Sequence record: ON210139.1
From: Escherichia phage EC128
Length of the DNA stretch: 64,000 bases
Strand: one strand, 5' to 3'
In this document: piece by piece, positions 1-64,000 of the stretch
Layout of the letters: every line of letters begins with the position of its first letter
Position numbering within the stretch: position 1 is the stretch's first letter
The notes under the pieces: model-generated
Told to the model about the DNA's origin: nothing
Database searches by the model: none
Seen by the model: the letters and a program-made list of their open reading frames with translations, nothing else
Program-made: the position numbers and the translations under genes

Positions 1-741
1 ATAGGTCTTGAATATAAAAAGGCCAAAGCAAAAGGAATGACAGGAAAGCAATTTGCTGAAGAAAGAGGAATCAAATACTCTACGTTTACTTCAGCAATGT
101 CAAAATATGCTTCAGGAATTAAAACGGCTGAAAAGATTCAAAAGCTTGAATCAAAACCAATGAATAAACTCAATAAGCAAGAAAGACAACTGCTTATGAT
201 AAATTCATTCAGACAAACATTGCGTGATAAAATTCGTAATGAAGGTGCAGCAATTAATAATAAAACCAGAAAGTGGTTTGCTGAAACTATTAAGCAAGTA
301 AAAGGACATAAAGTTGTTCGCCCGCAGCCGGGACGAATATATGCTTTTGCTTATGATGCTAAACACAAGGAAACTCTTCCTTATTGGGATAAATTTCCTT
401 TGATAATTTACCTTGGTTTAGGTAAGCATAATTTAATGTACGGATTAAACTTGCACTATATTCCACCTAAAGCTCGTCAGCAATTCCTAGAAGAGCTTTT
501 AAAGCAATATGCAAATACACCTACTATTACTAATAAAACGAAATTAAAAATTGATTGGAGTCAAGTGAAAGGATTTAGGGGTGCAGACCAAATGATTAAG
601 GCATATATACCTGGTAATATTATGGGTAGCCTTGTTGAAATCGCCCCGAAAGATTGGGCGAACGTTGTGTTGATGCCACTCCAAAGCTTCTACTCAAAAG
701 GAAAACGTTTCTCTGCAAACAAAGTCTGGTCAAATATCTAA
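1..741 (+). CDS. 2: gp2-like DNA end-protector protein, 5' end cut by window edge
   Basis: Frame open from nt 1, stop 739-741; lies directly upstream of genes 3, 1, 57A as in T-even phages; assigned by synteny and size only. Confidence 0.5.
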
Positions 742-847
742 TTCTATTATCTTCCATTCTTTTCTGTTGTTTGTTCTAAATGGAATTGAATGGAAGGGAC
801 TTAGACCCATTATACCACCAACAGTTATAAAGCATTATGAGGAATAT

Positions 848-1378
848 ATGTCGCAAGCTCTGCAACAAATTTTTAACCAAGCAAATACAACTAACTTTGT
901 AGTATCAATACCACATAGTAATACTACATCTGCTTTTACTTTAAATGCTCAGTCAGTTCCTATTCCAGGAATTAGAATACCTGTTACTGATACCGTGACT
1001 GGGCCGTTTGGATTGGGCCGAGCACAACGTCCAGGTGTTACATTTGAGTATGATCCACTCATTGTGAGATTTATAGTTGATGAAGAACTTAAATCATGGA
1101 TAGGAATGTATGAATGGATGCTAGGAACTAGCAACTATCTTACAGGTGAAAATACTGCCCAAAAAACAGGTCCTGAGTACATTACGCTTTACATCTTAGA
1201 TAATAGCAAAACTGAAATCGTGATGTCAATAAATTTTTATAAGCCTTGGGTTTCTGACCTATCTGAAGTAGAATTTAGCTACACAGAAGATTCAGACCCG
1301 GCTTTAGTATGTACTGCAACGATTCCTTACACATATTTTCAAGTAGAAAAAGATGGAAAAATTATAGCAGAAGTTTAA
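848..1378 (+). CDS. 3: gp3-like tail completion / sheath stabiliser
   Basis: ATG at 848 preceded by GAGG gives a 176-aa product; ORF is open from a TTG at 767; position between 2 and 1. Confidence 0.5.
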   Translation: MSQALQQIFNQANTTNFVVSIPHSNTTSAFTLNAQSVPIPGIRIPVTDTVTGPFGLGRAQRPGVTFEYDPLIVRFIVDEELKSWIGMYEWMLGTSNYLTGENTAQKTGPEYITLYILDNSKTEIVMSINFYKPWVSDLSEVEFSYTEDSDPALVCTATIPYTYFQVEKDGKIIAEV

Positions 1379-1412
1379 TGCTTCAGTTTTGTGTGTTATA
1401 ATCTTAATTAAA
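1376..1412 (+). promoter_or_regulatory. middle-type promoter (MotA-box-like AATGCTTCA, then TATAAT about 11 nt downstream)
   Basis: tgcttca at 1379-1385 and tataat at 1397-1402, just upstream of gene 1. Confidence 0.4.
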
Positions 1413-1427
1413 TTTGAGGAGAAACAC

Positions 1428-2140
1428 ATGAAACTAATCTTTTTAAGCGGTGTAAAGCGTAGTGGAAAAGATACTACTGCTGATTTTATCATGAGCAATT
1501 ATTCTGCAGTTAAATACCAACTTGCTGGTCCTATTAAGGATGCATTGGCTTATGCATGGGGAGTATTTGCAGCAAACACTGACTATCCTTGCTTAACTCG
1601 TAAAGAGTTTGAAGGAATTGACTATGATCGTGAGACTAATTTAAATCTGACTAAATCAGAAGTAATCACGATTATGGAACAAGCATTTTGCTATCTTAAC
1701 GGTAAAAGCCCAATTAAAGGTGTGTTTGTTTTTGATGACGCAGTTAATTTCGTAGCATTTAACAAGATTGCTGACGTTATAAATAATATTGAAGATCAAT
1801 GGTCAGTCCGTCGTCTGATGCAAGCCCTAGGTACGGATTTGATTGTTAATAACTTCGACCGCATGTATTGGGTAAAATTATTTGCTTTAGATTATCTTGA
1901 TAAATTTAACTCAGGTTATGATTATTATATCGTTCCTGATACTCGTCAAGATCATGAAATGGATGCGGCTAGGGCGATGGGTGCTACAGTAATTCATGTA
2001 GTTCGTCCTGGTCAAAAATCCAATGATACTCATATTACAGAAGCTGGATTGCCAATTCGTGATGGCGATTTAGTAATTACAAACGATGGTTCTCTTGAAG
2101 AACTTTTTTCTAAAATTAAAAATACACTAAAGGTACTATA

Positions 2141-2141
<1 letters not shown>
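1428..2141 (+). CDS. 1: deoxynucleoside monophosphate kinase
   Basis: GGAG RBS then ATG; N-terminal MKLIFLSGVKRSGKDT phosphate-binding loop; size and position match T4 gp1. Confidence 0.85.
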
Positions 2142-2838
<697 letters not shown>

Positions 2839-2850
2839 TTTCACAAAGTT

Positions 2851-2888
2851 GTTTACATACTGATGAGGTAGTGATACTATTATCTCAT
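2851..2888 (+). promoter_or_regulatory. early promoter (GTTTAC -35, TGATACTAT -10 region)
   Basis: tttcacaaagttgtttaca motif shared with the promoter at 3217 and others. Confidence 0.55.
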
Positions 2889-2910
2889 CAAAATTAATTA
2901 GGAAAATAAA

Positions 2911-3198
2911 ATGAAAACTTTCAAAGAATTTACTTCTACAACTACCCCGGTTTCTACTATTACTGAAGCTACTCTTACTTCTGAAGTTATTAAAGCAAAT
3001 AAAGGACGAGAAGGTAAACCAATGATTAGTTTAGTTGATAGCGAAGAAATCAAAGGTACTGTTTACCTAGGTGATGGGTGGTCTGCTAAAAAGGATGGTG
3101 CTACAATCGTTATCTCTCCTGCTGAAGAAACTGCGTTGTTTAAAGCTAAACACATTTCTGCGGCACATCTCAAGATTATTGCTAAAAATCTTTTGTAA
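2911..3198 (+). CDS. ipI: internal protein I-like, capsid-targeted
   Basis: 95 aa; N-terminus MKTFKEF...TEA resembles the capsid targeting sequence cleaved after Glu; between 57B and tRNAs. Confidence 0.6.
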   Translation: MKTFKEFTSTTTPVSTITEATLTSEVIKANKGREGKPMISLVDSEEIKGTVYLGDGWSAKKDGATIVISPAEETALFKAKHISAAHLKIIAKNLL

Positions 3199-3216
3199 TA
3201 AATATTTCACAAAGTT

Positions 3217-3254
3217 GTTTACATAGGGTTTTAGTAGTGATACTATTACCCTAT
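3217..3254 (+). promoter_or_regulatory. early promoter
   Basis: Near-duplicate of promoter at 2851 (aatttcacaaagttgtttacata...gtgatactatta). Confidence 0.55.
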
Positions 3255-3274
3255 CAACTACTGAGGAGAATAAA

Positions 3275-3460
3275 ATGAAACGTTGTGAATTAATTCGAAA
3301 TGTTGCTATTGCAATTTCTGCTTCTGCTTTTAGTTTTTCAATGTTTGTTGGATTTATATGTGGATTATTAACTACAGCAGAAAATGTGTTTTCACTTGTA
3401 GTAGCATTTTTAATTGGTTTAATCGCTATCGTTATGGATAAAATTTCTAAAGGTGAATAG
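3275..3460 (+). CDS. small hydrophobic membrane protein
   Basis: 61 aa, GAGGAG RBS, two predicted TM helices. Confidence 0.5.
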   Translation: MKRCELIRNVAIAISASAFSFSMFVGFICGLLTTAENVFSLVVAFLIGLIAIVMDKISKGE

Positions 3461-3842
3461 AATGTATAAAGTGTATGCGGATTATCAGGCTAATCCATCT
3501 GAAAAGCCAGGTTGTCAAATTGGATGGGCTCATGATACTTTGCTTGAAGCAGTAGATGCTGCCCAAAAATTGGGATATAAATATGTAGAGATTGTTCAAC
3601 CGTCAGGAAAAGTTATTACTCTTGAAGAGTTCAATAATATTAAACCAAACTTTTTACTTTTTGCAGGTGATAATTATTATCCTCGTGGTGGATATGCTGA
3701 TTTAATCGCGAAAGCCGCTACCGAAGATGAACTTCGTGATATTATTAAAGAAAATGAAAATAAACCGATGTATGGTTCTAATCGTTTTGACTGGTGGCAA
3801 ATTGTAAATGCCCATACGCATACTATTGTTGATGAAGGTTGA
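3453..3842 (+). CDS. hypothetical protein
   Basis: 129-aa ORF, start overlaps upstream stop (translational coupling). Confidence 0.5.
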   Translation: MNRMYKVYADYQANPSEKPGCQIGWAHDTLLEAVDAAQKLGYKYVEIVQPSGKVITLEEFNNIKPNFLLFAGDNYYPRGGYADLIAKAATEDELRDIIKENENKPMYGSNRFDWWQIVNAHTHTIVDEG

Positions 3843-4132
3843 TAATGATTCTTTATGCGAAAGTATCATCCATTGAAAATGGATATAAATATGATCAAGA
3901 AGCAGCTAAAGCCTTGATTGATGATTATGGCATTTTAACATATTTTGAAGTTGAAAAGGTTTACATTGACCGTTCATCTTCTCAAGTTAAATTAGTAAAG
4001 GAAGACCGTAAATTTAATACAGTAAATTTTGATTTCTTTATTGAAACAGAAAAAGGTCCTCTTGAATATGATATTTTCAAGAATCCTTTGGGTCTTGAAT
4101 GCATCGTAAATATGTATTATCATAAATGGTAA
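3839..4132 (+). CDS. hypothetical protein
   Basis: 97-aa ORF coupled to upstream gene (ATGA overlap). Confidence 0.5.
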   Translation: MIMILYAKVSSIENGYKYDQEAAKALIDDYGILTYFEVEKVYIDRSSSQVKLVKEDRKFNTVNFDFFIETEKGPLEYDIFKNPLGLECIVNMYYHKW

Positions 4133-4229
4133 ATATGCTTTAAGAATTATTTGTTATTATTAACTCATATCGCACTGATTAATACCCTCTATCATCAAGG
4201 GTTCTTGCTTAAGAGCCTTTGTTAATAAT

Positions 4230-4302
4230 TGGGAATTAGCCAAGTTGGTAAGGCACTGGATTTTGATTCCAGGATGCAAAGGTTCGAGTCCTTTATTCCC
4301 AG
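4230..4302 (+). tRNA. tRNA-Gln (anticodon UUG)
   Basis: Cloverleaf: acceptor TGGGAAT/ATTCCCA, anticodon loop TTTTGAT, T-loop TTCGAGT. Confidence 0.85.
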
Positions 4303-4303
4303 C

Positions 4304-4390
4304 GCGAGAATGGTCAAATTGGTAAAGGCACAGCACTTAAAATGCTGCGGAATGATTTCCTTGTGGGTTCGAGTCCCACTTCTCGCACCA
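4304..4390 (+). tRNA. tRNA-Leu (anticodon UAA), long variable arm, CCA encoded
   Basis: Acceptor GCGAGAA/TTCTCGC, anticodon loop CTTAAAA, T-loop TTCGAGT, 3' ACCA. Confidence 0.85.
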
Positions 4391-4395
4391 AATTT

Positions 4396-4469
<74 letters not shown>

Positions 4470-4479
4470 ATTTAATTTA

Positions 4480-4553
4480 CTCCGTGTAGCTCAGTTTGGT
4501 AGAGCGTCTGCTTTGGGAGCAGAATGTCGTAGGTTCAAATCCTGCCACGGAGA
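4480..4553 (+). tRNA. tRNA-Pro (anticodon UGG)
   Basis: Acceptor CTCCGTG/CACGGAG, anticodon loop TTTGGGA, T-loop TTCAAAT. Confidence 0.8.
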
Positions 4554-4555
4554 CT

Positions 4556-4642
4556 GGAGGCGTGGCAGAGTGGTTTAATGCACCGGTCTTGAAAACCGGC
4601 AGTCGCTCCGGCGACTCATAGGTTCAAATCCTATCGCCTCCG
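4556..4642 (+). tRNA. tRNA-Ser (anticodon UGA), long variable arm
   Basis: Acceptor GGAGGCG/CGCCTCC, anticodon loop CTTGAAA, T-loop TTCAAAT. Confidence 0.8.
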
Positions 4643-4644
4643 TT

Positions 4645-4720
4645 GCTGATTTAGCTCAGTAGGTAGAGCAACTCACTTGTAATGAGAAGGTCGGCGGTTC
4701 GATTCCGTCAATCAGCACCA
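4645..4720 (+). tRNA. tRNA-Thr (anticodon UGU), CCA encoded
   Basis: Acceptor GCTGATT/AATCAGC, anticodon loop CTTGTAA, T-loop TTCGATT. Confidence 0.85.
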
Positions 4721-4721
4721 A

Positions 4722-4793
4722 GGCCCTGTAGCTGGAAGGTTCAAGCAAGCGACTCATAATCGCCAGATGGTGGTTCAATTCCACCCAGGGCCA
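4722..4793 (+). tRNA. tRNA-Ile (anticodon CAU, AUA-reading type)
   Basis: Acceptor GGCCCTG/CAGGGCC, anticodon loop CTCATAA, T-loop TTCAATT. Confidence 0.75.
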
Positions 4794-4834
4794 TATTTTG
4801 GGAACATAAATACTCTTAGAAATAGGAGATATTT

Positions 4835-5500
4835 ATGTTCCATTACACTTATAAAATAACAAATAAAATTAATAATAAAATTTATATTGGTGTGCATTCT
4901 ACCGAAAATTTAGATGATGGATATATGGGTTCTGGTAAATTATTAAAAAGAGCCCAAGATAAATATGGTATAGAAAATTTTTCTAAAGAAATATTAGAGT
5001 ATTTTGATGATAAAGAATCTATGCTTGAAGCCGAGAAAAATATTGTCACAGAAGAGTTTTTAAATAGACCAGATGTGTATAATTTAAAACTTGGCGGTGA
5101 AGGTGGATGGGACCATATAAATATTCCTGGGATGCTAAACCAGAAGAAAGACGCTAGTTTAAAAGGAGCTAAATCGTTTAAGTCACGTTTTAAAAATGAT
5201 ATTTTACTTCAAGAAAAATATCGTAAACATGGTTCAAATGTATTTAAACGCTTGTGGTCAACTCCTGAATACAGGGAAAAATTTTTAAATAATAGCAGAT
5301 TTTTAAATAAGCATCATACTCCTGAAACTATTAATAAAATGAAAGAATCTCACGCCAGAAATAAACACCAACAGGGCGAAAAGAATTCCCAATTTGGTAT
5401 GATGTGGATTCATTCATTAGATGAAAAAGTTTCTAAACGTATTAAGAAAACTGACCCAATTCCAGAAGGATGGTTTAAAGGTCGAAAAATGAAATTTTAA
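4835..5500 (+). CDS. segB: GIY-YIG homing endonuclease SegB-like
   Basis: 221 aa; N-terminal YTYKITNKINNKIYIGVHS...DGYMGSG; NUMOD-like basic repeats; inserted between tRNA-Ile and tRNA-Arg. Confidence 0.8.
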   Translation: MFHYTYKITNKINNKIYIGVHSTENLDDGYMGSGKLLKRAQDKYGIENFSKEILEYFDDKESMLEAEKNIVTEEFLNRPDVYNLKLGGEGGWDHINIPGMLNQKKDASLKGAKSFKSRFKNDILLQEKYRKHGSNVFKRLWSTPEYREKFLNNSRFLNKHHTPETINKMKESHARNKHQQGEKNSQFGMMWIHSLDEKVSKRIKKTDPIPEGWFKGRKMKF

Positions 5501-5503
5501 TTA

Positions 5504-5580
<77 letters not shown>

Positions 5581-5895
5581 AACAAGAAGCCGGGTCGCTA
5601 CCGGTAAGTCGTCGGACTGATGTTCCCTGAGTAAGGAATTGCGTTAATAATCTTTGCGTTTATTGATGCCCTCTTACATCACAGCAGAAACGGCGCACCG
5701 AATTATCGATTCGAGGAAATATCTTTGCCGTAAGCCGAGTAGCGTTTTTGACGGAACGTTCGGATATGGTCGAGATATGGCCTTTTAAAAATATTGAGTA
5801 GCGTCAACTACTTAATAACCGGGTTCAAGTCCCGGCGTTTCGTACAAACACTTGCCTTAGCAGGTGGAACCCCGACAAGGTTGCCGCAAGGCTTA
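5581..5895 (+). ncRNA. stable small RNA region downstream of tRNA-Arg (T4 RNA C / RNA D-like)
   Basis: GC-rich non-coding stretch with tRNA-like T-arm CCGGGTTCAAGTCCCGG, ending at a terminator; exact RNA ends not determined. Confidence 0.4.
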
Positions 5896-5922
5896 GCCCC
5901 GACCGAAAGGTTGGGGCTTTTT
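5896..5922 (+). terminator. rho-independent terminator
   Basis: GCCCCGACC-GAAA-GGTTGGGGC stem followed by TTTTT; near-identical copy at 6452. Confidence 0.7.
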
Positions 5923-5924
5923 AG

Positions 5925-5932
5925 TATAAATA
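5925..5932 (+). promoter_or_regulatory. late promoter TATAAATA
   Basis: Exact TATAAATA about 35 nt upstream of the 5969 start. Confidence 0.55.
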
Positions 5933-5968
5933 AGTATATTAAAACCACGATTTAAAACAGGAAATAAG

Positions 5969-6443
5969 ATGAAATCATATGCTCAATTTTTAAATGAAGC
6001 GGTGTTAAATGAAGCATCTAGCACCGAAATTCAAGCTGTCGCAAAAGCAGCCATTGCCGCGGGTAAATATTCCTATAAAGATGCTTCCGATGAATCGCGA
6101 TTCCAGTTCGCACGCGACATGAAAGCGGAAGGATTTACGGGAAATGCAGTTAGTATGGCCTGGAAAAGTTTAGTTGCTACTGGAGCTGCTTTTGCAAAGG
6201 CTTCAGGTAAACCTGCTCCTAAAGCAGATCCTAAAGCTGCACAAGAAAAAAAATATTGTTAAAGGAATTATCTCCAAATATGAAGCTATCCTTAAAGAGC
6301 TTTTAGTAATCAAAACTGAAGGCCAAAAGCTAGCTCGTGCTTATAGTTTCAAAGATAATCCGCATGCTCATGACCTAGAGTATGTTGAAGACATCCAAAA
6401 AATTATTAAAGACCGCATTTGGTCTGCTAAACAAATCAAATAA
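5969..6443 (+). CDS. internal-protein-like gene with capsid-targeting N-terminus, interrupted by a frame change at an A8 run (6246-6253)
   Basis: N-terminus MKSYAQFLNEA; frame A stops at 6260-6262; the next 64 sense codons (to 6443) are in another frame and contain no Met; one fewer A would fuse them. Confidence 0.5.
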
Positions 6444-6451
6444 CATTCTTA

Positions 6452-6478
6452 GCCCCGACCAAAAGGTTGGGGCTTTTG
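6452..6478 (+). terminator. rho-independent terminator (duplicate of 5896 hairpin)
   Basis: AGCCCCGACC-AAAA-GGTTGGGGCTTTT. Confidence 0.65.
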
Positions 6479-6590
6479 GTATCTAGGCCTTTCTGGGCCT
6501 CTCTAGGCATTATTTAGTTTCTACCCTTTATAATATATTATCCTATCTTTTAATTGCCCCTCCTGACCCTAGAATTCCCTAAAACTTTTT

Positions 6591-6672
6591 AAAAATTTTT
6601 TCACAAAACTGTTTACATCCCTGTTCTTCCATGGTACTATACAACTATCAACTACTGATACAGAAAACAACT
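6591..6672 (+). promoter_or_regulatory. early promoter inside a conserved cassette (copy A)
   Basis: aaaaattttttcacaaaactgtttaca...atggtactatacaactatcaactactgatacag; near-identical to 50011-50097 and 21347-21433. Confidence 0.6.
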
Positions 6673-6683
6673 TGGAGAACGAA

Positions 6684-6947
6684 ATGGATAATTACGGCGA
6701 ACTGTTCAACTTCTTTATGAAATGTGTTTCAGAAGATTTCGGTCGTACAGTGAATGATATTAAAGTTATCGGTCCTGATCATCCGATGTTTGAAACTTAT
6801 GCGGTAATGGGCAATGAAGACGGTCAGTGGTATACTGTAAAGGTTGTGATTAACATGTTCACTGCTGAAAGTTATGTTAAACTGTCTTCTAAAGTTTACC
6901 ATGATAACGACGAAATCGCAGAAGAATATTTCAATAATATGAAATAA
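6684..6947 (+). CDS. hypothetical acidic protein
   Basis: 87 aa from ATG 6684 with GGAG RBS; ORF open from TTG 6672. Confidence 0.5.
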   Translation: MDNYGELFNFFMKCVSEDFGRTVNDIKVIGPDHPMFETYAVMGNEDGQWYTVKVVINMFTAESYVKLSSKVYHDNDEIAEEYFNNMK

Positions 6948-6985
6948 GTTTACATAGGCTCATGATTGAGATATTATGAGCCTAT
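6948..6985 (+). promoter_or_regulatory. early promoter
   Basis: GTTTACA then GAGATATTAT; overlaps inverted repeat GGCTCAT...ATGAGCC. Confidence 0.5.
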
Positions 6986-7003
6986 ACAAATGAGGAAAAC
7001 ATT

Positions 7004-7339
7004 ATGAAACGTAACTTTAGTAAAGCTTTTTGTAATAGAAATAATTATCCTGAAGAGCTTTTTGAATCTAAGGAATTTAAAGAGTTTAACGAACGTTCTC
7101 AAAACATGCCTGTACAATGGGTGTTAGATTATGCCAATCGTATCTTTGAAGGTGTGCGGGATATTTGTCCTGATGATGAAACTCCTTATTTTAAAAAGGC
7201 TTGGGAACTCGTCAATCAAGCATATATCAATGCTTCAGAATCTTATAAAGGTACTGACGATGATTTTACTTTATTGGCTATCAATGATGCCGTTATCGAG
7301 GCCATTGACGTCTTTATCGATGAGATAGACGAAGAATAA
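7004..7339 (+). CDS. hypothetical acidic protein
   Basis: 111-aa ORF with GAGGAAAA RBS. Confidence 0.55.
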   Translation: MKRNFSKAFCNRNNYPEELFESKEFKEFNERSQNMPVQWVLDYANRIFEGVRDICPDDETPYFKKAWELVNQAYINASESYKGTDDDFTLLAINDAVIEAIDVFIDEIDEE

Positions 7340-7377
7340 GTTTACAATCTATTAAAAACGTGATATTATCTAATTGT
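7340..7377 (+). promoter_or_regulatory. early promoter
   Basis: GTTTACA ... TGATATTAT upstream of 7397. Confidence 0.5.
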
Positions 7378-7396
7378 ATCAATCTAAGGAAATACT

Positions 7397-7990
7397 ATGA
7401 ACACACTGAAGAAAATTGTTGAGTTTATTCGCACTAAACTTGGTTCTGCTATGGCTAAAAATCTATCTGTTGAAGAACAGTATACTGCTGCAGCAGCAAA
7501 ACTACTTGATAAGATTAAAGATCTAAAAACTGCTTCTGTTAAATCTATTAATGAAGAAAAGCGTATTCGTGAACTTATTGTCGAAAAGAATAAGCAGGCC
7601 GAATCAAAAGAGCGTGAAATTCGCAAGCTTCTTTCGGAAGGTCAAGATGTAACAATGCATGCTAAACTTGGTTTACTATATCGTCGAACAGCTGAGCAGT
7701 TGACTACTAAAGCTGATGGTTATGCTGAAATGCGAATTGAAATCGCCAAGAAAGTAGTTGAGTTAGATGATGCTCGCCAAGAACTTGCAGTTAAATTGGA
7801 ATATATCCGTGAAACTCGCGCCGCGAATGCCCTCGGAATTAGTACTGCCGATGATGTAGTTGAAATTGCAGCACTGACTAAGGTTGATATTGAAGATACT
7901 CTTGCTCGAGTTGAAACCTTTAATGGTAATATTTCTGGGGTTGAAACTACCTCTGCCGATGTCCAGGAATATATTAATTCTCTGAAATAA
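7397..7990 (+). CDS. coiled-coil hypothetical protein
   Basis: 197 aa, AAGGAAA RBS, heptad-rich. Confidence 0.55.
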
Positions 7991-7995
7991 TGATA

Positions 7996-8011
7996 AGGGG
8001 CTTCGGCCCCT
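7996..8011 (+). terminator. UUCG-tetraloop hairpin AGGGGCTTCGGCCCCT (terminator-like, weak U tract)
   Basis: Perfect 6-bp GC stem; identical 16-mer at 47142. Confidence 0.4.
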
Positions 8012-8031
8012 ATTACTTGGAGTAAATAGGA

Positions 8032-8637
8032 ATGAAAATGCAAAGTGATTTCAATTCAATGTTTGAAGAGTTCCAAAGACAGGTTGATGTTCCAGATCAA
8101 TTACTAAATGCTCTTAAACGTATGGCAGAAGGACGTAATTACTATTGGGGGTCTTCATACGAAACTGATGAAAGTCTTTCTGGATTTTATAAAGGTAAAA
8201 AGTCTTTAATACGTCCTGGAATACTCATTAAAAGTATTGAATCAATTCATTCATTGACGTGTGATTTTGATGTTGAATTTACTGATTTCATTTCTCCTGA
8301 ATGGACAGTTTGTTATTTAAATGACGATTATGATTATCTTGGCGTTTACAGTTTAAGTGACGCATGGTTTAAACGTAATTTACAAAAGTCAAATTTGTTC
8401 TATATTGATACTACGGTAAAATTTCAGGGAAAGAAATATTTCTTTACTCTTATAGTTGACTCTGAAACAAAATATGAAAATAAGCGTATTCTTAATAAAA
8501 AGAATATCTTAACTATCGTTGATGATCTTTTTGATAAATTCGTGGAAAATCCTAATTTTGAAAGCGATTTATTATTAGAAAAATTTGTTAAGGAATGTAG
8601 AGAATATGTCAAAGCCATCACTATACCTTCCAAGTAA
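8032..8637 (+). CDS. hypothetical protein
   Basis: 201-aa ORF; 3' end carries the conserved junction sequence that forms the next gene's RBS. Confidence 0.55.
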   Translation: MKMQSDFNSMFEEFQRQVDVPDQLLNALKRMAEGRNYYWGSSYETDESLSGFYKGKKSLIRPGILIKSIESIHSLTCDFDVEFTDFISPEWTVCYLNDDYDYLGVYSLSDAWFKRNLQKSNLFYIDTTVKFQGKKYFFTLIVDSETKYENKRILNKKNILTIVDDLFDKFVENPNFESDLLLEKFVKECREYVKAITIPSK

Positions 8638-8836
8638 ACCTGTGAAGTATGAACTAAAGCGTCAGCTAATTCCTACTGATGTATTAATAGGTCCTGTGAC
8701 AGCTATATCATTTGTAATTCTATTGGTTGTTGGAATGGTTATAGACTTTATGACTGATATTGAATCTGGCGTAATATTTTTGTTAGTATTAATTCTTCCA
8801 TTAGTAGTTCCATTTTTATTGGTACCTGTAAATTGA
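8606..8836 (+). CDS. small membrane protein ending at an in-frame TGA
   Basis: 76 aa with two hydrophobic helices; TGA at 8834-8836. Confidence 0.5.
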   Translation: MSKPSLYLPSKPVKYELKRQLIPTDVLIGPVTAISFVILLVVGMVIDFMTDIESGVIFLLVLILPLVVPFLLVPVN

Positions 8837-9001
8837 GTAGGATATTGGTATCAAGGAAGGCATTATCGTAAACGTGTACGTGAATGGAAAGCTCAGTGTA
8901 AAAAGATTAAAAAGGAACACCAGCTTAAATTAGATATGCATGAATTTAACGAAATTATGAAATTTGTTAAGGAATCACGATGCAAAAGCCAAAACTAAAT
9001 A
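8837..9001 (+). pseudogene. start-less open frame continuing in-frame after the TGA (readthrough extension or gene remnant)
   Basis: 54 sense codons in the same frame as 8606..8836, with a basic tail resembling the C-termini of the 8980 and 9351 products. Confidence 0.3.
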
Positions 9002-9354
9002 AAGTCAAATATTCTTTTTCTGAGTCATTTTTAATTTTTGCTGTGGCGTTGGCTGCAGCTCTTGCTGGTAGTCTTATTGGATTAATGATTGACTGTATTA
9101 TTTTAAACATCCGCAGTAATGTCAGCGGTATAGTAGATATAATAGAAGTTTGGAGTGAACTTCACTATACTAAAATTATTTCATTATTTTCATTCTTTGG
9201 TACCATGTTATATTTTCATTATGATAATTTTAAAATAAATTGGCAAAGAAAAAAAGATTACAAAATACAATTAAAAGAATATAATAGCTACATGTCTTAT
9301 ATTGAAAAAGAATCAATGGAAGAGTTTGTGAGTGATTGTAGGAAAATTAAATGA
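8980..9354 (+). CDS. small membrane protein
   Basis: 124 aa, N-terminal TM segments, C-terminal ...DCRKIK. Confidence 0.55.
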   Translation: MQKPKLNKVKYSFSESFLIFAVALAAALAGSLIGLMIDCIILNIRSNVSGIVDIIEVWSELHYTKIISLFSFFGTMLYFHYDNFKINWQRKKDYKIQLKEYNSYMSYIEKESMEEFVSDCRKIK

Positions 9355-9839
9355 TTTTAAAAACTCGCTGGTATGATTTAGATGATGGGGATGATGGCAT
9401 TTCAGTTGATAGAGTTGACTGGAATGGTTGTTCCGAAGATATGAAAAATTTGTTGATTAGGGAGTTTAGAATGGGATATCAAGCAGCTAAGCCATTTACT
9501 GTAACAGATGATAAGTTCGTATGTATTCAAAACGGTCGCGCTAAGTTAACGAACGCTGATTGGTTCACAGATAAAATTATGATTCTGTGGTATATTATTA
9601 GTCTTCCTGTGACATCATTCGTATTTTGCTTCTTTGGAGAAAGTCCAATGGACAAAACAGGAGATTGGGTTATTTTAACCATACTTGTTAATATTTTTAC
9701 AGCAGCAATATTATCTGGGATATGGTACACGTTCATTGAAATGCCATGGCGTTTACGCAGACAGCAAAAGATTTTTGATGAAAAGAAATATACTCAAAAT
9801 TTAAATAACTTTATCACTGAATGCAGGAAATTAAAATGA
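9351..9839 (+). CDS. membrane protein
   Basis: 162 aa, hydrophobic core, C-terminal ...ECRKLK; ATGA coupling. Confidence 0.55.
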   Translation: MILKTRWYDLDDGDDGISVDRVDWNGCSEDMKNLLIREFRMGYQAAKPFTVTDDKFVCIQNGRAKLTNADWFTDKIMILWYIISLPVTSFVFCFFGESPMDKTGDWVILTILVNIFTAAILSGIWYTFIEMPWRLRRQQKIFDEKKYTQNLNNFITECRKLK

Positions 9840-10276
9840 AAACACTATCAGCTGGTATTATCTTTATGACAGAAGATAAAGATTTATTCATGGGACGGGT
9901 TACTGGTTCTCGTAAGCCTGGAATGATGGCACATCGCTGGGATATTCCAAAAGGCCGTGTAGAAAATTCTGATTTGAGCGCACTAGATGCAGCACGAAGA
10001 GAATGCTTAGAAGAGACCGGTTTTAGCAATTATAATCCAGACCTTCTAGAAGACCTAGGTGTATTTAAATATTCTAGTAATAAAGACTTACAGCTGTTTT
10101 ATTATACGATTCCAGTAGAGCATGAGATGTTTAGAAATTGCCATTGCGAGTCTTATTTTGAAAATAAAGATGGTGTTATGATTCCAGAGATGGATGCTTT
10201 TGCTCTTATTCCTCGTACTCAGTGGCAATATGTGATGGGTCCTTCACTTTACCGAATAATGAACAGCCTCTTTTAA
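9821..10276 (+). CDS. nudE: Nudix hydrolase NudE
   Basis: 151 aa; Nudix box GRVENSDLSALDAARRECLEETGF. Confidence 0.8.
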   Translation: MQEIKMKTLSAGIIFMTEDKDLFMGRVTGSRKPGMMAHRWDIPKGRVENSDLSALDAARRECLEETGFSNYNPDLLEDLGVFKYSSNKDLQLFYYTIPVEHEMFRNCHCESYFENKDGVMIPEMDAFALIPRTQWQYVMGPSLYRIMNSLF

Positions 10277-10807
<531 letters not shown>

Positions 10808-10811
10808 AGTT

Positions 10812-10850
10812 GTTTACTTTCTCCTAGAATTGTGATAGTATATTCACAGT
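10812..10850 (+). promoter_or_regulatory. early promoter
   Basis: GTTTAC ... TGTGATAGTATAT upstream of denV. Confidence 0.5.
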
Positions 10851-10866
10851 TACTTGGAGGGATAAA

Positions 10867-11283
10867 ATGACTCGTATTAATTTGACTTTAGTATCTGAAC
10901 TTGCTGATCAACATTTAATCGCAGAATACCGTGAATTGCCGCGTGTTTTTGGTATAGTTCGTAAGCATGTGGCAAACGGTAAGCGCGTTAAAGATTTTAA
11001 AATATCTTCTAAATTTATTTTAGGTTCTGGTCATGTTACTTTCTTTTACGATAAGTTAGAATTTTTGCGAAAGCGTCAATCGGACATTATAACGGAATGC
11101 TTAAAACGCGGGTTCAGTATAAAAGATACTGAAGTTCCTGACATCAGCGATATTCCAGTAGAATGGAAAAATGATTATAATCCATGCAAATCAGCTATTA
11201 AGTTGAGTCAACAACGACTCGATGAAAAAATTTTAATGAAGCCACACTGGTATAAGTATTACGGCAAAAATATTTACATTTAA
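10867..11283 (+). CDS. denV: endonuclease V, pyrimidine-dimer DNA glycosylase
   Basis: 138 aa, [29 protein letters not shown]..., GGAGG RBS. Confidence 0.9.
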
Positions 11284-11380
11284 ATAACATGGGAATAACC
11301 TGGACCTCATGATTCTGTGAGGGATTCCCGCCAACCTGTAATAAGGTCGAGCCCAAGTGCGGTAATGGGTAAATACAGAA

Positions 11381-11968
11381 ATGGACAATTCATGCGCCAT
11401 GGAATGGCCCAAACCTAGAGATAACAAAATGAGAACATTTTTAACTGGTCCTTATCTATCCCTGATGAATGCTTTTACACACCATTCTGATGCTAGAGTA
11501 GAAGAAATTTGTAAAAACGAATATATCCCGCCATTTGAAGACTTACTTAAACAGTATTGCACACTTCGACTAGACGGTGGACGTCAATCTGGTAAATCAA
11601 TTGCTGTGACTAACTTTGCTGCTAATTGGTTGTATGATGGCGGAACAGTTATTGTTCTTTCTAATACTTCAGCTTACGCTAAAATTTCTGCAAATAACAT
11701 TAAAAAGGAATTTTCGCGTTATTCTAATGATGATATACGTTTTCGTTTATTTACTGATTCTGTACGCAGTTTTATTGGTAATAAAGGAAGCAAGTTCAGA
11801 GGTTTATCGCTTTCGCGAATTTTGTATATAATTGATGAGCCTGTCAAATCTCCTGATATGGATAAGATTTATAGTGTCCATATTGACACTGTACACTGCT
11901 GCTGTAATATTAAATGTTGTATTGGTGGTATTACTCGTCCACAGTTTTTCGTAATCGGAATGCAATGA
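11381..11968 (+). CDS. hypothetical protein with Walker-A-like GGRQSGKS and a Cys-rich tail
   Basis: 195-aa ORF; start uncertain (alternative ATG 11429); CCCNIKCC near C-terminus. Confidence 0.4.
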   Translation: MDNSCAMEWPKPRDNKMRTFLTGPYLSLMNAFTHHSDARVEEICKNEYIPPFEDLLKQYCTLRLDGGRQSGKSIAVTNFAANWLYDGGTVIVLSNTSAYAKISANNIKKEFSRYSNDDIRFRLFTDSVRSFIGNKGSKFRGLSLSRILYIIDEPVKSPDMDKIYSVHIDTVHCCCNIKCCIGGITRPQFFVIGMQ

Positions 11969-12294
11969 TGACAGACACTCAGCTTTTCGAATATCTTTAT
12001 TTTTCGCCAAAAACTATTAAAAATAAATTGGTGAATCATTTTGAAATTTTGGCAAATAACAACGTCTTGAGCGAATTTTATCCTAAGCAATACAAATTAC
12101 AAAAAGGCGTATTCAAAGGATGTAGAGTTTTATGTACTGCTCCTAATGCACGGCTAATGAATAAAATTCCATATTTTACCATGGAATTTATTGATGGGCC
12201 TTTTAAAGGACTAATCACACAGAGTTTAATGGCATATGATTCTGAGCCATTTTTAATTAAAGAACAATCTTGGATAAATTTATTTTCTAATTGA
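11965..12294 (+). CDS. hypothetical protein
   Basis: ATG overlapping upstream stop (ATGATG); about 110 aa. Confidence 0.4.
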
Positions 12295-12301
12295 GGTTTA
12301 T

Positions 12302-12664
12302 ATGAAAGCATATCAAATTCTTGAAGGCACACATAAAGGTACTATTTATTTTGAAGATGGTATTCAAGCACGAATTATCGTTTCTAAAACCTTTAAAGAG
12401 GACTCTTTTGTAGACCCAGAAATTTTCTATGGTTTGCATGCCCGTGAAATTGAAATTGAGCAACAGCCTACAGTTAAAATTGAAGGTGGTCAACACCTGA
12501 ACGTTAACGTTCTGCGTCGTGAAACTCTGGAAGATGCAGTTAAGCATCCGGAAAAATATCCGCAGCTGACCATCCGTGTATCCGGTTATGCAGTTCGCTT
12601 TAACTCTCTGACTCCGGAACAGCAGCGCGACGTTATCGCTCGTACCTTTACCGAGAGTTTGTAA
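12302..12664 (+). CDS. grcA: autonomous glycyl-radical cofactor, GrcA/YfiD-like
   Basis: C-terminal ...[29 protein letters not shown] matches the glycyl-radical domain of E. coli YfiD/pyruvate formate-lyase; 3' half uses host-like CTG/CGT/CCG codons. Confidence 0.85.
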
Positions 12665-12885
12665 TGGCAAAGATAATTATTGAAGGTTCTGAAGATGTGC
12701 TAAATGCTTTCGCCGAATGGTTTAGTAATTCAGGCGAACAGCAATTTAACGAAGCATGGAACATGGGTGATATTAATGGAATTTATCCTACTACAGAAAT
12801 TTCTGTTCAGGGATATGGCATTCATGAACCTATTCGTTTAGTTGAATACGATTTATGTACTGGTGAGGAAGTCAAATATGATTGA
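12664..12885 (+). CDS. hypothetical small protein
   Basis: 73 aa, TAATG coupling to grcA-like gene. Confidence 0.5.
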   Translation: MAKIIIEGSEDVLNAFAEWFSNSGEQQFNEAWNMGDINGIYPTTEISVQGYGIHEPIRLVEYDLCTGEEVKYD

Positions 12886-13144
12886 AGATATTAAAGGTTA
12901 TAAGCCACATACTAACGAAAAAATCGGTAAAGTAAATGCTATTAAAGACGCTGAAGTTCGTTTAGGACTTATCTTTGACGCTTTATACGATGAATTCTGG
13001 GAAGCACTAGATAATTGCGAAGACTACGAATTCGCAAAGAATTATGCTGAAAGCCTCGATCAGCTAACTATTGCTAAAACGAAACTCAAAGAAGCTAGTA
13101 TGTGGGCTTGTCGCGCGGTATTCCAACCAGAGGAAAAATATTAA
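12878..13144 (+). CDS. hypothetical small protein
   Basis: 88 aa from ATG 12878 with GAGGAAG RBS. Confidence 0.5.
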
Positions 13145-13422
13145 TGGCTCAATTAAGCGCAGGGTTTGGTTATGAGTATTATACTGCCCCTCGTCGTGTA
13201 TCTGTTGCTCCTAAGAAAATTCAAAGTCTTGATGATTTCCAGGAAGTAATTCGTAACGCTTTCCAGGACTATGCGCGTTATCTTAAAGAAGATTCACAGG
13301 ACTGTCTCGAAGAAGATGAAATTGCTTATTATGAGCAGCGTCTTGAACAGCTTAAAAACCTACATGAGGTTCGTGCAGAAGTTACAAAGTCTATGAATAA
13401 ATTGATTAGATTTAAAGAATAA
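13144..13422 (+). CDS. hypothetical small protein
   Basis: 92 aa from ATG 13144 with GAGGAAAAA RBS. Confidence 0.5.
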
Positions 13423-13424
13423 TT

Positions 13425-13462
13425 GTTTACTTTTCCTCTTGACTGTGGTATAATTTTTCTAT
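13425..13462 (+). promoter_or_regulatory. early promoter (GTTTAC, TGGTATAAT)
   Basis: Close match to sigma70-like consensus, upstream of 13482. Confidence 0.6.
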
Positions 13463-13481
13463 CAGTTAAGAGGAGAATAAC

Positions 13482-13943
13482 ATGACTATCAACACAGAAG
13501 TTTTTATCCGTCGAAATAAGCTCCGTCGTCACTTTGAGTCGGAGTTTCGTCAAATTAACAATGAGATTCGTGAGGCATCAAAAGCAGCAGGAGTCTCATC
13601 GTTTCATCTAAAATATTCTCAACATCTTCTTGATCGTGCAATTCAACGGGAGATTGATGAGACATATGTTTTTGAATTATTCCACAAAATAAAAGACCAT
13701 GTTTTAGAAGTTAATGAATTCCTGAGTATGCCTCCGCGTCCTGACATTGACGAGGATTTTATTGATGGGGTTGAATATCGTCCTGGGCGTTTAGAAATCA
13801 CAGATGGAAATCTTTGGCTTGGATTTACAGTTTGTAAACCTAATGCGAAGTTCAAAGACCCGTCACTTCAATGTAGGATGGCCATTATCAACAGTCGTCG
13901 TTTACCAGGAAAGGCTTCTAAAGCAGTAATTAAAACTCAATGA
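13482..13943 (+). CDS. regB: RegB-like endoribonuclease (by size and position)
   Basis: 153 aa, AGGAG RBS, own early promoter; lies between denV and tk as regB does in T4. Confidence 0.5.
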   Translation: MTINTEVFIRRNKLRRHFESEFRQINNEIREASKAAGVSSFHLKYSQHLLDRAIQREIDETYVFELFHKIKDHVLEVNEFLSMPPRPDIDEDFIDGVEYRPGRLEITDGNLWLGFTVCKPNAKFKDPSLQCRMAIINSRRLPGKASKAVIKTQ

Positions 13944-13950
13944 GGTAAGC

Positions 13951-14496
13951 ATGAGAAAAGCACTACTCGCTGGTCTATTGGCCATTTCTATGATGGCACA
14001 TAGCTCCGAGCATACTTTCAGTAATGTCCAACTCGATAACATGCGTTACGCGTATCAATTCGGGGAACAATTTTCCAAGGATGGAAAATATAAAACACAT
14101 AAAAATATCCACAAGAGCGGATTAGGTCATATAATGGCTGCTATTTTATGGCAAGAAAGCTCTGCCGGAGTTAATTTAAAATCTAAACCAAAGCATCATG
14201 CCTACGGAATGTTCCAAAACTATTTGCCGACCATGCGAGCAAGAGTTAAGGAACTTGGTTATAATATGACCGATGCTGAAATAAAAAGAATGTTGAATAA
14301 ACGGTCCAATTCAGCTTCCTGGGCGTACATTGAACTTTCTTATTGGTTAAATATACATAAGGGCGATATAAGAAAAGCAATATCCTCTTATAATTCGGGA
14401 TGGAATGTTAAAGCAGGTTCTAAATATGCTTCTGAAGTCCTAGAAAAGGCTAACTACCTTAAAAATAATAAACTGTTGGAAATAGTAAATGACTAA
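13951..14496 (+). CDS. secreted lytic-transglycosylase-like protein
   Basis: Signal peptide MRKALLAGLLAISMMAHS; motifs WQESS, YGMFQ, SYNSGW typical of SLT domains. Confidence 0.55.
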   Translation: MRKALLAGLLAISMMAHSSEHTFSNVQLDNMRYAYQFGEQFSKDGKYKTHKNIHKSGLGHIMAAILWQESSAGVNLKSKPKHHAYGMFQNYLPTMRARVKELGYNMTDAEIKRMLNKRSNSASWAYIELSYWLNIHKGDIRKAISSYNSGWNVKAGSKYASEVLEKANYLKNNKLLEIVND

Positions 14497-14830
14497 AATT
14501 TTGGTTTTATGTGTAGGATTAATTTCATTTTCTGCGTTAGCAGATATATCATATTCTGAAGTTAGAGAGTATGTAAACCGTACTGCCGCGGATTATTGTG
14601 GGAAAAATAAAGCATGCCAAGCTGAATTTGCGCAGAAATTAATATATGCATATAAAGACGGAGAAAGAGATAAATCAAGCAGATATAAAAATGATACATT
14701 GTTAAAACGATATGCTAAAAAGTGGAATACTTTAGAATGTTCAGTTGCGGAGGAGAAAGATAAAGCCGCTTGTCATTCAATGGTTGACCGTTTGGTAGAT
14801 TCTTATAATCGAGGATTGAGTACTAGATGA
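14489..14830 (+). CDS. secreted Cys-containing small protein
   Basis: 113 aa, signal peptide MTKILVLCVGLISFSALA, 4 Cys; coupled to upstream gene. Confidence 0.5.
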   Translation: MTKILVLCVGLISFSALADISYSEVREYVNRTAADYCGKNKACQAEFAQKLIYAYKDGERDKSSRYKNDTLLKRYAKKWNTLECSVAEEKDKAACHSMVDRLVDSYNRGLSTR

Positions 14831-15306
14831 TTGTAAAATATATCAAGGGCGATATTGTCGCCCTATTTCTTCAAGGTAATATTATTGCGCACGGGTGTAA
14901 CTGTTTTCATACTATGGGTTCAGGTGTAGCGGGTCAATTAGCAAGGGCCTATCCTAAAATTTTAGAAATAGATAAAACCACTACCGAGTACGGTTCTCGT
15001 GATAAATTAGGCGATATGTCTATTGTTTTTAAACATAATCCTACAGGATTTGGTATATGCTATAACCTGTATACACAATACGAACCGGGTCCTAATCTTG
15101 ATTATGGTGCTTTAGTAAACTGCATGATAGAATTAAATCTACAGGCAGAGACTCTTTTGTTTAAACCAGTAATTTACATTCCACGCATAGGTTGTGGTAT
15201 TGCTGGCGGCGATTGGGATAAGGTTTCTAAATTAATCGACATGTTTACTCCTGATATTGATTTGATAGTGGTGGATTATGAAAGTACATTACCCGCATCC
15301 GTTTGA
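14827..15306 (+). CDS. macro-domain (ADP-ribose binding/processing) protein
   Basis: GDI...HGCNCFHTMGSGVAGQLA and PRIGCGIAGG match macro-domain glycine-rich loops; ATGA coupling. Confidence 0.6.
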   Translation: MIVKYIKGDIVALFLQGNIIAHGCNCFHTMGSGVAGQLARAYPKILEIDKTTTEYGSRDKLGDMSIVFKHNPTGFGICYNLYTQYEPGPNLDYGALVNCMIELNLQAETLLFKPVIYIPRIGCGIAGGDWDKVSKLIDMFTPDIDLIVVDYESTLPASV

Positions 15307-15490
15307 TCCTAAAAACAAAGCGGAAATTATTCGTCAATGGGAACGCATTTGCCGTACTAAATGCCCAATTAATAGTCCTCATGATGTAGATAAAGACTAT
15401 ATTGGAACATTCGTTGAATATACCTTTATTGATAGGAAAGGTCGTAAACAACATGTAGAAGAATATTGCTTAAAGGTTACATGGTTATGA
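15278..15490 (+). CDS. hypothetical small protein
   Basis: 70-aa ORF overlapping the macro gene's end. Confidence 0.4.
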   Translation: MKVHYPHPFDPKNKAEIIRQWERICRTKCPINSPHDVDKDYIGTFVEYTFIDRKGRKQHVEEYCLKVTWL

Positions 15491-15693
15491 GCCAAACTAG
15501 TATTCTTAAAAATGCCCATTGTGAAAATTGTAAATGGCCTGTTGTTTTTGCTTTATGTAATGATGAAATGGCCTGTGATTTTGACTATTGGTGCTATTGT
15601 TCTAATAAAGGATGCATCAATCATAAAGGTGAAGGATTTTATTCAGGATTTTATCCTTATCCTGATTTCGTTAAAGAAGGTAAACCAAAATGA
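15487..15693 (+). CDS. Cys-rich small protein (possible zinc binding)
   Basis: CENCKW...CNDEMACDFDYWCYCSNKGC. Confidence 0.4.
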   Translation: MSQTSILKNAHCENCKWPVVFALCNDEMACDFDYWCYCSNKGCINHKGEGFYSGFYPYPDFVKEGKPK

Positions 15694-15863
15694 ATAATTT
15701 TGAGTTACAATATGAAGTGTTACGTGAACTTGATAATTTAATTGAACTCGCTGTTAATAAAGGTTTTGCCATTGGAATTGGTCAAAAAGATACTGATCAT
15801 TTAACTATGGAAATATTTAAGCAAAAACGAATTATTTTAAAACTTCTGGAAATTAATATATGA
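15690..15863 (+). CDS. hypothetical small protein
   Basis: 57 aa, ATGA coupling on both sides. Confidence 0.4.
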   Translation: MNNFELQYEVLRELDNLIELAVNKGFAIGIGQKDTDHLTMEIFKQKRIILKLLEINI

Positions 15864-16045
15864 GTCTGAGCAAAGAACAAAAAGATAAATTGTTTGAGCT
15901 TATCCATGAACTTCTAGATGAGCATACAGAAGTAAACACCTTTTATGATGAATACGGCCCGCTATCTCCCGAACAGCAAGAAGAATTTGCTGACCGGTTT
16001 GATAAGAAAGAAAACGAATTAATAGCTTATGTGAATACGCTTTAA
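15860..16045 (+). CDS. hypothetical acidic small protein
   Basis: 61 aa. Confidence 0.5.
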   Translation: MSLSKEQKDKLFELIHELLDEHTEVNTFYDEYGPLSPEQQEEFADRFDKKENELIAYVNTL

Positions 16046-16054
16046 GAAGGTGAT

Positions 16055-16636
16055 ATGGCGAGTTTAATTTTTACTTATGCGGCAATGAATGCTGGAAAAT
16101 CTGCTTCTCTTTTGACTGCTGCACATAATTATAAAGAACGCGGAATGAGTGTATTAGTTCTTAAGCCTGCTATTGATACTCGCGATTCTGTCTGTGAAGT
16201 CGTTTCTCGCATTGGAATTAAGCAGGAAGCGAATATTATTACGGATGATATGGATATTTTTGAGTTCTATAAATGGGCTGAAGCACAAAAAGATATTCAT
16301 TGTGTATTTGTAGATGAGGCCCAGTTTTTAAAAACTGAACAGGTGCATCAATTAAGCCGAATTGTTGATACATATAATGTTCCTGTTATGGCTTATGGGC
16401 TAAGGACTGATTTCGCTGGAAAATTATTTGAAGGTTCTAAAGAACTTTTAGCGATTGCAGATAAACTTATTGAACTAAAAGCAGTTTGTCATTGCGGCAA
16501 AAAAGCGATTATGACAGCTCGATTAATGGAAGATGGAACACCAGTTAAAGAAGGTAATCAAATCTGTATTGGTGATGAAATTTATGTTTCTTTGTGTAGA
16601 AAACATTGGAATGAATTAACTAAAAAGCTCGGTTAG
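16055..16636 (+). CDS. tk: thymidine kinase
   Basis: 193 aa; P-loop YAAMNAGKSASLL, CVFVDEAQF, C-terminal CHCGKK...C zinc ribbon. Confidence 0.9.
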   Translation: MASLIFTYAAMNAGKSASLLTAAHNYKERGMSVLVLKPAIDTRDSVCEVVSRIGIKQEANIITDDMDIFEFYKWAEAQKDIHCVFVDEAQFLKTEQVHQLSRIVDTYNVPVMAYGLRTDFAGKLFEGSKELLAIADKLIELKAVCHCGKKAIMTARLMEDGTPVKEGNQICIGDEIYVSLCRKHWNELTKKLG

Positions 16637-16645
16637 TGCAAAAGT

Positions 16646-16653
16646 TATAAATA
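16646..16653 (+). promoter_or_regulatory. late promoter TATAAATA
   Basis: Exact motif about 25 nt upstream of 16679. Confidence 0.4.
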
Positions 16654-16678
16654 GGTTTATCTAACTAAAGGGGTATAT

Positions 16679-16891
16679 ATGCTACAATTAACTGAAAAGC
16701 AACTTCGCAATCTTACTGTTCTTCAATTAGATGAAATTCGTAGGGAAGTTGGAAATATCATTTCAGCTTTGCGTCGAGAAGTATCACTCAACCAATCTCC
16801 GGCAGACTATACTAGATTGCGAAATTTTGAAAAATACCTTGATAAAGTTAAGGCCGTGCACCGGCACAAAGTAAATACAGGACAAAAATGA
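16679..16891 (+). CDS. hypothetical small protein
   Basis: 70 aa, AAAGGGG RBS. Confidence 0.5.
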
Positions 16892-16903
16892 TAGGAGGCC
16901 TTT

Positions 16904-17197
16904 ATGGCCTTAAAAGCAACGGCACTATTTGCCATGCTAGGATTAGCGTTTGCTTTATCTCCACCAATTGAAGCGAATGTCGATCCTCATTTTGATAAAT
17001 TTATGGAATCTGGTATTAGACACGTTTATATGCTTTTTGAAAACAAAAGCGTAGAATCATCTGAACAGTTCTATAGTTTTATGCGAACGACTTATAAAAA
17101 TGACCCGTGCTCTTCCGATTTTGAATGTATAGAGCGAGGCGCGGAGATGGCACAATCATACGCTAGAATTATGAACATTAAATTGGAGACTGAATGA
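16904..17197 (+). CDS. rI: lysis-inhibition regulator RI-like periplasmic protein
   Basis: 97 aa with N-terminal signal/anchor MALKATALFAMLGLAFALS; position next to tk. Confidence 0.75.
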   Translation: MALKATALFAMLGLAFALSPPIEANVDPHFDKFMESGIRHVYMLFENKSVESSEQFYSFMRTTYKNDPCSSDFECIERGAEMAQSYARIMNIKLETE

Positions 17198-17580
17198 AAT
17201 TCAGCGACTTTTCACAAAGTGGAAAACCTTCAAAGGCAGATGAATACTTAGGTTTATTAATGGCTGCACAAGCTTATTTTCATTCTGCGCATTTTGAAAC
17301 TAAAAGTTATGCTAGACACAAAGCATACGATTTTATTTTCTCTGAGTTGCCAGATTTGATTGATAAATTTGGTGAGCAATATTTGGGGTATTCTGGTAGA
17401 AAATACACGCCTTCTATTCCAGATGCCAGTAAACTTCCTACCGACACAATTAAAATGATTGATCGCATACTAGACCAATCTAACAGCATTTACAAAGAAA
17501 TGCCTCCAGCCATTCAAAGCACGATAGATGATATTACTGGAATGTTTTACCAGAGCAAATATCTTCTTTCCCTCGAATAA
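17194..17580 (+). CDS. hypothetical protein
   Basis: 128 aa, ATGA coupling to rI. Confidence 0.55.
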
Positions 17581-17584
17581 CATT

Positions 17585-17608
17585 AGTCTCCTTCGGGAGA
17601 CTTTTTTC
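17585..17608 (+). terminator. rho-independent terminator
   Basis: AGTCTCC-TTCG-GGAGACT then TTTTTT. Confidence 0.7.
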
Positions 17609-17618
17609 ATTTTACCGG

Positions 17619-17656
17619 TTTACTTTCCATTTGAGCTGTGATACTATACAACCATC
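17619..17656 (+). promoter_or_regulatory. early promoter
   Basis: GTTTAC ... TGTGATACTATAC. Confidence 0.5.
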
Positions 17657-17675
17657 GGATAAAGAGGAGAACATC

Positions 17676-17864
17676 ATGAAAATTGAAGCACTTAATCAAG
17701 AAGGAAATATCTACGTCATCATTAACGGCGATTTTTTCGTCGACATGGATGAAGTTACCAGTGAAGAACTTGAAGAACTTCTTAAGAAACGTTATGATAT
17801 GTGTGATGAAGCTGCAACTCATATGGCGTGTGCAATATTCTCTCTTTCATATGTGGTGGAATAA
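17676..17864 (+). CDS. hypothetical acidic small protein
   Basis: 62 aa, AGAGGAG RBS. Confidence 0.5.
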
Positions 17865-18067
17865 TGATTAGTATCGAACAAGCAGATAAAATTAAAGAAT
17901 TGGTAGCTTTAATTCGCAAAGCAGATGAGGAACTTAGTGACTTTGCTTGGTTTTCGGCAGGCATTGCAAATAAAGGTATTGAAGAATTTGAAGCTAAAGT
18001 TGATAATGCTGTAGAAGCTTTAGATATGTTTCTTGATGAAATTATCGATCACAATACGAGAGTTTAA
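17864..18067 (+). CDS. hypothetical small protein
   Basis: 67 aa, coupled. Confidence 0.5.
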   Translation: MISIEQADKIKELVALIRKADEELSDFAWFSAGIANKGIEEFEAKVDNAVEALDMFLDEIIDHNTRV

Positions 18068-18069
18068 GT

Positions 18070-18264
18070 ATGCTGACACACGAACAGTTTGAAAAAATCA
18101 TTAAATTAGCACGTGATGTTGAAATAGATTCATATCAATTAGCAGTTGAGCATTGTGAAGGATATTCATACGAAGGTATAGCAGCAGCTAAAAGAGATTT
18201 GGATGAATCTAAAGCTAAGTTAGTTCAATATCTTGAAATGATTAGGTGGAATAATGAAAACTGA
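18070..18264 (+). CDS. hypothetical small protein
   Basis: 64 aa. Confidence 0.5.
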   Translation: MLTHEQFEKIIKLARDVEIDSYQLAVEHCEGYSYEGIAAAKRDLDESKAKLVQYLEMIRWNNEN

Positions 18265-18427
18265 AAAGCAGATGTTTTTAATGAAGCTAATTGAAGAATA
18301 TGCTAATGCAGTTTCTGACTATGAGTGTTCTTCTCGTGAAAGGGGTATAGCTTTCGCAAAGGAAGAAATGAAAATCATGGTTGATGCTCATACAAAGCTT
18401 CAGAATTTTATCGAAAACGTCATTTAA
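18254..18427 (+). CDS. hypothetical small protein
   Basis: 57 aa, overlaps previous stop. Confidence 0.4.
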   Translation: MKTEKQMFLMKLIEEYANAVSDYECSSRERGIAFAKEEMKIMVDAHTKLQNFIENVI

Positions 18428-18429
18428 TG

Positions 18430-18467
18430 GTTTACAAGTTGGCAAGGTTATGGTATAGTAATCTTGT
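18430..18467 (+). promoter_or_regulatory. early promoter (GTTTACAAG...TATGGTATAGTA)
   Basis: Near-duplicate of the dmd promoter at 56382. Confidence 0.5.
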
Positions 18468-18591
18468 CAACTGCCAAGGAGAAGAGAATGAAAGTTTTGT
18501 TTGTTGTGTATGTGATGATTCAATATAATTACCCAATGTTTACTTATAATCTGGTGAACAACATTATTGATATTATTCAAAGGAGTATGTA

Positions 18592-18777
18592 ATGACAAGT
18601 GAGCAGGCTTTTAAATTAAGAGAATTAATTGAGACGTATAGTAAAGCTGTTCATACATCAACAATTATTGATGAATCAGCTTTCTCCGGACATGCTAACA
18701 AGATTAAATACAAAACTCTTATGGAAGAAGCTAAAGTAAATCTTGATTCTTATATTGAAACTTTAATTGGTAAATAA
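18592..18777 (+). CDS. hypothetical small protein
   Basis: 61 aa, AAAGGAG RBS. Confidence 0.5.
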   Translation: MTSEQAFKLRELIETYSKAVHTSTIIDESAFSGHANKIKYKTLMEEAKVNLDSYIETLIGK

Positions 18778-18778
18778 T

Positions 18779-18928
18779 ATGAAAGCTGTAATTGAAACAA
18801 CTGATTTGTTCGGTGACCTAGTTATCGAAAAACGCGGTAATGTATACGTTCTGACGCAGGAAGACGATAGTATTACTATTCTTCCTATGGAACTGGCTGC
18901 GATTTTATCTTATGCTCCCTCAAACTAA
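18779..18928 (+). CDS. hypothetical small protein
   Basis: 49 aa, below the ORF-track cutoff. Confidence 0.35.
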   Translation: MKAVIETTDLFGDLVIEKRGNVYVLTQEDDSITILPMELAAILSYAPSN

Positions 18929-19307
18929 TATTACAGGTGACCTCCAAGTTCGTTTTTATCGTGGCCTTTACGGCGGTAATATTGAAACTGAATTTATGTG
19001 TCTTTCTATCAACAATTGGGCAACATTCGTTGCCAAGGTGAAAGAATTCTTAGAATCTGAAACAGTCGAAACACCCGAAAAGGCTAAACTTCAATGGGCT
19101 AAAGATCGCGGTGCTAACATTATTAATCCAGTAGCTGCAAACTATACTACGACTTTGGATGTCAAGACTTCTTATGAAGATGGCGATGTCGTACTTGTTC
19201 GCCAAAATGATGATTCTCGAGCACATATTGTCACATTTACCAAAGACGAAGCTATTGCGCTAAAGACTTATCTTGATTCTGTCATTCCAACTATGATTTC
19301 AAAGTGA
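18912..19307 (+). CDS. hypothetical protein, paralog of the next gene
   Basis: 131 aa; C-terminus TKDEAIALKTYLDSVIPTM resembles SKSEAEAMIKYLTTVTPSM of the 19314 product. Confidence 0.5.
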   Translation: MLPQTNITGDLQVRFYRGLYGGNIETEFMCLSINNWATFVAKVKEFLESETVETPEKAKLQWAKDRGANIINPVAANYTTTLDVKTSYEDGDVVLVRQNDDSRAHIVTFTKDEAIALKTYLDSVIPTMISK

Positions 19308-19313
19308 GGAAAT

Positions 19314-19841
19314 ATGTTTATTTCAAGTGGAAGTGGTTTAATTCGTGTTGAATTTAAAAATGACATCTTTCTTATTCAAGGAGATGATATTATTAAAATG
19401 AGTTATGACGAAATCAAGAAAATTTGTCATGCTCTTGAAAGTCATGGAAAAGTGAACGCTGTTATTGATATTGGCGATTTATGGGTGACACTTTATGAAG
19501 TATCCGAAGGATTTAACATTGAAGATGAAAATAACATTTTAGCTATTGATAAAAGAAGTGATTTGTTTGATGTATTAAAAGTTTATGAACAGTCAAATGG
19601 CGGAAGAAAAGCTGCATTGATTTATCAAAAACCACATTCATGTGGAACTGCTTCAATCATTTCAAATATTGAAGATGAAGATGAAGTTGATACTTATATG
19701 TGTGTTTTAAAAGCTGGTGGTGACCGTCATCCGGATTTTATTTCTATTCGTCAAAACAATGGAGAAATTTCATTATCAAAATCAGAAGCTGAAGCTATGA
19801 TTAAGTATTTAACAACTGTTACGCCTTCAATGAAAGGATAA
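19314..19841 (+). CDS. hypothetical protein, paralog of the previous gene
   Basis: 175 aa, GAGGAAA RBS. Confidence 0.55.
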   Translation: MFISSGSGLIRVEFKNDIFLIQGDDIIKMSYDEIKKICHALESHGKVNAVIDIGDLWVTLYEVSEGFNIEDENNILAIDKRSDLFDVLKVYEQSNGGRKAALIYQKPHSCGTASIISNIEDEDEVDTYMCVLKAGGDRHPDFISIRQNNGEISLSKSEAEAMIKYLTTVTPSMKG

Positions 19842-19843
19842 TT

Positions 19844-20305
19844 ATGATTATTAATGAAAACTCTTGGCACTATAAATTATTCAAATTGTTTAACGATGAA
19901 TGGCAACGACCTAAGACACTATGCGCATATTTTTGGTCTATTGCTATTCCTACATTTTTCGTTTCTATTTTTGGATGTGCTATACTCGTAGGGCTAACAA
20001 TTATTTGCGCAGAAAGCCTACAGCGTTGGCTTATTTTTGGTAGTTTATGGACTTTGCTTCCATCAGCATTTATACTTGCGCTTTTGGTTGTTTTACTTAT
20101 TATCGGTTCATTTGTTATTCCTGCACATTTGCGTGAAAAATATAAAGATTATAAATGGAAAAAGGATTATGCTTTACACGTAGAAAATATTGATAGGGCG
20201 TATAAAGGTTTACCTCCTATTCAACCAAAGAAATCGATTATCGTTGAATTTTTAAAAGCTCGTAAAGCTAAAGTATGTCCTGTTATTGAATATAAGGCTG
20301 AATGA
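19844..20305 (+). CDS. membrane protein
   Basis: 153 aa with two long hydrophobic segments. Confidence 0.55.
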   Translation: MIINENSWHYKLFKLFNDEWQRPKTLCAYFWSIAIPTFFVSIFGCAILVGLTIICAESLQRWLIFGSLWTLLPSAFILALLVVLLIIGSFVIPAHLREKYKDYKWKKDYALHVENIDRAYKGLPPIQPKKSIIVEFLKARKAKVCPVIEYKAE

Positions 20306-21315
20306 TGAAAACAGTAATGAAAAGTTATTTTGGCAGTCATCTTTATGGAACTTCTACTCCAGAATCTGATGTAGATTTTAAAGAAATCTTTGTTCCTCCT
20401 GCTCGCGATATTCTTATCGGAAGTGTCAAAGAGCACATGAGTAAAAACACTAACAACACATCATCTAAAAACACTAAAGATGATATTGACCATGAACTAT
20501 ACAGTCTTAAATATTTCTTTAAATTAGCAGCAGATGGTGAAACTGTAGCATTGGATATGCTTCACACTCCACCTGAACTAGTGGTTAAATCTGATTTGCC
20601 TGATGTGTGGAAGTTTATTCAAGACAACCGTTCTCGTTTTTATACGACTAACATGAAATCATATTTAGGATATGTCCGCAAGCAAGCTTCTAAATACGGT
20701 GTCAAGGGTTCTCGTTTGGCTGCATTACGTGATGTATTGAAAGTAGTTAATCAAATCCCTGAGCAATGGATTGATTACCAAGAAGATGGTTCTATTAAGC
20801 AGCGTCGCACTAAAGTTGAAGATATTAAGCATCGTCTTCCAGAAAACGAATTCTGTGAATGGGTGTTCCATAATCATGAGAAAACAGGCCCACAAACGTT
20901 CTACACTGTGTTGGGTCGTAAATATCAGACAACTCTTTCTCTTATTGAGCTTAAGCAGTCACTGAACAAATTAGATGCTGAATACGGTGAACGTGCTCGT
21001 AAGGCCGAAGCCAATGAAGGTATTGACTGGAAAGCTCTGAGCCATGCCTGCCGTGGTGGACTTCAACTATTGGAAATTTACAAAACTGGCGACTTGATTT
21101 ATCCACTCCAAGATGCTCCATTTATTCTCGACGTGAAGTTGGGTAAACATCCATTTAAAACAGTTCAAGAGTTTTTGGAAGATGTGGTCGATCAAGTAGA
21201 AGCAGCATCTACTGAAGCTTCTAAGAACGGTATGCCTAAAACAGTAGACATGAGTTTCTGGGATGACTTCCTTGAGAAGGTCTATCTTGAAAACCACCGA
21301 AGTTATTATAAATGA
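20302..21315 (+). CDS. Pol-beta-superfamily nucleotidyltransferase-like protein
   Basis: 337 aa; N-terminal GSHLYGTSTPESDVDF (GS...D-x-D) with downstream acidic VALDML; ATGA coupling. Confidence 0.55.
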   Translation: MMKTVMKSYFGSHLYGTSTPESDVDFKEIFVPPARDILIGSVKEHMSKNTNNTSSKNTKDDIDHELYSLKYFFKLAADGETVALDMLHTPPELVVKSDLPDVWKFIQDNRSRFYTTNMKSYLGYVRKQASKYGVKGSRLAALRDVLKVVNQIPEQWIDYQEDGSIKQRRTKVEDIKHRLPENEFCEWVFHNHEKTGPQTFYTVLGRKYQTTLSLIELKQSLNKLDAEYGERARKAEANEGIDWKALSHACRGGLQLLEIYKTGDLIYPLQDAPFILDVKLGKHPFKTVQEFLEDVVDQVEAASTEASKNGMPKTVDMSFWDDFLEKVYLENHRSYYK

Positions 21316-21317
21316 TA

Positions 21318-21343
21318 GGGAGCCTTCGGGCTCCCTTTTTTTA
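21318..21343 (+). terminator. rho-independent terminator
   Basis: GGGAGCC-TTCG-GGCTCCC then TTTTTTT. Confidence 0.75.
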
Positions 21344-21346
21344 TTT

Positions 21347-21433
21347 CAAAAATTTTTCACAAAACGGTTTACAAGCATAAAGCTTTATGGTACTATACAA
21401 CTATCAACTACTGATACAGATTTGGAGAATAAA
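21347..21433 (+). promoter_or_regulatory. early promoter inside a conserved cassette (copy B)
   Basis: caaaaatttttcacaaaacggtttaca...atggtactatacaactatcaactactgatacagatttggagaataaaATG. Confidence 0.6.
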
Positions 21434-22402
21434 ATGAAAACTGTAACTATCAATAAGGGTATCTACTTCGGTAAAGAAATCTCTGGAACTTTTGAGCTCT
21501 TAGGTGAATGGTTCCCAGATAATGCTCCGGTAGATGCACAAGGAGATGGTAAAGTTTTTGTTGAAATTGACGGTAAGCGTCGCGGTGTTTGGGTTTACAA
21601 ATCAGACATTTCATATGATGGTGTAAAAGTTGAAGAAGTTAAAGAATCATATGAAGATATGAAAACCCGCATTAATAAAAGATTTAATGTTATGGGAATG
21701 ATGACGAATGGTATTATTAACGGAAACATTCGTTCATTAATTATCTCTGGTGCGGCGGGTATTGGTAAAACGTATTCTTTAGATAAAGCTTTGAATAAAG
21801 CAAATGATAATGGATACATTGAATATAAAAGCATTAACGGTAAAATCTCCGGTATCGGTCTTTATGAACAACTTTGGAATAATCGTGAAGAGAATTCTGT
21901 CCTTTTGATTGATGATGTGGATGTTTTCTCTGATATGGACATTCTTAATCTTCTGAAAGCTGCTCTGGACACTGGAGAGACCCGTAAAGTCTGCTGGAGC
22001 ACTGCATCTTCTTACTTAGAAGAAAAAGGCATTGAGCGTGAGTTTGAATTTAAAGGAACGATTGTTTTTATCACAAACGTTGACATTGACCGCGAATTAG
22101 ACCGTGGTACTAAACTTGCTCCACATTTACAAGCATTAGTGTCCCGCTCAGTTTATTTAGATTTGGGTGTTCACACTAATGAAGAAATTATGGTCAGGGT
22201 TGAAGATGTTATTCTTTCAACTGACATGATGCAAAAGCGCGGTCTTTCTGATGAAGAAACTTATAAAGCATTATCATGGATGAAAGTCAATGTTAATCGT
22301 TTACGCAATGTTTCACTGCGTACTGCTCTTTATCTTGCTGACTTTATTATGACCGACAAAAACGGTTGGGAAGAAATCGCTGAAACAGTATTATTAAAAT
22401 GA
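21434..22402 (+). CDS. AAA+/P-loop ATPase
   Basis: 322 aa; Walker A GAAGIGKT, Walker B LLIDDVD; ORF-track start at 21263 reads through the promoter and is rejected. Confidence 0.6.
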   Translation: MKTVTINKGIYFGKEISGTFELLGEWFPDNAPVDAQGDGKVFVEIDGKRRGVWVYKSDISYDGVKVEEVKESYEDMKTRINKRFNVMGMMTNGIINGNIRSLIISGAAGIGKTYSLDKALNKANDNGYIEYKSINGKISGIGLYEQLWNNREENSVLLIDDVDVFSDMDILNLLKAALDTGETRKVCWSTASSYLEEKGIEREFEFKGTIVFITNVDIDRELDRGTKLAPHLQALVSRSVYLDLGVHTNEEIMVRVEDVILSTDMMQKRGLSDEETYKALSWMKVNVNRLRNVSLRTALYLADFIMTDKNGWEEIAETVLLK

Positions 22403-23118
22403 AAAAATATTTTACTATCTATAAAACTGAAATATTAAATTTAAAGACAGGTATTAAGAAATACTATTATGGTCGACATATAACTAATAATATCAATGAT
22501 TCGTATGTTGGTAGTGGAAATTATATAGAACGTGTAAAAGTGTCAAATGACCACATATTATCAAAAACGGTTTTAGAAGTTTTTGATAATTATGATAAAA
22601 TGGTACAAGCTGAAATATTATATATCATGGCAGGTAAATTGAAATATGGGAAAAACTGTGTTAACCTGTCATACGGGGGTGAAGGAGGAAAGGTTGCAGA
22701 TGAAACTAGGATAAAATGCAAAAAGCATTCTATAAATTTATGGAAAAATCCTAATCATATACAGCATATGAAGAAAAAGATGAAAGAGGTCACATCCACG
22801 CCGGAAGCTAAATTAAACACTTCAATAAAAACTTCGCAACGATATAAGGACCCGGTTTTTGTTAGAAAAGTTAGTAATATTATTAAAAAGAAACTAAGCA
22901 ATCCTGTAGTAAAAGAAAAGCATATTAATGGAATTAAAGCTGCAAAGCGTTCTCATTTAACTATATGGCAGTATGAAGATGAATTATTCGAGCTCTGGAA
23001 AGAAACTAAATGTGGATGGAGAAAATTTACAAAGGAAGCTATAAAACACGGATATCCAAATGAACCGTATCGTAGTATGGTATCAACTTTTCAGAAAAGA
23101 CATTTAGAAGAATCCTAA
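22399..23118 (+). CDS. GIY-YIG homing endonuclease (seg-like)
   Basis: 239 aa; N-terminal KYYYGRHITNNINDSYVGSG; basic C-terminal DNA-binding-like repeats. Confidence 0.7.
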   Translation: MKKYFTIYKTEILNLKTGIKKYYYGRHITNNINDSYVGSGNYIERVKVSNDHILSKTVLEVFDNYDKMVQAEILYIMAGKLKYGKNCVNLSYGGEGGKVADETRIKCKKHSINLWKNPNHIQHMKKKMKEVTSTPEAKLNTSIKTSQRYKDPVFVRKVSNIIKKKLSNPVVKEKHINGIKAAKRSHLTIWQYEDELFELWKETKCGWRKFTKEAIKHGYPNEPYRSMVSTFQKRHLEES

Positions 23119-23200
23119 GACAAAAAGGCAGTTCAGAAATAGATTATATGGACTGCCATTAAAAAGATGACTAGAATTAAACTGGTGAATGGAGGTAGTG

Positions 23201-23503
23201 ATGTTATACTCAAAGGCTCGTGAAATTTACGAAACTAAGATTAAAGAAGCTGTATTTCAGTTCGCAACGACAATGCGATGGACAAATGATTGGGAGTATT
23301 CAAAAAATCATAAGAAGCCCATGGTGACAAGAAAGGCTCATATGTTAGTGTTAATAGACCGTGAGCAGATTAAAGCCCGAGAAGCCCTCCAGAATCATAA
23401 AAAGGCTGCCTTTGAATGGTTTATGGATAACACTGCTCCTGAGACTAAGAAAGCGGTAAGCGCGTGGTTCAGTGGAAAAAATTGTGAAAGAAGTTTCTTT
23501 TAG
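23201..23503 (+). CDS. hypothetical protein
   Basis: 100 aa from ATG 23201 after GGAGG. Confidence 0.5.
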   Translation: MLYSKAREIYETKIKEAVFQFATTMRWTNDWEYSKNHKKPMVTRKAHMLVLIDREQIKAREALQNHKKAAFEWFMDNTAPETKKAVSAWFSGKNCERSFF

Positions 23504-23505
23504 TG

Positions 23506-23543
23506 GTTTACAAGACCGTTCCTCTGTGGTACTATACAACTAT
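23506..23543 (+). promoter_or_regulatory. early promoter
   Basis: GTTTACA ... GTGGTACTATACAACTATCAACTAC (partial copy of the cassette). Confidence 0.5.
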
Positions 23544-23563
23544 CAACTACGGAGGAACAGAAA

Positions 23564-24091
23564 ATGAACGCTAAAGATATTTTCAACCTGGTAAATTACA
23601 ACGATGGTAAATTTAAATCAGAAGCACAAAGCAAGTTCTTTAATGACATCTCAATCGGAGGTGAAATCACTGTTAATGGAGGACAAATTTACAAATCCCG
23701 TTGGAATTGGATCGTTATTATCGATGAGATTGGTATTGTAGAAATTTACAAGAATACGAATAAAAATCGTACATTACACTGGTCTCGTGATACTAACGAA
23801 CAGTACAAAAAGGATAAAGCATCTAAATTATCTCGTGTAACTCAAGAAGATATTGAGTTCATCAAGAAAGATATTTTAATGTATGATAACTTAATTGCTG
23901 AAGAGCAAGCTGTTATTGATAAATTTGACGAAATTAAAGCTTCTCGTGAAATTCCTGATTTTATGAAAGAATCAGTAAATGAACGATACTCTCTCATTTC
24001 AGAGCGTATTGAAACTTACAAAAAGCAAAGAGCTGAACGCCAAAATACTCTTCGGAAGTTTGAAGAACGGTTAAAGACGGTACTCGCATAA
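23564..24091 (+). CDS. hypothetical protein
   Basis: 175 aa, GGAGG RBS. Confidence 0.55.
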   Translation: MNAKDIFNLVNYNDGKFKSEAQSKFFNDISIGGEITVNGGQIYKSRWNWIVIIDEIGIVEIYKNTNKNRTLHWSRDTNEQYKKDKASKLSRVTQEDIEFIKKDILMYDNLIAEEQAVIDKFDEIKASREIPDFMKESVNERYSLISERIETYKKQRAERQNTLRKFEERLKTVLA

Positions 24092-24146
24092 CTGCTTTAT
24101 ACCAAGGATGGTATAATGGTTCTAAGCCCTTTTAATTGAGATTATT

Positions 24147-24548
24147 ATGAAACAGTTGATAATTAAAAGATTGAATTTATTGATATGTTGTTTATGTATA
24201 GTAATTGCATATGGTTATTATGCTATTAATGATTATATGCATTATAAAGATTATGATGTTACTGTAGTTAATACCCTTACAGGAACTCAAGGAAAGGGGT
24301 CTAGTTTATCGTTTATTGCTGTATATGAACTAAATGACGGTTATAGATTTAGTGAATATATTTCACCAGAGATGTATTCTTCAATAGAAAAAGGCGATAA
24401 TATTACTGTAAGTTTACGTCCTTTCGACGTAAAACAGACATGGTTTGATAATATTGTTTGGTTCTTTGGAATGGTATTAGTTCAATCTGTGTGTGGTGCT
24501 TATATAGTCTTTTCAATCTTATTCTGTGTATTTAGTAAAATTGAGTGA
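24147..24548 (+). CDS. membrane protein
   Basis: 133 aa, N- and C-terminal hydrophobic helices. Confidence 0.5.
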   Translation: MKQLIIKRLNLLICCLCIVIAYGYYAINDYMHYKDYDVTVVNTLTGTQGKGSSLSFIAVYELNDGYRFSEYISPEMYSSIEKGDNITVSLRPFDVKQTWFDNIVWFFGMVLVQSVCGAYIVFSILFCVFSKIE

Positions 24549-24555
24549 GGAAAAT

Positions 24556-25443
24556 ATGTCAGCGGTAATTAATAATGTCAATGCAGTAATTAAATCTTTA
24601 GTTAATAAAAAATCAAATGAATGGACTGTACTTCAACGCGACAAGTCAGATAAATTTTTTCATAAATTTAACCCAGTACTAAATTTAAATGTTATTGATA
24701 AAGATGTTCACGCCGAAATTTTAGATAAGTTTAAAGTTGATATTGGATTTGGATTAGAAAAACATTTACAACGAACAAACGAGTCTGGAATGCTTTTATC
24801 TAATCGCATCATGAAAGCCCTTAATAAAATTGGAGCATTGTCTCGCATTAACGCGAGTGAAATTCTTCGCAATTATAATAAAGGATATGACCTTTATGGC
24901 CGACTAATGCCAAAATTATCATTCGACCAAATGATTGCGGATTTGTGGGAAAATCAACGACGATTATTAGCATTAGGTGCTCGATTAGCTAAAGGTCTAG
25001 ATAAACAAATGATTTTTAAAACTAATAATACAGAAGACCTTAAATGCTTTAAATTTAGTACTCGTGGAGATGATTATTACGTCAGAGCTCACTCTACAGA
25101 TTATGTTAATATGGGGCATCATCTCTGTTTAGCTTTTGAAGTTTTAAAAGAAGCTGGAACATTAGAATATGTGTCTGGTGCTAAATGCCCGATTGGTTCA
25201 AGTTGTATTTTAATTTATCGCCCGGATGAATCCAGTTCATCTAAATTGCCTACAAAACCTGCACCAGTTCGTAGTAACGAAAAACATTCTGAACAAATTG
25301 ATTATTTTAATAAGCAAATTGAAGAGCTGAATATTTCTATTCAACGATATGACGATGAAATTTTCAGACTATCTGGATTGAGTAGTAAAGCTAAATCTGA
25401 ACGTGAAAAATTAATTAAAATTGTTGATTTACTTAAATCTTAA
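24556..25443 (+). CDS. paralog family member 1 (coiled-coil C-terminus)
   Basis: 295 aa from ATG 24556 with GAGG RBS. Confidence 0.55.
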   Translation: MSAVINNVNAVIKSLVNKKSNEWTVLQRDKSDKFFHKFNPVLNLNVIDKDVHAEILDKFKVDIGFGLEKHLQRTNESGMLLSNRIMKALNKIGALSRINASEILRNYNKGYDLYGRLMPKLSFDQMIADLWENQRRLLALGARLAKGLDKQMIFKTNNTEDLKCFKFSTRGDDYYVRAHSTDYVNMGHHLCLAFEVLKEAGTLEYVSGAKCPIGSSCILIYRPDESSSSKLPTKPAPVRSNEKHSEQIDYFNKQIEELNISIQRYDDEIFRLSGLSSKAKSEREKLIKIVDLLKS

Positions 25444-25451
25444 GGAACACC

Positions 25452-26471
25452 ATGAAAACTCGTTCTCAAATTGAAGATATGGTTCGTAATGCCAGTTATA
25501 CTCGTGATGTTATGACATTTTTGTGCCAAAATAATTTAGACCCTGATAAAGTTAATCGTGATATTCACTTTAAATATCTAAATAGCATTGAATTGTTACG
25601 TCATTTTAGTAAAGCGGGGTATATTACACAAATGACTGCTCGTGAGCAGCTCACCGATTTCTGTAAAACTATTGATTATAAAAATCCTCTATTTGTTCAA
25701 GGCGTTGGTCAGAGTAAGGTCGATTTATCATCTGGATTTTTCAATCCAAATCATTATCGTCTTGAATGGAGATTTATTGCTCTATTCCGTAAACAATTAA
25801 AGCAAATTTTGTCTACTGCTAGTCGATTAAAAGGTTCTGATATTAACTTAAAGAATCTGAAATTTGATGGTTATACTCTTCAAATGGAAGTAAGACCATC
25901 TAAAGAAAATAATAGAACTGCACGAATTAGCTTTAAGCCTAATACTAAAAATTCTCTTTCAATTTGTGAATGCCTTAAATCGCAGTTGACAGAAGCATTT
26001 AAGTATATGGATGTTGTTGCTGCTGTTCAATCTAAGATTTTACCTCGTTTTGAGCGAAATTGGGAACATACAACAACATATGAACTTGATATGATCGTTT
26101 CATTTAAATACGATTTTTTGAGAAAGGACGAAGTCCCGCAAGAGAAAAAGCAAGAAGTGCAAGATAACTTAAATTTATCCAATTACTCATCAAACGATCC
26201 TAAATTTTGGATGTATAGTTCAGGTAATAAAGATGCATGGAAATTCAATAAAGTGAATTTTCTTCCTGTTGAAAATCCGAGTCTTAAACCTGTTGAAAAA
26301 TGGCACGCGGATGCGATTGAGAAGTCTATCAAGGCAGTAGATGATGAACTCGTTAAAGCAACTAATGAAGTGTTAGAAGCTGAAAAGATGTTAGAAAAAG
26401 CTCAAGAAAAAGTCAAAAATCTCGCGAAGCAACGTTCTAAACTGAACAATGCACTAAATGCACTAAACTAG
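25452..26471 (+). CDS. paralog family member 2
   Basis: 339 aa; shares R.I..FR.FKKQILKSASKL-type motif with member 3. Confidence 0.6.
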   Translation: MKTRSQIEDMVRNASYTRDVMTFLCQNNLDPDKVNRDIHFKYLNSIELLRHFSKAGYITQMTAREQLTDFCKTIDYKNPLFVQGVGQSKVDLSSGFFNPNHYRLEWRFIALFRKQLKQILSTASRLKGSDINLKNLKFDGYTLQMEVRPSKENNRTARISFKPNTKNSLSICECLKSQLTEAFKYMDVVAAVQSKILPRFERNWEHTTTYELDMIVSFKYDFLRKDEVPQEKKQEVQDNLNLSNYSSNDPKFWMYSSGNKDAWKFNKVNFLPVENPSLKPVEKWHADAIEKSIKAVDDELVKATNEVLEAEKMLEKAQEKVKNLAKQRSKLNNALNALN

Positions 26472-26528
26472 TTTACTTTGCCACAAGGATGTGGTATAAT
26501 GTTCTTACTTTCTACTGAGGAGATTATT

Positions 26529-27530
26529 ATGACTCGTAACGAATATATCAAATCATTCAATAGCGTTATTGATGATAAAGTTAAACCTGTGTTTAGTCAG
26601 AATAGTGTTATTTCCATTATCAATCAATGGCTAAATAATATTGATGTAAGCATTGTTTCTTCCAGCAAATTTATTCACGAAGTTCGTGAAATTTCTAGTC
26701 GTACAGATAAAGATGACATTAAGAAAACCTTTAAAGGGTCTCGTCTTCTTTCATACTTAGTCAACAGAGATATTCTTGGTAAATTTGGGAAAGAAATTAA
26801 ACGAACTAAAGATGTAATAGGATACAGTTGGTTCGGTGATGTTAATTCTTATCATCTTAATAATAAAGAAGACCCTGAGAATATTTTTACTCGTCGTTGG
26901 ATTAGTAATTTTAGACTTTTCAAGAAGCAAATTCTAAAATCAGCTTCTAAATTATGCTATGGTGATTATCGTCAAATCCATCCTTGGGCTTCTGATATGA
27001 TTATCATAAAAGAATATGAGCTTGATAAAAATAAAGCAGCTATTTTTGTGAATTATGAATTTTTTACACCAGAAGCTAATCAAAAGAACATTAATAAATT
27101 TTTCTCAATTGCTAGCGATATAACTCGTCAGTTAGAGACCGCATTACTTTGTATGGAAACAGTAGAAAATATTCATACTTATCCTTTTAAGAATATATGC
27201 GGTTGGGAAGGATATAAAATTGTAGTTAGTCTCCGTGAAGTAAAGTGTGCGTACTCACCGACTGATAAAGAAATTTACCAACAAAAATGTGATGAAATTG
27301 TGAATACTCCTAAAGAAGAAACTACCCTTGAGGAACTAATGGAATGTCTTGACGATTCGCCTGAACCAGTAGAAATTCGTCCAGAAGTTATTGCACTAGA
27401 AAAAGCTTATAAAGAAGTTCTAGAAATTTCTAATAAAGCGCAGAAAGAATATGAGCAGGCTAAAAGGATTTGGGAAGAATCTGTTAATCGCCTGGATCGT
27501 CTTGAACAAGCTTTACAGTTAATTAAGTAA
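26529..27530 (+). CDS. paralog family member 3
   Basis: 333 aa from ATG 26529 with GAGGAG RBS. Confidence 0.6.
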   Translation: MTRNEYIKSFNSVIDDKVKPVFSQNSVISIINQWLNNIDVSIVSSSKFIHEVREISSRTDKDDIKKTFKGSRLLSYLVNRDILGKFGKEIKRTKDVIGYSWFGDVNSYHLNNKEDPENIFTRRWISNFRLFKKQILKSASKLCYGDYRQIHPWASDMIIIKEYELDKNKAAIFVNYEFFTPEANQKNINKFFSIASDITRQLETALLCMETVENIHTYPFKNICGWEGYKIVVSLREVKCAYSPTDKEIYQQKCDEIVNTPKEETTLEELMECLDDSPEPVEIRPEVIALEKAYKEVLEISNKAQKEYEQAKRIWEESVNRLDRLEQALQLIK

Positions 27531-27582
27531 TTTAAAGCCAAGGATGGCTCGGAGTATAAATCATTAACCAAGTGAGAAGAAC

Positions 27583-28512
27583 ATGAAAACTCGTAAACAT
27601 TATATTGATTATTTTGACAGCCTTATTACTAAACATCGTAATTATCAGATCGGGCACAGAGCAGTAATCAATAATATTCTTCGTGATTTCCTTCAATATG
27701 TTGGCCAGGAAAATCATATCTGTAAAGATACTCAGAACGCTTATTCTCATTCGTTAGGCAATTTGCTTCAATGGTTTAAACGTTCTCGTCTGTTATCTTC
27801 TACTGTAGCTCGTGATAACATTGAAAACTTTATGAAGCCGAGCTTCATTAAATCTGCGACATCTATAACCGATTTGGTTGAATTTACTATTGTTAACGAT
27901 GTTAAAAAGACCCATTTGGCTGATTGGTTATCTACCATTCCCGAAACTAAATTTGCTGATAAATTCGCTTGTCAATTCAATGACCAAGTGAATATGCTTT
28001 TTAAGCATGCTCGTAAACTATTTACCGCGGGCGATGACCGTACAAATACAGTTCATGTTAAGGATTGGGTTATTGCTGATGAAGTAACACATAAGCCAGG
28101 TGGTTCATCAGTATTAATTAATATCCAGGTTCCTTATTATTACTCACGTAATCTCGGCACCATGAACTCTAGAGAAATTAATAAGCACAACAAAACTATT
28201 CGTTCGTTGTCTTATAAACTCCGCATGATGTTAAAAATCATGGACGTAGTAGAAATGTATGACGAAACCGAAGATAATGGTTCAATGCTGTACAGTTCAC
28301 GCATTCTAATTAAACTGAAGAACCCTAATACATATAAGCCAGTTGTAAAAGAACCTAAAGCAGAAAAGGCTGATAACCTGAGTGAAGAACGCGAATATCT
28401 CAAATCTCGACTGGTTGAAGTTGAAGCCCAGATTGCCGAACACACCAAATTGTTAAAAGCTCTTAATGCAAAAGCAAATGGTTTACGTAATGCTATTGAG
28501 GTACTGAAATGA
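27583..28512 (+). CDS. paralog family member 4
   Basis: 309 aa; N-terminus MKTRKHYIDYF resembles member 2 MKTRSQIEDMV. Confidence 0.6.
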   Translation: MKTRKHYIDYFDSLITKHRNYQIGHRAVINNILRDFLQYVGQENHICKDTQNAYSHSLGNLLQWFKRSRLLSSTVARDNIENFMKPSFIKSATSITDLVEFTIVNDVKKTHLADWLSTIPETKFADKFACQFNDQVNMLFKHARKLFTAGDDRTNTVHVKDWVIADEVTHKPGGSSVLINIQVPYYYSRNLGTMNSREINKHNKTIRSLSYKLRMMLKIMDVVEMYDETEDNGSMLYSSRILIKLKNPNTYKPVVKEPKAEKADNLSEEREYLKSRLVEVEAQIAEHTKLLKALNAKANGLRNAIEVLK

Positions 28513-28805
28513 AAAAGCGCTTATTAGAAGATATTGCCGAAGCTTCAGATTTTCCTGAATGGACTCCATGCGCTGGGTTTGATAAAGGGCTGCTAGTTAC
28601 CGACGATTTAGACTTTAAACCTCCAGCATGGGATGCCATTATGGCTATGGTTAGTCGTCGTGAGCAATCTTCTAAGAATGTTCCAAACTGCCCAAAGTGT
28701 GGTACTGAACAGGTACAATTAGTTCATTGGCAGACTAGTATTCTTCGTTATAAATGTCGTCATTGCAAACACCGATTTAACCGAGAAGAAAATGACCAAG
28801 CGTAA
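28509..28805 (+). CDS. zinc-ribbon small protein
   Basis: 98 aa; CPKCG...CRHCKH. Confidence 0.5.
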
Positions 28806-29034
28806 AGAATATATGGAGATTGCTGAAAAGGCAGTCCGTGAATTAGCAATAGCGTATTATAATGAACATGGTAAATTTCCTGATAGATACAGCGTGCTTA
28901 AATCTGCTTTAACTCGTTCATATAAAAATATGCTATCAGAAGTAAGTGATATTATATACAAACATAAAGAACAAACAGGCCAAAGTCTTGATTACGACGA
29001 GACTTTTAAACAAGTATTAGGAATTAAGGAATAA
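28792..29034 (+). CDS. hypothetical small protein
   Basis: 80 aa. Confidence 0.5.
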
Positions 29035-29035
29035 T

Positions 29036-29299
29036 ATGTTTAAAGTATATGGTTATGATAGCAACATCCACAAATGCGTGTATTGCGATAATGCAAAACG
29101 TCTTTTGACCGTGAAGAAACAGCCGTTTGAATTTATCAACATTATGCCGGAAAAAGGTGTTTTTGATGATGAGAAAATCGCTGAGCTTCTGACTAAACTA
29201 GGTCGTGATACTCAAATCGGCTTAACAATGCCTCAGGTATTTGCTCCTGATGGAAGTCATATTGGTGGATTTGACCAATTGCGGGAATACTTTAAATGA
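29036..29299 (+). CDS. nrdC: phage glutaredoxin/thioredoxin NrdC
   Basis: 87 aa, MFKVYGYDSNIHKCVYCDNAKRLL with CVYC active site. Confidence 0.9.
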   Translation: MFKVYGYDSNIHKCVYCDNAKRLLTVKKQPFEFINIMPEKGVFDDEKIAELLTKLGRDTQIGLTMPQVFAPDGSHIGGFDQLREYFK

Positions 29300-29511
29300 T
29301 GCTCGAAGGAACTGATTATATCCATGATTACCGCGGAAGCGCGGTATATGTAGGTGATGAAGTTGTAGTTTATTATGGGTATGGAACTTTGATGACAGCA
29401 AAGGTTATTCAAATTAAAAATAATCGTGCTAAACTTGAAGTTTATTATTCTAATGGTGAAAAGTCTATTTCTAAGTGGAAATATGGCGATTGTATGGTCA
29501 AACTGGGGTAA
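29296..29511 (+). CDS. hypothetical small protein
   Basis: 71 aa, ATGA coupling to nrdC. Confidence 0.5.
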   Translation: MMLEGTDYIHDYRGSAVYVGDEVVVYYGYGTLMTAKVIQIKNNRAKLEVYYSNGEKSISKWKYGDCMVKLG

Positions 29512-29513
29512 AT

Positions 29514-29684
29514 ATGATTTACGATATTAATGTAGCAAGAGCTCCGTCAATGGTTACTATTCCTGCTAAAGAACTAGATCGTCTTCATAAAATTGAAGAA
29601 CTTCTTTGGGAAATTGAATCTGATTTGCCATCAGGATTAGAATCCTGGATTGATTATGAAGAACTTAATAAGCTTCGGGGTTAA
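29514..29684 (+). CDS. hypothetical acidic small protein
   Basis: 56 aa from ATG 29514. Confidence 0.4.
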   Translation: MIYDINVARAPSMVTIPAKELDRLHKIEELLWEIESDLPSGLESWIDYEELNKLRG

Positions 29685-29806
29685 ACCTTGGTGGGCGGCT
29701 AGATGGGAAACTGTAGAGCCAGAGCCGGAAGAACCGGTTTACACTGATGAAGAAACAGTATATAATGAACCAACGATAAATGACTTAATTGATATGGAGA
29801 TGGGAC

Positions 29807-30292
29807 ATGATTACAGTAGATAAGTGGTTTAGAATTAATCGTGCTGATACAGGGCTATGTAATTACTGGCCGGAACTTAGTGCAGGTACTGTCTTTAAAG
29901 TTCGTGAACTTGCAAAAGAATGTGAAGATGATATAGAGCCTGACACTGGAATTGTTGAAATTGAACTTTCCGACGGAAAGATTATTAATATCTATGATAA
30001 GCCAATTACATATTGGTGCTTATGGAATACTGAATCAGTCGAAAATGGCGAAATTGAAGAAGTTGTAGAGCGAACTAATCAAGTTGTTCAGAAGCCTAAA
30101 GCCGATTTTCAAGGTGAACGTATTTCATACGCACTAGCTAAATTAGCTGCGCAAGAAAATAACGATGGCTATGAAGGTAACCTGATGCAAGCTGCCGCAG
30201 AGTACATTGAATGGCTTGAAACTCAAATTTCTTTTTCTGACCAAAAGATTCGGCAATATAAGCGATTGAATCAAATGTTTTACAATACTTGA
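29807..30292 (+). CDS. pin: Pin-like protein (host protease inhibitor position)
   Basis: 161 aa from ATG 29807; just upstream of gene 49; assigned by size and synteny. Confidence 0.5.
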   Translation: MITVDKWFRINRADTGLCNYWPELSAGTVFKVRELAKECEDDIEPDTGIVEIELSDGKIINIYDKPITYWCLWNTESVENGEIEEVVERTNQVVQKPKADFQGERISYALAKLAAQENNDGYEGNLMQAAAEYIEWLETQISFSDQKIRQYKRLNQMFYNT

Positions 30293-30333
30293 AAATAATA
30301 AATACCCTTATCTATTTAAGGTAAGGGTTTATT

Positions 30334-30807
30334 ATGTTATTGACTGGCAAATTATATAAAAAAGAAAAACAGAAATTTTATGATGCACAAAATGGTAAAT
30401 GCTTAATTTGCCAACGAGAACTAAATCCTGACGTTCAAGCTAATCACCTCGACCATGACCATGAATTAAATGGACCAAAAGCAGGAAAGGTACGTGGATT
30501 GCTTTGTAATCTATGCAATGCCGCAGAAGGTCAAATGAAGCATAAATTTAATCGTTCTGGCTTAAAGGGACAGGGTGTTGATTATCTTGAATGGTTAGAA
30601 AATTTACTTACTTACTTAAAATCCGATTACACCCAAAATAATATTCACCCTAACTTCGTTGGAGATAAATCAAAGGAATTTTCTCGTTTAGGAAAAGAGG
30701 AAATGATGGCTGAGATGCTTCAAAGAGGATTTGAATATAATGAATCTGACACCAAAACACAATTAATAGCTTCATTTAAGAAGCAGCTTAGAAAGAGTTT
30801 AAAATGA
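30334..30807 (+). CDS. 49: endonuclease VII (Holliday-junction resolvase)
   Basis: 157 aa; CLICQ...HLDHDH...CNLCN His-Me finger/zinc motif. Confidence 0.9.
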   Translation: MLLTGKLYKKEKQKFYDAQNGKCLICQRELNPDVQANHLDHDHELNGPKAGKVRGLLCNLCNAAEGQMKHKFNRSGLKGQGVDYLEWLENLLTYLKSDYTQNNIHPNFVGDKSKEFSRLGKEEMMAEMLQRGFEYNESDTKTQLIASFKKQLRKSLK

Positions 30808-31341
30808 CAATTGAAAAAGAAATTGAAGGATTGATTCATAAAACTAATAAAGACCTTTTGAACGAGAATGCTAATAAAGATTCTCGTGTTTTTCCAACTC
30901 AACGGGACCTTATGGCTGGTATTGTGTCTAAACACATTGCCAAAAATATGGTCCCGTCTTTTATTATGAAAGCGCATGAAAGCGGAATTATCCATTTCCA
31001 TGATATTGATTATTCCCCTGCTCTTCCATTTACTAATTGCTGTTTAGTAGATTTAAAAGGAATGCTTGAGAACGGATTTAAGCTCGGTAATGCACAGATT
31101 GAAACTCCTAAATCAATTGGCGTTGCTACTGCAATTATGGCACAAATTACTGCACAGGTTGCTTCCCATCAATATGGCGGAACGACTTTTGCGAATGTAG
31201 ATAAAGTACTTTCTCCTTATGTTAAACGCACCTATGCAAAACATATTGAAGATGCAGAAAAATGGCAAATCGCCGATGCGTTGAATTATGCTCAATCTAA
31301 AACAGAAAAAGACGTATACGATGCATTCCAAGCTTATGAGT
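30804..31341 (+). CDS. nrdD: anaerobic ribonucleotide reductase NrdD, exon 1
   Basis: Frame runs to 31349 but homology to exon 2 resumes at 32381; splice after U31341 inferred. Confidence 0.8.
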
Positions 31342-31545
31342 TAACGTAAGTCAAGCTCATGTAAAATCTGCCTAAAACGGGAAACTCTCACTGAGACAAT
31401 CCGTTGCTAAATCAGCGGTAGCTGTAAATGCCCAACGACTATCCCTGATGAATGTAAGGGAGTAGGGTCAAGCGACCCGAAACGGCAGACAACTCTTAGA
31501 GTTGAAGATATAGTCTGAACTGCATGGCGACATGCAGCTGTTTAT

Positions 31546-31569
31546 CCTCGTATAAATACGAATACGAGG
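31546..31569 (+). promoter_or_regulatory. late promoter TATAAATA embedded in a hairpin that sequesters the intron-ORF RBS
   Basis: CCTCGTA-TAAATACGAA-TACGAGG; GAGG of the stem is the SD for the ATG at 31577. Confidence 0.6.
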
Positions 31570-31576
31570 TGAAACG

Positions 31577-32353
31577 ATGAAATGGAAATTAAGAAAAAGC
31601 TTAAAAATTGACAATTCTGTAGCATTTACCTATATGGTAAGATTTCCTGATAAGTCTTTTTATATAGGTTTTAAAAAATTCAAAACTATATATGGTAAAG
31701 ATACAAATTGGAAAGAATACAATTCGTCATCTAAGCTTGTTAAAGAAAAGCTTAAAGATTATAAAGCTAAGTGGATAATTCTTCAAGTTTTTGATTCTTA
31801 TGAATCGGCCCTTAAACATGAAGAAATGCTTATTAGGAAACATTTTAATAACGAATTTATTCTTAATAAATCTATAGGTGGATATAAATTTAACAAATAT
31901 CCGGATTCAGAAGAACATAAGCAAAAACTTAGTAATGCCCATAAAGGTAAAATCTTATCTTTAAAACATAAAGATAAGATACGAGAGAAATTGATTGAGC
32001 ATTATAAAAATAATAGTAGAAGTGAAGCTCATGTTAAAAATAATATTGGTAGTAGAACGGCTAAAAAGACTGTTTCTATAGCTTTAAAATCCGGAAATAA
32101 ATTTAGAAGTTTTAAATCAGCTGCAAAATTTCTTAAATGCTCTGAAGAACAGGTTAGTAATCATCCAAATGTTATAGATATAAAAATAACAATTCATCCC
32201 GTCCCAGAATATGTTAGAATAAATGACAATATCTATAAATCATTTGTGGATGCTGCTAAAGATTTAAAACTCCACCCAAGTCGTATTAAAGATTTGTGCT
32301 TAGATGACAATTATCCAAATTACATTGTTTCATATAAACGGGTAGAGAAGTAG
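31577..32353 (+). CDS. intron-encoded GIY-YIG homing endonuclease, I-TevII-like
   Basis: 258 aa; FTYMVRFPDKSFYIGF; located inside the nrdD intron. Confidence 0.75.
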   Translation: MKWKLRKSLKIDNSVAFTYMVRFPDKSFYIGFKKFKTIYGKDTNWKEYNSSSKLVKEKLKDYKAKWIILQVFDSYESALKHEEMLIRKHFNNEFILNKSIGGYKFNKYPDSEEHKQKLSNAHKGKILSLKHKDKIREKLIEHYKNNSRSEAHVKNNIGSRTAKKTVSIALKSGNKFRSFKSAAKFLKCSEEQVSNHPNVIDIKITIHPVPEYVRINDNIYKSFVDAAKDLKLHPSRIKDLCLDDNYPNYIVSYKRVEK

Positions 32354-32380
32354 CGAACTCTACTGAACACATTGATGAAG

Positions 32381-33654
32381 TGAACACGTTATTCAGTTCA
32401 AACGGACAAACGCCTTTTGTAACAATTACATTTGGTACGGGAACTGACTGGACTGAACGAATGATTCAGAAAGCAATTTTGAAAAATCGTATTAAAGGTC
32501 TTGGTCGTGATGGGATAACTCCTATTTTCCCTAAGCTTGTTATGTTCGTTGAAGAAGGTGTTAATCTTTATAAAGACGATCCGAACTATGATATTAAGCA
32601 GCTTGCTCTAGAGTGTGCAAGCAAAAGGATGTATCCTGATATTATTTCAGCTAAGAACAATAAAGCTATCACTGGTTCATCTGTTCCTGTTTCTCCAATG
32701 GGTTGCCGTAGTTTCTTGAGCGTATGGAAAGATTCGACTGGTAATGAAATTCTTGATGGACGTAATAATCTTGGTGTTGTAACACTGAATCTTCCTCGCA
32801 TCGCGTTAGATTCTTATATTGGAACACAGTTCAATGAACAGAAATTTGTTGAATTATTCAATGAACGAATGGATTTGTGTTTTGAAGCATTGATGTGTAG
32901 AATTAGTTCCTTAAAAGGAGTTAAAGCTACTGTTGCTCCTATTCTTTACCAAGAAGGTGCATTCGGGGTTCGTCTTAAACCTGATGACGATATAATTGAG
33001 TTATTTAAAAGCGGTAGAAGTTCAGTGTCCCTAGGATACATTGGTATTCACGAATTGAATATTCTTGTTGGTCGTGATATTGGACAAGAAATTTTAACTA
33101 AAATGAATACTCATCTTAAACAATGGACTGAAAGAACTGGTTTTGCTTTTAGTTTGTATTCTACTCCTGCTGAAAACCTGTGCTATCGCTTCTGTAAACT
33201 TGATACCGAAAAATATGGAAGTGTAAAAGATGTTACCGATAAAGGCTGGTACACTAACAGTTTCCACGTTTCGGTAGAAGAAAATATTACTCCATTTGAA
33301 AAGATTTCTCGCGAAGCCCCATATCATTTCATTGCGACAGGTGGTCACATTTCTTATGTTGAACTTCCTGATATGAAAAATAACTTAAAAGGTCTTGAGG
33401 CCGTATGGGATTATGCTGCACAACATTTAGATTATTTTGGTGTTAACATGCCGGTAGATAAATGTTTTACATGCGGAAGTACCCATGAAATGACTCCTAC
33501 TGAAAACGGATTTGTTTGTTCTATTTGTGGAGAAACTGATCCTAAAAAGATGAACACCATAAGAAGAACATGCGGATATCTTGGAACTCCTAGCGTTGTT
33601 CCATGGAATTTAGGTAAAATGAAAGAAATGGTAAAACGAGTAAAACATGCATAG
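32381..33654 (+). CDS. nrdD: anaerobic ribonucleotide reductase NrdD, exon 2
   Basis: Zinc site CFTCGSTH...CSICGE and glycyl-radical motif RRTCGYLG near the C-terminus. Confidence 0.85.
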
Positions 33655-34477
33655 GTATTATATAATTTATAAAATAACAAATATAATTAATTCAAAGGAA
33701 TATATCGGTGCGCATAGCACCGATAACATAAATGACGGTTATATGGGGTCAGGAACATTGATTCGTGCCGCTTTATTAAAATATGGTAGAAAAAATTTTA
33801 ATAAAGAAATTTTACATGTTTTTGATAATGAAAAACAAATGTATGATAAAGAAGCTGAACTTGTAACCGAAGAGTATTGTCTAAAAGAAAATACATATAA
33901 TATTAAACCTGGTGGAAAAGGTGGAACTGCCTATGAACAGACACTTGAACATCGCCGCAAAAATAGTTTAGCAAATAAAGGTAAAAAGAGAACAGAAGAA
34001 ACTAAAATAGCTATTTCACGTGCTTTAAAGAAATATAAACGTACGCCAGAGCATCAAGCAAATTTAAATAAAGCCGTAAGCATAGCTATGAAGCGAAAAG
34101 ATGTTAGAAGTAAATTAGCTGGAGAGCGGTCTGAGAAAGATAAATTATCTATATCAAACGGTGTTAAAAAATATTACAATTCTTTGAGTGAAGAAGAACG
34201 CGAACTTCATCGCAAGCGAATTATTGAAGGTAAAAAGAATTCTCCCATGTCATTGGAATCTAGACAAAAGCTTTCAAAAGCTTTAAAAGGACTTCAAGTT
34301 GGTTCAAAAAATCCAATGTATGGAAAAATTTCTCCAACTAGCAAAACCGTTTCAGTTGACGGTATTAAATATGATTCAATTAAAAAGTGCTCAAATGCCA
34401 TAAAAGTTTCTAGACATCTTATACTAAAACGCTGTAATTCTACTGATGAAGCTTGGAAAAATTGGATATTATTATGA
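33647..34477 (+). CDS. GIY-YIG homing endonuclease (seg-like) between nrdD and nrdG
   Basis: 276 aa; YYIIYKITNIINSKEYIGAHSTDNINDGYMGSG; overlaps the nrdD stop and the nrdG start. Confidence 0.75.
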   Translation: MHRYYIIYKITNIINSKEYIGAHSTDNINDGYMGSGTLIRAALLKYGRKNFNKEILHVFDNEKQMYDKEAELVTEEYCLKENTYNIKPGGKGGTAYEQTLEHRRKNSLANKGKKRTEETKIAISRALKKYKRTPEHQANLNKAVSIAMKRKDVRSKLAGERSEKDKLSISNGVKKYYNSLSEEERELHRKRIIEGKKNSPMSLESRQKLSKALKGLQVGSKNPMYGKISPTSKTVSVDGIKYDSIKKCSNAIKVSRHLILKRCNSTDEAWKNWILL

Positions 34478-34944
34478 ATTATGACAGAATATACCCGTGC
34501 TGCTTTGTGAATGGCCCTGGATGCAGGGTCGTTCTTTTCGTTACAGGTTGTTTGCATAAATGTGAAGGGTGTTATAATAAATCAACATGGAATGCTAGAA
34601 ATGGTGTTCCATTCACTGGTGAAACACTAGAACAATTAATTGAATGTTTGAATAATGATTATATAGAAGGATTGACTATAACCGGAGGTGACCCTCTTTA
34701 TCCTGATAACAGAGACGTGATTCACTCTGTGGTTCAAACTATTAAAAATCTTTATCCCAATAAAAGCATTTGGTTGTGGACAGGATATAAGTTTGAAGAT
34801 ATTAAACAACTAGAAATGCTTAAATATGTTGATGTTATTATTGATGGGAAGTATGAGAAAAATCTTCCGACTAAAAAGCTGTGGCGAGGATCAGATAATC
34901 AGCGACTTTGGTCAAATACCGATGGGGTGTGGACACATGATTAA
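34474..34944 (+). CDS. nrdG: anaerobic RNR activating enzyme NrdG (radical SAM)
   Basis: 156 aa from ATG 34474; CLHKCEGCYN radical-SAM cysteine motif. Confidence 0.85.
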   Translation: MNYDRIYPCCFVNGPGCRVVLFVTGCLHKCEGCYNKSTWNARNGVPFTGETLEQLIECLNNDYIEGLTITGGDPLYPDNRDVIHSVVQTIKNLYPNKSIWLWTGYKFEDIKQLEMLKYVDVIIDGKYEKNLPTKKLWRGSDNQRLWSNTDGVWTHD

Positions 34945-35059
34945 ATTGAATTACATTATGGATACTATAAATGATATGATTTTTCATTTTGGTCCAGAAT
35001 TTTATTCGCAATATAGTTTAGTGCTTATCAATGCTTGGTTAATCAATTAAGGGTAAAAT

Positions 35060-35275
35060 ATGTATAAATTTCGTAAAGGTTTAGCTGATTTTCTTACAAC
35101 TGTAACATTCTTTCTGTTTATGGCAGTTGGAGCTATTTTCCTTATTCCTTTTATTGCTATATTTTTCGTGATTAGTTTAATTTCTCCAGAAAAGGGCTTA
35201 TCTTCTAGTGAGTTCAATGAGCGTCTGGATAAAATTACTAACAAGCTGAATGCGGTTCTTGATAAAAAGGATTAA
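35060..35275 (+). CDS. small membrane protein
   Basis: 71 aa with one long hydrophobic helix. Confidence 0.45.
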   Translation: MYKFRKGLADFLTTVTFFLFMAVGAIFLIPFIAIFFVISLISPEKGLSSSEFNERLDKITNKLNAVLDKKD

Positions 35276-35277
35276 TT

Positions 35278-35589
35278 ATGATTAGTTTTGAGCGGTATGT
35301 AGTAGAGAGTTGGAAGGGTTTTGATATGTTCGGTAATGACTATTATTTTTACGAATGTAGTCTAAATCCTAGTTTTTGGGCTGGACGTGAACGAGATCTC
35401 GAAGAAATTAATGCTCGTGCCGAATTGTTAGGTGAACTGCCTACGGTTTATTTTACCTTTGATGCATCTGGATTTGTTATCCAGGTTTATTTTCCTGAAG
35501 AAAACTCTGGCGAGAATTCTGTTAATCCTCCTTATTGGGCTTACCAAGGAATTATTTCTCGTGGAACAAAACTCGAACTTAAAGAATAA
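35278..35589 (+). CDS. hypothetical protein
   Basis: 103 aa, ATG overlapping the upstream stop. Confidence 0.5.
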   Translation: MISFERYVVESWKGFDMFGNDYYFYECSLNPSFWAGRERDLEEINARAELLGELPTVYFTFDASGFVIQVYFPEENSGENSVNPPYWAYQGIISRGTKLELKE

Positions 35590-35884
35590 GATTGAAGTCT
35601 ATGGAATTCCAGATGAAGTAGGTCGTTGTCCTGGATGTCAATCAGTTACAAAACTTCTAAAGGAGCTCAATGCTCCTTTTACTTTCTATAAAGTTCTTAC
35701 AAATAATGGTAAGATTGAGTATGATCGTCCGCTGATTGTATCTCTTGCTAAACGCGCTGGATTCACATCTCTTAACATTCGTTATCCAGTCATTTTCATT
35801 AATGATTCTAGACAAAAGAACATTAAACACTTCAAAGAAACTCTCATTTCACTTGGATATGATAGAGATATCATAGAAGATTAA
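35588..35884 (+). CDS. glutaredoxin/NrdH-like redoxin frame with no canonical start codon
   Basis: 98 sense codons with CPGC motif and no Met; begins right after the upstream stop in the +1 frame; possible ATT start at 35591. Confidence 0.45.
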   Translation, partial: KIEVYGIPDEVGRCPGCQSVTKLLKELNAPFTFYKVLTNNGKIEYDRPLIVSLAKRAGFTSLNIRYPVIFINDSRQKNIKHFKETLISLGYDRDIIED

Positions 35885-35885
35885 G

Positions 35886-35908
35886 ACGGGCCCTCTGGGC
35901 CTTTCTTT
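35886..35908 (+). terminator. hairpin GGCCC-TCT-GGGCC followed by T-rich tract
   Basis: Short GC stem, TTTCTTTC downstream. Confidence 0.4.
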
Positions 35909-35982
35909 CTCACATTCTGTATATTACCATTCTAAGCTATCGTTCCTTTCTTATCATTCCCTAAAATATTTTTCACAAAGTT

Positions 35983-36020
35983 GTTTACAACAAGTTCAAA
36001 CTATGGTATTATTAACATAT
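35983..36020 (+). promoter_or_regulatory. early promoter
   Basis: tttttcacaaagttgtttaca ... TATGGTATTAT. Confidence 0.55.
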
Positions 36021-36042
36021 GAATTACCTTTGAGGAATTGAT

Positions 36043-36219
36043 ATGGTTGATAAAGAGATTAAAATTGACCAGTATTATCGTGTTAACGGACATATCGTTA
36101 TTGTTACAGCAGTCGATGATCTAGATGTTCATTATACTGTGATTAAATGGAACAAACGTATGATTTGTGATCGTGCTGTATTTAGTTCAGTTGCTAAGGA
36201 AATTAAACTCCATGGGTAA
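36043..36219 (+). CDS. hypothetical small protein
   Basis: 58 aa, GAGGAA RBS. Confidence 0.45.
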   Translation: MVDKEIKIDQYYRVNGHIVIVTAVDDLDVHYTVIKWNKRMICDRAVFSSVAKEIKLHG

Positions 36220-36505
36220 AACGTATCGTCGTAAAGACTTGAAAGTTCGTGATTATGACTATTTCGGAAAGCGTAAAGCTCCTGATGGTGTAAGTCATAA
36301 AGATATGGTTGAAAACATTTTTCGCTCAGATAAATGGCGTAGAATGAAAGGTATTGATTCAGAAGTTAAAGATGAGTTAAATCGTCAATTACGCGGTGAA
36401 GTAAGAAAGTTGAAAAAATCAGTTTACATTGACGATGATTTTGATTATAATACTTCTCAACGAGTTGCTAAACGTAAATCAAACGAGTGTTATCGTTACA
36501 GCTGA
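36212..36505 (+). CDS. basic small protein
   Basis: 97 aa from ATG 36212, Lys/Arg rich. Confidence 0.5.
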   Translation: MGKTYRRKDLKVRDYDYFGKRKAPDGVSHKDMVENIFRSDKWRRMKGIDSEVKDELNRQLRGEVRKLKKSVYIDDDFDYNTSQRVAKRKSNECYRYS

Positions 36506-36512
36506 GGAAAAT

Positions 36513-36644
36513 ATGAATATCAAACGCATGCTTTTTAAACAAGGGTTATACACTTTAAATGTTACTCCAAAAGGCGATACAACTAAGTGGTCAGTAAATG
36601 ACTGGATTAAATTTATTGATGAAAATGGCAATTGGGAAATTTAA
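36513..36644 (+). CDS. hypothetical small protein
   Basis: 43 aa, GAGGAAAA RBS. Confidence 0.35.
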   Translation: MNIKRMLFKQGLYTLNVTPKGDTTKWSVNDWIKFIDENGNWEI

Positions 36645-36845
36645 ATGAATCCTGAATCTAAATTATCGCAGCGAATTGCTGAAGAACGCGCCAAATTTTT
36701 CCAGAACATGAAACACAATGGTATTGAGGATGAAGTTTTTCTAAATTGGTTCTGGAATAATAAGTATGCAGCATGTGAAGGAGCTTTGTCATTGTCAGTC
36801 GCAATGATGTATGAAGGCTGGAAGGGTGCCAAAAAGTTTAGCTAA
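36645..36845 (+). CDS. hypothetical small protein
   Basis: 66 aa, coupled. Confidence 0.5.
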   Translation: MNPESKLSQRIAEERAKFFQNMKHNGIEDEVFLNWFWNNKYAACEGALSLSVAMMYEGWKGAKKFS

Positions 36846-36862
36846 GGGCTTCGGCCCTTTTT
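36845..36862 (+). terminator. rho-independent terminator
   Basis: AGGGC-TTCG-GCCCT then TTTT. Confidence 0.65.
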
Positions 36863-36897
36863 GGATAATAAAATTTTAACGTAATTGAGGATAATGT

Positions 36898-37224
36898 ATG
36901 ACTATTCAAATTAAAAACGCCATCAATTCTTACGCATATGATAAAGTAGTTTCTTTGCTAGAAAAAGGCGATATTGTAACTCCTCAAATTTTGGATAAAT
37001 GGGAAAAAGAGCTTCATCAGACGATGAAACAGAATGATCAGAAGATTGGACGTAATACTGTCCGTGAATTGCTGGTTCAATATATCTTGTCAGAATTTGA
37101 TGTTAAAGCTTTTGGTGTAGAATCTAAAGCTTATCAAAAGCATGAAATTTCCGATAAGACTATTCGTCGCATGAAAAATCAACGCAAGAAAAAATTTGCA
37201 GACCTGAAAATTACTAAGGTATAA
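36898..37224 (+). CDS. hypothetical protein
   Basis: 108 aa, GAGGA RBS. Confidence 0.55.
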   Translation: MTIQIKNAINSYAYDKVVSLLEKGDIVTPQILDKWEKELHQTMKQNDQKIGRNTVRELLVQYILSEFDVKAFGVESKAYQKHEISDKTIRRMKNQRKKKFADLKITKV

Positions 37225-37226
37225 TT

Positions 37227-37442
37227 ATGAACGAAGCTCTTATTAACGATTTGCGTCTTGCTGGATATGAAGTAAATACAAATGGCATTGGTTTAACTCA
37301 AATTGAAGGAAATGGATTCATCCTTGAGTATGAATTTAGCCAATGGTGGTTATACGCTAATTACGGCGAATTGATTGAATACGTTGACCAATTTGATTCA
37401 CTAGATGCAGCTCTCGAAGCGGCTAAGTTGATGAATGTATGA
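37227..37442 (+). CDS. hypothetical acidic small protein
   Basis: 71 aa. Confidence 0.5.
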   Translation: MNEALINDLRLAGYEVNTNGIGLTQIEGNGFILEYEFSQWWLYANYGELIEYVDQFDSLDAALEAAKLMNV

Positions 37443-37708
37443 AATTTATTAATATTTCTATTACTATTGAAAATTATGGCATTTTCTATGTTGACCAATA
37501 CATGAAAATTTCATTTTTCCCAAATAAGACTGGTGTTGGATATTGGGAAAGTCATGTTTCTGAATTAAATGAAAGTGAATATGCTAGCACACATGAAAAG
37601 TTTTTAGACTTTTTATATCATGCTGATTTAACTAGTCATTATATAGATATTCATGAATTTAAAAAGATGATGGAGAAAGTGTTCCAAGCATACTGTTTAC
37701 TTAGATAA
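37439..37708 (+). CDS. hypothetical small protein
   Basis: 89 aa, ATGA coupling. Confidence 0.5.
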   Translation: MKFINISITIENYGIFYVDQYMKISFFPNKTGVGYWESHVSELNESEYASTHEKFLDFLYHADLTSHYIDIHEFKKMMEKVFQAYCLLR

Positions 37709-37788
37709 CTGATTCATCCTCTATGCTTTAAGATAGATCTTCAAATATTATGATATAATAGATCTATGAATTGAGCTAAGAGGTGAAA

Positions 37789-38346
37789 ATGTCAGAAACT
37801 AAGCCTAAATATAATTACGTAAACAATAAAGAGCTTTTACAAGCTATTATTGATTGGAAAACAGAATTAGCAAATAATAAAGACCCAAATAAAGTAGTTC
37901 GTCAGAATGATACTATCGGATTAGCCATTATGCTTATTGCAGAAGGCTTATCTAAACGTTTCAACTTTTCAGGATACACCCAGTCTTGGAAACAAGAAAT
38001 GATTGCAGATGGTGTAGAAGCTTCTATTAAGGGGCTTCACAATTTTGATGAAACGAAATATAAAAACCCACATGCGTATATAACTCAAGCTTGTTTTAAT
38101 GCATTCGTCCAACGTATTAAAAAAGAACGTAAGGAAGTTGCAAAGAAATATAGTTACTTCGTTCACAATGTCTATGACAGCCGTGACGACGATATGGTTG
38201 CGTTAGTAGATGAAACTTTTATTCAAGACATCTACGATAAAATGACGCATTACGAAGAATCAACCTATAGAACACCGGGGGCTGAAAAGAAAAGTGTTGT
38301 AGACGATTCTCCTAGTTTGGATTTTTTATATGAGGCTAACGATTAA
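37789..38346 (+). CDS. 55: late-transcription sigma factor gp55
   Basis: 185 aa from ATG 37789; size and position upstream of a-gt as in T4. Confidence 0.75.
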
Positions 38347-38548
38347 CCTCTCCGGATTCTTGGAAGAAATACCTGAAGTTGAAGCTATTCCCTATTTACT
38401 TAAAATGTATCTCAGGGAAGTTTTAGCTCTTGACATTGATATTGATCCAGAAAATCCGTATGATACCGCTTTTAAATCTAATGGTGTAGAATTAAACTAT
38501 CGGTATCATTTAACAGATGATGATTTTTATTTTATATTAGAGAAATAA
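38330..38548 (+). CDS. hypothetical small protein
   Basis: 72 aa, overlaps the gene 55 end. Confidence 0.45.
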
Positions 38549-38549
38549 T

Positions 38550-38867
38550 ATGACTGATAAACCCGAAATTAATGATGAAGTGGAAAAGCTTATTTCTTCT
38601 ATTGAAGAAAAGAACCGTCTTGAAGCAGAAAGAAAAGCAAATAAGTTATTGTCTAAAAACAAACGCGAACTGAATCGTCTTTATAAGCACGCTCAGATTG
38701 CAGCTGAAAATAATAATTTTGCTCAATACGAATATGCTATCAAGAAAAGTCGGGATATTCTGAAACAGCCATATAACGATGAACTCATCAGTATTCTTTG
38801 GAAGACTACTAGATCGCAGATTGAGGATATGATTGATGCTTACACACGTAAAATTCAAGCGTCTTAA
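38550..38867 (+). CDS. hypothetical coiled-coil protein
   Basis: 105 aa. Confidence 0.5.
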   Translation: MTDKPEINDEVEKLISSIEEKNRLEAERKANKLLSKNKRELNRLYKHAQIAAENNNFAQYEYAIKKSRDILKQPYNDELISILWKTTRSQIEDMIDAYTRKIQAS

Positions 38868-39039
38868 AATTAATGCAGGATTTACTGAATCTTTGAATGG
38901 TCATCTTTGTGTGAAAATTTCTGAAAAAGAATACCATGATAGTTCAATTAAAGAAGTTAATCCTCCTATTGTAAGAGCAGACCCTAATATGAAAGTGTGG
39001 GTTGATTCTTATCAAGTCAAAAAATGGTGGCAGTTATGA
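38833..39039 (+). CDS. hypothetical small protein
   Basis: 68 aa. Confidence 0.45.
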   Translation: MMLTHVKFKRLKINAGFTESLNGHLCVKISEKEYHDSSIKEVNPPIVRADPNMKVWVDSYQVKKWWQL

Positions 39040-39214
39040 AAGATGAACATCCAGACTTCTGAAATAGATTATAATAAAATTCGTTCCTCTAAAGAGGAAA
39101 TGATGAGACGCTTTAAAGAGTCTCATGATAAAGCTAAAGCAGAAGGAACTATAACATATAAGCGCATAAAATTTAAAAGTTCTAATGAGCCTCTGTATGG
39201 CGTATTATGTGGAT

Positions 39215-39230
39215 AGGAGCTTCGGCTCCT
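39215..39230 (+). terminator. UUCG-tetraloop hairpin AGGAGCTTCGGCTCCT
   Basis: 6-bp stem, weak U tract. Confidence 0.4.
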
Positions 39231-39231
39231 A

Positions 39232-39265
39232 TATTGCTTTATAAAATTTTGGTAAAATAAACCAA
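39232..39265 (+). promoter_or_regulatory. middle-type promoter (MotA-box-like TTGCTTTA, TAAAAT -10)
   Basis: tgcttta at 39235-39241, taaaat at 39253-39258, upstream of a-gt. Confidence 0.4.
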
Positions 39266-39282
39266 AACAAAGAGGATATTAA

Positions 39283-40485
39283 ATGAAAGTATGTATTTTT
39301 ATGGCTCGAGGTCTTGAAGGTTGTGGTGTAACTAAATTTTCTCTTGAGCAACGTGATTGGTTTATTAAAAATGGTCATGAAGTAACTTTGGTTTATGCTA
39401 AAGATAAATCATTTACTCGTACAAGTTCTCATGACCACAAATCATTTTCAATTCCAGTTATTTTAGCTAAAGAATACGATAAAGCACTTAAGCTGGTAAA
39501 TGATTGTGATATTCTAATTATTAATTCTGTTCCTGCTACTTCCGTTCAAGAAGCCACGATTAATAACTATAAAAAACTTTTAGATAATATTAAACCTTCT
39601 ATTCGTGTTGTAGTTTATCAGCATGATCATTCTGTTCTTTCTTTGCGTCGAAATTTGGGATTAGAAGAAACTGTTCGTCGAGCTGATGTTATTTTTAGCC
39701 ATTCTGATAATGGTGATTTTAATAAAGTTCTGATGAAAGAATGGTATCCAGAAACTGTTTCTCTGTTTGATGATATTGAAGAAGCACCAACAGTATATAA
39801 CTTTCAGCCTCCTATGGATATTGCGAAGGTTCGGTCAACTTATTGGAAAGATGTTTCTGAAATTAACATGAACATCAACCGTTGGATTGGTCGTACGACT
39901 ACATGGAAAGGTTTTTATCAGATGTTTGATTTTCATGAAAAATTCTTAAAACCTGCTGGTAAATCCACTGTAATGGAAGGTCTTGAACGTTCCCCTGCTT
40001 TTATTGCAATTAAGGAAAAAGGTATTCCGTATGAATATTATGGTAATCGTGAGATTGATAAAATGAATCTCACGCCGAATCAACCGGCACAAATCCTAGA
40101 TTGTTATATTAATAGTGAAATGCTTGAACGAATGAGTAAATCTGGCTTTGGATATCAGTTGAGTAAACTTAACCAGAAATACTTACAACGCTCACTCGAA
40201 TATACTCATCTTGAATTAGGTGCTTGCGGTACAATTCCTGTTTTCTGGAAATCAACGGGTGATAATTTAAAATTCCGTGTTGATAATACTCCTTTGACCT
40301 CACATGATAGCGGTATCATTTGGTTTGATGAAAATGACATGGAATCAACATTCGAGCGTATTAAAGAATTGTCATCTGACCGAGCTCTTTATGACCGTGA
40401 GCGAGAAAAAGCATATGAATTTTTGTATCAGCACCAAGATTCAAGCTTCTGTTTTAAAGAACAGTTTGACATTATTACAAAATAA
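39283..40485 (+). CDS. agt: DNA alpha-glucosyltransferase
   Basis: 400 aa, CIFMARGLEGCGVTKFSLEQRDWFIKNGHEV...; recognisable as T4-type a-gt. Confidence 0.9.
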   Translation: MKVCIFMARGLEGCGVTKFSLEQRDWFIKNGHEVTLVYAKDKSFTRTSSHDHKSFSIPVILAKEYDKALKLVNDCDILIINSVPATSVQEATINNYKKLLDNIKPSIRVVVYQHDHSVLSLRRNLGLEETVRRADVIFSHSDNGDFNKVLMKEWYPETVSLFDDIEEAPTVYNFQPPMDIAKVRSTYWKDVSEINMNINRWIGRTTTWKGFYQMFDFHEKFLKPAGKSTVMEGLERSPAFIAIKEKGIPYEYYGNREIDKMNLTPNQPAQILDCYINSEMLERMSKSGFGYQLSKLNQKYLQRSLEYTHLELGACGTIPVFWKSTGDNLKFRVDNTPLTSHDSGIIWFDENDMESTFERIKELSSDRALYDREREKAYEFLYQHQDSSFCFKEQFDIITK

Positions 40486-40507
40486 AGGGCTTCGGCCCTT
40501 TAGCTTT
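40485..40507 (+). terminator. terminator hairpin AAGGGCTTCGGCCCTT
   Basis: Identical 22-mer AATAAAGGGCTTCGGCCCTTTA also at 45191. Confidence 0.55.
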
Positions 40508-40524
40508 ATGCGGAGTTTGATATA

Positions 40525-40665
40525 ATGATATTTCTTGGATATGTGATACTTTTTCTCGCGCTTTATCTTTTCACTAGAGCATGTTGGATTGGGTTCTTTA
40601 GCACACCAGATGGGTTTATTTCAATAATTTTATTTTGCATTTCAATGACGGTTCTTGATATATGA
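40525..40665 (+). CDS. small hydrophobic peptide
   Basis: 46 aa, stop overlaps the gene 47 start. Confidence 0.35.
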   Translation: MIFLGYVILFLALYLFTRACWIGFFSTPDGFISIILFCISMTVLDI

Positions 40666-41681
40666 AAATTTTAAATTTAGGTGATTGGCATTTAGGCGTT
40701 AAAGCTGATGATGAGTGGATTCGCGGTATTCAAATTGATGGAATTAAACAAGCAATAGAATATTCTAAGAAAAATGGAATTACTACCTGGATTCAATACG
40801 GTGATATTTTTGATGTGCGAAAAGCAATCACGCATAAAACTATGGAGTTTGCCCGTGAAATAGTTCAAATGCTTGATGGTGCTGGAATCACATTACATAC
40901 TATTGTAGGAAATCACGATCTTCACTACAAAAATGTAATGCATCCAAATGCCTCTACTGAGCTTTTGGCTAAATATCCTAATGTTAAAGTATATGATAAG
41001 CCTACTACAGTAGATTTTGACGGATGTTTGATTGATTTAATTCCTTGGATGTGTGAAGAAAATACTGGTGAAATTCTTGAGCATATCAAAACTTCATCTG
41101 CTTCTTTTTGTGTTGGTCACTGGGAACTGAATGGATTTTATTTTTATAAAGGAATGAAATCTCACGGTCTTGAACCTGATTTCCTTAAGACTTATAAAGA
41201 AGTGTGGTCTGGTCACTTCCATACTATCTCTGAGGCTGCAAACGTCAGATATATTGGGACACCATGGACACTAACTGCAGGTGACGAGAATGACCCTCGT
41301 GGGTTCTGGATGTTTGATACAGAAACAGAACGAATGGAATTTATTCCAAACAATACTACCTGGCATCGTAGAATTCATTATCCATTTAAAGGAAAAATTG
41401 ACTATAAAGATTTTACAAATCTATCAGTACGTGTTATAGTAACTGAAGTAGACAAAAATCTGACGAAGTTCGAATCTGAACTAGAAAAAGTTGTGCATTC
41501 ATTACGAGTTGTGTCAAAGATTGATAACTCTGTCGAGTCAGATGACAGTGAAGAAGTTGAAGTTCAATCGCTTCAGACGTTGATGGAAGAATACATTAAT
41601 GCAATTCCAGACATCACTGATTCTGACCGTGAAGCACTTATTCAATATGCAAATCAGTTATATGTAGAGGCAACACAATGA
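40662..41681 (+). CDS. 47: recombination nuclease subunit gp47 (SbcD/Mre11-like)
   Basis: 339 aa; phosphoesterase motifs LNLGDWHLG, GDIFD, GNHD, GHWE. Confidence 0.9.
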   Translation: MKILNLGDWHLGVKADDEWIRGIQIDGIKQAIEYSKKNGITTWIQYGDIFDVRKAITHKTMEFAREIVQMLDGAGITLHTIVGNHDLHYKNVMHPNASTELLAKYPNVKVYDKPTTVDFDGCLIDLIPWMCEENTGEILEHIKTSSASFCVGHWELNGFYFYKGMKSHGLEPDFLKTYKEVWSGHFHTISEAANVRYIGTPWTLTAGDENDPRGFWMFDTETERMEFIPNNTTWHRRIHYPFKGKIDYKDFTNLSVRVIVTEVDKNLTKFESELEKVVHSLRVVSKIDNSVESDDSEEVEVQSLQTLMEEYINAIPDITDSDREALIQYANQLYVEATQ

Positions 41682-41941
41682 CTTTTGATGAATTTAAAAA
41701 TGTTATGATGGGTCAGCATTTTGAATGCGAAGTAAAAGATGATATTGGGCATAAAGAAATTATTGAATATTGGTTTGAACCGCTAGAGGTTGAAGATAAT
41801 TGTATTAAAAAGGTTACGGTCTGCACTGATTGGGCTGTATCTTTTAACTTCAACATTTTAGATAATGACACACCTAAATCATTACGAGATATGGCTGTAT
41901 CTTGTATTAAGGATGCATACTGTGAAGTTTTCGACATTTGA
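41678..41941 (+). CDS. hypothetical small protein
   Basis: 87 aa, ATGA coupling to 47. Confidence 0.5.
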   Translation: MTFDEFKNVMMGQHFECEVKDDIGHKEIIEYWFEPLEVEDNCIKKVTVCTDWAVSFNFNILDNDTPKSLRDMAVSCIKDAYCEVFDI

Positions 41942-42128
41942 CATTAATGATGAATTCATAGCAAATATTGATTACACCGAAGAAGATTCTAGATATGTTG
42001 GAATAATTTATATCACATCAAAAGCAGCACAAGGTGTTGTTTGCATGGCTGAATTTGATGAATACTTTTTAGATTATGATGATATGATAGAATGGTCTAA
42101 AAGATACATTAAAAGGAATCTTTTGTGA
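41913..42128 (+). CDS. hypothetical small protein
   Basis: About 71 aa; start uncertain (ORF open from 41865). Confidence 0.35.
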   Translation: MHTVKFSTFDINDEFIANIDYTEEDSRYVGIIYITSKAAQGVVCMAEFDEYFLDYDDMIEWSKRYIKRNLL

Positions 42129-43807
42129 AGAATTTTAAACTAAACCGAGTTAGGTATCAAAATATAATGTCAGTAGGTGGAAATCCTATTGACATTCAAC
42201 TAGATAAGGTTCAAAAAACTCTTATTACTGGACGAAATGGCGGTGGTAAGTCTACTATGTTAGAAGCCATCACATTTGGGCTTTTTGGCAAGCCATTTCG
42301 TGATGTAAAGAAAGGTCAATTAATAAACAGCACAAATAAGAAAGAACTTTTAGTTGAACTGTGGATGGAATATGATGAGAAAAAGTACTATATCAAAAGA
42401 GGACAAAAACCAAACGTTTTCGAAATCACCGTTAACGGTACACGTCTTAATGAATCTGCCAGCAGTAAAGATTTCCAAGCAGAATTTGAACAGCTTATCG
42501 GAATGTCATATGCCAGTTTCAAGCAGATTGTTGTCCTTGGTACAGCAGGGTATACCCCTTTCATGGGTTTGTCGACCCCTGCGCGAAGAAAGCTTGTGGA
42601 AGACCTGCTTGAGGTAGGAACATTAGCTGAAATGGATAAGCTTAATAAAGCACTAATACGTGAATTAAATTCACAAAACCAAGTGCTTGATGTTAAAAAA
42701 GATAGTATTATCCAACAAATTAAAATATATAATGATAATGTTGAACGCCAGAAAAAATTAACTGGTGAAAACCTTATTCGTCTGCAAAATATGTATGATG
42801 ATTTGGCAAAAGAAGCTAGAACGCTAAAATCGGAAATAGAAGAAGCTAATGAAAGATTAGTTAATATTGTTTTAGATGAAGACCCGACTGATGCATTTAA
42901 TAAAATCGGTCAAGAAGCAGTTTTAATTAAATCAAAAATTGACTCGTATAATAAAGTCATTAATATGTATCACGAAGGTGGATTATGTCCAACCTGTTTG
43001 TCACAATTAAGTTCCGGTGATAAAGTTGTTTCTAAAATTAAAGATAAAATTTCTGAATGCACGCATTCGTTTGAACAGCTTTCAACACATCGTGATAATT
43101 TAAAAGTTCTTGTTGATGAATACCGAGATAATATTAAAACTCAGCAGTCGTTGGCAAATGATATTCGCAATAAAAAGCAATCTCTGATCGCAGCAGTAGA
43201 TAAAGCTAAAAAAGTTAAAGCGGCTATAGAAAAAGCATCTTCTGAGTTTATTGACCATGCTGATGAAATAGCACTGCTTCAAGAAGAACTTGATAAAATT
43301 GTTAAGACAAAAACTAATTTAGTAATGGAAAAATACCACCGAGGAATTTTGACTGATATGCTCAAAGATTCTGGTATTAAAGGTGCTATTATTAAAAAGT
43401 ACATTCCATTATTTAATAAGCAGATTAACCATTATCTTAAAATAATGGAAGCGGATTATGTGTTTACATTAGATGAAGAATTTAATGAGACAATTAAATC
43501 CCGTGGTCGCGAAGATTTTAGTTATGCTTCATTTAGTGAAGGTGAAAAAGCGCGAATTGATATTGCTCTTTTATTTACTTGGCGTGATATTGCTTCTATT
43601 GTATCTGGTGTTAGTATTAGTACATTAATACTCGATGAAGTGTTTGATGGGTCATTTGATGCCGAAGGTATTAAAGGTGTAGCTAATATTATAAATTCAA
43701 TGAAAAACACTAATGTTTTTATAATTTCGCATAAAGACCATGACCCGCAAGAATACGGTCAGCATCTTCAAATGAAGAAAGTTGGTCGATTTACTGTAAT
43801 GGTTTAA
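42125..43807 (+). CDS. 46: recombination nuclease subunit gp46 (SbcC/Rad50-like ATPase)
   Basis: 560 aa, GTG start after AAGGA; Walker A GRNGGGKST, CPTC zinc hook, Walker B LILDEVFDG. Confidence 0.9.
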   Translation: MKNFKLNRVRYQNIMSVGGNPIDIQLDKVQKTLITGRNGGGKSTMLEAITFGLFGKPFRDVKKGQLINSTNKKELLVELWMEYDEKKYYIKRGQKPNVFEITVNGTRLNESASSKDFQAEFEQLIGMSYASFKQIVVLGTAGYTPFMGLSTPARRKLVEDLLEVGTLAEMDKLNKALIRELNSQNQVLDVKKDSIIQQIKIYNDNVERQKKLTGENLIRLQNMYDDLAKEARTLKSEIEEANERLVNIVLDEDPTDAFNKIGQEAVLIKSKIDSYNKVINMYHEGGLCPTCLSQLSSGDKVVSKIKDKISECTHSFEQLSTHRDNLKVLVDEYRDNIKTQQSLANDIRNKKQSLIAAVDKAKKVKAAIEKASSEFIDHADEIALLQEELDKIVKTKTNLVMEKYHRGILTDMLKDSGIKGAIIKKYIPLFNKQINHYLKIMEADYVFTLDEEFNETIKSRGREDFSYASFSEGEKARIDIALLFTWRDIASIVSGVSISTLILDEVFDGSFDAEGIKGVANIINSMKNTNVFIISHKDHDPQEYGQHLQMKKVGRFTVMV

Positions 43808-43862
43808 TTTATAAGAGATTATGCTTTAATTTATTAGAGTATAATCTCTATGGAGGAAAAAC

Positions 43863-44051
43863 ATGGAATATTCAACTGGACAGCATCTATTAACTTTTCC
43901 TGAAATAAAACGATATATTCTGAGAAATAATTTTTCTAATGAAGAGCATATAGTTACTGAATCTATGCTTAGGAATGCATTTAAAGCAGAATATACAAAA
44001 ATAATGTCCAATAGAAATGAAGCTTGGACTGTTACTGATTATTATGACTAA
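43863..44051 (+). CDS. hypothetical small protein
   Basis: 62 aa, GGAGGAAAAA RBS. Confidence 0.5.
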   Translation: MEYSTGQHLLTFPEIKRYILRNNFSNEEHIVTESMLRNAFKAEYTKIMSNRNEAWTVTDYYD

Positions 44052-44060
44052 AGGTGTATT

Positions 44061-44450
44061 ATGACTAAAATTACTGTGAATTATACTGTTGATGTAAAAG
44101 ATATTCAGCCAAAACACGTGCGTTCTGAATCAAATCCACAAAACCAAAATAAAATTCGTCGAGCATGGGTTTTGTCTCTTTCTGATAACGCAATGGAAGT
44201 TATTCAGAACAAAATTAAATCTGCACCTGCTCGTCATGCGTATTATGAAGCTATCGATCGTGAAGTAAGTAATAAATGGATTGAACTAATGCGCAAACAT
44301 ACTACAGAATCCCTAAACGCCGGTGCTAAATTTATTATGACTTCATGTGGTGAACGCCTTGAAGATGATTATTGCGGTAATGCAGATGAACGTCTAATTG
44401 TTGCTGCTCAAATTGTCGCTGAAACAATTGCGGCTGATTTTAATCGTTAA
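44061..44450 (+). CDS. rpbA: RNA polymerase-binding protein RpbA-like
   Basis: 129 aa, immediately upstream of gene 45. Confidence 0.55.
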
Positions 44451-44457
44451 TTGCTTT

Positions 44458-44492
44458 ATTAAATTAGTTATAAAATTAAATCTCATTTGAAT
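44458..44492 (+). promoter_or_regulatory. middle-type promoter upstream of gene 45
   Basis: ttgcttta at 44460-44467, tataaaat at 44478-44485. Confidence 0.45.
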
Positions 44493-44505
44493 TGAAGGAA
44501 ATTAC

Positions 44506-45192
44506 ATGAAACTGTCTAAAGATACTACTGCTCTGCTTAAAAATTTCGCTACTATTAACTCCGGTATTATGCTTAAATCCGGTCAATTTATTATGACTCG
44601 CGCAGTTAATGGTACAACTTATGCAGAAGCAAATATTTCTGACGTTATTGATTTTGATGTAGCGATTTACGATTTGAACGGTTTTCTCGGTATTCTGTCT
44701 CTAGTTAATGATGATGCAGAAATTTCCCAGTCAGAAGATGGAAATATTAAAATTGCTGATGCTCGTTCAACAATTTTTTGGCCAGCAGCCGATCCGAGTA
44801 CAGTAGTTGCTCCTAATAAACCAATTCCATTCCCGGTAGCATCTGTTGTTACTGAAATTAAAGCTGAAGACCTTCAACAACTGTTGCGTGTATCTCGCGG
44901 TCTGCAGATTGATACAATTGCTATCACAGTAAAAGAAGGTAAAATCGTAATTAACGGTTTTAATAAAGTAGAAGATTCTGCTTTGACCCGTGTTAAATAT
45001 TCTTTGACTCTTGGTGATTATGATGGTGAAAATACATTTAATTTCATTATCAATATGGCAAATATGAAAATGCAACCAGGAAATTATAAACTTCTGCTCT
45101 GGGCAAAAGGTAAACAAGGTGCTGCTAAATTTGAAGGTGAACACGCGAATTATGTAGTAGCTCTTGAAGCTGATTCTACCCACGACTTTTAA
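44506..45192 (+). CDS. 45: sliding clamp gp45
   Basis: 228 aa acidic protein; first gene of the 45-44-62-regA-43 run. Confidence 0.85.
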   Translation: MKLSKDTTALLKNFATINSGIMLKSGQFIMTRAVNGTTYAEANISDVIDFDVAIYDLNGFLGILSLVNDDAEISQSEDGNIKIADARSTIFWPAADPSTVVAPNKPIPFPVASVVTEIKAEDLQQLLRVSRGLQIDTIAITVKEGKIVINGFNKVEDSALTRVKYSLTLGDYDGENTFNFIINMANMKMQPGNYKLLLWAKGKQGAAKFEGEHANYVVALEADSTHDF

Positions 45193-45194
45193 TA

Positions 45195-45212
45195 AAGGGC
45201 TTCGGCCCTTTA
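45195..45212 (+). terminator. terminator hairpin AAGGGCTTCGGCCCTT
   Basis: Duplicate of the 40485 hairpin. Confidence 0.5.
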
Positions 45213-45243
45213 TAATTTACACTAAAACTTGAATGAGGAAATT

Positions 45244-46203
45244 ATGATTACTGTAAATGAAAAAGAACACATTCTTGAACAGAAATATCGTCCATCTACT
45301 ATCGATGAATGTATTCTTCCCGCCTTTGATAAAGAAACCTTTAAATCTATTACAAGTAAAGGTAAGATTCCACATATTATTCTTCATTCTCCTTCTCCAG
45401 GAACAGGTAAAACAACCGTAGCAAAAGCATTGTGTCATGATGTAAATGCTGATATGATGTTTGTGAATGGGTCAGATTGTAAAATTGATTTCGTTCGTGG
45501 TCCTTTGACTAATTTTGCCAGCGCCGCTTCATTTGATGGTCGTCAAAAAGTAATCGTTATTGATGAATTTGACCGCTCAGGGTTAGCAGAGTCTCAGCGA
45601 CATCTTCGTTCCTTTATGGAAGCTTATAGTTCAAACTGTAGTATTATTATTACTGCTAACAATATTGATGGTATTATTAAACCACTTCAGTCACGCTGTC
45701 GAGTTATTACATTCGGTCAACCGACCGATGAAGATAAAATTGAAATGATGAAGCAGATGATTCGTCGATTGACTGAAATCTGTAAGCATGAAGGAATTGC
45801 TATAGCTGATATGAAAGTTGTAGCAGCTTTGGTTAAAAAGAATTTTCCTGATTTTCGTAAAACTATTGGCGAGCTCGATAGTTATTCATCTAAAGGTGTT
45901 TTGGATGCTGGTATTTTATCACTGGTTACTAACGATCGTGGTGCTATTGATGATGTTCTTGAGTCTCTCAAAAATAAAGATGTTAAACAACTCAGAGCTT
46001 TAGCACCAAAATATGCAGCTGATTATTCGTGGTTCGTGGGTAAACTTGCTGAAGAAATCTATTCACGTGTAACACCACAGAGTATTATTCGTATGTACGA
46101 AATTGTCGGCGAAAATAATCAGTATCATGGTATTGCAGCTAATACGGAATTGCATCTAGCTTATCTTTTCATTCAGTTAGCATGTGAAATGCAGTGGAAG
46201 TGA
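45244..46203 (+). CDS. 44: clamp-loader large subunit gp44 (AAA+)
   Basis: 319 aa from ATG 45244; Walker [11 protein letters not shown], Walker B VIVIDEFD. Confidence 0.9.
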
Positions 46204-46204
46204 T

Positions 46205-46768
46205 ATGAGCTTATTTGAAGATGATATTCAATTAAACGAGCATCAAGTTGCTTGGTATTCAAAAGATTGGACCGCTGTCCAATCCGCTGCTGATTCTTTT
46301 AAAGAAAAAGCTGAAAATGAATTTTTTGAAATAATTGGAGCTATTAATAATAAAACTAAATGCTCTATTGCTCAAAAAGATTATTCAAAATACATGGTTG
46401 AGAATGCATTATCACAATTTCCTGAATGCATGCCAGCTGTATATGCAATGAATTTAATCGGTTCTGGATTAAGTGATGAAGCTCATTTTAATTATCTGAT
46501 GGCTGCAGTTCCTCGTGGTAAAAGATATGGTAAATGGGCAAAACTGGTTGAAGATTCCACCGAAGTATTGATTATTAAGTTACTTGCTAAACGGTATCAA
46601 GTTAATACAAATGATGCAATTAACTATAAATCAATTCTTACTAAAAATGGAAAACTTCCTTTAGTATTAAAAGAACTAAAAGGTTTAGTCACGGATGATT
46701 TTTTGAAAGAAGTGACTAAGAACGTAAAAGAACAGAAACAACTCAAAAAACTAGCATTGGAATGGTAA
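46205..46768 (+). CDS. 62: clamp-loader small subunit gp62
   Basis: 187 aa from ATG 46205, coupled to 44. Confidence 0.75.
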
Positions 46769-46769
46769 A

Positions 46770-47138
46770 ATGATTGAAATTACTCTTAAAAAACCTGAAG
46801 ATTTTCTGAAAGTAAAAGAAACTTTGACTCGTATGGGAATTGCTAATAATAAAGATAAAGTTCTGTATCAGTCCTGTCATATTCTTCAGAAAAAAGGACT
46901 ATATTATATCGTTCATTTTAAAGAAATGCTTCGTATGGATGGTCGCCAAGTTGAAATGACAGAAGAAGATGAAGTTCGTCGTGATTCGATTGCATGGCTG
47001 TTAGAAGATTGGGGACTGATTGAAATCGTTCCTGGTCAAAGAACTTTTATGAAAGATTTAACTAATAACTTCCGAGTTATTTCTTTTAAACAAAAACATG
47101 AATGGAAACTCGTTCCTAAATATACGATTGGTAATTAA
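46770..47138 (+). CDS. regA: translational repressor RegA
   Basis: 122 aa, MIEITLKKPEDFLKVKETLTRMGIANN... Confidence 0.8.
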   Translation: MIEITLKKPEDFLKVKETLTRMGIANNKDKVLYQSCHILQKKGLYYIVHFKEMLRMDGRQVEMTEEDEVRRDSIAWLLEDWGLIEIVPGQRTFMKDLTNNFRVISFKQKHEWKLVPKYTIGN

Positions 47139-47141
47139 GCA

Positions 47142-47160
47142 AGGGGCTTCGGCCCCTTAT
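47142..47160 (+). terminator. UUCG-tetraloop hairpin AGGGGCTTCGGCCCCT
   Basis: Identical to the 16-mer at 7996. Confidence 0.5.
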
Positions 47161-47180
47161 TTGGAGTATAATATATCAAG

Positions 47181-47216
47181 AGCCTAATAACTCGGGCTAT
47201 AAACTAAGGAATATCT
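47181..47216 (+). promoter_or_regulatory. gene 43 translational operator (hairpin with AAUAACUC loop, then SD)
   Basis: AGCC-TAATAACTC-GGGCT at 47181-47198, AAGGA SD, ATG 47217; matches the gp43 autoregulatory operator. Confidence 0.65.
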
Positions 47217-49913
47217 ATGAAAGAATTTTATATCTCTATTGAAACAGTCGGAAATAACATCGTTGAACGTTATATTGATGAAAACGGAAAGGAACGTACT
47301 CGTGAAGTAGAATATCTTCCGACTATGTTTAGGCATTGTAAGGAAGAGTCAAAGTACAAAGACATCTATGGTAAAAATTGCGCTCCTCAAAAATTTCCAT
47401 CAATGAAAGATGCTCGAGATTGGATGAAGCGAATGGAAGACATCGGTCTCGAAGCTCTCGGTATGAACGATTTTAAACTCGCTTATATCAGTGATACATA
47501 TGGTTCAGAAATTGTTTATGACCGAAAATTTGTTCGTGTAGCTAACTGTGACATTGAGGTTACTGGTGATAAATTTCCTGACCCAATGAAAGCTGAATAT
47601 GAAATTGATGCTATCACTCATTATGATTCAATTGACGATCGTTTTTACGTCTTTGATTTGTTGAATTCAATGTACGGTTCAGTATCAAAATGGGATGCAA
47701 AGTTAGCTGCTAAGCTTGACTGTGAAGGTGGTGATGAAGTTCCTCAAGAAATTCTTGACCGAGTAATTTATATGCCATTTGATAATGAGCGTGATATGCT
47801 CATGGAATATATCAATCTTTGGGAACAGAAACGACCTGCTATTTTTACTGGTTGGAATATTGAGGGATTTGACGTTCCGTATATCATGAATCGCGTTAAA
47901 ATGGTTCTCGGTGAACGCAGTATGAAACGTTTCTCTCCAATCGGTCGAGTAAAATCTAAACTAATTCAAAATGTGTACGGTAGCAAAGAAATTTATTCTA
48001 TTGATGGCGTATCTATTCTTGATTATTTAGATTTGTATAAGAAATTCGCATTTACTAATTTGCCGTCATTCTCTTTGGAATCAGTTGCTCAACATGAAAC
48101 CAAAAAAGGTAAATTACCATACGACGGTCCTATTAATAAACTTCGTGAGACTAATCATCAACGATACATTAGTTATAACATCATTGACGTAGAATCAGTT
48201 CAAGCAATTGATAAAATTCGCGGGTTTATCGATCTAGTTTTAAGTATGTCTTATTACGCTAAAATGCCTTTTTCTGGTGTAATGAGTCCTATTAAAACTT
48301 GGGATGCTATTATTTTTAACTCATTGAAAGGTGAACACAAGGTTATTCCTCAACAAGGTTCGCACGTTAAACAAAGTTTTCCGGGTGCATTTGTGTTTGA
48401 ACCTAAGCCAATTGCTCGTCGATATATTATGAGTTTTGACTTGACGTCTCTGTATCCGAGTATTATTCGTCAGGTTAACATTAGTCCTGAGACTATTCGT
48501 GGGCAGTTTAAAGTTCATCCAATTCATGAATATATCGCAGGAACAGCTCCTAAACCGAGTGATGAATATTCTTGTTCTCCGAATGGATGGATGTATGATA
48601 AGCATCAAGAAGGTATCATTCCAAAGGAAATCGCTAAAGTATTTTTCCAGCGTAAAGATTGGAAAAAGAAAATGTTCGCTGAAGAAATGAATGCCGAAGC
48701 TATTAAAAAGATTATTATGAAAGGCGCAGGGTCTTGTTCAACTAAACCAGAAGTTGAACGATATGTTAAGTTCAGTGATGATTTCTTAAATGAACTATCG
48801 AATTATACTGAATCTGTTCTCAATAGTCTGATTGAGGAATGTGAAAAAGCAGCTACACTTGCTAATACAAATCAGCTGAACCGTAAAATTCTCATTAACA
48901 GTCTTTATGGTGCTCTTGGTAATATTCATTTCCGTTACTATGATTTGCGAAATGCTACTGCTATCACAATTTTCGGCCAAGTTGGTATTCAGTGGATTGC
49001 TCGTAAAATTAATGAATATCTGAATAAAGTATGCGGAACTAATGATGAAGATTTCATCGCAGCAGGTGATACTGATTCGGTATATGTTTGCGTAGATAAA
49101 GTTATTGAAAAAGTTGGTCTTGACCGATTCAAAGAGCAGAACGATTTAGTTGAATTCATGAATCAGTTCGGTAAGAAAAAGATGGAACCTATGATTGATG
49201 TTGCATATCGTGAGTTATGTGATTATATGAATAACCGCGAGCATCTGATGCATATGGACCGTGAAGCTATTTCTTGCCCTCCACTTGGTTCAAAGGGCGT
49301 TGGTGGATTTTGGAAAGCGAAAAAGCGTTATGCTCTGAACGTTTATGATATGGAAGATAAACGATTTGCTGAACCGCATCTAAAAATCATGGGTATGGAA
49401 ACTCAACAGAGTTCAACACCAAAAGCAGTGCAAGAAGCTCTCGAAGAAAGTATTCGTCGTATTCTTCAGGAAGGTGAAGAGTCTGTCAAAGAATACTACA
49501 AGAACTTCGAGAAAGAATATCGTCAACTTGACTATAAAGTTATTGCTGAAGTAAAAACTGCGAACGATATAGCAAAATATGATGATAAAGGTTGGCCAGG
49601 ATTTAAATGTCCGTTCCATATTCGCGGTGTGCTAACTTATCGTCGAGCTGTTAGTGGTCTGGGTGTAGCTCCAATTTTGGATGGAAATAAAGTAATGGTT
49701 CTTCCATTGCGTGAAGGAAATCCATTTGGTGACAAGTGCATTGCTTGGCCGTCGGGCACAGAACTTCCAAAAGAAATTCGTTCTGATGTACTGTCTTGGA
49801 TTGACTACTCAACTTTGTTCCAAAAATCGTTTGTTAAACCGCTTGCGGGTATGTGTGAATCGGCTGGTATGGACTATGAAGAAAAAGCTTCGTTAGACTT
49901 CCTGTTTGGCTGA
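47217..49913 (+). CDS. 43: DNA polymerase (family B) gp43
   Basis: 898 aa; exo motif VANCDIEVTG, pol motifs FDLTSLYPSII and AAGDTDSVYV. Confidence 0.95.
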   Translation: MKEFYISIETVGNNIVERYIDENGKERTREVEYLPTMFRHCKEESKYKDIYGKNCAPQKFPSMKDARDWMKRMEDIGLEALGMNDFKLAYISDTYGSEIVYDRKFVRVANCDIEVTGDKFPDPMKAEYEIDAITHYDSIDDRFYVFDLLNSMYGSVSKWDAKLAAKLDCEGGDEVPQEILDRVIYMPFDNERDMLMEYINLWEQKRPAIFTGWNIEGFDVPYIMNRVKMVLGERSMKRFSPIGRVKSKLIQNVYGSKEIYSIDGVSILDYLDLYKKFAFTNLPSFSLESVAQHETKKGKLPYDGPINKLRETNHQRYISYNIIDVESVQAIDKIRGFIDLVLSMSYYAKMPFSGVMSPIKTWDAIIFNSLKGEHKVIPQQGSHVKQSFPGAFVFEPKPIARRYIMSFDLTSLYPSIIRQVNISPETIRGQFKVHPIHEYIAGTAPKPSDEYSCSPNGWMYDKHQEGIIPKEIAKVFFQRKDWKKKMFAEEMNAEAIKKIIMKGAGSCSTKPEVERYVKFSDDFLNELSNYTESVLNSLIEECEKAATLANTNQLNRKILINSLYGALGNIHFRYYDLRNATAITIFGQVGIQWIARKINEYLNKVCGTNDEDFIAAGDTDSVYVCVDKVIEKVGLDRFKEQNDLVEFMNQFGKKKMEPMIDVAYRELCDYMNNREHLMHMDREAISCPPLGSKGVGGFWKAKKRYALNVYDMEDKRFAEPHLKIMGMETQQSSTPKAVQEALEESIRRILQEGEESVKEYYKNFEKEYRQLDYKVIAEVKTANDIAKYDDKGWPGFKCPFHIRGVLTYRRAVSGLGVAPILDGNKVMVLPLREGNPFGDKCIAWPSGTELPKEIRSDVLSWIDYSTLFQKSFVKPLAGMCESAGMDYEEKASLDFLFG

Positions 49914-49924
49914 TAGAATAAATC

Positions 49925-49946
49925 TAGGGACCTCCAGGTCCCTTTT
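49925..49946 (+). terminator. rho-independent terminator
   Basis: GGGACC-TCCA-GGTCCC then TTTTT. Confidence 0.75.
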
Positions 49947-50010
49947 TCATACAAGTAATATAAATCTATACTTAGGAAAAATAGATGATTCTAGGTCCTG
50001 TAAATTCATT

Positions 50011-50097
50011 AAAAATTTTTTCACAAAACTGTTTACAAGACTGTTCTTCCATGGTACTATACAACTATCAACTACTGATACAGATTTGGAGAATAAA
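50011..50097 (+). promoter_or_regulatory. early promoter inside a conserved cassette (copy C)
   Basis: Near-identical to 6591-6672 (5' part) and 21347-21433 (3' part, through the start codon). Confidence 0.6.
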
Positions 50098-50334
50098 ATG
50101 AAAATTGTTATGGGGTGCTTAGCAGTTTGTTTAGTTGCATTAGCAGCAGTTCCATTTGTTAGTGTTGAAAATGATACTCAACCTGTGATTGAATCTAGCA
50201 CCGTTATTCACACTAATGGTAAAATATCAGTTAAAATTGATGATAATCTTCATGTGAATACTAATGGAACGCTGGGTGTTCAATTAGGTAATATCTGTGT
50301 AAGCACTACTGGAGTAATTACTACTTGTATTTGA
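50098..50334 (+). CDS. small secreted/membrane protein
   Basis: 78 aa from ATG 50098; hydrophobic N-terminus MKIVMGCLAVCLVALAAVPF; ORF-track extension from 49906 rejected. Confidence 0.5.
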   Translation: MKIVMGCLAVCLVALAAVPFVSVENDTQPVIESSTVIHTNGKISVKIDDNLHVNTNGTLGVQLGNICVSTTGVITTCI

Positions 50335-50344
50335 GGAAATTATT

Positions 50345-50725
50345 ATGAAAATCGCTATTTTGGTTATTGCATTAGGTCTTACTGGTTGTGTAGCTCAAGG
50401 ACCGGTAGTAAATCAGTCTGATGTAGGAAAAATTGTAAACTGTTCAAGCAAATTTTATAATCCTAATGTCAAGTGTTATAAAGAAGCTCCAAAACAGACA
50501 GTAGAACAAATGCAGGCGAATTTTGACGAGGCTATTCGTCCAGATGAATCTGCTCAAGCATATCGTAATTCGGATGTAATTACACGCGAAGAAAAAATTG
50601 AAAACTACTGTGCAGAACTTTGGGCAAATTGGGCTAATAATTACCAATGGCGTACAGGTAAAAATGCTCCGATGGAGTATGTAGTGAATTCTTATAATTC
50701 ATGTGTAAAAAATTTGACTAAGTGA
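50345..50725 (+). CDS. putative lipoprotein
   Basis: 126 aa; lipobox MKIAILVIALGLTGC. Confidence 0.55.
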   Translation: MKIAILVIALGLTGCVAQGPVVNQSDVGKIVNCSSKFYNPNVKCYKEAPKQTVEQMQANFDEAIRPDESAQAYRNSDVITREEKIENYCAELWANWANNYQWRTGKNAPMEYVVNSYNSCVKNLTK

Positions 50726-50732
50726 GGAAAAC

Positions 50733-50984
50733 ATGGAAACTTTAGTAGCAGGTTCAATTTTTATGGTTTTAGTTTCAGGTGTGTTGGCTATTATTATATA
50801 CATGCTTCCATGGTTTATCGCCTTGATGCGTGGGTCAAAATCGACAGTAGGAATCTTTTTCACATCTTTACTGTTTAACTGGTCAATCATTGGTTGGTTT
50901 ATTACATTTATTTGGTCAATTGCAGGTGAAACTAAAAAGTCTGCGCAGCCAAATCAGGTAATTATCATCAGAGAGAAGGAATGA
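50733..50984 (+). CDS. imm: superinfection immunity membrane protein Imm-like
   Basis: 83 aa, two TM helices, upstream of gene 42. Confidence 0.65.
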   Translation: METLVAGSIFMVLVSGVLAIIIYMLPWFIALMRGSKSTVGIFFTSLLFNWSIIGWFITFIWSIAGETKKSAQPNQVIIIREKE

Positions 50985-51130
50985 AAAGCAAAATTATAGC
51001 AGCATTGCTTTTAATCTTGATGGTTATAATAAGTATATACTATAGTGTAACGGTTCCTCTTATGATTCCAACTATTATTTTAGGTTGGAGTTTATTACTG
51101 TTACAAATTAAATATGAATGCATCAATTGA
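50981..51130 (+). CDS. small membrane peptide
   Basis: 49 aa, ATGA overlap with imm. Confidence 0.4.
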   Translation: MKSKIIAALLLILMVIISIYYSVTVPLMIPTIILGWSLLLLQIKYECIN

Positions 51131-51137
51131 GGTTTAA

Positions 51138-51878
51138 ATGATTAACGATTATATGACAGTTGAAGAAATCCGTCTTGATTTGGGTCTTGCATTAAAGGAA
51201 AAAGATTTCGTAATTGATAAAACCGGGGTTAAAACTATTGAAATTATTGGTGCATCATTTGTAGCAGATGAACCTTTTATTTTTGGCGCTCTTAATGATG
51301 AATACATTCAGCGTGAACTTGAATGGTATAAATCTAAGAGCTTGTTCGTTAAAGATATTCCAGGTGAAACACCGAAGATTTGGCAGCAGGTAGCATCTTC
51401 TAAAGGCGAAATTAACTCGAATTATGGTTGGGCTATCTGGTCAGAAGATAACTATGCTCAGTATGATATGTGTTTAGCTGAACTTGGTCAAAATCCTGAT
51501 TCTCGACGTGGTATCATGATTTATACTCGTCCATCCATGCAATTTGACTACAATAAAGATGGTATGTCAGATTTCATGTGTACGAATACAGTACAGTACC
51601 TGATTCGTGATAAGAAAGTCAATGCGGTTGTTAGCATGAGAAGCAATGATTGCTGGGCAGGCTATCGTAATGATTATGCTTGGCAAAAATACGTACTAGA
51701 TAAATTAGTATCTGATTTGAATGCAGGCGACCCATCGCGGCAATATAAAGCAGGTTCTATTATATGGAACGTTGGAAGTCTTCATGTGTACGAAAATCAG
51801 TTTTATTTAGTTGACCATTGGTGGAACACCGGTGAGACTCATATTGCTAAAAAGGATTATACTGGAAAATGGAAGTAA
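51138..51878 (+). CDS. 42: dCMP hydroxymethylase gp42
   Basis: 246 aa, thymidylate-synthase-like fold cues (DFMCT nucleophile region). Confidence 0.85.
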   Translation: MINDYMTVEEIRLDLGLALKEKDFVIDKTGVKTIEIIGASFVADEPFIFGALNDEYIQRELEWYKSKSLFVKDIPGETPKIWQQVASSKGEINSNYGWAIWSEDNYAQYDMCLAELGQNPDSRRGIMIYTRPSMQFDYNKDGMSDFMCTNTVQYLIRDKKVNAVVSMRSNDCWAGYRNDYAWQKYVLDKLVSDLNAGDPSRQYKAGSIIWNVGSLHVYENQFYLVDHWWNTGETHIAKKDYTGKWK

Positions 51879-52510
51879 ATGTGCCACATGTTTATAAGTA
51901 TAAACATCCTAAAACTAAAAAGTGGTATATAGGAAGTCATGATGGTCACAACCCGAATTATGACGGTTCGGGTGTAGTTTGGCAACATGCTAAAAAGAAA
52001 TATGGAATAAAATCCTTTAATAAAGAAATATTATATGAAGGACCAATGTTTAGACAGGTTGAAGAAATTATTTTAACTTGTTTAGATGCTGCTAATTGTC
52101 CGGATTCATATAATTTAAAGAATGAAGCATGGGGAGGAAGTTTTCCAGGCAAATTAAATGGAATGTACGGTAAAAAACTATCTCCAGAAGAAAGATATAA
52201 GTGCGGAAATGCCTTTCGTGGAATCAAGCGTCCTGATCATTCTAAAAGAATGAAAGGCGAAGGTAATCCAATGTATGGTAAAAATGAGCAGGCATATGGA
52301 ATTATAAATCGAGCAAAGGAAAATTCTGGTAAAACTTATGAAGAAATTTTTGGCGCAGAAAAAGCTAAAATAATTAAAGAAACGATGTCTAAAAATCGTA
52401 AAGGAAAACCTCATAATTTGATAGAAAAAATATGTCCGCATTGCGGACTAAAAGGACGTGGGCCAAATATGACAAGATACCATTTTGACAAATGTAAGGC
52501 ACTTAAATGA
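51869..52510 (+). CDS. GIY-YIG homing endonuclease (seg-like)
   Basis: 213 aa; HVYKYKHPKTKKWYIGSHDGHNPNYDGSG; overlaps flanking genes at both ends. Confidence 0.7.
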   Translation: MEVNVPHVYKYKHPKTKKWYIGSHDGHNPNYDGSGVVWQHAKKKYGIKSFNKEILYEGPMFRQVEEIILTCLDAANCPDSYNLKNEAWGGSFPGKLNGMYGKKLSPEERYKCGNAFRGIKRPDHSKRMKGEGNPMYGKNEQAYGIINRAKENSGKTYEEIFGAEKAKIIKETMSKNRKGKPHNLIEKICPHCGLKGRGPNMTRYHFDKCKALK

Positions 52511-53349
52511 TTCAATTCGTAATTCCAAGCTATCAACGCGTAGGGGCAGTTTCTGCCCTTGATATGTTTCCGACTGATTATGAACCACATATTGTAGTGC
52601 GTGAACACGAAGAAAAAGCTTATTATGATGCTTATGGGTCTAAAGCTAAAATTGTAACTATTCCTGATGATGTTAATGGAATTGCCGGTACTCGTAAAGC
52701 AATTACTGATATGTATGCAGGTCAACGAATCTGGATGATTGATGATGATACTACTATTCGTATGAGTTCAATACGAAAGAGAGACGATAAACGGCGCGTA
52801 GATAAAATTAATCAATTAACTCGTGAACAGTTCTATGAATTAATTCAATACGTTGAGGATGCTATGGATTGCGGGTATTATCACGGTCATGCTCGTCTAC
52901 CAATTTTTAAAATTACTTCATCTTGGGGTAATTATCGTGAAAACTCATATGGATTCACGAATACATGGTATGACCTCGGAAAACTTACGACAGAACAAAT
53001 TGGGTATGGAAAAATTGATTTATGTGAAGATATGTACGCATTTCTCAATTTAATTAATCAAGGTTATCCGCATTTGGCCTTGTTCAAATATCTAGTTGTA
53101 TCTGGAAAATCACACGCTCCCGGCGGGTGCAGTTCAATTCGTAGTAATTCTAAACATAATAGAGCGCTTGAACAAATCAATAGAGAGTTTCCAGAGCAAG
53201 CTTGTTGGAAAACTTCTAATATTGAAAAACGAAAATCGTTGGGTGAAGAAGACGAGCCATTAAAGGTTCTTCGCATGTGTGTTTCTCGTAAAGAAAAATC
53301 AGAAGCATTTCATAAGTTTAATGCTATTCATCCAATAGCAGTTGATTAA
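52507..53349 (+). CDS. GT-A-type glycosyltransferase at the beta-gt locus (candidate HMC-DNA glucosyltransferase)
   Basis: 280 aa; N-terminal FVIPSYQR and DxD motif WMIDDDT; sits between 42 and uvsX where T4 carries beta-gt. Confidence 0.5.
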   Translation: MIQFVIPSYQRVGAVSALDMFPTDYEPHIVVREHEEKAYYDAYGSKAKIVTIPDDVNGIAGTRKAITDMYAGQRIWMIDDDTTIRMSSIRKRDDKRRVDKINQLTREQFYELIQYVEDAMDCGYYHGHARLPIFKITSSWGNYRENSYGFTNTWYDLGKLTTEQIGYGKIDLCEDMYAFLNLINQGYPHLALFKYLVVSGKSHAPGGCSSIRSNSKHNRALEQINREFPEQACWKTSNIEKRKSLGEEDEPLKVLRMCVSRKEKSEAFHKFNAIHPIAVD

Positions 53350-53426
53350 TGCCTAAATTTATTGTGTTATAATTACTCTATCTTTAACCAGTGAGGAAAA
53401 TATAATGATGCCTATGGAAAAAATGA

Positions 53427-54608
53427 ATGTCTATTGCAGATTTAAAATCCCGTTTGATTAAAGCTTCCACTTCTAAAATGACTGCTGAACTGACTACATC
53501 TAAATTCTTTAATGAAAAGGATGTAATTCGTACAAAAATTCCAATGCTTAATATTGCTATTTCTGGTGCGATTGATGGTGGTATGCAGTCTGGTTTAACT
53601 ATTTTCGCAGGGCCTTCTAAACACTTTAAATCAAATATGTCTTTGACTATGGTTGCGGCGTATTTGAACAAATATCCTGACGCGGTTTGTCTATTCTATG
53701 ATAGCGAATTTGGTATTACTCCAGCTTATTTGCGATCCATGGGAGTTGACCCGGAACGAGTAATTCATACGCCGATTCAGTCAGTTGAACAACTGAAAAT
53801 TGATATGGTGAACCAGCTTGAAGCTATTGAGCGTGGTGAAAAGGTTATTGTATTCATCGACTCAATCGGTAATATGGCTTCTAAGAAAGAAACGGAAGAT
53901 GCCTTGAATGAAAAATCTGTGGCAGATATGACTCGTGCTAAATCACTGAAGTCATTATTCCGTATTGTTACTCCTTATTTTAGCATTAAAAATATTCCAT
54001 GTGTTGCGGTTAACCATACAATTGAAACAATTGAAATGTTTAGTAAAACCGTGATGACAGGTGGTACAGGCGTAATGTATTCGGCTGATACTGTATTCAT
54101 TATCGGTAAGCGTCAGATTAAAGATGGTTCTGATCTTCAGGGGTATCAATTTGTTCTAAATGTAGAAAAATCTCGTACCGTTAAAGAAAAAAGTAAATTC
54201 TTTATTGATGTTAAATTTGACGGTGGTATCGATCCTTATTCTGGATTGTTAGATATGGCTCTAGAATTAGGATTTGTAGTAAAACCTAAAAATGGCTGGT
54301 ATGCTCGTGAATTTCTTGACGAAGAAACCGGCGAGATGATTCGCGAAGAAAAATCTTGGCGTGCAAAAGATACCAACTGCACTACATTCTGGGGTCCTTT
54401 ATTTAAGCATCAACCATTCCGAGATGCTATTAAACGTGCTTATCAGTTAGGTGCTATTGATAGTAATGAAATTGTTGAAGCTGAAGTTGATGAATTGATT
54501 AACTCAAAGGTTGAAAAATTTAAATCTCCAGAAAGTAAAAGTAAATCAGCTGCTGATTTAGAAACTGACCTCGAACAGTTAAGTGATATGGAAGAATTTA
54601 ATGAATAA
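53427..54608 (+). CDS. uvsX: RecA-like recombinase UvsX
   Basis: 393 aa; Walker A GPSKHFKS; acidic C-terminal tail. Confidence 0.9.
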   Translation: MSIADLKSRLIKASTSKMTAELTTSKFFNEKDVIRTKIPMLNIAISGAIDGGMQSGLTIFAGPSKHFKSNMSLTMVAAYLNKYPDAVCLFYDSEFGITPAYLRSMGVDPERVIHTPIQSVEQLKIDMVNQLEAIERGEKVIVFIDSIGNMASKKETEDALNEKSVADMTRAKSLKSLFRIVTPYFSIKNIPCVAVNHTIETIEMFSKTVMTGGTGVMYSADTVFIIGKRQIKDGSDLQGYQFVLNVEKSRTVKEKSKFFIDVKFDGGIDPYSGLLDMALELGFVVKPKNGWYAREFLDEETGEMIREEKSWRAKDTNCTTFWGPLFKHQPFRDAIKRAYQLGAIDSNEIVEAEVDELINSKVEKFKSPESKSKSAADLETDLEQLSDMEEFNE

Positions 54609-54945
54609 AGATGATTTAGACTTAGATCTAGAAATTATCGATGAATCCCCCTCTTCGGAGGGGGAAGAAGAAAGAAAAGAACGTCTTTTTAATGAATCTC
54701 TTAAGATAATTAAATCTGCCATGGAAAATGTTATCCAGGAGATTGTCATTAAACTAGAAGATGGTTCTACACACATTGTGTATGTGACAAAATTAGATTG
54801 GGTTGATGGAAAGGTTGTAATGGACTTTGCTGTTCTTGACCAAGAAAGAAAAGCTGAGTTAGCTCCTCATGTAGAAAAATGTATTACAATGCAACTGCAA
54901 GATGCATTTAATAAAAGGTCAAAGAAAAAGTTTAAATTCTTTTAA
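54601..54945 (+). CDS. 40: gp40-like head-assembly protein
   Basis: About 114 aa, acidic; between uvsX and 41; start uncertain (ORF open from 54583). Confidence 0.5.
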   Translation: MNKDDLDLDLEIIDESPSSEGEEERKERLFNESLKIIKSAMENVIQEIVIKLEDGSTHIVYVTKLDWVDGKVVMDFAVLDQERKAELAPHVEKCITMQLQDAFNKRSKKKFKFF

Positions 54946-54954
54946 GGAGTAAGT

Positions 54955-56382
54955 GTGGTAGAAATTATTCTTTCTCATCTTATATTTGATCAAGCTTATT
55001 TTTCAAAAGTTTGGCCATATATGGATTCAGAATATTTTGAAAGTGGTCCAGCTAAAAATACATTCAAATTAATTAAATCTCATGTCAATGAGTATCATAG
55101 CGTTCCATCTATTAATGCGTTAAATGTTGCATTAGAAAATAGTTCATTTACTGAAACAGAATATTCTGGTGTAAAAACACTTATTTCAAAACTAGCTGAT
55201 TCTCCGGAAGACCACAGCTGGTTAGTAAAAGAAACAGAAAAATATGTTCAGCAAAGGGCGATGTTTAATGCTACGTCTAAAATAATCGAAATTCAAACTA
55301 ATGCTGAGCTTCCTCCGGAAAAACGAAATAAGAAAATGCCAGATGTAGGTGCTATTCCTGACATCATGCGCCAAGCATTATCAATTTCATTTGATAGTTA
55401 CGTTGGTCATGATTGGATGGATGACTACGAAGCACGCTGGCTATCTTATATGAATAAAGCTCGTAAAGTTCCGTTTAAACTCAGAATTCTAAACAAAATT
55501 ACGAAAGGCGGAGCTGAAACTGGAACACTGAACGTTTTAATGGCTGGCGTTAACGTTGGTAAGTCATTAGGTCTGTGTTCATTGGCAGCAGATTATTTGC
55601 AGCTCGGACATAATGTTCTTTACATTTCCATGGAAATGGCAGAAGAAGTCTGTGCTAAGCGTATTGATGCTAATATGCTTGATGTTTCTCTTGATGACAT
55701 TGATGATGGGCATATTTCTTACGCTGAGTATAAAGGAAAAATGGAAAAATGGCGTGAGAAATCTACTCTCGGTCGTTTAATCGTTAAACAGTATCCTACT
55801 GGTGGAGCAGATGCTAATACATTTCGGTCGCTTTTAAATGAATTAAAGCTCAAGAAGAATTTTGTTCCAACAATCATTATTGTTGACTATCTAGGTATTT
55901 GTAAATCTTGCCGCATTAGAGTTTATTCAGAAAATAGTTACACAACTGTTAAAGCCATCGCAGAAGAATTGCGTGCTCTGGCTGTTGAAACTGAAACTGT
56001 TCTTTGGACTGCAGCACAGGTTGGTAAACAGGCTTGGGATTCTTCTGATGTTAACATGAGCGATATTGCAGAATCTGCTGGTCTTCCAGCAACAGCTGAT
56101 TTTATGCTTGCGGTCATTGAAACCGAGGAGTTAGCAGCTGCTGAACAACAACTCATTAAGCAAATCAAATCACGATATGGTGATAAGAATAAGTGGAATA
56201 AGTTTTTGATGGGTGTTCAAAAGGGAAATCAGAAATGGGTAGAAATTGAACAAGATTCTACTCCAACTGAAGTGAACGAAGTAGCAGGTTCACAACAGAT
56301 TCAGGCTGAGCAGAATCGCTATCAAAGAAATGAATCCACTCGAGCTCAGTTAGATGCTTTGGCGAATGAATTAAAATTTTAG
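54955..56382 (+). CDS. 41: replicative DNA helicase gp41 (DnaB-like)
   Basis: 475 aa, GTG start after AAGGAG; Walker A GVNVGKS, Walker B IIVDYLG. Confidence 0.9.
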   Translation: MVEIILSHLIFDQAYFSKVWPYMDSEYFESGPAKNTFKLIKSHVNEYHSVPSINALNVALENSSFTETEYSGVKTLISKLADSPEDHSWLVKETEKYVQQRAMFNATSKIIEIQTNAELPPEKRNKKMPDVGAIPDIMRQALSISFDSYVGHDWMDDYEARWLSYMNKARKVPFKLRILNKITKGGAETGTLNVLMAGVNVGKSLGLCSLAADYLQLGHNVLYISMEMAEEVCAKRIDANMLDVSLDDIDDGHISYAEYKGKMEKWREKSTLGRLIVKQYPTGGADANTFRSLLNELKLKKNFVPTIIIVDYLGICKSCRIRVYSENSYTTVKAIAEELRALAVETETVLWTAAQVGKQAWDSSDVNMSDIAESAGLPATADFMLAVIETEELAAAEQQLIKQIKSRYGDKNKWNKFLMGVQKGNQKWVEIEQDSTPTEVNEVAGSQQIQAEQNRYQRNESTRAQLDALANELKF

Positions 56383-56419
56383 TTTACAAGCTGACGAGAC
56401 TATGGTATAGTAGTCTTGT
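56382..56419 (+). promoter_or_regulatory. early promoter
   Basis: GTTTACAAG ... TATGGTATAGTA, twin of 18430. Confidence 0.55.
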
Positions 56420-56440
56420 TGGTTAAATGAGGAGATTGTT

Positions 56441-56623
56441 ATGGAATTGGTAAAGGTAGTTTTTATGGGGTGGTTTAAGAATGAAAGCATGTTTACTAAA
56501 GAAACCACAATGATGAAAGATGACGTTCAATGGGTTACTACTCAGTATGCTGAAGTTAATAAAGCATTAGTTAAAGCTTTCATTGATGACAAGAAAGTAT
56601 GTGAAGTGGATTGCCGAGGATAA
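56441..56623 (+). CDS. dmd: Dmd antitoxin (discriminator of mRNA degradation)
   Basis: 60 aa, MELVKVVFMGWFKNESMFTKE... Confidence 0.8.
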   Translation: MELVKVVFMGWFKNESMFTKETTMMKDDVQWVTTQYAEVNKALVKAFIDDKKVCEVDCRG

Positions 56624-56624
56624 T

Positions 56625-56882
56625 ATGCATATTGTTTTATTTAAACCTACTCCGTATAACGTCAGGAAAAATACGCAATTCAAAGCACTTATTGCAGATA
56701 CGTGGGAATTGGTGCTAGATATTCCAGCAGAAGAAAGTCCTCCATTTGGTCGAGTGGAATTTATTAAGTTTGCTGTACGTCCTACGAAGCGACAGATTCG
56801 TCAATGTAAAAGATACTTTCGTAAAATCGTCAAGCTAGAGAAACAGTTTGTAACATGTGATTACGCAGAAGTTTTAAAATAA
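56625..56882 (+). CDS. hypothetical basic protein
   Basis: 85 aa from ATG 56625. Confidence 0.5.
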   Translation: MHIVLFKPTPYNVRKNTQFKALIADTWELVLDIPAEESPPFGRVEFIKFAVRPTKRQIRQCKRYFRKIVKLEKQFVTCDYAEVLK

Positions 56883-56884
56883 CT

Positions 56885-56922
56885 GTTTACTTTTGTTGGA
56901 AATTGAGATATTATATAAACAT
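56885..56922 (+). promoter_or_regulatory. early promoter
   Basis: GTTTAC ... GAGATATTAT. Confidence 0.5.
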
Positions 56923-56942
56923 AAACTACTGAGGAGATTATC

Positions 56943-57236
56943 ATGAAAAAATTTGTTTTTGCTGCAATTTTTGCTTTAGCTTCTTGTGCTGCTCAGCCTG
57001 CTATGGCAGGTTATGATAAAGATTTGTGCGAATGGTCTATGACTGCAGATCAGACTGAAGTTGAAACTCAAATTGAAGCGGATATTATGAATATCGTTGA
57101 GCGCGATCGTCCTGAAATGAAAGCTGAAGTGCAAAAACAACTTAAGTCTGGTGGTGTAATGCAGTATAATTATGTTCTGTATTGCGATAAAAACTTTAAT
57201 AATAAAAATATCATCGCTGAAGTGGTAGGTGAATAA
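56943..57236 (+). CDS. sp: periplasmic superinfection-exclusion protein Spackle-like
   Basis: 97 aa with signal peptide MKKFVFAAIFALASCAAQPAMA. Confidence 0.7.
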   Translation: MKKFVFAAIFALASCAAQPAMAGYDKDLCEWSMTADQTEVETQIEADIMNIVERDRPEMKAEVQKQLKSGGVMQYNYVLYCDKNFNNKNIIAEVVGE

Positions 57237-57862
57237 TGCTTTATCAAATGCACAAGTGTAAAGACACGTACAAATATAAAGGTGCCCAGTGTTATATCAT
57301 TAATCGTGAAAACGCAGGTCCAGGCCATTCGCATCAATCACGGTTTGTATTCGTTAAAAATAATGAAATTATAGCAGTTGCTAATTATATGCTTGTGACC
57401 AATGATGTTAATCCGGTGCCTTTCACATATGACAATCTAATGGACTTGGCATATGATTATAATTGGTTTAATCATGATACTTTGGCTCATATTGAAGGCG
57501 TAGGATTTGACATCTCTTATTCTAGTTATTCGTTGTGCCCTATGAGCCGAGCTCATAAAGAGCCTGAATATTTTTCATTTCGTCGGCGTGTAGACTTTAA
57601 ACGCAGTACAGAGTATGTCGGTGGAATCTTTGTTAAAGATAATCGAATTACTCGCATTATTTATCCTTTGGGCTTTGGTCAAAAAGATATTGATGTTGAT
57701 TTAGACTTTACTGAAAATATCATTAATCATATTGCTTCTGTGTATTTTGATATTGATCACAAAATTGTAATATGTGGATATGAATTGCCATCTGAAAAAC
57801 AGTCTAAAGTAAATGTTTCTATTGATGACCAAATTTTTAATGCTTTTATGAATAGAGGTTAA
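57236..57862 (+). CDS. hypothetical protein
   Basis: 208 aa, coupled to sp. Confidence 0.55.
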   Translation: MLYQMHKCKDTYKYKGAQCYIINRENAGPGHSHQSRFVFVKNNEIIAVANYMLVTNDVNPVPFTYDNLMDLAYDYNWFNHDTLAHIEGVGFDISYSSYSLCPMSRAHKEPEYFSFRRRVDFKRSTEYVGGIFVKDNRITRIIYPLGFGQKDIDVDLDFTENIINHIASVYFDIDHKIVICGYELPSEKQSKVNVSIDDQIFNAFMNRG

Positions 57863-57863
57863 T

Positions 57864-58028
57864 ATGAAAACATATAAAGAATTTATTAAAGAAGATATGG
57901 TCGCTGGAGATTCAGGTGGTAATCCTGAAAATATCTCTACTGGAACAACATCAGGTGCTGTAGTAAATAAAGGTCCTGAACAGATTCCTAAAAAGAAAAA
58001 AGAGGAATCTAAAGAAAAAGAAGAGTAA
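57864..58028 (+). CDS. small protein with capsid-targeting-sequence-like N-terminus
   Basis: 54 aa, MKTYKEFIKE...; below ORF-track cutoff; directly upstream of gene 61. Confidence 0.4.
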   Translation: MKTYKEFIKEDMVAGDSGGNPENISTGTTSGAVVNKGPEQIPKKKKEESKEKEE

Positions 58029-58030
58029 AA

Positions 58031-59059
58031 ATGTCATCAATACCTTGGATTGATAATGAGTTTGCATACCGTGCATTAGCTCATTTACCTAAATTCACAC
58101 AAGTAAATAATAGTTCAACTTTTAAATTACGGTTTAGATGCCCAGTGTGTGGAGATTCAAAAACCGACCAGAATAAAGCTCGTGGATGGTATTATGGCGA
58201 TAATAATGAAGGAAATATTCATTGTTATAACTGTAACTATCATGCACCAATCGGAATATATTTAAAGGAGTTTGAACCTGATTTATATCGTGAGTATATC
58301 TTTGAAATAAGAAAAGAAAAAGGTAAAAGTCGTCCAGTAGAAAAACCTAAAGAACTTCCTAAACAACCTGAGAAGAAAATAATTAAATCTCTTCCGTCAT
58401 GTGTTAGATTAGATAAACTGACGGAAGACCATCCAATTATAAAATATGTAAAAGCTCGTTGTATTCCAAAGGATAAATGGAAATATCTTTGGTTTACAAC
58501 CGAATGGCCTAAATTGGTTAATAGCATAGCACCGGGAACATATAAAAAGGAAATACCTGAGTCTCGTCTTGTTATTCCAATTTATAATGCTAATGGAAAA
58601 GCTGAGTCTTTTCAAGGACGTGCATTAAAGAAAGATGCTCCTCAAAAATATATCACCATCAAAGCTTATCCTGAAGCAACAAAAATCTATGGAGTCGAAC
58701 GAGTTAAAGATGGTGATGTATATGTTCTAGAAGGACCTATAGATTCACTTTTTATTGAAAATGGTATAGCTATTACGGGTGGTCAATTAGACCTAGAAGT
58801 TGTTCCATTTAAAGATAGACGAGTGTGGGTCTTAGATAATGAACCTCGTCACCCTGACACTATTAAACGAATGACTAAATTAGTTGATGCAGGAGAAAGG
58901 GTTATGTTTTGGGATAAATCTCCCTGGAAATCAAAAGATGTTAATGATATGATTAGAAAGGAAGGTGCAACCCCTGAACAAATTATGGAATATATGAAAA
59001 ATAATATTGCCCAGGGGTTAATGGCTAAAATGCGGCTATCTAAATATGCTAAGATTTAA
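58031..59059 (+). CDS. 61: DNA primase gp61
   Basis: 342 aa; zinc ribbon CPVCGDS...CYNCNYH; Toprim-like core. Confidence 0.9.
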   Translation: MSSIPWIDNEFAYRALAHLPKFTQVNNSSTFKLRFRCPVCGDSKTDQNKARGWYYGDNNEGNIHCYNCNYHAPIGIYLKEFEPDLYREYIFEIRKEKGKSRPVEKPKELPKQPEKKIIKSLPSCVRLDKLTEDHPIIKYVKARCIPKDKWKYLWFTTEWPKLVNSIAPGTYKKEIPESRLVIPIYNANGKAESFQGRALKKDAPQKYITIKAYPEATKIYGVERVKDGDVYVLEGPIDSLFIENGIAITGGQLDLEVVPFKDRRVWVLDNEPRHPDTIKRMTKLVDAGERVMFWDKSPWKSKDVNDMIRKEGATPEQIMEYMKNNIAQGLMAKMRLSKYAKI

Positions 59060-59256
59060 ATTAACCCAACTAAAGCAAATGCTAAATCTACGAATGTATC
59101 AAGAGTAACTACTGGAATACTAACGCCATGAGCAATAGCAACTGGCGATAAAACAAAATTCCAAAGTAAAATTCCTATCATAGCAGAAATAGTAAAAGCT
59201 ATACGTTTCTTATTACCTTTTATGGCATTAACAAGTGCCATTAATTTTTGTACCAT
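59056..59256 (-). CDS. antisense small hydrophobic membrane protein
   Basis: 66 aa on the minus strand in an intergenic gap; AAGGAGG SD 4 nt before the ATG; tail-to-tail 4-nt overlap with gene 61. Confidence 0.5.
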   Translation of the reverse strand: MVQKLMALVNAIKGNKKRIAFTISAMIGILLWNFVLSPVAIAHGVSIPVVTLDTFVDLAFALVGLI

Positions 59257-59291
59257 ATGTCCTCCTTTAAATTAATATTTATCATAAATTT

Positions 59292-59329
59292 GTTTACTTT
59301 CTCAGCTTGTTATGGTATTATAAAATAAA
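59292..59329 (+). promoter_or_regulatory. early promoter
   Basis: GTTTAC ... TATGGTATTAT. Confidence 0.55.
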
Positions 59330-59346
59330 TTGCTGAGGATGATATA

Positions 59347-60686
<1,340 letters not shown>

Positions 60687-60748
60687 TTGCTTACATATTC
60701 AAATGATATAATTATTTAACTTATTGATGAATTGAAAGGAAAAATAAC

Positions 60749-61264
60749 ATGCCACATTTCAACGAATGTAGTCAACTGATCGAAGGCGCTGATAAAGCTC
60801 AAAATGAGTATTGGGATATTCTCGGTGATGAAAAAGACCCGCTGCAGGTTATGCTTGATATGCAGAAATCTTTACAGGTTCGTTTAGCAAATGACCGCGA
60901 ATACTGTTATCATCCAGATAAATTAGAAACTGCCGGTGATGTTGTTTCTTGGATGCGTGAACAAAAAGACTGTATTGATGATGAATTCCGCGAACTTCTG
61001 ACTTCTCTTGGTGAAATGTCACGTGGTGAAAAAGATGCATCGGCAGTTTGGAAAAAATGGAAAGCACGTTATATTGAAGCGCAAGAAAAACGCATTGATG
61101 AAATGTCCCCAGAAGATCAGCTCGAAATTAAATTTGAGCTTGTGGATATATTTCATTTCGTATTAAATATGTTTGCTGGCCTTGGAATGAATGCGGAAGA
61201 AATCTTTAAACTTTATTATTTGAAAAATAAACATAATTTTGAACGTCAAGATAATGGGTATTAA
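60749..61264 (+). CDS. 56: dCTPase/dCTP pyrophosphatase gp56
   Basis: 171 aa, MazG-like acidic helical protein at the T4 gene 56 position. Confidence 0.75.
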   Translation: MPHFNECSQLIEGADKAQNEYWDILGDEKDPLQVMLDMQKSLQVRLANDREYCYHPDKLETAGDVVSWMREQKDCIDDEFRELLTSLGEMSRGEKDASAVWKKWKARYIEAQEKRIDEMSPEDQLEIKFELVDIFHFVLNMFAGLGMNAEEIFKLYYLKNKHNFERQDNGY

Positions 61265-61928
61265 ACAAAAATTTTATAGAACATATATAGTAAAAGTTAG
61301 GACGCCGAAAGGCGTCTTTTGGTACGCTGGGAAACATGAATCATTTATTGTAAATCCATATGATGATAAATATCCGGGGTCAGGCAAAATACTATGGAAC
61401 ATATATCGTAAGTATGGTTTTAATTATAAAATACGTTGGTCAAAATGCCATGGTTCTAGAGAAAAATCATATGAAGTTGAACGCGAGCTAATATCTGCAT
61501 TAAAACGTAAACACCCAGATACTTGCATTAATATTTCTCCTGGTGGTCAGGGTGGAGAAGGAAGAAAATGGACTGAGCAACAACGATTAGAACATAAACT
61601 TAGATTAAACAATCCTGAAACAAAAACTCGGATGAAGAATTCACAACGTATAGCCCAAAATAGAGCAGAACGAAAAGCTCGGCAATCTGAAGTAATGAAA
61701 AAGTTTTATTCGAATGGCGGAAATAAAAAGATTTCAGAAGGAACTTCAAGGGCGCAAAGAAAAGCGCCGCATTGGCATGAACCGCTTAAAAGCGAAATAC
61801 ATGAGTTATGGGTTTCTTTAGGTAAACCAGCAACAGGCCCGGTTGTAAAGGCGCTTAAAGGAAAATATGATGTAACAAGTTCAGCTCTTAAGAATTTAAT
61901 TTACTTATTCAGAAAAGAAGATATATAA
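61254..61928 (+). CDS. segF: GIY-YIG homing endonuclease SegF-like
   Basis: 224 aa from ATG 61254; YRTYIVKV...FWYAGKHES...YPGSG; between 56 and soc. Confidence 0.75.
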   Translation: MGIKQKFYRTYIVKVRTPKGVFWYAGKHESFIVNPYDDKYPGSGKILWNIYRKYGFNYKIRWSKCHGSREKSYEVERELISALKRKHPDTCINISPGGQGGEGRKWTEQQRLEHKLRLNNPETKTRMKNSQRIAQNRAERKARQSEVMKKFYSNGGNKKISEGTSRAQRKAPHWHEPLKSEIHELWVSLGKPATGPVVKALKGKYDVTSSALKNLIYLFRKEDI

Positions 61929-61929
61929 A
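61922..61929 (+). promoter_or_regulatory. late promoter TATAAATA
   Basis: Exact motif about 33 nt upstream of soc. Confidence 0.65.
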
Positions 61930-61961
61930 TAATCATGTAATTTAAATAAAAGGAGAATTAC

Positions 61962-62207
61962 ATGGCTAGTACTCGCGGTTATGTTAATATCAAAACATTT
62001 GAGCAGAAATTAGATGGAAATAAGAAAATTGAAGGAAAGGAAATTTCAGTAGCTTTCCCTCTTTATTCTGATGTTCACAAAATTTCTGGCGCTCATTACC
62101 AGACATTCCCTTCAGAAAAAGCAGCATATACTACTGTATATGAAGAAAATCAGCGTACTGAATGGATTGCTGCAAACGAAGATTTGTGGAAAGTAACTGG
62201 TGAATAA
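61962..62207 (+). CDS. soc: small outer capsid protein Soc
   Basis: 81 aa, MASTRGYVNIKTFEQKLDGNKK... Confidence 0.85.
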   Translation: MASTRGYVNIKTFEQKLDGNKKIEGKEISVAFPLYSDVHKISGAHYQTFPSEKAAYTTVYEENQRTEWIAANEDLWKVTGE

Positions 62208-62213
62208 ATTCAA

Positions 62214-62237
62214 GGACTCCTTCGGGAGTCCTTTTTC
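62214..62237 (+). terminator. rho-independent terminator
   Basis: GGACTCC-TTCG-GGAGTCC then TTTTT. Confidence 0.75.
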
Positions 62238-62246
62238 ATTTAAATG

Positions 62247-62284
62247 GTTTACTTTCCAAAATGAGTATGGTATAATAGAATTAT
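62247..62284 (+). promoter_or_regulatory. early promoter
   Basis: GTTTAC ... TATGGTATAAT. Confidence 0.55.
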
Positions 62285-62302
62285 CTTATAGAGGAGAGCA
62301 CT

Positions 62303-62509
62303 ATGTTAAATCGCTGGATTAAACCAAATGAAGATTTAGATATTATCATTTCACGACATGTAATGAAGAAATATGAACTACAACCATGGTCTACAGAAGT
62401 TGTTGTGCATTCATTTATGATGTACGCAGATGGTTCTGTCGAATTTAATGCAGAGATTCGATATGATTATGGTGAAAAGCAAGTCGAATTCAAAAGAGGC
62501 TTTTTGTAA
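62303..62509 (+). CDS. hypothetical small protein
   Basis: 68 aa, GAGGAGAG RBS. Confidence 0.5.
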   Translation: MLNRWIKPNEDLDIIISRHVMKKYELQPWSTEVVVHSFMMYADGSVEFNAEIRYDYGEKQVEFKRGFL

Positions 62510-62850
62510 TGTTTATCTTTAATTGGTTTAAAAGTTTCTTTACAGATTTTTTCTCTACGACTCCTGGAGAAGGTGTAGTTCCTATTTCAAATGACTACCT
62601 TCCTTTAACTGTAGTTGAATATGTTTATATGGGAGATGGAACAGTCGAAGCAGTCACTATGACTTATGAAGAAGCCCAAGAATATTATAAAAATCCTTGG
62701 CGCTGGTCAGTACCTACTACATCATCTAATGCACAGAATACACAGTCTAGTTCTGATTCATATGATACTAATGTTCCTGTTCATGTATGGATGGGCGATT
62801 CATGTGGAAGTTCTTGTGATTCTGGTTGTTCATCTACATCTTGCGATTGA
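62509..62850 (+). CDS. hypothetical protein with Cys/Ser-rich C-terminal tail
   Basis: 113 aa ending ...[18 protein letters not shown]. Confidence 0.5.
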
Positions 62851-62858
62851 GGAAAATT

Positions 62859-63344
62859 ATGGAAGCGATTTTGTTTGAAATGTATATTAGCAGTAATAGC
62901 ATGTCGTTTGCTAAAGATGTTCCAATTACTGTAGCCGTAGTGATTGATAAGGGTTATTGTAACCCTATGTATCTCGTAGAAAATTTCGTTTCAATGCCAG
63001 TTCCAGAAGATGTTGAAATAAAACTTAAAAAGATCGGAATTATTGAAACTGTGCCAAATAGTCCGTTTAGAGCAATTGAAGCATTTACTAAATCCGAATA
63101 CATTAATGTTAGCGCAGAACAATATAATGGTAATCCTTTATCTTTTTATTCGTACGATTCAGTATATGACTGGAAAATAAATGAAGGAAATAAATTTATA
63201 ATTGCGAGTGAAGATGCTTTATCATACTTTATTTATTATGTATGGAATAATTTAAACCCAAATTTGCTAAAAATTCATGAATTTGACGATGCTCCTACTA
63301 TTGTTTTAGGTAAAATAAATGAAAGTTCTGAAGAAGATTCTTGA
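62859..63344 (+). CDS. hypothetical protein
   Basis: 161 aa from ATG 62859 with GAGGAAAA RBS. Confidence 0.5.
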
Positions 63345-63522
63345 ATGGCTCAATAGACCAAACTCAATGTATATTGATGATGGCTGTGTTGAACAAGCAA
63401 ATAAAGAAATGCAGAACGAATCAGAAGAGTGGATGAAATCTATGATTAAAGCTGAGCAAGAAAAGAAATTAGAGCGCTCAGCTCTTAAATTAATGAGAGA
63501 TATTTACGGTGATAAATCATGA
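63319..63522 (+). CDS. hypothetical small protein
   Basis: 67 aa. Confidence 0.45.
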
Positions 63523-63683
63523 GCAAAGATATGACGTTAGAAGAGGCCAAAGCAAAAGCAAATGAAGCCTTGGATTTGCTTCTTAAAATTGGCAGTAAAA
63601 TGATGGAAGAAAATGAGAAATATATCCAGGAAAACAAAATTCCTGACGGTCCATTAGTAGGCAAAAGGAAATCACATGATTGA
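63519..63683 (+). CDS. hypothetical small protein
   Basis: 54 aa, ATGA coupling. Confidence 0.4.
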
Positions 63684-64000
63684 AGTAGCAAAACATTATT
63701 CAATAGAATTTATGTCCAAAGAAGGTAAATCAGTAAATACACTTGATAAAAATTGCTCGTTAATTATTCCTTTAGCAGAAAATCCGGATATTTTAATTAA
63801 AGATATAAAAGAAAGAAAATATCCAGAAAATATTATTCTAATTATAAAGCATACTGAAGATATTTTGCAGAATACTGATTCACCGTTTTCTTCTTCTGAA
63901 GCTTTAACTATTAAAGGCTATAAAAGAGCTCATGAATATGGTCTTTTTGACATGTTTGAAGACGATAAAGTTAAATTAGCGAGTCAACCTTCTAAAAGTA
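63676..64000 (+). CDS. hypothetical protein, 3' end beyond window
   Basis: Frame open from ATG 63676 to the window edge. Confidence 0.45.

What the first reader, a model, noticed from the sequence alone, without database searches (positions are those of the whole stretch)
5896..6478. Internal-protein-like gene split at an A8 homopolymer and bracketed by duplicated terminators
The ORF at 5969 starts with MKSYAQFLNEA, resembling the capsid-targeting sequence of T-even internal proteins, and has a TATAAATA late promoter upstream. It stops two codons after an eight-A run (6246-6253). The following 64 codons, in a frame that differs by a 1-nt shift, contain no methionine and run to 6443, so one fewer A would give a single roughly 158-aa protein. 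This could be a sequencing error, a pseudogene, or slippage-prone expression. The locus is flanked by two near-identical terminator hairpins (5896-5922 and 6452-6478), as if it were a cassette. As I recall T4 carries ipII/ipIII between denV and e, whereas here e and denV are adjacent.
Basis: partly seen in the sequence, partly recalled or inferred. Interest (0 to 1): 0.6.

Follow-up and report, generated by a model that had tools for sequence, protein, structure and literature searches.

The report
Frameshifted internal-protein-like phage gene cassette
A small late gene of a T4-like phage, which carries the N-terminal tag that T4 uses to load proteins into its head, is cut short here by one extra A in a run of A's that changes length repeatedly in related phages; the gene sits in a 556-bp cassette, bounded by a repeated terminator, that T4 itself lacks.

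Summary
The window comes from a Tequatrovirus. The ORF at 5969-6262 (97 aa) and the +1-frame stretch at 6252-6443 together are a frameshifted copy of a conserved 157-aa protein (phrog_2280, function unknown). About 95% of roughly 400-470 GenBank relatives encode it in one frame with A7; the window has A8.

The A8 allele is not unique. At least 13 GenBank phage records carry it, and the identical 97-aa product occurs on more than 20 isolate and metagenome contigs, on several flanking haplotypes. A6 and A9 alleles also exist. All 18 frameshifted copies examined, the window's included, keep the downstream 63 codons intact. Runs of seven or more A or T are otherwise 10-17-fold depleted in this window.

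The N-terminus (MKSYAQFLNE|A) matches the T4 IPII/IPIII capsid-targeting sequence. A TATAAATA motif and a Shine-Dalgarno sequence precede the gene. The fD1 orthologue was detected in purified virions.

T4 has the empty site with a single hairpin, so the cassette reading holds.

Most likely this is a genuine replication-slippage null or truncation allele of a dispensable internal-protein-like gene. A sequencing error in this window, or functional slippage or phase variation, cannot be excluded.

The parts
5892..5921 (+). Left copy of the 30-nt direct repeat. It contains the intrinsic-terminator hairpin (stem 5895-5918, GAAA loop, T-run). This is the terminator downstream of the tRNA-Arg / rnaD / rnaC unit and corresponds to T4's single hairpin.
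   Evidence: T4 has one identical copy downstream of rnaC.
5925..5932 (+). TATAAATA, the T4 late-promoter consensus, 36 nt upstream of the ATG.
   Evidence: It is conserved in relatives, including a homologue only 26-29% identical, and is annotated as a predicted late promoter in fPS-65. The motif count in the window is at chance level.
5959..5964 (+). Shine-Dalgarno-like AGGAAA.
   Evidence: It is annotated as a ribosome-binding site at the same place in phage 107.
5969..5998 (+). Capsid-targeting-sequence-like leader MKSYAQFLNE. The predicted prohead-protease site is LNE|A. A second LNE|A follows at codons 13-15.
   Evidence: T4 IPII and IPIII start MKTYQEFIAE|A. The motif MK[ST][YF]x[EQ]F is found at only 3 of 530 ATG-initiated frames in the window. 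The leader is conserved even where the protein body has diverged to 26-29% identity.
5969..6262 (+). Truncated ORF of 97 aa: leader, N-terminal helical domain, Pro/Ala/Lys linker, then the out-of-frame residues K-Y-C and a stop.
   Evidence: An AF2 model of the 97%-identical full-length protein P0001 shows a helical domain at 18-71, a linker at 75-87 and a helical hairpin at 88-154.
6246..6253 (+). A8 homopolymer. It is A7 in most relatives, and A6, A8 and A9 alleles are known.
6252..6443 (+). C-terminal 63 codons plus stop in the +1 frame. They encode the helical hairpin of the full-length protein.
   Evidence: These codons are identical to the AdolfPortmann C-terminus.
6448..6477 (+). Right copy of the direct repeat, containing the terminator hairpin (stem 6451-6474, AAAA loop).
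   Evidence: It is annotated as a terminator in the G10400 and fPS-65 records.
5922..6477 (+). The 556-bp cassette (late promoter, gene, second terminator) that is absent from T4.
   Evidence: In T4 the hairpin is followed directly by TTTTTGGTATCTAAGCC. That sequence matches window 6474 onward.

Best explanation
The locus is a late-expressed accessory gene of the T-even 'internal protein' type. The full-length protein is 157 aa. It consists of an N-terminal capsid-targeting leader, a small helical domain, a Pro/Ala/Lys linker and a C-terminal helical hairpin. By analogy with T4 IPI-III it would be loaded into the prohead, trimmed by the prohead protease at LNE|A, and injected with the DNA. The analogy would make its likely role an anti-defence one; that step is inferred, not shown.

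The gene sits in a 556-bp module inserted at the terminator downstream of rnaC. The terminator is duplicated at both ends, so recombination between the 30-nt repeats can excise or insert the module. T4 represents the empty site.

In this window an extra A in the codons GAA-AAA-AAT (A7 to A8) shifts the frame. Standard decoding then gives a 97-aa product that keeps the leader and the N-terminal domain but lacks the C-terminal hairpin.

The A7 tract is a replication-slippage hot spot. Length variants arise repeatedly and persist at a few per cent because the gene is dispensable on many hosts. The window carries one such natural null or truncation allele. It is not a conserved programmed recoding site.
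For: Shown directly:
- Relatives have A7 and a single 157-aa CDS.
- The full-length protein matches phrog_2280 from end to end.
- A8 occurs in at least 13 of about 398 GenBank records that hold the tract, on at least 5 flanking haplotypes. A9 occurs in ECO4 and fPS-65 on different haplotypes. A6 occurs in SfPhi01, vB_Eco_F26 and 235Ecol030PP.
- Frameshift alleles also occur on homologues only 62-72% identical in protein sequence (P0008, P0009).
- The exact 97-aa product is on record in 43 blocks of the public assembly collection. These include short-read metagenome assemblies with differing neighbouring genes.
- Against relative ESh25 (46 kb aligned), the window has no other homopolymer frameshift in a CDS, so the assembly is not generally noisy.
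- The leader matches IPII and IPIII.
- The hairpin, TATAAATA, Shine-Dalgarno sequence and leader are conserved where the protein body is only 26-29% identical.
- The fD1 orthologue g140 was identified by LC-MS/MS in purified virions under the strict threshold (PMC8309999 Table S3).
- T4 has the empty site.

Background:
- Internal proteins are readily lost when not under selection (PMC9391042).
- Long A runs are hypermutable through replication slippage (PMC1088944).
Against: - No reads are available, so A8 in this particular window could still be a consensus error.
- All 18 frameshifted copies examined, the window's included, keep the downstream 63 codons intact. That fits young alleles, but it equally fits continued expression of the C-terminus.
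- The A7 tract is conserved at nucleotide level across lineages down to about 76% protein identity, while neighbouring synonymous sites vary. This is in a window where A or T runs of 7 or more are 10-17-fold depleted.
- A8 alleles are about 4-6 times more frequent here than at the window's two other coding A7 tracts. This hints that the tract may be maintained or the OFF state selected.
- The virion proteomics in fD1 had low specificity: 113-137 of 277 gene products were detected.
- Cleavage, injection and any anti-defence activity are untested.
Confidence: 0.55

Rival explanations
1. Sequencing or assembly error. The phage really has A7 and an intact 157-aa gene, and the extra A is a homopolymer miscall in this assembly.
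For: Homopolymer length is the commonest consensus error. A7 is the state in about 95% of relatives. The downstream frame is perfectly intact and identical to that of an A7 relative.
Against: In 46 kb aligned to a relative, this is the only homopolymer frameshift inside a CDS. None of the window's 60 A or T runs of 6 or more lying in the aligned part is shifted within a CDS, apart from this one. The same A8 allele is assembled independently in at least 13 GenBank genomes from different laboratories, and in MEGAHIT- and SPAdes-style metagenome contigs. A8 phages therefore do exist.
Confidence: 0.2
2. Functional slippage or a contingency locus. The A tract is kept as a switch. In one version, replication slippage toggles the phage population between a full-length and a C-terminally truncated injected protein (phase variation). 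In the other, host RNA polymerase or ribosome slippage on A7/A8 makes both isoforms from one template. On the A8 template, loss of one A or gain of two A in the mRNA, or a +1 shift of tRNA-Lys, restores the C-terminus.
For: - Length variants arose independently many times: A6, A8 and A9 on at least 9 haplotypes.
- No secondary decay was seen in any of the 18 frameshifted copies examined.
- The tract is conserved in a window that otherwise purges such runs: 4 observed against 43-69 expected.
- A8 alleles are enriched relative to two control A7 tracts (0/172 and 4/498 against at least 13/398).
- The frameshift falls at a predicted domain boundary, so the short form keeps a complete N-terminal domain.
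- There is precedent for two products from poly-A tracts: C. rodentium tssM1 with A11, and about 10% rescue at an A8 in human apoB (PMC4256274, PMC1088944).
Against: - The out-of-frame arrangement is the minority state, and no deep A8 clade was seen.
- The tract is shorter than the roughly 9 nt at which slippage becomes evident in most bacteria.
- A -1 ribosomal slip on A_AAA_AAA leads to the wrong frame, giving the 112-aa type of product.
- Enrichment of frameshift alleles is equally expected from relaxed selection on a dispensable gene.
- The GenBank records are phylogenetically non-independent.
- AT-rich codon preference alone (GAA, AAA, AAT) can explain the tract.
Confidence: 0.2

Closest known systems
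T4 internal proteins IPI, IPII and IPIII (Ip1-3), and the wider set of T-even Ip genes (Repoila et al. 1994; Nat Commun 2025, PMC12373910)
   Same: Small, non-essential protein with a late-promoter motif. The N-terminal leader is of the type MK[ST][YF]x[EQ]F...E|A. Only the leader is conserved, while the protein body is unrelated. Distribution among T-even phages is mosaic. An orthologue is found in virion preparations.
   Different: No detectable similarity to IPII or IPIII beyond the leader. The gene lies between rnaC and e.8, not at the ipI or ipII/III loci. Every record I saw calls it 'hypothetical protein'. Cleavage, injection and GmrSD inhibition are untested. The copy in this window is truncated.
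Terminator/promoter-mediated modular shuffling in T4-type phages (PeSL elements, Arbiol 2010 and Comeau 2014, PMC4122927; ip-locus polymorphism, Repoila 1994)
   Same: An indel between close relatives is bounded by a conserved stem-loop regulatory sequence. A related genome (T4) shows the empty site.
   Different: The promoter joined to the stem-loop is a late TATAAATA motif, not an early promoter. The repeated element is the terminator alone (30 nt). Some lineages (L020) have a different 3' hairpin.
Genes decoded through transcriptional slippage on poly-A: C. rodentium tssM1 (A11), T. thermophilus dnaX (A9) and Shigella mxiE (run of U in the mRNA; run length T9 from my own knowledge)
   Same: A poly-A run lies immediately upstream of a premature stop, and the remainder of the protein is open in another frame.
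   Different: The run here is only A8. The interrupted arrangement is not conserved, since most homologues are in frame. Restoration needs one A fewer or two A more. No RNA data exist.
Classical T4 frameshift hot spots at A runs (rII and lysozyme; Streisinger model) and hypermutable homopolymer tracts in phages (Campylobacter phage poly-G tracts). Both are cited from my own knowledge.
   Same: Recurrent +1/-1 length changes occur at a homopolymer within a coding sequence.
   Different: Here the pattern is seen as natural polymorphism across hundreds of isolates, in an internal-protein-like gene. No switching rate or phenotype has been measured.

Membership tests
T-even internal proteins (CTS-bearing injected head proteins) | N-terminal capsid-targeting sequence resembling MKTYQEFIAE (IPII/IPIII) | tested here: met
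   MKSYAQFLNE against MKTYQEFIAE gives 5 identical residues and 3 conservative changes out of 10. The motif is found at only 3 of 530 ATG-initiated frames in the window, one of them the ipI orthologue. It is conserved across the family.
T-even internal proteins (CTS-bearing injected head proteins) | Prohead-protease (gp21) site (L/I)-x-E| at the end of the leader. This motif is taken from established T4 knowledge. | tested here: met
   L-N-E|A is present at residues 8-10, and again at 13-15. Only the sequence motif was tested; cleavage itself was not.
T-even internal proteins (CTS-bearing injected head proteins) | Late transcription | tested here: inconclusive
   TATAAATA lies at 5925-5932 and is conserved in position. 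It is annotated as a late promoter in fPS-65. However, the motif count in the window equals the chance expectation, and no transcript data exist.
T-even internal proteins (CTS-bearing injected head proteins) | Physical presence in the mature head | tested here: inconclusive
   The fD1 orthologue g140 (157 aa) is listed as a particle-associated protein by LC-MS/MS. That dataset also reported up to 137 of 277 phage proteins and 672 host proteins. Nothing is known for the truncated allele.
T-even internal proteins (CTS-bearing injected head proteins) | Injection with the DNA, and inhibition of a host defence such as a GmrSD type IV restriction enzyme | not testable with these tools
   There is no Pfam match and no structural match, and no experiments are available.
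Programmed transcriptional slippage / recoding site | The interrupted two-frame arrangement is conserved among homologues | tested here: not met
   About 95% of the roughly 400-470 records have A7 in frame. All 10 IMG/VR loci are full length; the 8 Tequatrovirus-type loci have A7, and the two distant homologues have no such tract.
Programmed transcriptional slippage / recoding site | Homopolymer long enough for efficient slippage (about 9 or more in most bacteria) | tested here: not met
   The run is A8. The threshold is discussed in PMC1088944, with some exceptions at A8.
Programmed transcriptional slippage / recoding site | Length heterogeneity in the mRNA and a frame-restored protein | not testable with these tools
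   This requires cDNA sequencing and mass spectrometry.
Homopolymer contingency (phase-variable) locus | Recurrent, independent tract-length changes | tested here: met
   A6, A8 and A9 alleles occur on at least 9 different haplotypes or backgrounds.
Homopolymer contingency (phase-variable) locus | High, reversible switching rate with a phenotypic consequence | not testable with these tools
   Only indirect evidence exists: the intact downstream ORF in 18 of 18 frameshifted copies and enrichment over control tracts.
PeSL-type mobile regulatory cassette | Composite stem-loop plus early promoter flanking an indel between close relatives | tested here: not met
   A stem-loop repeat flanks the indel and T4 shows the empty site. 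The attached promoter motif is late-type, and the right-hand copy has no adjoining promoter; a sigma-70-like site lies about 135 nt downstream.

The most novel reading that the evidence does not exclude
The conserved A7 tract is a phage-encoded contingency switch. Replication slippage, possibly together with RNA-polymerase slippage, toggles an injected internal protein between a two-domain form and an N-domain-only form. This would let a lytic T4-like phage hedge between hosts in which the full protein defeats a defence and hosts in which it is useless or is sensed. It would explain four things: why the tract survives in a genome that otherwise purges A or T runs of 7 or more; why A6, A8 and A9 alleles recur on many backgrounds; why they are commoner than at other A7 tracts; and why none of the 18 frameshifted copies shows further decay.
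Probability: 0.15. Interest if true: 0.65.

Novelty: new member of a known kind. Interest (0 to 1): 0.4.

Why it matters
T4 internal proteins Ip1-3 are each specific inhibitors of a different GmrSD type IV restriction enzyme (PMC12373910). Related phages carry many uncharacterised proteins of this type. This analysis identifies one widespread family (phrog_2280), present in hundreds of Tequatrovirus genomes but absent from T4. The family has the hallmarks of an internal protein, yet every record I saw annotates it as hypothetical.

The analysis also shows that the gene carries a length-variable poly-A tract. That tract makes a few per cent of isolates natural knock-outs or truncations.

This has three practical consequences. 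It gives a ready-made candidate anti-defence gene. It provides natural isogenic-like ON/OFF pairs for host-range tests. And it warns annotators that the 97-, 111- and 112-aa 'hypothetical proteins' in many records are frameshift alleles of a single gene.

If the tract proved to be a selected switch, it would be an example of phase variation of an injected protein in a classical lytic coliphage lineage.

Tried and rejected
- I first assumed from memory that the gene sat at the ipI locus. The T4 annotation shows otherwise. The ipI orthologue is at window 2911-3198. This gene lies between rnaC and e.8, where T4 has only an intergenic hairpin.
- Function searches led nowhere. Pfam gave nothing above threshold. 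PHROGs gave only an unnamed family. Foldseek of an AF2 model (pLDDT 73) found nothing against PDB, and against BFVD it found only the protein's own family. BLASTP against IPII and IPIII found nothing. Rfam found nothing in the locus other than tRNA-Arg.
- A -1 ribosomal frameshift on A_AAA_AAA was considered and rejected as a rescue route. It enters the frame that ends after 17 more codons, giving the product type seen in A9 and A6 alleles. Only +1 slippage, or an mRNA with one A fewer or two A more, restores the C-terminus.
- Some sources were unavailable. Repoila et al. 1994 (PMC395341) and the PST/T4 supplementary table are not held, so I could not check whether the gene already has an 'ip' number.
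- An IMG/VR pattern scan and protein-guided scans gave only 3 and 10 loci, all with A7 or without the tract. They were too few for a frequency estimate, so the census relies on GenBank phage records.

Full report
**Observation.**
- An ORF at 5969-6262 encodes 97 aa beginning MKSYAQFLNEA.
- TATAAATA lies at 5925-5932 and AGGAAA at 5959-5964.
- An A8 run occupies 6246-6253 and is followed by TAT TGT TAA.
- The +1 frame from 6252 is open for 63 methionine-free codons, to the stop at 6441-6443.
- Two 10-bp GC-rich hairpins with T-tails have stems at 5895-5918 and 6451-6474, at -20.3 and -19.5 kcal/mol (z about -4).
- The hairpins lie inside a 30-nt direct repeat, 5892-5921 and 6448-6477, with one mismatch and 556 nt spacing. 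This sequence occurs nowhere else in the 64 kb, and none is expected by chance.
- TATAAATA as a bare motif is no commoner than chance in the window: 10 found against 10.1 expected.

**Where this is.** The window is from a Tequatrovirus. It is about 96-97% identical to many GenBank T4-like phages and identical to none. Compared with the annotated T4 genome, the + strand runs in this order:
- gp2, gp3, gp1, 57A, 57B;
- ipI (window 2911-3198, one residue different from T4 IPI), then trna.4 to trna.2;
- the tRNA cluster, segB (4835-5500), tRNA-Arg (5504-5580), rnaD and rnaC;
- the gene in question;
- e.8, e.7, e.6, e.5 and onward, then nudE, e and denV.

I had assumed from memory that the gene sat at the ipI locus; that was wrong. 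It lies between rnaC and e.8.

**The cassette.** T4 has a single copy of the same hairpin downstream of rnaC. It is followed directly by TTTTTGGTATCTAAGCC, the sequence that follows the second hairpin in the window. The 556 bp from 5922 to 6477 hold the late-promoter motif, the gene and a second terminator. They are therefore an insertion relative to T4, or a deletion in T4, bounded by a duplicated terminator.

In some relatives the repeat extends through GGTAT. The 5' boundary module consists of hairpin, T-run, TATAAATA, Shine-Dalgarno sequence and the first ~16 codons. It is conserved even in a homologue whose protein body is only 26-29% identical. This is the pattern described for T-even ip genes: a conserved leader with an unrelated body. 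It also resembles terminator/promoter-mediated module exchange (PMC4122927; PMC3012670). It is not a PeSL in the strict sense, because the attached promoter motif is late-type. Some lineages also have a different 3' hairpin.

**What the gene is.** With A7 instead of A8, relatives annotate a single 474-nt CDS of 157 aa. That protein matches phrog_2280, a family of unknown function, from end to end. It has no Pfam match.

An AlphaFold model of the 97%-identical P0001 (mean pLDDT 73) predicts four parts:
- a disordered leader, residues 1-15;
- a helical domain, 18-71;
- a low-confidence Pro/Ala/Lys linker, 75-87;
- a long helical hairpin, 88-154.

Fold searches found nothing outside the family.

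Four observations support the internal-protein reading.
- The leader MKSYAQFLNE|A closely resembles T4 IPII and IPIII, MKTYQEFIAE|A. It ends in the L-x-E motif that the T4 prohead protease cuts; that motif comes from established T4 knowledge.
- Within the window, the pattern MK[ST][YF]x[EQ]F starts only 3 of 530 ATG-initiated frames of 50 aa or more. They are the ipI orthologue, this gene, and a 54-aa ORF at 57864.
- The mature part shows no similarity to IPII or IPIII, as is usual for internal proteins.
- In Yersinia phage fD1 (phiD1), the orthologue g140 (67942-68415, 157 aa) was identified by LC-MS/MS in ultracentrifuge-purified virions under the authors' strict threshold (PMC8309999 Table S3). 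That dataset was permissive, however: up to 137 of 277 phage proteins were detected.

The internal-protein reading is therefore well supported by sequence and weakly supported by proteomics. Cleavage, injection and function remain inferred.

**The frameshift in context.** I took a census of GenBank phage records with short queries centred on the tract. A7 is the state in the large majority of the roughly 400-470 records that hold the gene.

| Allele | Records | Product |
|---|---|---|
| A8 | At least 13, including teqhal, PYps55T, SF2-1, AUBRB02, ph0021, PsgM02F, T4_ev240, FJ1 and bov10K1 | 97 aa; the seven records I opened annotate the same 97-aa CDS |
| A9 | ECO4 and fPS-65 | 112 aa |
| A6 | SfPhi01, vB_Eco_F26 and 235Ecol030PP | 111 aa |

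These alleles sit on different flanking haplotypes within about 30 nt of the tract. They also occur on homologues only 62-72% identical in protein sequence (P0008 for A8, P0009 for A6). They therefore arose many times.

The exact 97-aa product of the window is on record in 43 blocks of the public assembly collection. These include short-read metagenome assemblies with different neighbouring genes. A8 phages thus exist in nature and are not an artefact of one laboratory.

Every one of the 18 frameshifted copies I could read, the window's included, keeps the downstream 63 codons intact to the same stop.

**Is this window's A8 real?** I cannot see reads. Against relative ESh25 (46 kb aligned), the only homopolymer frameshift inside a window CDS is this one. 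Most other 1-nt indels are intergenic or lie in poorly aligned divergent stretches. The one further clear coding case, at window 12922, breaks the ORF in ESh25 rather than in the window. Given the low general noise and the known natural frequency of the allele, I put about 0.8 on the A8 being genuine and about 0.2 on a consensus error.

**Programmed or accidental?**

Against a conserved recoding site:
- The interrupted arrangement is the minority state, and I saw no deep A8 clade.
- A8 is shorter than the roughly 9 nt at which transcriptional slippage becomes evident in most bacteria (PMC1088944).
- A -1 ribosomal slip on A_AAA_AAA enters the wrong frame.

Restoration would need an mRNA with one A fewer or two A more, or a +1 shift of tRNA-Lys. 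Low-level rescue of that kind is plausible. About 10% rescue was reported at an A8 in human apoB, and 20-25% at A11 in tssM1. It is unproven here.

Some observations nevertheless keep a 'selected switch' reading alive.
- A or T runs of 7 or more are 10-17-fold depleted in the window: 4 observed against 43-69 expected under Markov models. There is a sharp drop between 6 and 7.
- This tract is nonetheless conserved at nucleotide level in lineages down to about 76% protein identity, while neighbouring synonymous sites vary.
- A8 alleles are 4-6 times more frequent here than at the window's two other coding A7 tracts. The counts are 0/172 for dam, 4/498 for e.3, and at least 13/398 here. Fisher p is about 0.001, but the records are not independent.
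- The break falls near the predicted domain boundary.

Relaxed selection on a dispensable gene explains these points about as well. ipIII, for example, is lost quickly in laboratory evolution (PMC9391042).

**Conclusion.** The finding is real and its description is accurate. The best reading has three parts.
- The locus is a terminator-bounded late-gene cassette, absent from T4.
- It encodes an unnamed internal-protein-like family.
- In this window it carries a +1A allele at a recurrently slipping A7 tract, so standard decoding yields a 97-aa protein with the leader and N-terminal domain only.

This is a new, unannotated member of a known kind, the T-even internal proteins, with an unusually polymorphic homopolymer. 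It is not a new kind of system. Interest is moderate. It would rise if the tract proved to be a functional switch, or if the protein proved to be an inhibitor of a specific defence.

Noticed in passing
window 57864-58028 (+): A 54-aa ORF lies immediately upstream of the primase gene 61 (58031-59059), at the position of T4 gene 61.1. It begins MKTYKEFIKE. This is the third and only other CTS-like N-terminus among 530 ATG-initiated frames in the window, yet it sits in an early-gene region.
   Followed up: no
whole window; runs at 6246, 9249, 21336 and 60649: A or T homopolymers of 7 nt or more are strongly avoided: 4 observed against 43 (Markov-3) to 69 (Markov-1) expected. Runs of 6 or more number 60 against 128-185 expected. 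The three coding runs lie in this gene, in e.3 and in dam; T4's e.3 and dam are, from my own knowledge, non-essential. The dam run and this gene's tract (in its A7 form) use the same codons, GAA-AAA-AAT.
   Followed up: partly
window 18767-19307 (+), indel at 18923: A 14-nt indel relative to phage ESh25 splits a 184-aa ORF into a 53-aa and a 131-aa ORF in the window. This is a second disrupted small gene, and it is not at a homopolymer.
   Followed up: no
window 31341-32376 (+): The anaerobic ribonucleotide reductase (nrdD-like) ORF is interrupted by a 1036-bp insert that ESh25 lacks. Rfam finds a group I intron at 31306-31537 with 98 bits.
   Followed up: partly
P0014 (Logan contig, 2898 bp): A 94-aa protein joins the N-terminal part of a trna.3-like protein to the last 28 residues of this gene. 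This implies a deletion that removed the whole tRNA / segB / rnaC-rnaD region in some phage.
   Followed up: no
window 12922; L025 (ESh25, ON528735.1): The ESh25 record, which is flagged UNVERIFIED, has A7 where the window has A6. This splits a 100-aa ORF that is intact in the window. Homopolymer frameshift alleles in small accessory genes are therefore not confined to the gene studied here.
   Followed up: no
window 4230-5580 compared with L001, L002 and L025: The tRNA cluster differs between close relatives. The window has eight tRNAs with a segB-like GIY-YIG gene before tRNA-Arg, as in T4. AdolfPortmann and phage 107 have extra tRNA-Tyr, tRNA-Asn and tRNA-His and no segB. ESh25 has a homing endonuclease between tRNA-Gly and tRNA-Ser.
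   Followed up: no
window 5990-6013 (+): The leader region contains a tandem near-duplication, FLNEA-VLNEA. This gives two candidate protease sites, after E10 and after E15. Some homologues have only one copy.
   Followed up: no

Follow-up and report, generated by a model that had tools for sequence, protein, structure and literature searches.

The stretch of DNA analysed here, 64,000 nucleotides of Escherichia phage EC128 (ON210139.1) and referred to as the window, contains a run of small overlapping genes in which one reading frame, starting at 8606, stops at a TGA (8834-8836) and then continues in frame through open codons, while the ends of consecutive genes resemble one another where the next gene begins. 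The question raised by this locus is whether the TGA marks the natural end of a short gene, a recoding site or a lesion, and what the repeated gene ends contribute. The account to which the evidence points, and which is considered very likely, is that of an accessory-block gene, e.4, carrying a one-base nonsense mutation, in a block whose junctions combine a shared peptide with a Shine-Dalgarno (SD) sequence and in which a neighboring gene, e.2, is inserted or deleted at junction repeats.

Gene content and order identify the region, which lies between e.6 and nudE, as the e.5-e.4-e.3-e.2 accessory block of a T4-like (Tequatrovirus) phage. Positions 8032-9839 correspond to T4 e.5, e.4, e.3 and e.2, followed by nudE, lysozyme e and denV, and the annotations of both T4 and phage Kha5h are colinear with the window; T4 e.4 and its neighbors e.5, e.3 and e.2 have the same e.6-nudE position, lengths and overlaps as the genes seen here. 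From e.5 to nudE all genes read left to right with zero intergenic gaps, and their proteins are 76-93% identical to those of T4 and 94-100% identical to those of Kha5h. Upstream, e.6 (7397-7990, + strand) is separated from e.5 by a GC-rich hairpin with a UUCG loop (7996..8011, + strand) at the edge of the gap-free block; the terminator scan picked up this inverted repeat and listed it on the - strand, and as no T-run lies beside it on the + strand it is a candidate terminator at most.

The e.5 homologue (8032..8637, + strand; T4 Y06P, PF26876) is a predicted soluble protein of 201 aa ending in EKFVKECREYVKAITIPSK, with 93% identity to T4 e.5, 100% identity to that of Kha5h and a match to phrog_2607 (E = 1.6e-107). 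Its AF2 model is poor (pLDDT 56), and comparing it with the PDB by Foldseek returned noise, with TM scores of 0.25 or less. The e.3 homologue (8980..9354, + strand; T4 Y06N; phrog_2330, E = 2.3e-62) has 124 aa, one strong hydrophobic segment, a second that is weaker when judged by eye, and a basic tail ending EEFVSDCRKIK. The e.2 homologue (9351..9839, + strand; T4 Y06M, PF26896; phrog_2203, E = 2e-78) has all 162 codons in one open frame, unlike the T4 reference gene, which a -1/+1 frameshift pair disrupts; its 162 aa comprise a soluble N-terminal domain of 75 aa, two transmembrane (TM) segments and a basic tail ending NFITECRKLK. The final gene of the overlapping block encodes the Nudix hydrolase NudE (T4 e.1; 9836..10276, + strand), with a PF00293 match at E = 9.6e-14 and 98% identity to T4 NudE. 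The first-pass annotation had described the small genes as membrane-protein cassettes, which is true of e.4, e.2 and e.3, each with two TM or hydrophobic segments, and untrue of e.5, in which hydropathy revealed no hydrophobic segment.

The block itself is well known and uncharacterised. Each of e.5, e.4, e.3 and e.2 belongs to a separate PHROG in the profile search, and PF26876, PF26873 and PF26896 are recorded on a Logan contig identical to the window. Scans against Pfam, NCBIfam and PADLOC yielded matches below the cut-offs only, and so no believable family or function (the Pfam set searched did not include PF26873), and database names for e.4 such as 'sulfurtransferase' find no support in the Pfam and NCBIfam scans. 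Text searches, which were limited, returned no papers on the e.2-e.6 genes.

The 8606 gene and the codons beyond its TGA are, on alignment, a single gene, the 130-codon e.4 (T4 Y06O_BPT4, listed as 'uncharacterized 15.1 kDa protein in e-segB intergenic region'; Pfam PF26873, Phage_T4_Y06O), which sits between e.5 and e.3 and overlaps both. The 5' part (8606..8836, + strand) supplies 76 codons, comprising the N-terminus and two predicted TM helices, and ends in the mutant TGA; the 3' part (8837..8998, + strand), a conserved basic helix predicted to be cytoplasmic, consists of 53 codons and a TAA (8996-8998), in frame with the ATG at 8606. The in-frame TGA reported previously is thereby confirmed, with 53 following sense codons in place of the 54 counted then, a trivial difference. 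No in-frame start codon occurs in the 3' part before 8936. With the tryptophan restored at codon 77, e.4 matches phrog_2604 over residues 1-130 (E = 1.4e-70), is 100% identical to Kha5h e.4 and finds 99 homologues carrying precomputed PF26873 assignments. The 3' part, identical to the Kha5h e.4 tail in all amino acids and nucleotides, is the most conserved region of the family, phrog_37104 covering residues 73-130. Members of PF26873 typically have an uninterrupted frame of about 130 codons, and as that of EC128 is broken at codon 77 the gene is a nonsense allele of the family, likely a pseudogene, rather than an intact member. Hydropathy and charge indicate two hydrophobic helices and a basic tail, and the AF2 model places helices at residues 24-48 and 54-128; the intact product would thus be a 130-residue inner-membrane protein with two TM helices and a long basic cytoplasmic helix. 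The TGA precedes the e.3 ATG by 144 nt.

It had also been suggested that the open codons remain from a deleted cassette; on this reading the gene ahead of them would be naturally short, with 76 codons, and the tail would have become joined on behind it. The tail does bear the end motif of its neighbors, as such a remnant might, but both halves align colinearly and without gaps to the 130-codon e.4 of T4, Kha5h, RB32 and Mosigvirus phages and add up to the same 393 nt, a single base separates the gene from that of Kha5h, and 76-codon e.4 genes with unrelated downstream sequence are not common. This reading is rejected, and virtually no credence is left to it.

The single gene is broken by a single base. 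Over 1,133 bases (8032-9164), the window is identical to Kha5h except for a G->A change at 8836, the one difference among the 393 bases of e.4. A comparison with orthologous T-even regions, as had been proposed, found TGG at codon 77 in the relatives, T4 and Kha5h included. Scanning metagenome, genome and viral collections with a degenerate pattern, and adding the fetched loci, gave 26 TGG and 1 TGA, the sole TGA locus coming from the window's own source run, SRR21280024. When a 71-mer spanning the TGA was compared with 50,697 phage records, the best matches reached 98.6% (one mismatch) and none 100%; exact 29-mers had no matches in IMG/VR in either the TGA or the TGG version, which makes that scan uninformative. 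Among 19 homologues, down to 54% identity, W77 is invariant and the tail invariant or nearly so. Of the origins offered earlier for the stop, a recent nonsense mutation is the one these data bear out: the TGA is strongly supported as a private, very recent nonsense mutation, in which a G->A transition would have converted the invariant Trp77 codon from TGG to TGA.

A single set of sequencing data documents the TGA, and two alternatives have to be weighed, an error of sequencing or of consensus calling and a variant carried by a minority of the stock; in either case the real phage would have TGG and an intact e.4. A change of one base in one data set is what an error would look like, the rest of the 1,133 bases being identical to Kha5h, and within the protein cluster of the 76-aa product no other member is 76 aa long. 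Against an error, the Logan assembly of SRR21280024 gives the same base, on a contig of 14.8 kb with 100% identity to window positions 6650-16836 (10,187 bases), an independent assembly although probably of the same reads; position 8836 lies outside any homopolymer (AATTGAGTA), the usual site of such errors; and the block often carries other lesions. A base-call error is thus the less likely explanation, and there is little chance that the phage itself has TGG.

If the nonsense mutation is real, the main product expected is a 76-residue, two-helix stub without the most conserved part of the protein, which would amount to loss of function in a dispensable gene. A different outcome would follow if the UGA were usefully read by host tRNA-Trp, with stub and full-length 130-aa protein then forming a regulated pair similar to that of phage Qbeta. 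UGA is the leakiest stop codon of E. coli and its natural misreader is tRNA-Trp, so the readthrough product would be exactly the wild-type protein, and the 53 codons past the stop are intact. This intactness is explained by the youth of the mutation, as no other change separates the gene from that of Kha5h, and the stop is found in no relative (26/26 other loci have TGG). A G follows the UGA, a context other than the weakest, and the 8 tRNAs in the window, the standard T4 set, include no UCA anticodon, which rules out a suppressor of opal codons encoded there. Near the TGA and at the junctions, predicted RNA folding is no better than in shuffled sequences (z from -1.7 to +1.4; z = -0.67 for 8790-8890), ruling out a structure that stimulates readthrough or masks a ribosome-binding site. 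Programmed readthrough would be expected to show a conserved stop together with a stimulatory context, structure or suppressor tRNA; none of these is seen, and by these signs the TGA is not a programmed site. The earlier proposal of leaky readthrough therefore survives in one form, a passive trickle of UGA misreading by host tRNA-Trp that would restore the wild-type protein and shows no sign of use or mark of programming; useful, regulated readthrough is considered very improbable.

In Qbeta, a leaky UGA extends the coat protein into A1, the host tRNA-Trp inserting tryptophan. The two cases are alike in having a UGA followed by an open in-frame extension, at which the same host tRNA would insert tryptophan; they differ in that the Qbeta stop is conserved and its extended protein essential, whereas the e.4 stop occurs in one genome alone, in place of a conserved tryptophan.

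The nonsense mutation lies between gene ends that follow a common plan, in which the C-terminal peptide of one gene overlaps the SD and ATG of the next, as correctly noted in the first-pass annotation for four gene ends. These read KFVKECREY in e.5 (continued by VKAITIPSK), KFVKESRCKSQN in e.4, EFVSDCRKIK in e.3 and NFITECRKLK in e.2, and overlap the gene that starts at the next ATG (8606, 8980, 9351, 9836) by 32, 19, 4 and 4 nt, with AGGA or AAGGA found 11, 6, 7 and 7 nt before these ATGs. In the first junction (J1; 8581..8608, + strand), the e.5 codons K-F-V-K-E-C-R-E-Y contain the AAGGA that precedes the e.4 ATG, at a spacing of 11 nt that is longer than usual. In J2 (8960..8982, + strand), the e.4 codons K-F-V-K-E-S-R-C include TAAGGA before the e.3 ATG. 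J3 (9325..9354, + strand; F-V-S-D-C-R-K-I-K) and J4 (9810..9839, + strand; F-I-T-E-C-R-K-L-K) place AGGA before the ATGs of e.2 and nudE, respectively, each with an ATGA stop/start overlap. The stop/start overlaps and the SD sequences inside upstream coding sequence are those of coupled genes, and since the SD and ATG of each next gene are embedded in motif codons, translation is probably coupled along the block.

All four ends share the peptide F(V/I)x(E/D)(C/S)R. In a six-frame translation of the window, the pattern F[VI].[ED][CS]R has 6 matches, 4 of which are these consecutive gene ends, whereas base-shuffled windows averaged 0.38 matches and never exceeded 1, an enrichment beyond chance. 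A search of T4 positions 1-50,000 and 119,001-168,903 gave no further gene-end motif, strict or loose; a general C-terminal tag of T4 proteins was rejected, as no other gene end matches in the window or in these 100 kb more of T4. Mosigvirus orthologues keep the motif (QFIMECREY, EFVKEIRCK, NFIKECRK), and a distant relative of e.4 ends in EEFIKEVR with a different continuation.

The likeness of the junctions could reside purely in the RNA or DNA, as a ribosome-binding, regulator or recombination site, with the shared peptide as a by-product. Several observations agree with this: the SD-like AGGA or AAGGA falls inside motif codons 6-11 nt before every ATG; no other stretch of the block varies as little as the junctions, the four of which have a nucleotide diversity of 0-0.012 (0.0 within 8962-8991, in J2) compared with a mean of 0.065 and 0.14-0.20 in TM-coding parts; and the e.2 indel is bounded by junctions. 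A 75-nt alignment of J1 contains 26 bases, ggaatgtagagaatATGtcaaagcca, identical in Tequatrovirus and Mosigvirus loci, and the 16-mer AAATTTGTTAAGGAAT, synonymous positions included, occurs exactly twice, at 8581 (J1) and 8960 (J2), as does the degenerate 21-mer GANTGYAGGAAAWTWAAATGA, at 9334 and 9819. However, the SD arises from different motif residues, K-E in J1 and J2 and R-K in J3 and J4, and the distance from motif to ATG is 22, 17, 26 and 26 nt in order. Arginine is encoded by AGA, CGA and AGG and cysteine by TGT and TGC, and the codons for F and V/I vary between genera while the residues are kept. The distant e.4 homologue retains EFIKEVR and then continues differently, and ordinary T4 junctions have good SDs without this peptide. 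The varied codons and distances indicate that selection acts at least partly on the peptide, and an origin of the likeness purely in the nucleic acid is considered quite unlikely. The peptide closes the predicted cytoplasmic tails of e.4, e.3 and e.2, as well as the final helix of e.5, and is probably a common interaction motif left by an old tandem duplication.

How far such a duplication can be traced in the proteins depends on what lies beyond the motif. From hydropathy, charge counts, the e.4 AF2 model and alignments, e.4, e.3 and e.2 have a common architecture of a basic N-terminus, two hydrophobic helices, a tryptophan and basic cytoplasmic tail, and the end motif. Protein similarity is confined to the tails: hhalign aligns those of e.4 and e.3 over 36 columns (E = 1.9e-4, probability 48%) and e.3 with e.2 over 14 columns (E = 2e-4), with probabilities about 47%; for e.2 and e.5 the likeness stops at the motif. 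The tail beyond the TGA had been likened to the C-termini of the next two proteins; with the motif masked, this holds marginally for e.3 (p = 0.0065) and fails for e.2 (p = 0.99), and neither e.4 nor e.3 has anything in common with e.2 beyond the motif. A profile search with e.4 across 1.84 billion representatives retrieved 7 proteins, neither e.3 nor e.2 among them. Paralogy of e.4, e.3 and e.2 is thus weakly suggested.

The junctions also mark the limits of a common presence/absence polymorphism of e.2, which is bounded by the e.3/e.2 and e.2/nudE junction repeats. In the e.2-less phages RB32, Manna and Pu-Krd-SF1 and in a UViG, the e.3 tail is joined to the nudE start via GATTG(T/C)AGGAAATTAAAATGA. 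This hybrid J3/J4 junction is contiguous in at least 35 of 312 records, counted with a 56-nt query because a 100-nt query over-counted by joining pieces across e.2. Being near-identical, the junctions may serve as short direct repeats, recombination between which would have removed e.2, or brought it in, in part of the T4 group. Other lesions in the block include frameshifts in T4 e.2, RB32 e.3, Manna e.4 and Isf-Pm2 e.3, a fusion of e.5 with e.4 in vB_SsoM_113, and the chimeras P0098 (e.4/e.2), P0103 (e.3/e.4-tail) and P0100; the loci were partly picked for odd annotation, and the lesion frequency they give is a biased estimate.

For annotation, 8606-8998 is best entered as one e.4 gene with an internal stop, likely a pseudogene, in place of a short gene followed by coding-like DNA or a recoded gene. 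EC128 would be a natural e.4 knock-out one base away from Kha5h over 1.1 kb, and could help to assign a phenotype to e.4. The broad biological weight of these results is small; the four-gene tail motif and the clean e.2 indel between junction repeats appear, from limited text searches, not to have been described before, and serve as small testable handles on how the accessory regions of T4 are built and reshuffled.

Known systems resemble parts of this locus. In T4, alt.-1/alt.-2 (in the T4 record, a duplicated gene part with a stop codon and a new start introduced) is an accessory gene likewise split into adjacent pieces on the same strand; that split is an old one, and each piece is annotated as an ORF that has a start of its own, whereas the e.4 split is one base old, with no start in the 3' part until 8936. 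The indel of e.2 resembles the classical rII deletions of T4, which run between short direct repeats; in both the end-points fall in a short repeat, here TG(T/C)AGGAAA(A)TTAAA(A)TGA. Unlike the rII case, the e.2 repeat is itself kept by selection, through the peptide motif and the SD/ATG, so the same indel can recur or be exchanged between phages with the flanking genes undamaged.

A further parallel is with PeSLs, the intergenic mobile regulatory cassettes of T4-type phages that consist of an early promoter and a stem-loop (Arbiol et al. 2010, PMC2839356; Comeau et al. 2014, PMC4122927). In both systems repeated junctions flank small accessory ORFs in a variable region, and the single chimeric junction that ORF loss leaves behind, as proposed for RB49 ORF192 in the PeSL literature (PMC2839356, PMC4122927), is seen in the hybrid junction of the e.2-less phages. 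In contrast to the intergenic PeSLs, the e-block junctions lie inside overlapping coding sequence (overlaps of 4-32 nt), have no significant stem-loop and repeat over only about 14-20 nt; a promoter scan gave 27 scattered consensus-like matches where 18.7 were expected, none at the junctions. A speculative proposal, to which we give a modest chance, is that the motif with its SD/ATG forms a dual-purpose module, in which the peptide would dock e.5 and the three membrane proteins on one partner while the DNA would offer an in-frame splice point for each gene. If this were true, cassettes such as e.2 could be lost, gained and swapped among T4-like phages with the translation of their neighbors unbroken, a coding-sequence counterpart of intergenic PeSL shuffling of which the P0098 and P0103 chimeras and the recurrent e.2 indel would be the footprints.

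The window belongs to a T4-like (Tequatrovirus) genome; none of 50,697 deposited phage records is identical to it, and the highest matches reach approximately 96–98%. Comparison with the annotated records of T4 and of a related phage, Kha5h, identifies four plus-strand genes as e.5 (8032-8637), e.4 (8606-8998 when whole), e.3 (8980-9354) and e.2 (9351-9839). The standard T4 set of eight tRNA genes lies upstream, and nudE (9836-10276), lysozyme gene e (10313-10807) and then denV follow 3' of the block. The genes themselves are already known, since T4 annotations have included them for decades; the novelty lies in a private knock-out allele of e.4 and, besides it, a small, apparently undescribed C-terminal motif. 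Each gene falls into its own PHROG of unknown function, and the Pfam families Phage_T4_Y06P, Y06O and Y06M are precomputed on a public contig identical to the window. Pfam, NCBIfam and PADLOC scans of the block returned nothing credible, and literature text searches found no paper on the e.5-e.2 genes. The names carried in some records by e.4 (sulfurtransferase), e.5 (site-specific RNA endonuclease) and e.6 (host specificity protein) look like propagated mis-annotations; neither Pfam and PHROGs scans of the three proteins nor an NCBIfam scan of e.4 and e.5 supported them. Between e.6 and e.5 lies a GC-rich hairpin with a UUCG loop (7996-8011, AGGGGCTTCGGCCCCT), and the record of the Mosigvirus PhAPEC2 has a putative terminator annotated at the equivalent place. 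Downstream, lysozyme gene e leads directly into denV (10807-10867), where T4 has ipIII and ipII, and Kha5h and others a different small ORF; this gap is another variable spot.

The reading frame opening at 8606 ends at a TGA (8834-8836) and, as the first-pass annotation had noticed, stays open beyond it, for 53 in-frame sense codons up to a TAA (8996-8998). The whole e.4 of 393 nt has the same length in T4 and Kha5h. The suggestion that the continuation is a deleted-cassette remnant is wrong. Both phages have TGG, encoding Trp77, at the site of the stop, and the only nucleotide difference from Kha5h e.4 is a G to A change at 8836. As it is also the only difference over 8032-9164, that is 1.1 kb, it is younger than any other substitution there. 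From 9165 to 9818 there are 40 differences, and position 9165, within e.3 and not at a junction, is a mosaic (recombination) breakpoint relative to Kha5h. A 71-mer around the TGA matched 69 phage records, none at 100%, with the top at 98.6%, or one mismatch. Searches of metagenome, genome and viral collections with a degenerate pattern permitting either TGG or TGA, combined with the fetched comparison loci, gave 26 loci with TGG and one with TGA. The latter, a Logan contig from run SRR21280024, matches window 6650-16836 at 100% identity and is evidently the source of the window itself; the 76-residue e.4 product was found solely there. Trp77 is invariant in 19 homologues with identities down to 54%, and no part of the protein is better conserved than the tail that follows. 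A base-call error is less likely: the A is supported by one data set only, but it does not lie in a homopolymer, and the independent Logan assembly has the same base. The stop is private to this genome and the change at 8836 is a recent nonsense mutation, as had been proposed.

Hydropathy, charge distribution and the AlphaFold model of e.4 (pLDDT 71; helices 24-48 and 54-128) give a predicted N-in/C-in topology, in which the second helix leaves the membrane and extends as a long, basic helix in the cytoplasm. The TGA coincides exactly with the predicted border between membrane and cytoplasm; the stub would therefore retain both membrane helices with the whole tail gone, and the tail could not be produced by itself because the first in-frame start codon past the TGA occurs only at 8936. 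Of the leaky readthrough also put forward for the stop, a passive trickle survives at most. In E. coli, tRNA-Trp reads UGA by mistake at a low frequency, so that any e.4 readthrough product would be exactly wild type, which makes TGG to TGA the mildest possible nonsense change, yet this mildness is no evidence for a programmed event. Against recoding, no relative has the stop, no tRNA with a UCA anticodon is encoded in the window, and the RNA fold around the TGA is no better than that of shuffled sequence (z = -0.67).

The four genes end alike: e.5 in KFVKECREY..., e.4 in KFVKESRCKSQN, e.3 in EFVSDCRKIK and e.2 in NFITECRKLK. Translated in six frames, the window has six instances of the pattern F[VI].[ED][CS]R, where shuffling gives an expectation of 0.38, and four of the six are the consecutive ends of e.5 to e.2. 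In another 100 kb of T4 the pattern was not seen at any other gene end, even in loosened form. The junctions J1 (e.5/e.4) and J2 (e.4/e.3) have in common an exact 16-mer absent from the rest of the window, and J3 (e.3/e.2) and J4 (e.2/nudE) a 21-nt degenerate pattern. The claim that one stretch of bases both codes for the upstream C-terminus and supplies the downstream ribosome-binding site holds: AGGA or AAGGA precedes the following ATG by 11, 6, 7 and 7 nt at J1 to J4, and the genes overlap by 32, 19, 4 and 4 nt. The peptide is more than a by-product of the Shine-Dalgarno sequence, because the Shine-Dalgarno codons differ (K-E in J1/J2, R-K in J3/J4), the distance from motif to ATG varies (22, 17, 26 and 26 nt), the codons vary (AGA, CGA or AGG for Arg, TGT or TGC for Cys), Mosigvirus orthologues of 36-54% overall identity retain the motif with other codons (QFIMECREY, EFVKEIRCK, NFIKECRK), and a distant e.4 relative ends in EEFIKEVR.... 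Conservation of the junctions was likewise upheld: nucleotide diversity across ten Tequatrovirus loci has its minima there (0-0.012; mean 0.065) and its maxima in the membrane-helix regions (0.14-0.20), a profile that fits a double constraint from two overlapping frames and the Shine-Dalgarno sequence. No RNA structure was evident at the junctions. The conserved junctions are real and are best explained by a tail peptide of four consecutive genes that overlaps the next translation start. In PhAPEC2, three tandem small ORFs immediately 3' of e.3 (3357-4151), homologues of RB69 ORF139c, 137c and 136c, all end in GWV(S/A)SSxxC, a second run of adjacent genes with a common C-terminal motif; the C-terminus of PhAPEC2 ORF135c reads ...NIACREI.

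Of the genes described as small membrane-protein cassettes, e.4, e.3 and e.2 encode hydrophobic helices, but e.5 is a soluble protein of 201 residues that shares nothing but the motif, in its last predicted helix, and whose structure model is too poor for fold comparison. Proteins e.4 and e.3 have an architecture in common with the C-terminal half of e.2, in which a basic N-side is combined with two hydrophobic helices, a Trp, and a basic tail that bears the end motif. The N-termini of e.4 (MSKPSL...) and e.3 (MQKPKL...) are alike, and hhalign aligns their tails at E = 1.9e-4 (probability 48%); e.3 and e.2 are similar only over the last 14 residues, and e.4 and e.2 show no similarity by hhalign. 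It had been claimed that the tail past the TGA resembles the next two C-termini; with the motif masked, this stands marginally for e.3 (p = 0.0065) and fails for e.2, with no similarity remaining for e.4/e.2, e.3/e.2 or e.4/e.5. An e.4 profile run against 1.84 billion representative proteins found seven, neither e.3 nor e.2 among them. An old tandem duplication giving e.4 and e.3 is plausible from these comparisons; one including e.2 is unproven.

Other lesions are present in relatives. Relative to window 9351-9839, the T4 reference e.2 (NC_000866 67,491-67,960) has a -1/+1 frameshift pair: an A-run has lost one nucleotide, and one has been inserted about 75 nt further downstream. A stop between the two is the reason T4 annotates an e.2 of only 102 aa, where the window and most relatives have 162 aa. 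In RB32 e.3 (L005, 2700-2870), an A7 run near window 9247-9253 has become A11, shifting the frame, and frameshifts are also found in Manna e.4, Isf-Pm2 e.3 and one UViG e.5. Shigella phage vB_SsoM_113 (L017, approximately 1380-1430) has an A-run 1 nt shorter just 5' of J1, which brings e.5 into the e.4 frame and is annotated as a 324-aa e.5-e.4 fusion. Three chimeric or deleted proteins in public data may be real recombinants or assembly artefacts: P0098 (phage vB_EcoM-UFV05), a chimera of e.4(1-32) and e.2(88-162); P0103, in which an e.4 tail is joined to part of a Mosigvirus e.3; and P0100, an e.4 with both membrane helices deleted. These cases, from a sample partly picked for odd annotation and so giving no unbiased lesion rate, show that the e.5-e.2 block is dispensable and often damaged, and one more nonsense allele is therefore unremarkable. 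A Mosigvirus-type e.4 sequence also occurs on a 508-nt contig of the Xanthomonas pisi DSM 18956 draft (NZ_JPLE01000288.1), an assembly most likely contaminated with coliphage DNA.

RB32, an IMG/VR genome, Salmonella phage Manna and Pu-Krd-SF1 are without e.2, and in such loci the e.3 tail is joined directly to nudE by a hybrid junction, GATTG(T/C)AGGAAA followed by TTAAAATGA, whose left portion is that of J3 and right portion that of J4. At least 35 of the 312 phage records that match a 56-nt probe across the hybrid do so contiguously; RB32, RB33 and PP01 are among them. As a side effect of the overlap between tail peptide and start, a common e.2 indel is flanked by the J3/J4 repeats. It seems unlikely that the junction serves as a dual peptide/DNA module for in-frame cassette exchange, and so as a coding analogue of the PeSLs (the intergenic early promoter and stem-loop cassettes of T4-type phages). 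Where ORFs of T4-type phages are flanked by PeSLs, loss of the ORF leaves one chimeric junction (PMC2839356). The e.2-less phages show this same pattern of a lost ORF and a single chimeric junction; however, PeSLs are intergenic modules of promoter and stem-loop, whereas the repeats found here are short coding overlaps.

Follow-up and report, generated by a model that had tools for sequence, protein, structure and literature searches.

A gene in the 64-kb stretch of phage DNA analysed here (hereafter the window) contains 172 consecutive nucleotides that are identical to the Escherichia coli gene grcA, and these nucleotides encode the glycyl-radical domain of its product. The most probable explanation, from the distribution of this identity across phages and hosts, is that the gene is an old ortholog of T4 vs.6, that its 3' half was overwritten from E. 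coli grcA by gene conversion, and that an independent replacement from Klebsiella took place in the Jiaodaviruses.

Identity and neighbourhood of the gene

The open reading frame (ORF) at 12302–12664 on the plus strand, encoding 120 aa, was confirmed in the ORF list. The window corresponds to a segment of a T4-like (Tequatrovirus) genome, and the 1.3 kb around the ORF are 97–98% identical to many T4-type phages of Escherichia and Shigella. The gene order e, denV, vs.8, vs.7, vs.6, vs.5, vs.4, vs.3, regB is the same as in T4, and the encoded protein differs from T4 vs.6 by two amino acids. By these likenesses, the ORF is the ortholog of T4 vs.6 (protein Y06I), a small stand-alone protein of the GrcA/YfiD type with a glycyl-radical domain. 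Orthologs of vs.6 are annotated as "GrcA" in many phage records, and vs.6 has been counted among the genes conserved in T4-like genomes (PMC1524935).

The sole Pfam domain of the protein is Gly_radical (PF01228; residues 60–101, E = 2.5e-18). The motif RVSGY lies at residues 92–96, with Gly95 as the predicted radical-bearing glycine, which is equivalent to G102 in E. coli GrcA and G734 in PflB (residue role from PMC8683613). The protein also matched the solved structure of E. coli GrcA (PDB 6OWR) with an E-value of 9e-42. Against the NCBIfam equivalog model TIGR04365 (IPR011140), it scored 154.9 bits over residues 20–120, which is below the cut-off of 170 because the N-terminal domain is diverged.

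The locus lies between a vs.7-like and a vs.5-like ORF in the denV–regB segment, and its product has the phage-type N-terminus. The TAA stop codon runs into the ATG of the next, vs.5-like ORF (12664–12885). A scan for promoters and terminators around vs.6 returned only what is expected from shuffled sequence, and no homing endonuclease gene adjoining vs.6 was found in the ORF list or by Pfam. A previous reading made from the sequence alone (the sequence-only reading) had placed the gene in the same region as nrdD and nrdG. Both genes do lie downstream in the window (Table 1), but the association is loose: they are 18–22 kb away, separated from vs.6 by tk and many other genes, and do not form one unit with it.

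Table 1. Coordinates of vs.6, its parts and the nrd genes in the window
Feature	Position	Strand	Basis or remark
GAGG Shine-Dalgarno sequence for vs.6	12293–12296	+	Read from the sequence; shares bases with the stop codon of the preceding vs.7-like ORF (11914–12294)
vs.6/Y06I ortholog, predicted 120-aa autonomous glycyl radical cofactor (GrcA-like)	12302–12664	+	T4 likeness, Pfam, PDB 6OWR
Phage-lineage N-terminal part (aa 1–60), AT-rich, diverged GrcA N-domain homolog	12302–12479	+	No nucleotide alignment to E. coli; kept among T4-like genera
Host-derived tract, 172 nt, equal to E. coli grcA nt 200–371, encoding the glycyl-radical domain	12480–12651	+	Nucleotide identity
Gly95 codon, RVSGY motif, predicted glycyl-radical site	12584–12586	+	Motif position; 6OWR and PflB structure alignments
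Last four codons and stop, phage-type states	12652–12664	+	Four synonymous differences from E. coli
nrdD exons	30804–31346 and 32380–33654		Interrupted by a group I intron (Rfam, 31306–31537) with an endonuclease ORF
nrdG	34453–34944		

Function of the protein

Both the identity of the gene and its biochemical role are already known. T4 Y06I is activated by the activating enzyme of pyruvate formate-lyase (PFL) and rescues PFL that has been cleaved by O2, as Wagner et al. 2001 are cited in PMC8683613; the same account of that work names Y06I and E. coli YfiD/GrcA as the only validated "spare part" proteins. The complementation of damaged PFL that the sequence-only reading suggested as a check is thus already on record for the T4 protein (Wagner et al. 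2001, via PMC8683613), and the window protein, at two residues' distance, presumably has the same function. The PFL-activating enzyme of the host would place the radical on Gly95, and the activated Y06I-type protein would then dock onto PFL cleaved by oxygen at its radical glycine and bring the activity back. Such repair would maintain the fermentative output of acetyl-CoA, ATP and formate during infection; in an infected cell, where host gene expression is off, the cell's own GrcA would no longer be made. A role in nucleotide metabolism was once proposed for vs.6 from a shared Pfam domain (PMC1524935), but the GrcA identity and the published rescue of PFL argue for PFL as the target.

Sequence and composition of the host-identical tract

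In a blastn search of 5,426 complete E. coli genomes with the ORF as query, only its nt 179–363 (12480–12664 of the window) aligned, with 97.8% identity; a match was obtained in every genome (5,426/5,426), and the matching gene was always grcA. In the codon alignment, identity to E. coli grcA is unbroken for 172 of 172 nt between 12480 and 12651, and the only mismatches in the C-terminal part of the gene (C-part) are at 12479, 12652, 12655, 12658 and 12659. The first of these (ATT in the window, GTT in E. coli) produces the one difference among the C-terminal 61 residues, I60 versus V. The others fall in the last codons, which read ACC GAG AGT TTG in the window and ACT GAA AGC CTG in E. coli, and are all synonymous; AGT for Ser119 is common to Tequatro-, Mosig- and Slopekviruses and to Pseudotevenvirus EC-F1. 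The sequence-only reading had described the C-terminal half as near-identical to E. coli GrcA, which holds for the protein (60 of 61 residues) as well as for the DNA.

The seam that had been proposed near nt 12478 was also recovered, as a sharp break at 12479/12480 across which GC content, GC3 and codon usage all shift. The GC contents of the N-terminal part (N-part) and the C-part are 0.34 and 0.48, and the GC3 values 0.20 and 0.44, respectively; of all 186-nt windows in the 64 kb, just 0.44% reach the GC content of the tract. The codon usage of the N-part is typical of the phage, whereas that of the C-part ranks within the lowest 2% when set against 61-codon chunks of the ORFs of this phage. 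Five of the six Leu codons in the C-part are CTG and all three Pro codons are CCG, compared with 7 and 16%, respectively, in phage genes. The tract codons are of the host type (CTG, CGT and CCG), and the phage's own tRNAs read UUA, AGA and CCA-type codons, not those of the tract. Composition is not uniform across the gene, in line with the sequence-only reading, but a weaker seam was also present in orthologs that lack a host-identical tract, where C-parts are likewise GC-richer than N-parts. Nucleotide identity, rather than composition, is therefore the decisive evidence.

A megablast search of E. coli with the entire 64 kb as query found no other E. coli-like DNA, save an 80% echo of the tract on pflB. 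Host DNA does occur in phage preparations, and the tract could in principle be an assembly or sequencing artefact, produced by the chimeric joining of host reads to phage sequence. We regard this as the least probable explanation of all: hundreds of independent genomes carry the tract, the reference sequences of T4 and T2 among them, and its junction is in frame, with phage-type flanking codons within one ORF.

Protein constraint and direction of transfer

The effect of protein constraint was assessed with two orthologs, from Slopekvirus 150040 and Pseudotevenvirus EC-F1, whose C-terminal 61 residues are 100% identical to those of E. coli GrcA. In DNA, their C-parts are only 82–83% identical to E. 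coli, with longest exact runs of 17–20 nt, and 30 of their 61 codons show synonymous differences from E. coli, compared with 4 in the window. At this baseline, the probability of a 172-nt run is approximately 2e-13. Since orthologs with an identical protein are far less alike in DNA, the tract is transferred DNA, beyond what protein constraint can account for. The nucleotide alignment with E. coli grcA, which had been set beforehand as the refuting test, gave an identity far above the expectation from constraint.

An explanation that needs no DNA transfer, through purifying selection or convergent codon usage, would be in keeping with the extreme conservation of the domain in protein across phages and bacteria and with a C-part that is fairly GC-rich even in tract-free genera. 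In addition to the 30 synonymous codon differences and the run probability given above, however, the synonymous sites match E. coli in coliphages and Klebsiella in Klebsiella phages, and the synonymous-site control refutes this explanation. We also considered whether the Slopek- and Pseudotevenvirus copies track the grcA of Klebsiella, Enterobacter or Citrobacter. This was rejected because they are 82–84% identical to every sampled host, and these copies were used as the constraint baseline. The baseline genera might hold old captures from unsampled hosts; their C-parts, too, are GC-richer than their N-parts.

The C-part of the window is 97.3% identical to that of E. coli; the corresponding values are 96.2% for Escherichia sp. 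MOD1, 89.8% for Citrobacter and at most 90% for other genera. The donor was, in all likelihood, E. coli or a very close relative, and the donor gene grcA rather than pflB, since the tract is 97–100% identical to the former and approximately 80% to the latter. The transfer ran from host to phage, because the two parts of the host gene diverge in step, the tract codons are of the host type, and the tract nests within Escherichia. In-step divergence of the N- and C-parts of bacterial grcA is seen across Enterobacterales, with N-part and C-part identities of 88 and 92% between E. coli and Citrobacter and 84 and 88% between E. coli and K. pneumoniae, respectively. The opposite direction, in which the 3' half of grcA in E. 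coli and Klebsiella came from phages, has nothing specific in its favour, and pairwise identity alone gives no direction. It is scarcely credible in view of this divergence pattern and the host-type codons: the segment is carried at the ung–grcA locus by 5,426 of 5,426 E. coli genomes, and two separate species-wide fixations would be needed.

Probable replacement within an older gene

According to the sequence-only reading, host DNA had been captured fairly recently and joined to an N-terminus of phage origin. The first part of this interpretation stands, in that the 3' half is host-derived and recent relative to phage divergence; the fusion was not upheld, because the N-terminal half is homologous to GrcA and the gene is older than the tract. 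In BLASTP, the N-terminal half alone matched that of GrcA with an E-value of 5e-6 and 35% identity over 40 aa. The TIGR04365 and PDB 6OWR alignments begin at residues 20–22, that is, inside the N-terminal half, which is a diverged GrcA N-domain.

The 120-aa architecture, the phage-type N-terminus and the same neighbours are also found in Jiaoda-, Slopek-, Pseudoteven- and Mosigviruses; in the first three, a vs.7-like gene lies upstream, and a vs.5-like gene and regB lie downstream. Longer relatives of vs.6 occur in Krischvirus, T5-like phages and others, giving 1,591 phage records in all. Most vs.6-bearing lineages show only 70–84% identity to any of approximately 100 sampled bacterial grcA genes. 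As the C-part of the Slopek- and Pseudotevenviruses stands at baseline divergence from all sampled hosts, the gene predates the tract, and vs.6 is a long-standing member of T4-like genomes. Between the window and the Mosigviruses, the N-part differs by 11–12% and the tract by 1.2–2.9% (Fisher p = 4e-5 to 2e-3), and the tract forms an identity peak between flanks that are 50–90% identical. Because the tract is much closer than the N-part, it is either younger than the split of the two genera or has been renewed since.

These observations bear on whether a single recent illegitimate capture joined an E. coli grcA fragment to an unrelated phage N-terminal peptide and so produced a new chimeric gene. 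The 5' boundary at 12479/12480 is sharp, nucleotide similarity being absent on its upstream side, and all 638 E. coli-type records have the same junction, as such an event would leave it. The N-part is homologous to the GrcA N-domain, however, and the same gene in the same order occurs with a baseline C-part in Slopekviruses, Pseudotevenviruses and other lineages. Moreover, the terminal codons are still phage-type, and Klebsiella phages share the junction but carry Klebsiella-derived DNA. A single capture of this kind is therefore quite improbable, and replacement of the 3' half of an older phage grcA homolog fits the sequences better than a new fusion.

Recurrence and host matching

An E. coli-type tract, defined by at least 95% identity to E. 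coli grcA nt 200–384, was present in 638 phage records. At the same position, 106 phage records, nearly all of them Klebsiella Jiaodaviruses, contained a K. pneumoniae-type tract with 95–99% identity to K. pneumoniae grcA nt 202–369/374; phage KPV15 shares an exact run of 140 nt with this gene. Only two residues differ between the host types, with L/E encoded by Klebsiella phages (TLLDAVEH) and E/K by coliphages (TLEDAVKH). Replacement has therefore occurred two or more times, and in each case the donor belonged to the genus that the phage infects (Escherichia or Klebsiella).

The end points of the tract differ among KPV15, Nispero, KP179 and PKO111. The host-identical tract ends near nt 160 of the C-part in KPV15 and near nt 172 in Nispero and PSE-D1, and in KP179 only the first ~93 nt of the C-part are Klebsiella-like; KPV15, Nispero, PSE-D1 and KP179 all keep a common phage-type 3' end. 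An informative-site mosaic test of KPV15 against a sister phage and K. pneumoniae was significant (Bonferroni p = 1e-3), and among close Jiaodavirus relatives whose proteins are identical, the C-part shows more differences than the N-part. KP179 and PKO111, with 87–88% identity to Klebsiella compared with 97–98% to Klebsiella grcA in other Jiaodaviruses, were examined as counter-examples and rejected as such, since site by site their 5' portion is Klebsiella-like and their 3' portion more diverged.

In the Tequatro- and Mosigviruses, the 5' end of the tract is uniform in all records, and variation at the 3' end is confined to the last four codons. The tracts of these two genera may reflect either separate acquisition or passage from phage to phage. 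Several Escherichia donor alleles were considered because a TCT variant in Mosigvirus G2285 matches Escherichia sp. MOD1, but this was not supported: no alternative E. coli donor allele among the complete E. coli genomes was better for G2285 than the common allele.

A suggestive third case of replacement is provided by a contig of a phage clade from human-associated metagenomes (L128), which shares an exact run of 56 nt with Haemophilus grcA where its sister contigs differ (corrected p = 6e-3). Another contig, L136 from IMG/VR (91% identity to Yersinia), was rejected as a phage copy because it is a bacterial grcA with a bacterial N-terminus. No Salmonella-type tract was found in phages, none of which exceeded 84% identity; host matching is therefore not universal.

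Selection might keep the identity or drive the replacement, through docking to PflB/PflA, host-optimal codons or mimicry of host mRNA, and would be compatible with gene conversion as the mechanism. Such selection would be in line with the fixation of the tract across Tequatro- and Mosigviruses, with host-specific residues that follow the host (E/K in coliphages and L/E in Klebsiella phages) and with host-type codons that the phage tRNAs do not serve. Slopek- and Pseudotevenviruses on Klebsiella and Enterobacter, however, thrive with diverged DNA and E. coli-type residues, no more than two residues separate the host types, and the Salmonella-type tract is missing from phages. On balance, we consider selection an unlikely explanation of the pattern.

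Proposed mechanism

Gene conversion of an older vs.6 is the explanation that we prefer. In the Tequatrovirus and Mosigvirus lineages, a homologous segment of E. coli grcA has replaced the 3' half of vs.6 (12480–12651), and the phage-type N-domain and the last few codons have stayed in place. Judging from the sequence patterns, the most likely route is homologous recombination (gene conversion) of vs.6 with pieces of the host chromosome during infection. The recombination system of T4 is highly active. Pairing of this segment with host DNA would be possible because strong protein constraint keeps it alignable; apart from the glycyl-radical domain, nothing in the 64 kb is similar enough to host DNA to pair. 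Once converted, the segment would be approximately 100% similar to the host gene, and further conversion should be favoured. In coliphages, the homology that can be aligned ends practically at the 5' junction, which leaves very little flanking sequence for a crossover; the first event may have taken place in a common ancestor with an illegitimate 5' junction.

A more far-reaching and rather doubtful version of this mechanism is that the 3' half of vs.6 acts as a standing patch of homology, where recurrent conversion lets the phage copy track its current host genus (Escherichia, Klebsiella and possibly Haemophilus). If conversion is indeed ongoing, rather than limited to two or three old events, the tract would be a measurable natural reporter of recombination from host to phage, in phages whose DNA is modified and which break down the genome of the host. 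The exact match to the PFL-repair system of the host could also be under selection.

Significance

T4-type phages replace cytosine in their own DNA and destroy the host chromosome, and they are usually treated as genetically isolated from the host over the short term. The window contributes an unusually clean example of the entry of host DNA into a virulent phage, with 172 of 172 bases identical and the end points mapped. No earlier report of the identity between vs.6 and host grcA at the DNA level was found in the open-access literature searched, outside which the key older papers lie; the match may have been noticed earlier, as a BLAST search of T4 against E. coli would reveal it. The presence of E. 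coli DNA in coliphages and of Klebsiella DNA in Klebsiella phages suggests that homologous replacement from host to phage recurs where constraint preserves enough similarity.

In practical terms, vs.6 offers a concrete locus at which host-to-phage recombination could be measured experimentally. The tract is also a possible marker of recent host history in T4-like phages, which is relevant to phage therapy isolates that are labelled by their isolation host. The case further calls for caution with phylogenies of auxiliary metabolic genes (AMGs) and with host-prediction tools that rely on nucleotide matches.

Comparison with known systems

The closest known counterpart is T4 vs.6 itself, which shares with the window gene the length of 120 aa, the neighbours (denV, vs.8 and vs.7 upstream; vs.5, vs.4, vs.3 and regB downstream) and an E. 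coli-identical tract, of 138 nt in T4. The window differs from T4 vs.6 in Q54 versus P, R73 versus H and two synonymous changes in the last codons, and, unlike T4, the window phage has no ipII and ipIII between e and denV. E. coli GrcA (YfiD, PDB 6OWR) is, like the window protein, a stand-alone Gly_radical domain protein, and the N-domains of the two are distantly homologous. The window protein is 7 aa shorter, its N-domain is AT-rich with phage codons, and it is encoded by a gene of a lytic phage rather than at the ung–grcA chromosomal locus. The glycyl-radical domain at the C-terminus of PflB and TdcE is a further relative, the window protein being homologous to PflB residues 697–759 (E = 5e-26).

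As a phage gene that exchanges DNA with its host counterpart, vs.6 resembles cyanophage psbA and psbD, with which it shares a host-like metabolic gene on a phage, patchy GC content and intragenic exchange between host and phage. Host–phage intragenic recombination in cyanophage psbA and psbD was reportedly described by Zeidner in 2005. In these genes, segments have been exchanged between the host and phage copies, GC content is patchy, and the phage copies cluster by host range (PMC1484495, Sullivan et al. 2006). Unlike psbA and psbD, the vs.6 tract is identical to a present-day host allele, has mapped end points and covers the C-terminal domain only. It is found in T-even coliphages that contain hydroxymethylcytosine and destroy host DNA, and the transfer observed is into the phage, with two host genera as donors to the same position. 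Overall, vs.6 provides a clean, quantitative and experimentally tractable case in the best-studied phage family.

Copies of vs.6 in other phages

Among the coliphage copies seen of vs.6, the GrcA-like glycyl-radical gene, that of Escherichia phage OES_C-2 (L107:1223-1585) was the most host-like. It differed from E. coli at two positions in the final 186 nt, with an exact run of 175 nt; within the last four codons, GAG was the sole difference from the E. coli allele, and the N-terminal part carried a 6-nt deletion. In Klebsiella phage KPV15 (NC_055715, RefSeq; L102:1221-1583), the frame of the N-terminal part was broken and this part was annotated as two short ORFs; the cause is a sequencing error or, alternatively, incipient pseudogene formation. 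Despite this out-of-frame N-terminal part, the tract identical to K. pneumoniae was intact.

Slopekvirus 150040 and Pseudotevenvirus EC-F1, whose isolation hosts are Klebsiella and Enterobacter, carried the E. coli-type residues TLEDAVKH rather than the Klebsiella/Enterobacter-type TLLDAVEH, and the Pseudotevenvirus Miller (a Citrobacter phage whose record names no host) carried TLKDAVKH. The DNA of all three was only approximately 82% identical to E. coli despite the E. coli-type residues; what survives here may date from a far more ancient event of the Escherichia or Citrobacter type.

GrcA-like genes in metagenomic contigs

Five contigs (L126 and L128–L131) from human-associated metagenomes represented one phage clade of approximately 90–150 kb with its own GrcA-like gene. 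One of them, L128 (IMGVR_UViG_3300008607_000007), matched Haemophilus grcA exactly over 56 nt within the 3' half of the domain, and this run was found in none of its four sisters. It may represent a third host-matched conversion (corrected p = 6e-3). A 19-kb contig from a viral collection, L136 (IMGVR_UViG_2706794630_000006), carried a grcA of bacterial type, 91% identical to Yersinia and with the N-terminus MITGIQITKA...; rather than encoding a phage GrcA, the contig probably derives from a host or from the flank of a prophage.

Genomic context in EC128

The codons served by the eight tRNAs of EC128 end in A or U, and the CTG, CCG, and CGT codons of the host-derived tract of vs.6 would therefore need host tRNAs. 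The two nrdD exons were separated by a group I intron, and the endonuclease-like ORF downstream ran from the last bases of nrdD into the first bases of nrdG.

Features of the EC128 window
Feature	Coordinates	Remark
tRNA gene cluster	4230-5580	Gln, Leu-UAA, Gly, Pro-UGG, Ser, Thr, Met, Arg-UCU
Lysozyme gene e	10313-10807	
denV	10867-11283	
GC-rich stretch	11290-11420	between denV and a vs.8-like ORF
nrdD, two exons	30804-33654	
Group I intron RNA	31306-31537	in nrdD; Rfam RF00028, 98 bits
Homing-endonuclease-like ORF	31577-32353	GIY-YIG/NUMOD1; inside nrdD intron
Second endonuclease-like ORF	33647-34477	NUMOD3 and I-TevI DNA-binding domain; between nrdD and nrdG
nrdG	34453 (start)	

Upstream of vs.6, the local GC content of the GC-rich stretch was 0.42–0.48 against a background of 0.345; it matched neither Rfam nor E. 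coli. Genes e and denV were directly adjacent in EC128, whereas in T4 they are separated by the internal-protein genes ipII and ipIII, both of which are missing here.

Follow-up and report, generated by a model that had tools for sequence, protein, structure and literature searches.

Positions 13,951 to 15,306 of the window, by which is meant the whole 64,000-nucleotide stretch of Escherichia phage EC128 DNA (ON210139.1) analysed here, lie in a Tequatrovirus (T4-like) genome and contain three overlapping ORFs on the + strand, encoding proteins of 181, 113, and 159 amino acids. A Tequatrovirus sequence is 98.8% identical to the window across positions 13400-16700, and the T4 gene order regB-vs.1-vs-tk.4-tk.3...tk-rI.1-rI is reproduced. 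The ORFs are the orthologues of T4 vs.1 (13951-14496; protein 99% identical to NP_049725), vs (14489-14830; 96% to NP_049724), and tk.4 (14827-15306; 58% to NP_049723). The preliminary description had placed all three correctly and missed the names under which they are already known. Translated matches are found in 2084 phage records for Vs.1, in 795 for Vs, and in 2777 for Tk.4, and Pfam gathering scores are passed by SLT (Vs.1) and Macro (Tk.4); the three ORFs are real genes and not chance occurrences. When T4 was sequenced in 1986 they appeared as ORFs 61.4, 60.9, and 60.5. Their assignment to SLT and A1pp goes back to 2003-2006, the 2006 publication citing earlier PSI-BLAST matches (PMC1524935). 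All three genes are non-essential on E. coli K-12 in LB, and a vs knock-out gives poor plaques on minimal medium.

The genes are tightly packed. A gap of 7 nt, in which GAGG is found, separates the regB stop codon from the vs.1 ATG; the vs.1 stop and the vs ATG overlap by 8 nt (ATGACTAA), and the vs stop and the tk.4 ATG by 4 nt (ATGA), while tk.3 starts 29 nt ahead of the tk.4 stop. From the overlaps we infer that vs.1, vs, and tk.4 may be translationally coupled. A candidate sigma-70-like promoter, recognised by its match to the consensus only, is found upstream of regB at 13426-13454 on the + strand (TTTACT-17-TATAAT with an upstream TG, 10/12 matches). A potential -10 element was marked at this site in the 1986 T4 record, and the site is a likely source of a regB-vs.1-vs-tk.4 transcript. 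The scan that was used returned fewer promoter-like sites in the window than in shuffled sequence. A hairpin at 14846-14864 was considered as a terminator and rejected; its z-score of -1.68 is unremarkable and it lies inside conserved coding sequence.

The predicted exported proteins Vs.1 and Vs

The vs.1 gene (13951-14496, + strand) encodes a 181-residue precursor in which a signal peptide precedes a divergent SLT/GH23 muramidase domain. The predicted Sec signal peptide (13951-14004, + strand; MRKALLAGLLAISMMAHS / SE) has an n-region charge of +2, a hydrophobic core, and A-H-S at positions -3 to -1, and the AF2 model has low pLDDT at residues 1-20. Signal peptides were called with a home-made heuristic for the n-, h-, and c-regions, which checks that the n-region is positively charged, the h-region hydrophobic, and the residues at -3 and -1 small. 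These features were found in 31/32 homologues of Vs.1 and 31/35 of Vs, and in one of the 36 macro-domain homologues that served as control.

Three SLT motifs are present in Vs.1, and all are conserved among 32 homologues reaching down to 41% identity. Glu69-Ser70 (14155-14160, + strand) is the putative catalytic E-S pair, with E69 invariant and S70 kept in at least 90%; a weak hhalign match (E 0.11) pairs it with E478-S479 of E. coli Slt70. Motif II, G86-M-F-Q89 (14206-14217, + strand), has G86, F88, and Q89 invariant and aligns with GLMQ of Slt70, while Y147, N148, and G150 are invariant in motif III, Y147-N-S-G150 (14389-14400, + strand). The proposal made at the outset, of a signal-peptide protein carrying the transglycosylase motifs ES, GMFQ, and YNSG, is borne out by these alignments, the catalytic glutamate included.

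The similarity to characterised enzymes is remote. Pfam SLT (PF01464) matches Vs.1 with 4.8e-5 and 23.4 bits, which barely exceeds the cut-off of 21.3, and it matches 29 of the 32 homologues, the best with 1.3e-7. A search of PDB sequences with Vs.1 gave no matches, and hhalign against the catalytic domain of Slt70 fell short of significance (E 0.11), with the motifs E-S and GLMQ aligned. The AF2 model of Vs.1 has a pLDDT of 88.5, and its top Foldseek matches are MltD, Slt, a GH23 chitinase, and goose lysozyme at probabilities of 0.99-1.0; the same matches are weak by other measures, with E around 1e-2 (9e-3), TM around 0.5, and 14-19% identity. The literature searched contains no report of an activity of Vs.1, and insertions in vs.1 are tolerated, 46 of its 52 TA sites having been hit. 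On the combined motif and fold evidence Vs.1 would be a Sec-exported, single-domain muramidase of the GH23/SLT type that would cut peptidoglycan glycan strands in the periplasm. Such a predicted exported muramidase of the pre-replicative region is conserved in about 2000 phage genomes.

The overlapping vs gene (14489-14830, + strand; PHROG 1256, 3.7e-39) encodes a 113-residue precursor, predicted to be a four-helix bundle, with four cysteines. Its predicted Sec signal peptide (14489-14542, + strand; MTKILVLCVGLISFSALA / DI) has a hydrophobic core and A-L-A at -3 to -1. The export features of the N-terminus are kept although its sequence varies, and pLDDT is below 50 at residues 1-13. The AF2 model as such has a pLDDT of 84.8 and helices at residues 15-37, 41-61, 68-84, and 89-111. 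The predicted mature protein has 95 residues and a mass of 11.0 kDa. C37, C43, C84, and C95, all located after the signal region, are invariant in 35 homologues. The preliminary description of a secreted protein with four cysteines is in agreement with these predictions. The gene so described is the one annotated as valyl-tRNA synthetase modifier.

All Vs homologues are annotated with PF26829 (ValRS_modifier). Our local copy of Pfam, NCBIfam, and PADLOC gave no credible match for Vs of the window, and Pfam gave none for the 35 homologues either. A search with the Vs model in the fold libraries covered here found no relatives and no fold resembling a lysozyme inhibitor (LprI/DUF1311, Spackle). 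According to Muller and Marchin (1975, 1977), as cited in PMC8076793, Vs binds the host valyl-tRNA ligase. The export features displayed by the whole Vs family fit poorly with a cytoplasmic ValRS target, and the sequence predicts that Vs is exported, with two disulfides or a Cys4 site.

The neighbourhoods of these genes in other phages show which of them tend to stay together. In Acinetobacter phage AB-Navy71 the 108-residue neighbour of the vs.1 homologue aligns with all four Vs cysteines (hhalign E 6.9e-5), and the third gene encodes a different secreted protein and not a macro domain. A vs.1 homologue also adjoins a PF26829 ValRS_modifier gene on a metagenomic contig. Next to the Vs.1 homologues of Cba120- and Felix-O1-like phages there is no vs gene and no macro-domain gene. 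The adjacency of vs.1 and vs is kept in distant T4-like phages, while tk.4 is unlinked to either gene outside Tevenvirinae. A single functional module of three genes is contradicted by the Cba120/Felix-O1-like and AB-Navy71 neighbourhoods, and the cluster originally proposed does not hold as a functional unit, Tk.4-like and Vs.1-like genes being found apart elsewhere.

It is possible, although on balance doubtful, that Vs and Vs.1 act together in the periplasm as a two-part unit, in which an exported, disulfide-stapled Vs would regulate or inhibit Vs.1 or guard the cell wall, and that the ValRS assignment is wrong or secondary. The signal-peptide features conserved in both proteins, the four invariant cysteines, the 8-nt gene overlap, the small predicted size of mature Vs, and the adjacency in distant T4-like phages whose third gene encodes something other than a macro domain are all in favour of such a unit. 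Full-length His-tagged Vs is moreover insoluble in the E. coli cytoplasm (PMC8076793), and there is a precedent in Campylobacter Firehammervirus, where an SLT endolysin is accompanied by a small overlapping inhibitor gene (PMC7692668). T4 itself has a small periplasmic lysozyme inhibitor in Spackle, as described in PMC7650644. However, the reported binding to the valyl-tRNA ligase speaks against the unit, as does the distribution of the two proteins, since Vs.1-like proteins greatly outnumber Vs in phage records and those of Cba120- and Felix-O1-like phages have no adjoining Vs. The four cysteines could equally well bind zinc if Vs stays in the cytoplasm, and the fold search, with the scope given above, revealed no likeness to a known inhibitor. 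If the unit were real, T4-like phages would have in Vs.1-Vs a conserved module that acts on the envelope.

A further alternative, which we regard as unlikely, is that Vs.1 is a signal-peptide endolysin with an auxiliary role, kept restrained after early export and freed when the holin depolarises the membrane, on the pattern of Lys44 of phage fOg44 or of the SLT endolysin that Campylobacter Fletchervirus exports through Sec. The alternative would account for an early exported muramidase that does not lyse the cell, and the Fletchervirus enzyme has the same architecture as Vs.1 at a similar length (188 versus 181 residues; PMC7692668). Against it, the hhalign match to gp111 of Campylobacter phage CPX is not significant beyond the E-S pair (E 0.056, 15 columns), T4 already has the endolysin E and the tail lysozyme gp5, and the insertions in vs.1 are tolerated. 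The homologues in other phage families are moreover found amid DNA-metabolism and rII genes and not amid lysis genes. Two specific counterparts in CPX were considered and rejected: the Vs.1 profile gives no significant match to gp111 that would make it an orthologue of the Fletchervirus endolysin, and gp050, examined as a muramidase counterpart, is a lipoprotein and no muramidase. The roles of Vs.1 and Vs are of interest for the way in which the cell envelope is handled by T4-type phages early in infection, and we consider this a modest lead.

Tk.4 and the proposed reversal of ADP-ribosylation

The tk.4 gene, recently renamed adfM in T4 (for anti-DarT factor Macrodomain), encodes a stand-alone macro domain of 159 residues with no signal peptide (14827-15306, + strand). 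Pfam Macro (PF01661) matches it with 5.8e-8 and 33.1 bits (cut-off 22), residues 22-136 corresponding to positions 2-117 of the 118 in the profile. The identity to T4 Tk.4, 58%, extends over the full length, and the gene has the same position between vs and tk.3. The two differ in the gene body, where a mosaic segment (14866-15327, + strand) displays about 35-80% sliding DNA identity to T4 between flanks of 93-100%. At 95% identity or more, 275 phage records carry the allele of the window and 221 that of the T4 type. The window thereby adds a common second tk.4 allele, found in at least 275 phage records, whose gene body is replaced between near-identical flanks.

The glycine loops that bind ADP-ribose in macro domains are intact (G31-S-G33 and G122-C-G-I-A-G-G128), as the preliminary description of a cytoplasmic macro domain had it, and the other binding residues are also found in the alignments. 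Absence of these residues or of the catalytic glutamate of Vs.1, named in advance as the refuting outcome, was thus not observed. Asn25 (14899-14901, + strand) is invariant among 36 homologues, aligns with HVCN of SCO6735, and is equivalent to its Asn27. Gln84 (15076-15078, + strand), invariant in the same 36, is equivalent to Gln85 of SCO6735; profile alignment places it opposite the glutamine of NMIGQ in both BT1257 and SCO6735, while hhalign places it opposite K80 of the macro domain of Mtb DarG and K84 of TARG1. In SCO6735 activity is almost gone in the N27S mutant, and Q85A is inactive (PMC9411070). The diphosphate-binding loop P-R-I-G-C-G-I-A-G-G-D-W (15181-15216, + strand), with P119, G122, G124, and W130 invariant in the 36 homologues, is almost the same as PRIGCGLAGGTW in SCO6735 and PRIGCGLAGGKW in BT1257.

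The relatives of Tk.4 among PDB sequences are BT1257, SCO6735, TARG1, Poa1p, and DarG. With a Tk.4 profile the values are 1.4e-21 for BT1257, 6.7e-18 for SCO6735, 1e-15 for TARG1, and 2.4e-13 for DarG; Poa1p is matched with 1.5e-9 by the single sequence and 6.3e-14 by the profile. All features of the Gln-type ALC1-like proteins (the Gln, the Asn, and the Gly loop) are present, and by sequence Tk.4 is a cytoplasmic, ALC1-like macro domain that belongs to the SCO6735/BT1257 subtype. It is matched by DarG models in their macro part only (PADLOC 4.5e-7, NCBIfam 1.4e-6). Identification as DarG itself (NF048014) was rejected, as the score is 27.8 bits against an equivalog cut-off of 250 and only positions 2-142 of the 338 in the profile are covered, the C-terminal DarT-binding domain is absent, and Lys80 is replaced by Gln84.

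A phage macro domain that reverses ADP-ribosylation by host defence systems had been suggested for this gene from the sequence, and a defence-countering role has since been shown by genetics for tk.4 of T4. Knocking out the gene makes T4 sensitive to DarTG2, and tk.4 was the single significant T4 gene in a genome-wide screen on DarTG2 (bioRxiv 10.1101/2025.11.20.689424). T4 lacking adfA and adfN retains its resistance to DarTG2 (PMC11825919). The genetic evidence for the anti-DarTG2 role applies to the T4 allele only, with which the allele of the window shares 58% identity. As for the biochemistry, SCO6735 cleaves ADP-ribose linked to thymidine in DNA and counters DarT (PMC9411070), and gp104 of PhiKZ, also named AdfM, strips ADP-ribose off DarT2-modified DNA in vitro (PMC13309987).

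Tk.4 would most likely be an orphan antitoxin, binding the ADP-ribose that host DarT2 puts on thymidine of single-stranded DNA. It would then hydrolyse the thymidine-ADP-ribose bond in phage DNA, and replication would be restored. Gln84, held by Asn25, would position the distal ribose and a water molecule according to the scheme for SCO6735 and not by the lysine chemistry of DarG and TARG1. We infer this enzymology from analogy with SCO6735 and PhiKZ gp104. Because the catalytic lysine of DarG is missing in Tk.4, the mechanism is taken from a single study in which SCO6735 was examined by mutation and molecular dynamics.

The three ADP-ribosyltransferases of T4-type phages may be counted in favour of another role for Tk.4. 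It could mainly reverse ADP-ribosylation of protein or RNA, whether by the phage's own Alt, ModA, and ModB or by host toxins, or it could be an ADP-ribose-1''-phosphate phosphatase; we find either quite improbable. The RefSeq/T4 record does name Tk.4 'phosphatase (A1pp motif)', and Poa1p, the yeast ADP-ribose-1''-phosphate phosphatase, is among its PDB relatives, but it is more distant than BT1257 and SCO6735. SCO6735 also de-ADP-ribosylates a protein substrate (PMC9411070), so other substrates of Tk.4 are possible. However, a genome-wide screen gave no phenotype for T4 tk.4 other than sensitivity to DarTG2, and the gene is non-essential when DarTG2 is absent. CmdTAC, which ADP-ribosylates mRNA, is described as a robust defence against the T-even phages, and the paper describing it makes no mention of tk.4 (PMC11618068).

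The macro-domain question is largely settled by the T4 work: T-even phages have an orphan, DarG-like eraser against DarTG2 beside AdfA and AdfN against DarTG1. That the whole Tk.4 family is of the Gln type and does not have the lysine of DarG is relevant for the design of catalytic mutants and inhibitors. Taken together, the locus very probably consists of three known pre-replicative genes of T4-type phages, encoding an anti-DarTG2 Tk.4, an exported muramidase Vs.1, and a four-helix Vs, which are neighbours and not parts of one system.

Comparison with known systems

Vs.1 has E-S, G-(L/M)-(M/F)-Q, and Y-N-x-G in common with Slt70 of E. coli and with MltD and Slt of P. aeruginosa, and its model points, through weak fold matches, to their lysozyme-like fold. 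Compared with the family-1 transglycosylases it is minimal and only remotely similar, having 163 mature residues, neither superhelical nor LysM modules, and no cysteine. The marginal Pfam score, the non-significant Slt70 alignment, and the absence of a reported activity in the literature searched would also agree with a catalytically dead Vs.1 that only binds peptidoglycan, but this is very improbable given the invariant glutamate, the serine kept in at least 90% of the homologues, the conservation of two further active-site motifs, and the SLT matches of 29 of the 32.

The Fletchervirus endolysin (Lys of F352; gp111 of CPX) resembles Vs.1 in combining a signal peptide with one SLT domain in about 185 residues and in being encoded outside the lysis cassette. 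Sec-dependent export has been shown by experiment for Lys of F352 (PMC7692668), while that of Vs.1 is predicted. The SLT protein is also the main endolysin in Fletchervirus, whereas T4-type phages have endolysin E. Vs of the window, 96% identical to T4 Vs (PF26829) and found in the same position, does not differ from its family.

Tk.4 of the window and T4 AdfM are alike in position, in their full-length alignment, in N25 and Q84, and in the glycine loop; they have 159 and 155 residues, respectively. The gene body is a different allele, and the DarTG2 tests were made with that of T4. The closest solved relatives are SCO6735 of Streptomyces coelicolor (PDB 5E3B) and BT1257 of Bacteroides (2AFC/2FG1), which share with Tk.4 the N..Q catalytic pair and the PRIGCG(L/I)AGG loop. 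These are cellular proteins while Tk.4 is encoded by a phage, and the mobile loop of SCO6735 is longer and carries Lys89 and Lys94. DarG of the DarTG2 systems (Mtb, 5M3I; T. aquaticus, 5M31/5M3E) belongs to the same class of macro domains and presumably has the same substrate. The DarG models cover residues 4-152 of Tk.4, which has 159 residues against about 338 in the profile and a glutamine, Q84, in place of K80. PhiKZ gp104 is, as proposed for Tk.4, an orphan phage macro domain that counters DarTG2 (Cell Rep 2026, PMC13309987). Unlike Tk.4, it belongs to a chimallivirus and enters the phage nucleus by import, and it has been called DarG2-like.

Identity and neighbourhood of the three genes

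The segment 13951-15306 is entirely filled by three ORFs on the + strand of 181, 113 and 159 codons, vs.1 (13951-14496), vs (14489-14830) and tk.4 (14827-15306). As read from the sequence, the vs ATG lies 8 nt ahead of the vs.1 stop, an ATGA is common to the tk.4 start and the vs stop, and tk.3 starts 29 nt ahead of the tk.4 stop. The 3.3 kb in which they lie shares 98.8% identity with Escherichia phage vB_EcoM_JE01 and has matches in 747 phage records, nearly all from Tequatrovirus or relatives. The order regB, vs.1, vs, tk.4, tk.3 ... tk, rI.1, rI is annotated in T4 and a close relative, the encoded proteins share 99% (Vs.1), 96% (Vs) and 58% (Tk.4) identity with those of T4, and a T4 sequence record from 1986 holds the same ORFs as ORF 61.4, 60.9 and 60.5. 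The preliminary description of three ORFs thus holds, and what it describes are named T4 genes. The finding is real and was well read; the genes and domain assignments are already known, and the most interesting prediction is already published.

The vs.4 orthologue (12878-13144) is annotated as the anti-CBASS protein Acb2 in a close relative, and tk.4 (adfM) is found about 1.7 kb downstream of it. This early stretch thus contains at least two counter-defence genes. The vs.6 orthologue (12302-12664) carries the annotation "autonomous glycyl radical cofactor" (GrcA-like), a host-like metabolic spare part that is unusual for an early region. On the other side, tk.3 (15278-15490) encodes a DUF7202 protein (5.5e-38) and the ORF after it (15466-15693) a Cys-rich protein of 75 aa with a "phage zinc binding domain" (7.5e-29); both overlap their neighbours.

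Vs.1 and Vs

The Pfam SLT model matches Vs.1 residues 61-154 (4.8e-5, slightly over the gathering score), and 29 of the 32 family members give the match. Across 32 aligned homologues, reaching down to 41% identity, E69, G86, F88, Q89, Y147, N148 and G150 never vary and S70 hardly does; refutation of the transglycosylase-like reading by loss of the catalytic Glu, as envisaged in the preliminary description, therefore fails. The AlphaFold model is confident (pLDDT 88.5), and its top PDB matches are the lytic transglycosylases MltD and Slt, a GH23 chitinase and goose-type lysozyme, all with weak E-values (about 1e-2) and TM scores around 0.5. E478-S and GLMQ of a verified Slt70 fragment are placed opposite E69-S and GMFQ of Vs.1 in an alignment that lacks statistical significance. 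A charged n-region and a hydrophobic core mark the N-terminus, with A-H-S ahead of residue 19, and such signal-peptide features are found in 31 of 32 homologues versus one of 36 macro-domain controls. The predicted mature protein is basic, has 163 aa and contains no Cys. The SLT similarity of Vs.1 was published in 2006, citing earlier PSI-BLAST results (PMC1524935).

A total of 2084 phage records contain Vs.1-like proteins, among them records from Ackermannviridae and Felixounavirus, in which the genes adjoin gp46/47 or rIIA/rIIB and pnk, not lysis cassettes. T4 vs.1 accepts transposon insertions at 46 of 52 sites. Public labels on the orthologues drift between "endoribonuclease", "RegB", "site-specific RNA endonuclease" and "C-type lysozyme". 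A characterised signal-peptide SLT endolysin of similar size is known from Campylobacter Fletchervirus; its CPX orthologue could not be aligned significantly with the Vs.1 family, so the endolysin is an analogue, not a relative.

The 113-aa Vs belongs to the public family "valyl-tRNA synthetase modifier" (PHROG 1256, PF26829), confined to T4-like phages (795 records), and in public records it is often labelled "valyl-tRNA synthetase" itself. The first ~18 residues vary in sequence while keeping signal-peptide character in 31 of 35 homologues, and C37, C43, C84 and C95 are invariant in all 35. Vs is modelled as a four-helix bundle (pLDDT 84.8, residues 1-13 below 50) with Cys pairs at the turns between helices 1 and 2 and helices 3 and 4. 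From these sequence features Vs is predicted to be exported and disulfide-bonded, with a mass of 11.0 kDa. Such export is at odds with the cytoplasmic target in the literature, as Vs has been reported to bind valyl-tRNA ligase (cited in PMC8076793). Alternatively, the four Cys might form a metal site in a cytoplasmic protein. Full-length tagged Vs was insoluble in E. coli (PMC8076793), and a T4 vs knock-out forms plaques more poorly on minimal medium. No comment on the signal peptide was found in the literature searched, which did not include the original ORF-assignment papers.

The adjacency of vs.1 and vs is more ancient than BLAST results alone would indicate. In AB-Navy71, an Acinetobacter phage of the Twarogvirinae, the gene after the Vs.1 homologue overlaps it by 1 nt and encodes a secreted protein of 108 aa; in the alignment of this protein to the Vs profile (E 6.9e-5) all four Cys coincide. 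On a metagenomic contig a PF26829 protein comes directly after a 41%-identical Vs.1. In neither locus is the third gene a macro domain; in AB-Navy71 (2480-4347) the Vs-like four-Cys protein is followed by a 141-aa protein, a 99-aa ORF and then rI. The 141-aa protein has a hydrophobic, signal-like N-terminus. That Vs.1, a putative exported muramidase, and Vs form a conserved periplasmic pair is conceivable, if rather unlikely.

Divergence around tk.4

DNA identity to T4 is 95-100% across regB, vs.1 and most of vs, with a brief drop to ~82% in the vs signal-peptide codons. The body of tk.4 (14866-15327), a different allele and the first of two mosaic patches, shows only ~35-80% identity between flanks of 93-100%; identity is back to 93-97% in tk.3, lost again at 15500-16040 and regained in tk (97-100%). 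Tk.4 of the type found here has 275 records at 95% protein identity or more and the T4 type 221, and an additional class is 80-90% identical to T4. This pattern is that of a cassette-like exchange of a counter-defence gene.

The first tk.4 codons contain a perfect, GC-rich 8-bp hairpin (14846-14864; AGGGCGAT ATT GTCGCCCT) with a T-rich tract after it, directly before the collapse of T4 identity. Its folding energy is not exceptional (z = -1.68). One public record has a terminator annotated near the macro gene, and in PV390659 the tk.4 CDS begins at an internal start, by which the first 29 codons, including a conserved KGD motif, are lost. In the second mosaic patch (15500-16040) the tk.2/tk.1 region of T4 has been replaced or rearranged, and three ORFs are found there, one of 75 aa (Pfam Phage_zn_bind) and two of 57 and 61 aa.

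Tk.4 and DarTG2

T4 lacking adfA and adfN is still resistant to DarTG2 (PMC11825919). In a transposon screen of T4, tk.4 was the sole DarTG2-specific hit, and a clean knock-out sensitised the phage to DarTG2, upon which the gene was renamed adfM (bioRxiv 10.1101/2025.11.20.689424). PhiKZ gp104, also called AdfM, strips ADP-ribose off DarT2-modified DNA in vitro (PMC13309987), and SCO6735 removes thymidine-linked ADP-ribose from DNA and guards against DarT (PMC9411070). The early proposal that the macro domain reverses ADP-ribosylation by host defence, to be examined on DarTG hosts, therefore agrees with published results for the T4 orthologue.

Pfam Macro matches Tk.4 at 5.8e-8, and when all 1.84 billion representatives were scanned, 6146 relatives came up at E <= 1e-3, the best 150 of which are mostly ~150-170 aa long. 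Profile searches identified the solved relatives BT1257 (1.4e-21), SCO6735 (6.7e-18), TARG1 (1e-15), Poa1p (6e-14) and the DarG proteins of Mtb and Taq (~1e-13); the human TARG1 sequence and that of the macro domain of Mtb DarG, both used for alignment, were confirmed against PDB entries. Of the DarG models, only the macro part matches Tk.4 (PADLOC 4.5e-7; NCBIfam 27.8 bits, with the cut-off at 250). In profile alignments Gln84 of Tk.4 stands opposite Lys80 of DarG and Lys84 of TARG1, and Ala126 opposite Asp125 of TARG1. Membership of the DarG family was rejected, since Tk.4 lacks the C-terminal domain and Lys80 and scores below threshold.

Among 36 homologues there is little or no variation in Gln84, Asn25 and the PRIGCGIAGG loop, and they match NMIGQ, HVCN and PRIGCGLAGG in SCO6735 and BT1257. 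In SCO6735 the Q85A substitution abolished activity and N27S removed nearly all of it (PMC9411070). By analogy, Tk.4 would act like the macro domain of DarG, by means of an active site of the SCO6735 type.
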